This document shows positions 1 to 11,539 of a stretch of DNA of 11,539 nucleotides, in pieces. This DNA comes from Gemmatimonadota bacterium. Lineage in GTDB: Bacteria > Gemmatimonadota > Gemmatimonadetes > Gemmatimonadales > GWC2-71-9. The notes under the pieces are model-generated. The model worked only from the letters and a program-made list of their open reading frames with translations, did no database searches and was not told the DNA's origin. The position numbers were made by a program, and so were the translations under genes. Numbering within the stretch: position 1 is the first letter of the stretch; every line of letters starts with the position of its first letter. Location of the stretch: contig QHTZ01000093.1 in NCBI GenBank assembly GCA_003221005.1, positions 1 to 11,539 of the forward strand, read 5' to 3'.

Positions 1-150
1 CATGAGCGCGACCTCCCCGCCAATGTCGCGGAGAACAGCCGGCGCCGTACCGCCCGGGCAGCCGCGAATGCCAGCATCGCGCGCCGCAATGCCGAGAAGG
101 TGGCGCAGACCGTGTTGGTCATCGTGCCGGCGGCCGGAGTGGGTCCGTGA
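1..150 (+). CDS. 3' end of an upstream hypothetical protein (truncated by the window edge)
   Basis: Frame 1 is open from base 1 (HERDLPANVAENSRR...VLVIVPAAGVGP) to TGA 148-150. The stop overlaps the next GTG start (GTGA), typical of translational coupling. Not in the ORF track. Confidence 0.6.
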   Translation, partial: HERDLPANVAENSRRRTARAAANASIARRNAEKVAQTVLVIVPAAGVGP

Positions 151-842
151 ACCGGGGGGGGGACGGCCCTACCGCGCCTGGCGCGGTCGCCGTGCGAGTC
201 GTGCTCGCTCTCTCGCTCGCACCGGCGGCCGGGATCGCGCAGATCACGCTGTCCGGGACCGCGGCGGCATCGCTCGTCGTGCATCAGGTGAACATCGGAT
301 ACGGCGTCGAGGAGTCGAGCGGCCTGCTGTTGGCTGGGGAAGGCGGGGTGACGTTCCGCTCGCGGGTCGGGCTCGCGATTCGTGCCGCGGGAGGGTCCTT
401 GTCCACCTCGACGGCCGGGGCCGAGAACCGGGATATCGGCGAGGTCGGGGTCGAAGCGAGCGTCATCCCGGCACCGTGGCTCGCGCTGCGCGCGAGCGCG
501 ACGTCGCGGACCTATTCCACCGCGATCGCCCGGCAGCGTTGGACCATCGTGGGGGTCGGGGCCGAGGCGCGCCTCGACTTCGCGACGAGCCCGGTGCGGG
601 GGGTGCTACGCGGCGGCCTGCTCCCCGTCGTCACCGTGAAGGGCCTGCCCGAGCCCGACGTCGCGCTCACCGCAGGGGCGGGGATTGAGTACTGCACCGG
701 CTCGGTCATCGGCGGGCTGTTCTACGGGCTCGAGCGGTATGACTTCCCGGACGTGGGAGCGGGGCGCCGCCTCGAGCAGGTGAACACGCTGACGTTCCGC
801 TTCACCGTGCACCGTGGCGGCCGCCGCGTCACGCCGCAGTAA
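147..842 (+). CDS. Hypothetical exported protein, probable outer-membrane beta-barrel
   Basis: 231 aa. Signal-peptide-like stretch VRVVLALSLAPAAGIA-Q, then many Gly/aromatic strands with alternating polarity (GEVGVEASV, VGVGAEARL, TAGAGIEY, TLTFRFTV). Exact start uncertain. Confidence 0.6.
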   Translation: MNRGGDGPTAPGAVAVRVVLALSLAPAAGIAQITLSGTAAASLVVHQVNIGYGVEESSGLLLAGEGGVTFRSRVGLAIRAAGGSLSTSTAGAENRDIGEVGVEASVIPAPWLALRASATSRTYSTAIARQRWTIVGVGAEARLDFATSPVRGVLRGGLLPVVTVKGLPEPDVALTAGAGIEYCTGSVIGGLFYGLERYDFPDVGAGRRLEQVNTLTFRFTVHRGGRRVTPQ

Positions 843-1175
843 CTCAAAGCTTCGCTCTGAGCTAGCATCGTCGCGTGACACCGCCCGCCGCCTCGTTCGC
901 GAACCCGTAGCGTGCCACGCGCCCCGTCATGGGCACGCTCGCCGGCGACGATGGCGCGGTTGAGGACGCCGACCGAGGCAACCGGCACGACGGCAGCTCA
1001 GCGCCCTGGTCGGTCCCATCCTACGGGCTCCGTTCGTGGACCGGTGTCGCGTTTGACACCCCCAATGCCGCGAAAGCGCCCTAAACGGCTCCAGGCCCAA
1101 TGCGCAGATTCATTCGGGGTGCCCCAAGCGTAGTCCGCGGTCGGCGCCCAGGCATCGCAGCCTTCGGGGGTCGTC

Positions 1176-4100
1176 ATGAGCTGGATCGGTGTCGGGTTGC
1201 TCGCCGCCGGCATCCTCGCCGCGCAGGGGATCTCTACCCTAATGCGCCAGGATCGGACGCCGGAAGTCCGTTTCTTCGGTGCACTCACGCTGCTGCTCGC
1301 GGGTCTCGGTCTCGTGGCTTGCGGGCCGTTGTTCGTCGGACGGCTCGTACTCAGTCCGGAGCTCGGCACCGTGATGGTGGAAGGATCACTCGCTCGGTTC
1401 GCGTTGGCGGTCGGCATCGCCGGTGGCTGCGTGGCCGGCGGCCTGGGTTGGCACGTGGCTCGATTGGGCGCCGGCTGGGCAAGTCGTCTGCCGTGGCTCC
1501 TCGGGGTGGGCGCGGGCGTCGGCGTCGTGGCGGCTACCCGTTTACTCCCCTTCAATCCCGACGACGCAGCCACGCTGCGGGTCTACGCGTACGACCTGTG
1601 GTGGCCAGTGCCCTTGATCTGGCTCTCGGTTTGCGTTGTGGATACGGCGCTCATCGTGCTGCGCGCGGGCAGCACACTGTGGCGCTGGTGGGCGGCCACG
1701 ATCTTGATTTCGGCCATCGGGTTCCGCGCGCTGGCCCGACCGACCCTCGTGGACCCGACGTCTAGAGCCCTGTGGCTGGCCGCCTTGGTGGGCTCCGGGT
1801 TGTCGGCCTTGGGGCTGACCGTGACTTGTGCGCGGCGCGCGATCCTCGCTCATCGTGAAGGGACGCTCCACGCGCCGTCGCTCAAGCGGCCCACGCTCCG
1901 ACAGAGCATCCTCTTGACGGGGCTGACCCTGGTTTCGCTCAGTGTAATCTTCCCCTTCGTCTTCTACCTGAACGTCGACACCGCGCTGCTGCTGGCGATG
2001 TTCATCATCGGCTGGACACTCATCGCGGAGCTGACCGAGGGGGGGCCACTCCAGAAGCTGGCGCAGACGATCGTGACGGCGGAGGTGCCGCACGCACGAG
2101 TCTTACTGGCCGAATGGTGGCGACAGGTCCGCGCGCGGCTCACCGGCTGGGCGCAAGGGCTCGGCGCGCACCTCAAGGGACTGGTGAGCCCCGGATCTTG
2201 GCCCGCCGCTCTCCTGAGGGTGATTGCGCTGGTGGTCGCCCTGGTCGTCTTGAGCGAGATCCCGAATTCCGGCAAGACGATCATCGAGCCGTTCAATGCC
2301 TCCCGCCCCACCGGCCCGGACAAGGTCGGCCGGGCCTTCTCGGACCGGTTATTCCACGACCTCGGCCTCCTCGACCAGCAGCTGCAGCCGTCGGTGGTCA
2401 CGCCGGAGGGAGGCGCCGGGAAAATACGCTACGTCACGATGGGCGTCGGGACGGGGATGACCAATGCGGCCCTCGGGGAGATCAAGGACATTGCAGTGGC
2501 CGGGGTCCACATTCCGTTGACGCTCCTAGTCGCGCCGGTCCAGGGTCCCATGCACGCCCTGCTCAACGTGCGCGTGATCACCGGCAACGTCGAGGCCGAC
2601 CGGCGCAGTTACACGGTGCTTGCCAGTGCGAGCACGGGAATGACGTGGACCGCGTCCGTGCCGCGCGACGGGTCCAAGGTCGCCGATACGTCCGCCGCCG
2701 ATGACGCGGCGACGGATCTCGCCGAGCGGCTGGCGTTCAAGATCATCAGTACCGATCGGCGGTTCACGCCACTGGGGATGACGACGTCGTGGGATGCGTT
2801 TCAGGCGTTCCGCGAGGGACTCGAAGCCTGGAGCGACTTCAAGGCTCGGAACGAAGCCGATGCCCAGACGTACGACGGTCTCACCCGCGCCATTGCCCGC
2901 TTTCAGGAAGCGACCAAGCAGGATCCCGCCTTCGCGCTGGCGCACTACCGCCTCGGAGTGGCCCTCGAGGACGACGGCCAGCCGATGGCCGCCGCGCAGG
3001 CGTTCCGCGCGGCGTTGAGCGCCGACCCGCACTTCGTGGCCGGCTATAACGCACTCGCTTACCACCTCTTCTTCTTTGACGACTATTACTACGCGACGGC
3101 CGCTGCTTTGCCTCCCAAGGCACCGTCTACGGAGGTTGCCCGTCAGGCGCGCCGCGACGAAGCTCGCGCCCTCTGGCAGCGCGCGATCCTGCTCGCGGAG
3201 GGCGATGCCCAGACCAAGGCGTCGGCGTACTACGGGTTGTGTCGGTACGCGCTCGAAGCCAGACAGTTCGGCGCCGCGTATTTCTACTGCACACGCGCCG
3301 GCAAGATCTACGCGGAGTTATCCCGCGAGGTGCTGTCGGCGCTGCGAGGTCGGGACGCCGAGGCCTCCGCGCTCAACGCGCTGGGCGTGGCGCTGGAACT
3401 CAGCGACGCCCTCCACGAGGACTCAGTGGCCGAGGACGAGTGGTCCTGTCAGGCGAGGGAGGTAGCTGCGAGCGGGACGGTGAAGCGGGCGACCATCACG
3501 CACAGTTGGTATGCCGCGACTGCGCTCCCGTATTACCGCCGAGCGATCGCGCTGCAGCCCAATGACCTCACTGTGCAGTGCAACGCGGCGAGCACGGCCT
3601 ACGTGTTGGGCGACACGCACCCGATGCGGGCGCTCGAGTCGCTGGCCGCCGCGCACCGCACGCTAGCGGACGGGTACCGGGAGAGCGCCAAGGGGGCGGG
3701 TAGCGACACGGTGGCGTCGGCCTCCTATCGGCTCGCGCTGGAACAGTACCAACGGGCCATCGAGCTCGATCCCGCAGACGTGGTTTCCCTGAACGGATAC
3801 GCGTACGCCTTCTGGAGCTGGCGACTCGGGTGGCCGGCCTCCAGGGAACCGACCACGGCCATGGCCGAAAGCGCGGAGGCGCACGCCCGCTCCGCGGTCA
3901 CGCTGACCGCCACACAGCGGAGCGCTCTGGAGGCCATCGTTCGATCCACGTTGGGCGAGGTTCTGCTAGCGGAGGCCAGACCGCACGAGGCCATCGTCGA
4001 GCTGCGGTACATACTCGACCATAACCTCGCGCCGAAGCACGCCTCCTACGACGAGCTCCGTTGGGACCTGGCCGAGGCCGATCTCTGCGCCGCCCACAAC

Positions 4101-4655
4101 GACGAGGATGCCCGGCTGACGGATTCACGCCACATCCAGGCAATGAAGATGGAGGCGGGTGAGCTGCTCGAAGGCATCCGACACAACGAGGAGCCGCGCG
4201 AGTTTCGGCCGTTCAGCAACGCGCCCCGCCGCCTGGACCCGGCGCACACTCAGCTGGCCTGCCAACGCAGGTTCGCGCTGCAGAGCGTCGGCGATTCGGC
4301 CGAGACGTGGTTTCGGCTGCTCGAGGGCCGACCCCACTACTCGGCGTACAAGATCTGCCGTTGGCTCGGCGTGCTCGGCGACGCGTACGATGGCTCGCTC
4401 GAGCCCCTCGACAGCCTCTGGCTACACGTCTGGGGTTCCGGGGTGGACGGACGCATCCGGGTCGGCGACGCCCCGCGCGACGCGATCTTTCTGTCGTACA
4501 CGCCGAGGAACAGCCACGGCGAATACCTCGCCCGGCTGGAGAATGCTGCCGGTGGGCCGGCCTCCGGCGCGTACGAGATCGCAACGTTCGCCAATGATCG
4601 CCCCGATCGCTGTCCTAGAAACCAGATCGAACTGACCTTCATTCGAGAGCGCTAG
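1176..4655 (+). CDS. Large multi-pass membrane protein with TPR repeats
   Basis: 1159 aa. About 9-10 hydrophobic segments in the first ~360 aa. TPR motifs: AIARFQEATKQDPAFALAHYRLGVAL, FRAALSADPHFVAGYNALAY, YYRRAIALQPND, YQRAIELDPADVVSLNGYAY. GGGGG 7 nt upstream of the ATG. Confidence 0.8.
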   Translation: MSWIGVGLLAAGILAAQGISTLMRQDRTPEVRFFGALTLLLAGLGLVACGPLFVGRLVLSPELGTVMVEGSLARFALAVGIAGGCVAGGLGWHVARLGAGWASRLPWLLGVGAGVGVVAATRLLPFNPDDAATLRVYAYDLWWPVPLIWLSVCVVDTALIVLRAGSTLWRWWAATILISAIGFRALARPTLVDPTSRALWLAALVGSGLSALGLTVTCARRAILAHREGTLHAPSLKRPTLRQSILLTGLTLVSLSVIFPFVFYLNVDTALLLAMFIIGWTLIAELTEGGPLQKLAQTIVTAEVPHARVLLAEWWRQVRARLTGWAQGLGAHLKGLVSPGSWPAALLRVIALVVALVVLSEIPNSGKTIIEPFNASRPTGPDKVGRAFSDRLFHDLGLLDQQLQPSVVTPEGGAGKIRYVTMGVGTGMTNAALGEIKDIAVAGVHIPLTLLVAPVQGPMHALLNVRVITGNVEADRRSYTVLASASTGMTWTASVPRDGSKVADTSAADDAATDLAERLAFKIISTDRRFTPLGMTTSWDAFQAFREGLEAWSDFKARNEADAQTYDGLTRAIARFQEATKQDPAFALAHYRLGVALEDDGQPMAAAQAFRAALSADPHFVAGYNALAYHLFFFDDYYYATAAALPPKAPSTEVARQARRDEARALWQRAILLAEGDAQTKASAYYGLCRYALEARQFGAAYFYCTRAGKIYAELSREVLSALRGRDAEASALNALGVALELSDALHEDSVAEDEWSCQAREVAASGTVKRATITHSWYAATALPYYRRAIALQPNDLTVQCNAASTAYVLGDTHPMRALESLAAAHRTLADGYRESAKGAGSDTVASASYRLALEQYQRAIELDPADVVSLNGYAYAFWSWRLGWPASREPTTAMAESAEAHARSAVTLTATQRSALEAIVRSTLGEVLLAEARPHEAIVELRYILDHNLAPKHASYDELRWDLAEADLCAAHNDEDARLTDSRHIQAMKMEAGELLEGIRHNEEPREFRPFSNAPRRLDPAHTQLACQRRFALQSVGDSAETWFRLLEGRPHYSAYKICRWLGVLGDAYDGSLEPLDSLWLHVWGSGVDGRIRVGDAPRDAIFLSYTPRNSHGEYLARLENAAGGPASGAYEIATFANDRPDRCPRNQIELTFIRER

Positions 4656-4698
4656 CGGGAGGGCCCGGTGCCCAGGAGCGCGGTTTACGCGAGACGCG

Positions 4699-4726
4699 GA
4701 ACGTCCCACGAATCCGTGCGACGTTC
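4699..4726. terminator. Stem-loop between convergent genes (possible terminator)
   Basis: GAACGTCCCACG-AATC-CGTGCGACGTTC: 12-bp stem with one mismatch, 43 nt after the 4655 stop. No U-tract. Confidence 0.35.
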
Positions 4727-4803
4727 ATCTGGCTGGTCCAAGGGACGTCCGTGTCTGTCGCATCGGAGCTTCTCTTCCGTGTGAGTGTGCCGTGCGGGAC
4801 GTC

Positions 4804-4824
4804 TGCCACCACTCTTGCCACCAG
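4804..4824 (+). repeat. TGCCACCA-N4-TGCCACCA motif, copy 1 (putative integrase arm-type site)
   Basis: TGCCACCACTCTTGCCACCAG, 20/21 identical to 10800-10820. Confidence 0.7.
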
Positions 4825-4842
4825 CGCGCGACCCTGCGACGG

Positions 4843-4850
4843 CTAGTCGC
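4843..4850 (+). repeat. CTAGTCGC direct repeat, left copy
   Basis: Identical to 9429-9436. The pair brackets the three-gene module 4910-9415. Confidence 0.45.
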
Positions 4851-4909
4851 AGAGTCGACGCTGGGAAGTCAGAGGACATTCCTCTCCGCTGATGGCGCGG
4901 TCCTGAGCG

Positions 4910-5617
4910 CTACTGCGGCCACGTGGCGAAGCCCGCGTCGGGCGCAGGGTCGAAGCACTGAAACCCATCCGACCCCAAGTGTGCATGCCGTGCGCAAGTG
5001 TCGGCATCCCATTGAAACGCCGATGGCTCACCCAGCGCGCTCGCGTCGACGGACACCCTGATCTCTGCCCCGTCGATCGTGAACGGCACCGGCGTAACGA
5101 CCATGGCTTCCCCTGTCAGCAGCGGTCTCAGGTCGTACAGCAGTCCGCTAAACTCCGTTCCATCCCACTCGACGTCGACGAAGAATTCAAACGGTCTCGT
5201 CTGGCCCGGGCCCGACGGAAACGCGCCGTCCTGGCCAGAAGGAAACGTGGTCGGATCCGTGTCAAGCCCGAACAACCAGCCCTGGACGCCGAGTCCTCCG
5301 GACACCGCAGCGGGACTCCCGGGCACAACGTCGGCGAGATCCATCGTGAAGACGAATGTTCGGCCCATCTTGCTCACCTCGACCCTGACTATGTCGAGGT
5401 ACCCTGGAACCTTGGCGGCAGACCCTGGCCCCGTATTCCTATTCCAAGCCGCGTCGCCGGCGGGATCGGTGACGACACTGGTCAGTGGCGCTGCCGCGTC
5501 GAATGCCGCTGCCGGGTGGCCGCGCAACGCCGTCGGGGCGTTTCGCTCAGTGCAGCCCGCGAGAAAGGCGAGCAGCCCGCCGGCGATAATGAGCTGCCAC
5601 GGTCGGTTTCGATTCAT
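4910..5617 (-). CDS. Hypothetical lipoprotein (beta-rich, acidic)
   Basis: Likely start is ATG 5617 (MNRNRPWQL...), preceded by AGGAGG, rather than 5689. 235 aa with lipobox LAGC. Asp-rich motifs TDPAGDA, LDIVRVEV, GLDTDP, DPAPD. Confidence 0.8.
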   Translation of the reverse strand: MNRNRPWQLIIAGGLLAFLAGCTERNAPTALRGHPAAAFDAAAPLTSVVTDPAGDAAWNRNTGPGSAAKVPGYLDIVRVEVSKMGRTFVFTMDLADVVPGSPAAVSGGLGVQGWLFGLDTDPTTFPSGQDGAFPSGPGQTRPFEFFVDVEWDGTEFSGLLYDLRPLLTGEAMVVTPVPFTIDGAEIRVSVDASALGEPSAFQWDADTCARHAHLGSDGFQCFDPAPDAGFATWPQ

Positions 5618-5726
5618 AACGCCTCCTCGGAGCCCGCTGCCGTCGGCAAGGCGCGGGCATTGGGGTCTCGCTGTGCCCGGTAACGCCACCAGGCTGGCGC
5701 GCTTTCATCCCCGCCTCCAAGACACC

Positions 5727-6635
5727 TTACGGCTTCCACGCGGGCTCTCGGCCGCTGTCGCTGAGGCGGGTGACGCCCGAGCCGTCGGGGCTCATCACAT
5801 AGATCTCGTCCTTGTAGGACTCGTTCTCGCGCGCGAACGCGATCTTCGAGCCGTCCGGCGACCAGGCCGGCGTAAGGTCTTCAAGCGGGTGTATGGTGAG
5901 CCGGGTGACGCCCGAGCCGTCGGCGTTCATCACATAGATCTCCCCGTAGTACTCGTCGCGATCGCTCGCGAAGGCGATTCGGCTGCCGTCCGGCGACCAG
6001 GCTGGCGTGTAGTCGTCCGCCGGGTTGTTCGTGAGGTTCTTCACGCCCGTCCCGTCGGCATTCATGACGTAGATGTCACGGCTCAGCGTCGGGCCGACGC
6101 GGCGACTGAAGGCGATCTTCGCGCCGTCCGGCGACCAGGCCGGCCAAGCGTCATCCGCAGGATCGTGTGTGAGGTTCGTGACGGCCGAGCCGTCAGGGTT
6201 CATCACGTAGATCTCACCGTTGCCGTCGCGATAGCTCTCGAAGGCGATCTTCGTGCCGTCGGGCGACCAGGCAGGCCCCCAGGCGGTCACCGGGTCGTTG
6301 GTGAGCCGGGTGACTCCCGAGCCGTCGGCATTCATCACATAGATGTCGTAGATCCGGTGGGTCCCGTCGCCGTCGCTCGCGAAGGCGATCCTTCTGCCGT
6401 CCGGCGACCAAGCCGGGTCGATGTCCGTCGCGGGGGTGTTCGTGAGCCGGCTCACGCCCGAGCCGTCAGCATTCATCACATAGATCTCCTGGTTGCCGTC
6501 GCGAGCGCTCACAAAGGCGATCGTGCCGAGTGGTGGCGCGGCCGACGGCCCGGTGGAGTCGGACCCGCTGCACGCCAGCGCGACCAATAGCAGCGCACCC
6601 GCGCCGACGAGCAACCACTCACGAACTCGCTTCAT
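5727..6635 (-). CDS. TolB-like six-bladed beta-propeller (PD40 repeat) lipoprotein
   Basis: 302 aa, GGAGG RBS, lipobox-like ALAC. Six ~44-aa repeats IAFxSx[26 protein letters not shown]. Lacks the TolB N-terminal domain and any tol-pal context, so it is not tolB itself. Confidence 0.9.
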
Positions 6636-6771
6636 ATGCGCCTCCGTCTAAACAGGCCCCGGCAGATTCACAGCCTCCGTCCCGTTGCGCGACAGCCACT
6701 TACGCTGTTGCCAGGCCGAGCCAGAGCGAATCAGCCGTGTCTCAATTCGCCACGGGGGTCCCTGAGCGCTA

Positions 6772-6814
6772 ATTTTGAACGACGGCGTAAGAGCCGGGTC
6801 AGAAACCGGTCAGA
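6772..6814 (-). promoter_or_regulatory. Putative SARP-type binding box and -10 element driving the lipoprotein genes
   Basis: Minus strand reads TCTGACC-ggtt-TCTGACC-cggc-TCTTACG (11-bp period), then 8 nt, then CAAAAT (6777-6772). Confidence 0.6.
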
Positions 6815-6823
6815 TGGTCTATC

Positions 6824-9415
6824 ATGCTGGAACTGCGGACGTTCGGCGGGCTTGCGATCAAGGAAAACGGCGTGCCTCTCTCCGGCGCGGCCGTGCAGCG
6901 CAAGACCCTCGCCCTCCTCGCCCTCCTGGCCGCCGCGGGCCGCAAGGGCGTGAGCCGCGACAAACTGGTGGCGTACCTCTGGCCCGAGCGCGATACCGAT
7001 CGTGCCCGCCACCTCCTCAAACAGGCGTGCTACGCCCTCCGTCACGACCTCGGCGAACCGGAACTCCTGCTCGGCGCGACCGAGCTCCGGCTGAACCCGG
7101 CGGTGATCTCGAGTGATGTGCAGGCGTTCCAGGAAGCGCTTGACGGGGGTGACCTCGCGGCCGCCATGCGAGTCTACGCGGGCCGCTTTCTCGACGGATT
7201 CTACGTGGATGGGGCGGGCGACTTCGAGCGCTGGGCGGAGGCGGAGCGTGCTCGGCTACTCGAGCGGGCCTGTGGGGCCCTCGAGTCGATGGCAGCGGAG
7301 GCCACCGCGCGTGGCGACGTGCGAGAGGCCGTGGGATGGTGGCGCCGCCTCTCTGAGCTCGATCCACTGAGCTCGCGCGCGGCGCTCGGCCTGATGACGG
7401 CCCTGGAAACCGCTGGCGAGCGCGCCAAGGCGATCGAGCACGGGCAGGCGCACGAGGCGTTCGTCCGAGCCGACCTCGGCGCCGAGCCCGCGTCTGAAGT
7501 CCTCGCGCTGATCGAAGGTCTACACAATGAGACCGCGAACAGAGGACGAGTGCCGCGGGTTGCGCCTCGGGCCACGCCCGGAGGCGAGGTCGTGGAGACG
7601 ACGAGCCGCACAGCGGTCACAGTCCCACCCGTGTTGCTGCGGCCGCTGCGCCGCGCCGATGTCCTCAGTCGCATTGCCTTCGCTGCGGTCGGCGTGTTGC
7701 TCGCCGGCGGCGTAGCCGGATACGCGCTCTGGCCGCACCAGCGGGCTGCCGGCGGGGCCGACGTCCCGGCCGACCGGAAGATACTCGCCGTGCTCCCATT
7801 CGAAAACCTCGGGTCACCGGACGAGGAGTACTTCGCAGACGGCCTCTCGGAGGCGATCATCACCCGGCTCGGGAGCATCGGCAGCCTGGGCGTGATCGCG
7901 CGGCAGAGCGCAATGCACTACAAGGGGACCACGAAGACCCCGAGACAGATCGGCCAAGAGCTCGGCGTGGGATACCTCCTTACGGGAACCGTGCGCTGGG
8001 ACCGGCGCGGCGGGGAGACGAGCCGTGTGCGGGTGACCCCGGCCCTCGTGCGCACTTCAGATGGTGCACAGCTCTGGTCAGCCCAGTTCGACACATCGCT
8101 CGCCGGGGTGTTTGTGGTTCAATCAAGCATCGCGGCCCAGGTGGCCGGCGCGCTCGACATCGCGCTCGACACGCCGGAGCAGCAGGCCCTCGAAGAGCAA
8201 GCAACCCAGGACCTGGCGGCGTACGACGCGTACCTTCGGGGTCACGAACTGCTCGAGCGAGGCTGGGATCCGGTCGAGTTGAAGGGCGCCGCGATCATGC
8301 TGCGACGAGCGGTGGCCCTCGATTCCAGCTTCCGTCGCGCCCTGGTCGAGCTGGTGAGGGCGGATCTGGATCTCTACATCAACTACACCGACCAGACGTC
8401 CGCACCACTGCGCGAGGCCAAGACGGCGCTGGATCGCTTGCTGCGTCTCGGGCCGGACCGCGCGGAGGCGCGCTGGGCCCTGGGAACCTACTATCTGCTC
8501 GGCGAGGATCACGACCCGCGTCGAGCGGCAGAGCAGTTCCTCCGGCTGGCACGCGCACAGCCCGGCGCCCCGCCACGAGGGCTGGCAGACGCGACTCGAC
8601 GCGCCGGGCGATGGGACGACGCAGTTGGGTACCACCACAGGGTCACGCGGCTGAACCCCCGATCGCCGCGCGACGTGGGGGCCGCGGGCGATACCTACCT
8701 CCAGCTGCGTCGCTTCCGCGAGGCGATCTCCGCGTTCGATCGCGTGCTCGAAGTCAACCCACAGTCCGCCGGCGTCGCCCTCGACAAGGCTCTCGCGTAC
8801 TTGGGCGAGACAGGCGACCTCGTTGGGACGCAGCGGCTCCTGCCGGACGTCTCGCTGAACATCGCGCCGACGGGTGTCGAGTTTCAGGTCGTCACGCTCG
8901 CGGACCTGGTCACCCTCCTGGACCCCGGCCAGCAGGCGACGCTTCTGCGGCTCACGCCGGCGACCCTTGACGGTGACACCGCCGGATGGGCGCTCGCCCG
9001 GGCGATGCTGTTTCGGCTGAGGGGCCAAGCCGCGCTGGCGCGCGCGTACTTCGACTCAGCGCGGAGCGTGCTCGAGGCACGCCTGACCCGGCATCCCGAC
9101 GCCTACGGCCGATTACGCTGCATGCTCGGGGTGGCCCTCGCCGGCCTCGGCCGCGCGAGCGACGCGATCCGCGAGGGCGACCGTGTGGTCCACATCATGC
9201 CCGTGTCGAAGGATGCCATGGAGGGGCCGCTGATGCTGGCCAACCTCGCGCGGATCTACGTGCTGCTGGGGGAGCGAGAAAAGGCCATCGATCAGTTGGA
9301 ACTCGTGCTCTCTCGACCCGGTCCGCTCTCGGCCAACTGGCTCAAGGCCGATCCGTTCTGGGATCCTGTGCGGACAAGCCCGCGGTTCCAGCAACTGGCT
9401 GCGGCGAGGAACTAG
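6824..9415 (+). CDS. Membrane-anchored SARP-family (wHTH + BTAD) regulator with TolB-N-like and TPR C-terminal region
   Basis: 863 aa. wHTH motifs LRTFGGL, LALLALL, SRDKLVAYLWPE. BTAD motifs SDVQAF, YAGRFLDGF, FERWAEAER, LDPLS. One TM helix IAFAAVGVLLAGGVAGYALW. Then LAVLPFENLG..EYFADGLSEAIITRL, TPRs, and the C-terminal DPFWDPVRTSPRFQQL motif. Confidence 0.9.
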   Translation: MLELRTFGGLAIKENGVPLSGAAVQRKTLALLALLAAAGRKGVSRDKLVAYLWPERDTDRARHLLKQACYALRHDLGEPELLLGATELRLNPAVISSDVQAFQEALDGGDLAAAMRVYAGRFLDGFYVDGAGDFERWAEAERARLLERACGALESMAAEATARGDVREAVGWWRRLSELDPLSSRAALGLMTALETAGERAKAIEHGQAHEAFVRADLGAEPASEVLALIEGLHNETANRGRVPRVAPRATPGGEVVETTSRTAVTVPPVLLRPLRRADVLSRIAFAAVGVLLAGGVAGYALWPHQRAAGGADVPADRKILAVLPFENLGSPDEEYFADGLSEAIITRLGSIGSLGVIARQSAMHYKGTTKTPRQIGQELGVGYLLTGTVRWDRRGGETSRVRVTPALVRTSDGAQLWSAQFDTSLAGVFVVQSSIAAQVAGALDIALDTPEQQALEEQATQDLAAYDAYLRGHELLERGWDPVELKGAAIMLRRAVALDSSFRRALVELVRADLDLYINYTDQTSAPLREAKTALDRLLRLGPDRAEARWALGTYYLLGEDHDPRRAAEQFLRLARAQPGAPPRGLADATRRAGRWDDAVGYHHRVTRLNPRSPRDVGAAGDTYLQLRRFREAISAFDRVLEVNPQSAGVALDKALAYLGETGDLVGTQRLLPDVSLNIAPTGVEFQVVTLADLVTLLDPGQQATLLRLTPATLDGDTAGWALARAMLFRLRGQAALARAYFDSARSVLEARLTRHPDAYGRLRCMLGVALAGLGRASDAIREGDRVVHIMPVSKDAMEGPLMLANLARIYVLLGEREKAIDQLELVLSRPGPLSANWLKADPFWDPVRTSPRFQQLAAARN

Positions 9416-9428
9416 TGGACTTCACGTT

Positions 9429-9436
9429 CTAGTCGC
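9429..9436 (+). repeat. CTAGTCGC direct repeat, right copy
   Basis: Identical to 4843-4850. Starts 13 nt after the regulator stop and abuts the displaced tRNA promoter. Confidence 0.45.
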
Positions 9437-9437
9437 C

Positions 9438-9503
9438 GGTTAGGGGTTGCACACCTCCCAGTGAATTGCGAGCTTCCGCACCTCGTGGAGAGGTGGCCGA
9501 GTG
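9438..9503 (+). repeat. Displaced tRNA-Ser 5' fragment plus upstream region (att-like site)
   Basis: GGAGAGGTGGCCGAGTG (9487-9503) is identical to tRNA bases 10899-10915. The upstream 49 nt are colinear with 10850-10898 (blocks GGGGTTGC, AGTGARTTGCGA, TTCYGC, CTCGT). Confidence 0.85.
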
Positions 9504-9544
9504 TTGGTAGACGCCATCGCTTGCTAGGTGGCGCCCCCTATCCT

Positions 9545-9739
9545 TCATAGAATCCCGCCGAGATGAAGAAGAAAGAATACCAGAGCTAGGAGTGCGGCCC
9601 CACTCCGCGCCGCGTGGAAGCGATTCCACCTTGCGAGCAGTGCGGCAGCCTTCGACGAACCCTCGTCCAGGTTCGGATCGGAGAGGCCGCGATTTGTGGG
9701 GAAGATGACGATGAGGGTAAACGGCACGACGCTCCCAAT
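9545..9739 (-). pseudogene. 5'-truncated DUF1772 (anthrone oxygenase-like) membrane protein fragment
   Basis: IGSVVPFTLIVIFPTNRGLSDPNLD...LLARWNRFHAARS resembles the DUF1772 C-terminal half (PFT..PTN..L..W...H..R). An in-frame stop lies just upstream (9761-9763) and the N-terminal helices are missing. Confidence 0.7.
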
Positions 9740-9973
9740 ACCACTAGACCTCTCCGAGTCTTATACTCCGAGGTCCGTTCGACCGAAAGGTCGTTCGCTG
9801 ACATCAATTGACGAGGGAGATCAGGATCGATCGTGCAGACAGTCCCCGCAACTCGTTCCGTGCGGAGTAAACATGCCGCCGGCCGCTGTCCGGCGCCACA
9901 CAGCGGTTATCCTAGGCACCGTCCTAACATCCGCCCCGCAGCCCCTGGATCACCTTTCGCCTCGGAGCCGAAC

Positions 9974-10438
9974 ATGTCATCGAATACGAACGTCGGGCTG
10001 TTGCACGGCCCGCGCTCTGCGCGCTGTACGCTTCCCATTCTCGTCGGCCTCCTTGCGCTCGCCGCCCCGCTCGTCGGTCAAGCGAGACGAGGCCACGTCT
10101 ATCACGTCAATTTCTATCAGGTCCGGCCCGGCGAGGAGAAGGCATACGATTCGGCGCTCGTCAGTGTCGTGACTCCGGTATTCGACGAGTTGGTGAAGCG
10201 CAAAGCGGTGGTGTCGTATCTGTTGCTCACCAAGACTGCCGGCTCCGGGGAGTACACGAATGTCGTCATTGTGGAGGTCGCAGCACCGTCGGCCGCGGAG
10301 GGCACTTTCCAACGGGAACTCGAGGCAGCCACGCAGTCGGTGTTCCACAAGTCTTGGAGCGACGCGACCGTGCGGTTCTCCGAGCTGCGCCGATTCATGC
10401 ACGCCGAGCAGTACACGGCGGCTGGCCAACGGCCCTAG
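9974..10438 (+). CDS. Hypothetical exported protein, possible dimeric alpha+beta barrel (NIPSNAP-like) fold
   Basis: ATG 9974 with GGAG at 9964-9967 is preferred over 9833. 154 aa, signal-like LPILVGLLALAAPLVG, and YHVNFYQVRPGEEKAY resembling that fold's N-terminus. Confidence 0.7.
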   Translation: MSSNTNVGLLHGPRSARCTLPILVGLLALAAPLVGQARRGHVYHVNFYQVRPGEEKAYDSALVSVVTPVFDELVKRKAVVSYLLLTKTAGSGEYTNVVIVEVAAPSAAEGTFQRELEAATQSVFHKSWSDATVRFSELRRFMHAEQYTAAGQRP

Positions 10439-10553
10439 CGGCGGCATAACACGCGTGTGATGACCTGGCGCCTCGCGGGCCGGCTGTCGGACATGCTGCG
10501 CGGTTACGTCTACTGCAACGGCGCGGGTGAGCCGCCCCGAACACACGCTGGAT

Positions 10554-10788
10554 GTCCACACGGCATACCTTCGGCGTGCATTGCGCGCAGGCAGGCATTC
10601 CGATCGTCCGCATCCAGCGGCTGCTTGGGCACTCGACCCCCGTGATGGCATTGCGCTACATGAAGCACGTGCCGGAGAATTATTTCGCGGCAGACGCGGC
10701 GCGCGTGGCTGCGAGTCTGTCGGGCATCGCCGATCGAGAAGCGAGCGCTCAGGCAGAGCCTACCCGGCAGGGGCTCAAGACAAGCTAG
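10554..10788 (+). pseudogene. Tyrosine recombinase/integrase C-terminal relic
   Basis: RHTFGVHCAQAGIPIVRIQRLLGHSTPVMALRY matches box II (RH...LLGH...Y). The His of HxxR appears out of frame (GTC CAC A CGG CAT), and the whole N-terminal part is absent. Confidence 0.88.
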
Positions 10789-10799
10789 CGGACACGGTG

Positions 10800-10820
10800 T
10801 GCCACCATTCTTGCCACCAG
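10800..10820 (+). repeat. TGCCACCA-N4-TGCCACCA motif, copy 2 (putative integrase arm-type site)
   Basis: TGCCACCATTCTTGCCACCAG, 11 nt after the integrase stop and 78 nt before the tRNA. Confidence 0.75.
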
Positions 10821-10858
10821 TCGACTCGGCGCCCGCATGTTGAGCAGTTGGTAGGGGG

Positions 10859-10887
10859 TTGCGTAAGCCTAAGTGAGTTGCGACGTT
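10859..10887 (+). promoter_or_regulatory. Putative sigma70-type promoter for tRNA-Ser/gltX
   Basis: TTGCGT-17 bp-GACGTT with TGn extension. The same geometry occurs at 9447-9475 (TTGCAC-17-GAGCTT, TGn). Confidence 0.5.
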
Positions 10888-10898
10888 CTGCTCTCGTG

Positions 10899-10989
10899 GG
10901 AGAGGTGGCCGAGTGGCTGAAGGCGGCGGTTTGCTAAACCGTTATAGGGGCTAATACCCCTATCGGGGGTTCGAATCCCCCCCTCTCCG
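10899..10989 (+). tRNA. tRNA-Ser(GCT)
   Basis: Acceptor GGAGAGG/CCTCTCC plus G discriminator. D-arm GCCGAGTGGCTGAAGGC, anticodon arm GCGGT-TTGCTAA-ACCGT, long variable arm ATAGGGG..CCCCTAT, T-arm GGGGG-TTCGAAT-CCCCC. CCA is not encoded. Confidence 0.98.
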
Positions 10990-11000
10990 TACCTCACCCC

Positions 11001-11539
11001 ATGTCCATCCGCGTCCGCTTCGCTCCGTCCCCCACAGGCTATCTCCACGTCGGCGGCGCCCGCACCGCCCTCTTCAACTGGCTGTACGCGCGCCACGAGG
11101 GCGGCAAGTTCCTGCTGCGGATCGAGGACACGGACAAAGAACGCTCGTCCGAGGAGCACACCCGCGTGATCCTCGACGGCCTCACCTGGCTGGGCCTCGA
11201 CTGGGACGAGGCGCTCGTGTTCCAGGGGGCCCGCATCAAGCGCCACCAAGAGACAGCCGACAAGCTGCTCGCCGAGGGAAAGGCCTACCTGGACGATGGA
11301 GCGATCCGGCTCACCGTCCCGCCCGGAGAGATCGCGTGGGACGACGCGGTCCACGGTCGGATCTCGTTCCAGGGCGCCGACATCAAGGACTTCGTGATCC
11401 TCCGGTCCGACCGCACGCCGCTGTACAACCTCGCGGTGGTCGTGGACGATCTCGACATGCAGATCACGCATGTGCTGCGCGGCGACGACCACATCTCGAA
11501 CACGCCCAAGCAGATCGCGCTGTACCGCGCGCTCGGGGG
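11001..11539 (+). CDS. gltX: Glutamate--tRNA ligase (5' part, runs off the window)
   Basis: [81 protein letters not shown], with HIGH-type motif HVGG. Not in the ORF track because there is no stop in the window. Confidence 0.96.

Follow-up and report, generated by a model that had tools for sequence, protein, structure and literature searches.

The stretch of Gemmatimonadota DNA analysed here (the window, 11,539 nt) contains an intact tRNA-Ser(GCT) gene close to its right end and, some distance to the left, a second copy of the sequence in front of that gene together with the first nucleotides of the tRNA itself, with the remains of an integrase gene in between. This raises the question of how a tRNA gene comes to have its 5' end repeated on its upstream side. 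The initial annotation had proposed an integrative element that crosses over in the D-loop and supplies a replacement promoter. We propose, with a probability of roughly three in four, that between about 4.7 and 10.9 kb the window preserves what decay has left of one or, more probably, two integrative elements of a Gemmatimonadales tyrosine-integrase family that uses tRNA genes in reversed polarity; the features concerned are listed in Table 1.

Table 1. Features of the window, with coordinates, strand and the evidence for each.
Feature	Position	Strand	Evidence and details
Candidate original tRNA-Ser 5' half, heavily decayed	4656-4695	+	Weak; control comparisons
Second arm-type site pair, P'-arm (left-end) type	4801-4828	+	TGCCACC at 4804 and 4816
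PD40 beta-propeller protein, 302 aa	5727-6635	-	Pfam PD40, 2e-58
BTAD/TPR regulator, 863 aa	6824-9415	+	Pfam BTAD, 4.6e-11, plus TPRs
Displaced promoter-like block	9429-9486	+	Repeat, blastn-short, spacer profile; -35-like TTGCAC 9447-9452, TGn/-10-like GAGCTT 9470-9475
Displaced tRNA positions 1-17	9487-9503	+	Repeat, blastn-short, spacer profile
tRNA-like remainder, possibly vestigial	9504-9559	+	Hairpin 9512-9533, then 3' patches
ORF, 154 aa from ATG, signal-peptide-like N-terminus	9974-10438	+	No Pfam match; inside element remnant
Integrase relic, last 73 codons and stop	10561-10788	+	tblastn, Pfam PF00589
Element-borne P arm, integrase stop to tRNA	10789-10898	+	Spacer profile, relatives' spacers; paired arm-type sites TGCCACC 10800-10806 and 10812-10818; -35-like TTGCGT 10859-10864, TGn 10879-10881, -10-like GACGTT 10882-10887
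tRNA-Ser(GCT), intact	10899-10989	+	ARAGORN (sole tRNA in window); Rfam RF00005, 59.9 bits
gltX (glutamyl-tRNA synthetase), 5' part	11001-11539	+	ORF list; runs off contig end

A repeat search of the window reveals an ungapped direct repeat of 66 nt (9438-9503 versus 10850-10915) with 71% identity overall and 17/17 identity over its final 17 nt, which are tRNA positions 1-17 (blastn-short E-value of 9e-5 for this 17-mer within the window). Because the repeat is ungapped, the -35-like and TGn/-10-like blocks lie in identical register in the two copies. A profile built from 15 distinct integrase-to-tRNA spacers of relatives matches both places, at 10774-10939 (E-value 6e-45) and at 9429-9503 (E-value 1.4e-13), the latter match covering -58 to +17 and stopping exactly at +17; over tRNA positions 18-33 the upstream copy and the intact gene agree at a random level. 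Neither Rfam (even at E≤10) nor ARAGORN finds a tRNA at 9487. There is no 3' repeat of the tRNA-Ser in the window, and gltX starts 11 nt past the tRNA end, unlike in classical islands, where the element and a displaced 3' fragment follow the intact tRNA on its downstream side.

The integrase gene between the two copies is severely truncated. Using tblastn with an intact 406-aa relative (P0002, the integrase of G337), 10561-10779 aligns to residues 332-404 (67/73 identity, E-value 5e-33), and no other integrase fragment is found in the window. Of the catalytic residues, the second Arg, the His and the Tyr survive in the relic (motifs R-H-T-F-G, G-H and R-Y-M); everything N-terminal is missing, and its Pfam PF00589 match (E-value 1e-5, profile positions 132-168 of 172) scores 25.9 bits against a cut-off of 27.1. 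P0002 itself matches PF00589 at 6e-23, has a SAM-like N-terminal domain, and aligns to the solved integrase 5c6k across the catalytic motifs. Judged by these matches, the full-length relatives are ordinary tyrosine recombinases, and the relic is a predicted non-functional fragment of a true member of the family. The integrase is truncated likewise at two metagenome loci, L127 and L128. Integrases of the G337 type have a small helix-turn-helix gene on their upstream side.

The relic ends 110 nt before the tRNA and on the same strand, an arrangement found at most loci of its relatives. In genome contigs queried with the G004 integrase (P0001), a same-strand tRNA follows the integrase by 48-167 nt at 14 of 21 loci; at four others the tRNA lies 1.4-3.6 kb after it, one has none, and two reach the contig end. 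The tRNAs beside these integrases are those for Cys, Lys, Met, Asn and Ser. Among metagenome loci queried with P0002, 31 of 42 were examined (11 break off within the integrase) and a same-strand tRNA follows the integrase in 24, comprising 18 Ser(GCT) at 112-143 nt, three Cys at 116-117 nt, and three Ser(TGA) at 631 nt; the remaining seven end within 210 nt.

Eight related elements have a displaced tRNA 5' half at the far end, and in all eight the identity runs to tRNA position 37-41. The displaced blocks extend from -1 to 37 in G026 (tRNA-Cys, 13.4 kb upstream), from 0 to 38 in L043 and 1 to 38 in L045 (both tRNA-Lys), from -4 to 39 in L048 (tRNA-Met), from -57 to 37 and -20 to 34 in L053 (tRNA-Cys), from -3 to 41 in G397 (tRNA-Ser(GCT), 6.6 kb upstream), from 1 to 39 in L134 (tRNA-Ser(TGA)), and from -1 to 39 in G617 (tRNA-Ser(GCT)), whose block lies on a separate contig at a place where no tRNA is predicted. 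These block ends support an exchange point in the anticodon loop and not in the D-loop, and the symmetric anticodon stem-loop is the likely core site. Other loci lack such a repeat: of 13 genome loci for which 8 kb or more of upstream sequence is available, nine show no 5'-half repeat, and none appears within the 9-10 kb upstream of four window-type loci (L095, L096, L102 and L108). For the closest clade, no single contig was found to contain an intact element from end to end.

The D-loop crossover first suggested for this locus would have a single element exchanging at position 17, such that the upstream copy is the host's original promoter plus 17 nt of tRNA and all DNA to the right of 9503 belongs to the element. 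It would fit the abrupt break in identity at 17/18, compared with a gradual loss of similarity in the upstream direction, the BTAD gene ending just before the upstream copy, and a profile match that starts at -58, much as at native integrase-less loci. We nonetheless consider it very unlikely, because the mapped relatives, 8/8 of which exchange at the anticodon loop, include two at the same tRNA-Ser(GCT), G397 and G617, of which G617 has a spacer 91% identical to that of the window, and because the D arm, read directly, is unlike the anticodon stem-loop that would serve as core site. Moreover, the promoter of the upstream copy is closest to element arms rather than to integrase-less loci, and the P'-type sites at 4801-4828 put an element end 4.7 kb further left (both discussed below). 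Since identity in the window ends at position 17, as against 37-41 in the relatives, truncation must be assumed, and 9429-9503 is best read as a putative attL-type scar truncated at tRNA position 17.

The spacer between integrase and tRNA belongs to the element. That of the window is identical at 101/111 positions to the spacers of G617 and L102, both beside intact integrases, and the upstream flanks of the displaced copies in G617 and G397 are unrelated to it; the spacer moves together with the element, and the displaced copy retains its native flank. Much of what the initial annotation had claimed is supported, namely the repeated promoter-like block and tRNA 5' end with an integrase relic in between, the position of the relic's relatives upstream of their target tRNA on the same strand, the displacement of the tRNA 5' part to the far end, and a promoter-like upstream arm brought by the element; the D-loop crossover is not. 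With the 5' part duplicated upstream and the element on the 5' side of the tRNA, the element must supply both the 5' part and the promoter. We infer that the conserved block in the P arm acts as a promoter and that gltX would be co-transcribed with the tRNA from this element-side promoter, with a predicted start near 10894; no stretch of 9300-11100 is recognised as a promoter in a scan for the sigma-70 consensus, and no terminator-like site was found between the tRNA and gltX. The gltX product is 78-87% identical to that encoded 3' of tRNA-Ser(GCT) in 10 relatives. A second tRNA-Ser(GCT)-gltX locus is present in the same bin, and the copy in the window may therefore not be the only or the essential one.

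In the mechanism that we propose, attP would have three parts: an integrase-proximal arm with a TGCCACC arm-type pair and the promoter-like block; a functional tRNA copy that starts at about -1 and ends in the anticodon loop; and a left arm with a second TGCCACC pair. Strand exchange in the anticodon loop would place the element upstream of the tRNA. The chromosomal 3' half, with gltX behind it, would then follow a 5' half and a promoter that come from the element, whereas the 5' half and promoter formerly in that place would be pushed to the element's far end. In the intact tRNA, the element would have supplied positions 1 to about 39, and the remainder would be chromosomal. The youngest element would by now be reduced to the 154-aa ORF, 73 integrase codons and the promoter arm, and 9429-9503 would represent the displaced promoter and 5' fragment of the gene's previous state, later cut to 17 nt by rearrangement or decay.

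The left part of the window contains further candidate components. TGCCACC occurs as only two pairs in the window, at 10800/10812 and 4804/4816. The first pair is at -99/-87, and the segment with the second (4801-4828) is 26/28 identical to a pair at +159/+171 in G617, that is, 159/171 nt after its displaced 5' half (blastn E-value 2.5e-6; nhmmer E-value 1e-3). A weak candidate for the original 5' half is the segment 4656-4695, which immediately follows the stop codon of a gene encoding a 1159-aa TPR protein and is as far from the 4801 sites as expected from G617; under three scoring schemes, 0.02, 0.06 and 0.38 of control windows score at least as high, and collinear alignment of this region to the G617 attL-to-P' stretch gives p = 0.056. 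The BTAD/TPR regulator has full-length homologues (57% identity) in the related elements L097 and L119, where they precede the integrase by about 1 kb, and is probably cargo of an older element. The PD40 protein has homologues (56-57%) inside the related elements L095, L096, L105 and G337, although this evidence for cargo is weaker because the repeat family is common; the plus-strand ORF at 5079-6590 is probably a shadow of the PD40 gene. Together, the 4801-4828 sites and cargo common to related elements suggest a decayed array spanning about 4.7-10.9 kb.

We find it marginally probable that this remnant contains two tandem elements, and lean towards the upstream copy being the right end of an older element in the array rather than the host's original promoter. 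Over its promoter part it matches best the element arms of L104 (45/58) and of the unpublished genome G020 (44/58), with 35-38 of about 60 positions matching at the integrase-less loci G000:C3, G001, G015 and G017, and 30-33 of 63-67 at four others. The -58 start of its profile match, compared with -54 to -47 at G001, G000:C3, G015 and G017, fits a native host promoter as well, but on balance a host-derived upstream copy seems unlikely. The left-arm sites expected for the younger element near 9646 are not detectable. That just one left-arm pair (4801-4828) and one integrase relic can be recognized would also suit one element spanning about 4.7-10.9 kb whose right end was partly duplicated internally, for instance by aborted or illegitimate recombination, so that the upstream copy is not the scar of another integration. 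We regard this as improbable, given that the promoter of the upstream copy and the right arm of the window belong to different subtypes (37/59 between them, as against 45/58 to L104), and that tandem arrays with several displaced copies in one array exist in the family, as in L053.

The sequence just beyond the 17 nt bears on a further alternative, in which the upstream copy is a decayed tandem tRNA-Ser paralogue with its own promoter and the integrase relic arrived independently. The 9512-9533 hairpin carries TTGCTA in its loop (9521-9526) and is followed by CCCCTATC (9535-9542) and TTC..GAATCCC, giving collinear patches that resemble an anticodon loop, variable arm and T arm. Local alignment of 9504-9559 to the tRNA 3' part gives p of about 0.02 by shuffles, with 1/372 genomic control windows reaching the score, but p = 0.10 at the stricter, standard gap costs, so a tRNA-like remainder here is marginal and a full pseudo-tRNA beyond position 17 was rejected. 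In favour of a paralogue, too, the promoter block is also found at integrase-less loci. Against this, ARAGORN and Rfam see no tRNA; no second 5' copy was found at the tRNA-Ser(GCT) loci searched in 10 relatives or at the second locus of the bin; L128 lacks the upstream copy; the family's displaced 5' halves account directly for a promoter-plus-5' fragment; and in the displaced Ser(GCT) copies of G617 and G397 a T-arm-like vestige, similarly weak, belongs to the element arm. We consider a paralogue very unlikely. Three other similarities in this area were also dismissed: that of 9504-9613 to the G617 left arm (0.26 and 0.46 of control windows score as high), a decayed 5' half at 9680 (GGAGAGG, where the agreement between L128 and the window begins; control fraction 0.13), and an inverted match of 9670-9694 to the tRNA 3' end, which was judged to be at chance level among eight similar pairs.

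The locus varies among close relatives, as had been anticipated. The metagenome locus L128 (91% identical) has the relic and lacks 844-9677, including the upstream copy, and a variant with a 4236-nt deletion occurs in soil runs. At E≤1e-40, P0002 has no match in five of six other genomes of the genus, and matches the sixth, G004, only through an integrase beside tRNA-Cys; no integrase lies beside tRNA-Ser in the four genus genomes whose tRNA-Ser locus was read. Gene content to the left of tRNA-Ser is not conserved among 10 relatives, and therefore no clean empty site can be demonstrated for the host of the window.

An island lying upstream of its tRNA gene, with the 5' part duplicated at the far end, has reportedly been described, and one class of tRNA-targeting tyrosine integrases is said to use the anticodon loop. 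According to section 7 of PMC6563490, which cites Zhao & Williams 2002 (J Bacteriol 184:859-860), tRNA-gene islands of reversed polarity are rare and already documented, so that this polarity is that of a known minority class and not an undescribed one; Williams 2002 (Nucleic Acids Res 30:866) is cited for the anticodon-loop class in PMC6563490 and PMC1635311. Our elements resemble the Zhao & Williams island, as reported, in lying upstream of the tRNA with its 5' part repeated at the far end, and differ in phylum (Gemmatimonadota MAGs), in that a whole integrase clade behaves in this manner at Ser, Cys, Lys, Met and Asn tRNAs, and in the reduction of the window's copy to a relic, with an integrase stump of 73 codons and a scar of 17 nt. 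They share with the anticodon-loop class a tyrosine recombinase, a block ending in the anticodon loop and arm-type sites on both arms, but are its mirror image: the stretch of identity links the loop with the 5' end of the tRNA gene, not with its 3' end, and the 3' end of the integrase gene faces the tRNA 5' end. Compared by description, archaeal elements of rare reversed polarity are also similar, one of them likewise at a tRNA-Ser, although the hosts differ and the element types are unrelated. A literature search for 5'-end targeting of tRNA genes by integrases with a replacement promoter found nothing specific. The copy in the window, itself no more than a decayed scar, reveals no mechanism that was not known before.

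Elements that replace the front half of a tRNA gene together with its promoter, and not its tail, show that the target can be restored from either side. They leave the tRNA physically linked to its downstream neighbour, here gltX, but would place both under the control of mobile DNA. Such elements are missed by island finders that search only downstream of tRNA genes, and this Gemmatimonadales family, from a soil phylum that has received little study, provides numerous natural cases in which the arm sites can be recognised. A more tentative, and on present evidence doubtful, extension is that the integrase clade is obligately of reversed polarity at many tRNA identities and that the Ser(GCT) attP is a half-vestigial complete tRNA gene. 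In that event a decayed, T-arm-like 3' remnant would accompany the promoter and the functional 5' half in attP, recording that such sites arose by capture of a whole tRNA gene, and the displaced tRNA promoter at the far end would read into the element and could drive its genes.

Contigs from two metatranscriptome runs cover parts of 9327-10792 at a depth of 2-5, for which DNA carry-over is a possible source; the deletion joint and further stretches of the window are covered too, and contigs of this kind cannot reveal a transcription start. The RNA-library contigs that overlap the 154-aa ORF are, at a depth of 2-5, not decisive for it. This ORF matches no Pfam family and is 90% identical in L128 and 100% identical in L127.

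The Gemmatimonadales MAG contig of 11.5 kb that makes up the window in full carries an ungapped 66-nt direct repeat (9438–9503 and 10850–10915; 71% identity), the final 17 nt of which correspond to positions 1–17 of tRNA-Ser(GCT) and are identical in both copies. Between the copies lies a tyrosine integrase relic matching residues 332–404 of the intact 406-aa integrase of the relative G337 (P0002; 67/73 identical), and alignment of P0002 to the entire window identifies this segment and no other fragments. The duplicated tRNA 5' segment with an integrase relic in between, as described in the initial annotation, is therefore real. The window's own bin contains a second tRNA-Ser(GCT)–gltX locus (L022; G000:C3:14108-14879; 88% and 83% DNA identity) with no integrase beside the tRNA; this is either a genuine second copy or a second population within the bin.

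Features of the window, and displaced tRNA 5' halves at the far ends of related elements (repeat limits in tRNA positions)
Feature	Position	Strand	Basis or extent
tRNA-Ser(GCT)	10899–10989	+	ARAGORN, sole tRNA in window; Rfam agrees
gltX	begins 11 nt past tRNA-Ser(GCT), continues beyond contig end	+	ORF list
Tyrosine integrase relic, last 73 residues	10561–10779	+	Pfam; protein-versus-DNA alignment with P0002
PD40 propeller gene	5727–6635	-	Pfam PD40, E 2e-58; homologues inside related elements
BTAD/TPR regulator, 863 aa	6824–9415		homologues inside related elements
G026, tRNA-Cys	13.4 kb upstream		repeat -1..37, 100%
L043, tRNA-Lys	10.4 kb upstream		repeat 0..38
L045, tRNA-Lys	7.8 kb upstream		repeat 1..38
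L048, tRNA-Met	8.2 kb upstream		repeat -4..39
L053, tRNA-Cys	6.6 and 7.8 kb upstream		repeats -57..37 and -20..34, an array
G397, tRNA-Ser(GCT)	6.6 kb upstream		repeat -3..41, 100%
L134, tRNA-Ser(TGA)	6.9 kb upstream		repeat 1..39
G617, tRNA-Ser(GCT)	separate contig		repeat -1..39; ARAGORN calls no tRNA there

Searching relatives at both the nucleotide and the protein level shows that homologues of the relic face a tRNA gene. With the full-length integrase of G004 (P0001) as query, public genomes contain 21 family loci, 14 of which have a same-strand tRNA gene 48–167 nt past the integrase; four have one at 1.4–3.6 kb, one has none, and two reach a contig edge. The tRNAs at these loci are Cys, Lys, Met, Asn and Ser(TGA), and the integrase-then-tRNA pattern was not found in six weaker matches (25–35% identity). 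P0002, the closest intact relative, identifies 42 metagenome loci, or 31 once 11 that are cut within the integrase are dropped. A same-strand tRNA is present at 24 of these (18 Ser(GCT) at 112–143 nt, three Cys and three Ser(TGA)), and at the remaining seven the sequence stops within 210 nt of the integrase. The expectation that full-length homologues would lie upstream of tRNA genes is supported at most of these loci, and eight of the elements have displaced 5' fragments. The elements are located upstream of the tRNA, with a helix-turn-helix gene and the integrase oriented toward it and relaxase- or primase-type genes farther upstream (Prim-Pol/AAA_25 in L045). Section 7 of PMC6563490, which cites Zhao & Williams 2002 for bacteria, describes 5'-distal recombination in tRNA genes as considerably rarer than 3'. 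The window is a decayed member of this known, rare kind; the novelty lies in an integrase clade from Gemmatimonadales, the arm sites of this clade and the corrected crossover site.

A second relic of the integrase family is present in the window's own genome (L023; G000:C42, 2074–2915), interrupted by two TGA stops and oriented toward tRNA-Lys(CTT). A 43-nt copy of positions 34–76 of that tRNA lies 783 nt downstream (3626–3668) and is a classical-polarity scar at the same tRNA as the reversed-polarity relic. Displaced 3' halves are also found at L048 (14919–14963) and L047 (16179–16337), a few kb downstream of tRNAs that the family occupies upstream; a single tRNA gene thus serves elements of both polarities.

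A crossover in the D-loop was originally proposed, but this does not hold for the relatives: in all eight mapped elements, including both at tRNA-Ser(GCT), identity extends into the anticodon loop and the 5'-half block ends there, with the second L053 copy ending at position 34. The two Ser(GCT) elements, one of which has an arm 91% identical to that of the window, reach positions 39 and 41. A profile of the element arms matches 9429–9503 (E 1.4e-13) and ends exactly at tRNA position 17, and the following positions 18–33 bear no relation to the tRNA. A better reading of the 17-nt block is that a displaced 5' half was later cut or overwritten. The block is followed by a 7-bp hairpin with TTGCTA in the loop and then by variable-arm- and T-arm-like letters; the tRNA-like letters past position 17 are of marginal significance (p 0.10 or 0.02 according to the gap costs; 1/372 control windows). 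In G617 (3/250) and G397 (5/250) the identity block is likewise trailed by a similar weak vestige of a T arm, which is absent from the elements compared at tRNAs other than Ser(GCT). Of 13 genome loci whose upstream flank reaches 8 kb or more, 9 lack an upstream repeat, as do all four window-type metagenome loci with 9–10 kb; these elements are either longer than the examined flank or have decayed far ends.

The 110-nt right arm, which runs from the integrase stop to the tRNA, is 101/111 identical among the window, G617 and the locus L102, and can be aligned over 15 distinct elements. The displaced copies in G617 and G397 have a quite different upstream flank with their own -35/-10-like letters. 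Because the arm is common to the elements and the displaced copies have other flanks, it moves together with the integrase and takes the place of the native upstream sequence. Two stretches of the arm are conserved: the word TGCCACC, present twice at -99/-87 with a spacing of 12 nt, and a block spanning roughly -54 to -1 that includes TTGCA-type and TGn-GA(C/G)GTT letters. This block is a candidate promoter; a sigma-70 consensus scan of 9300–11100 called no promoter, and the RNA data covered consist of contigs from two metatranscriptome runs, a data type that does not reveal transcription starts. As the gap to the tRNA is 11 nt and contains no terminator-like site, gltX is predicted to be co-transcribed with tRNA-Ser. 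In the metagenome contig L128, which is 91% identical to the window, the arm (3021–3130) is nonetheless of another subtype, being only 78/116 identical to window 10789–10898, and resembles that of G337, indicating that arms are mosaic and exchanged between lineages. Eight genomes (G015, G014, G026, G032, G034, G024, G028 and G010) have 1–5 kb between tRNA-Ser(GCT) and gltX, so the two genes are not linked in every genome, and insertions may also occur downstream of the tRNA.

The window has just four TGCCACC words in all, the right-arm pair and a pair at 4804/4816. The latter is 26/28 identical to the left-arm pair of G617, located 159/171 nt past its displaced 5' half, and thus points to an element left end near 4.7 kb, just past a 1159-aa TPR gene; a heavily decayed tRNA 5' half at 4656–4695 is possible but weak. 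In L097 and L119, homologues of the BTAD/TPR regulator, aligning at 57% along the entire protein, are found roughly 1 kb upstream of the integrase. A 503-aa plus-strand ORF (5079–6590) matches no family, overlaps the minus-strand PD40 ORF, and is probably a shadow of this beta-propeller ORF. The promoter-like part of the upstream copy is nearest to element arms (L104, 45/58; the unpublished genome G020, 44/58), with integrase-less loci farther, and we therefore favor a tandem array of two elements, with a probability of about 0.55. A less likely reading is that the upstream copy is the host's own promoter, which is favored by a profile match that starts at -58, much like those at the integrase-less loci G001, G000:C3, G015 and G017. 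In the tandem array, an older element at ~4.7–9.5 kb would have lost its integrase and left the upstream copy as its right end, and a younger one at 9.5–10.9 kb would have been worn down to one ORF and the integrase stump.

L128 has 456–843 and 9678–11135 in common with the window, and a membrane-protein gene replaces 844–9677, upstream copy included. The genus is represented by six further genomes: five have no match to the window-type integrase P0002 at E≤1e-40, and the sixth, G004, is matched only through its integrase beside tRNA-Cys; none of the four of these genomes in which the tRNA-Ser locus was read has an integrase beside it. A deletion form is represented by contigs from two soil DNA runs and one RNA-library run, which join 4910 to 9147 with CT in between. 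The 4236 nt removed (4911–9146) hold the PD40 gene together with the greater part of the BTAD/TPR gene, and depth across this segment is 3–8 versus 14–18 on the flanks. In soil runs, depth over the PD40 repeats is very high and comes from many organisms.
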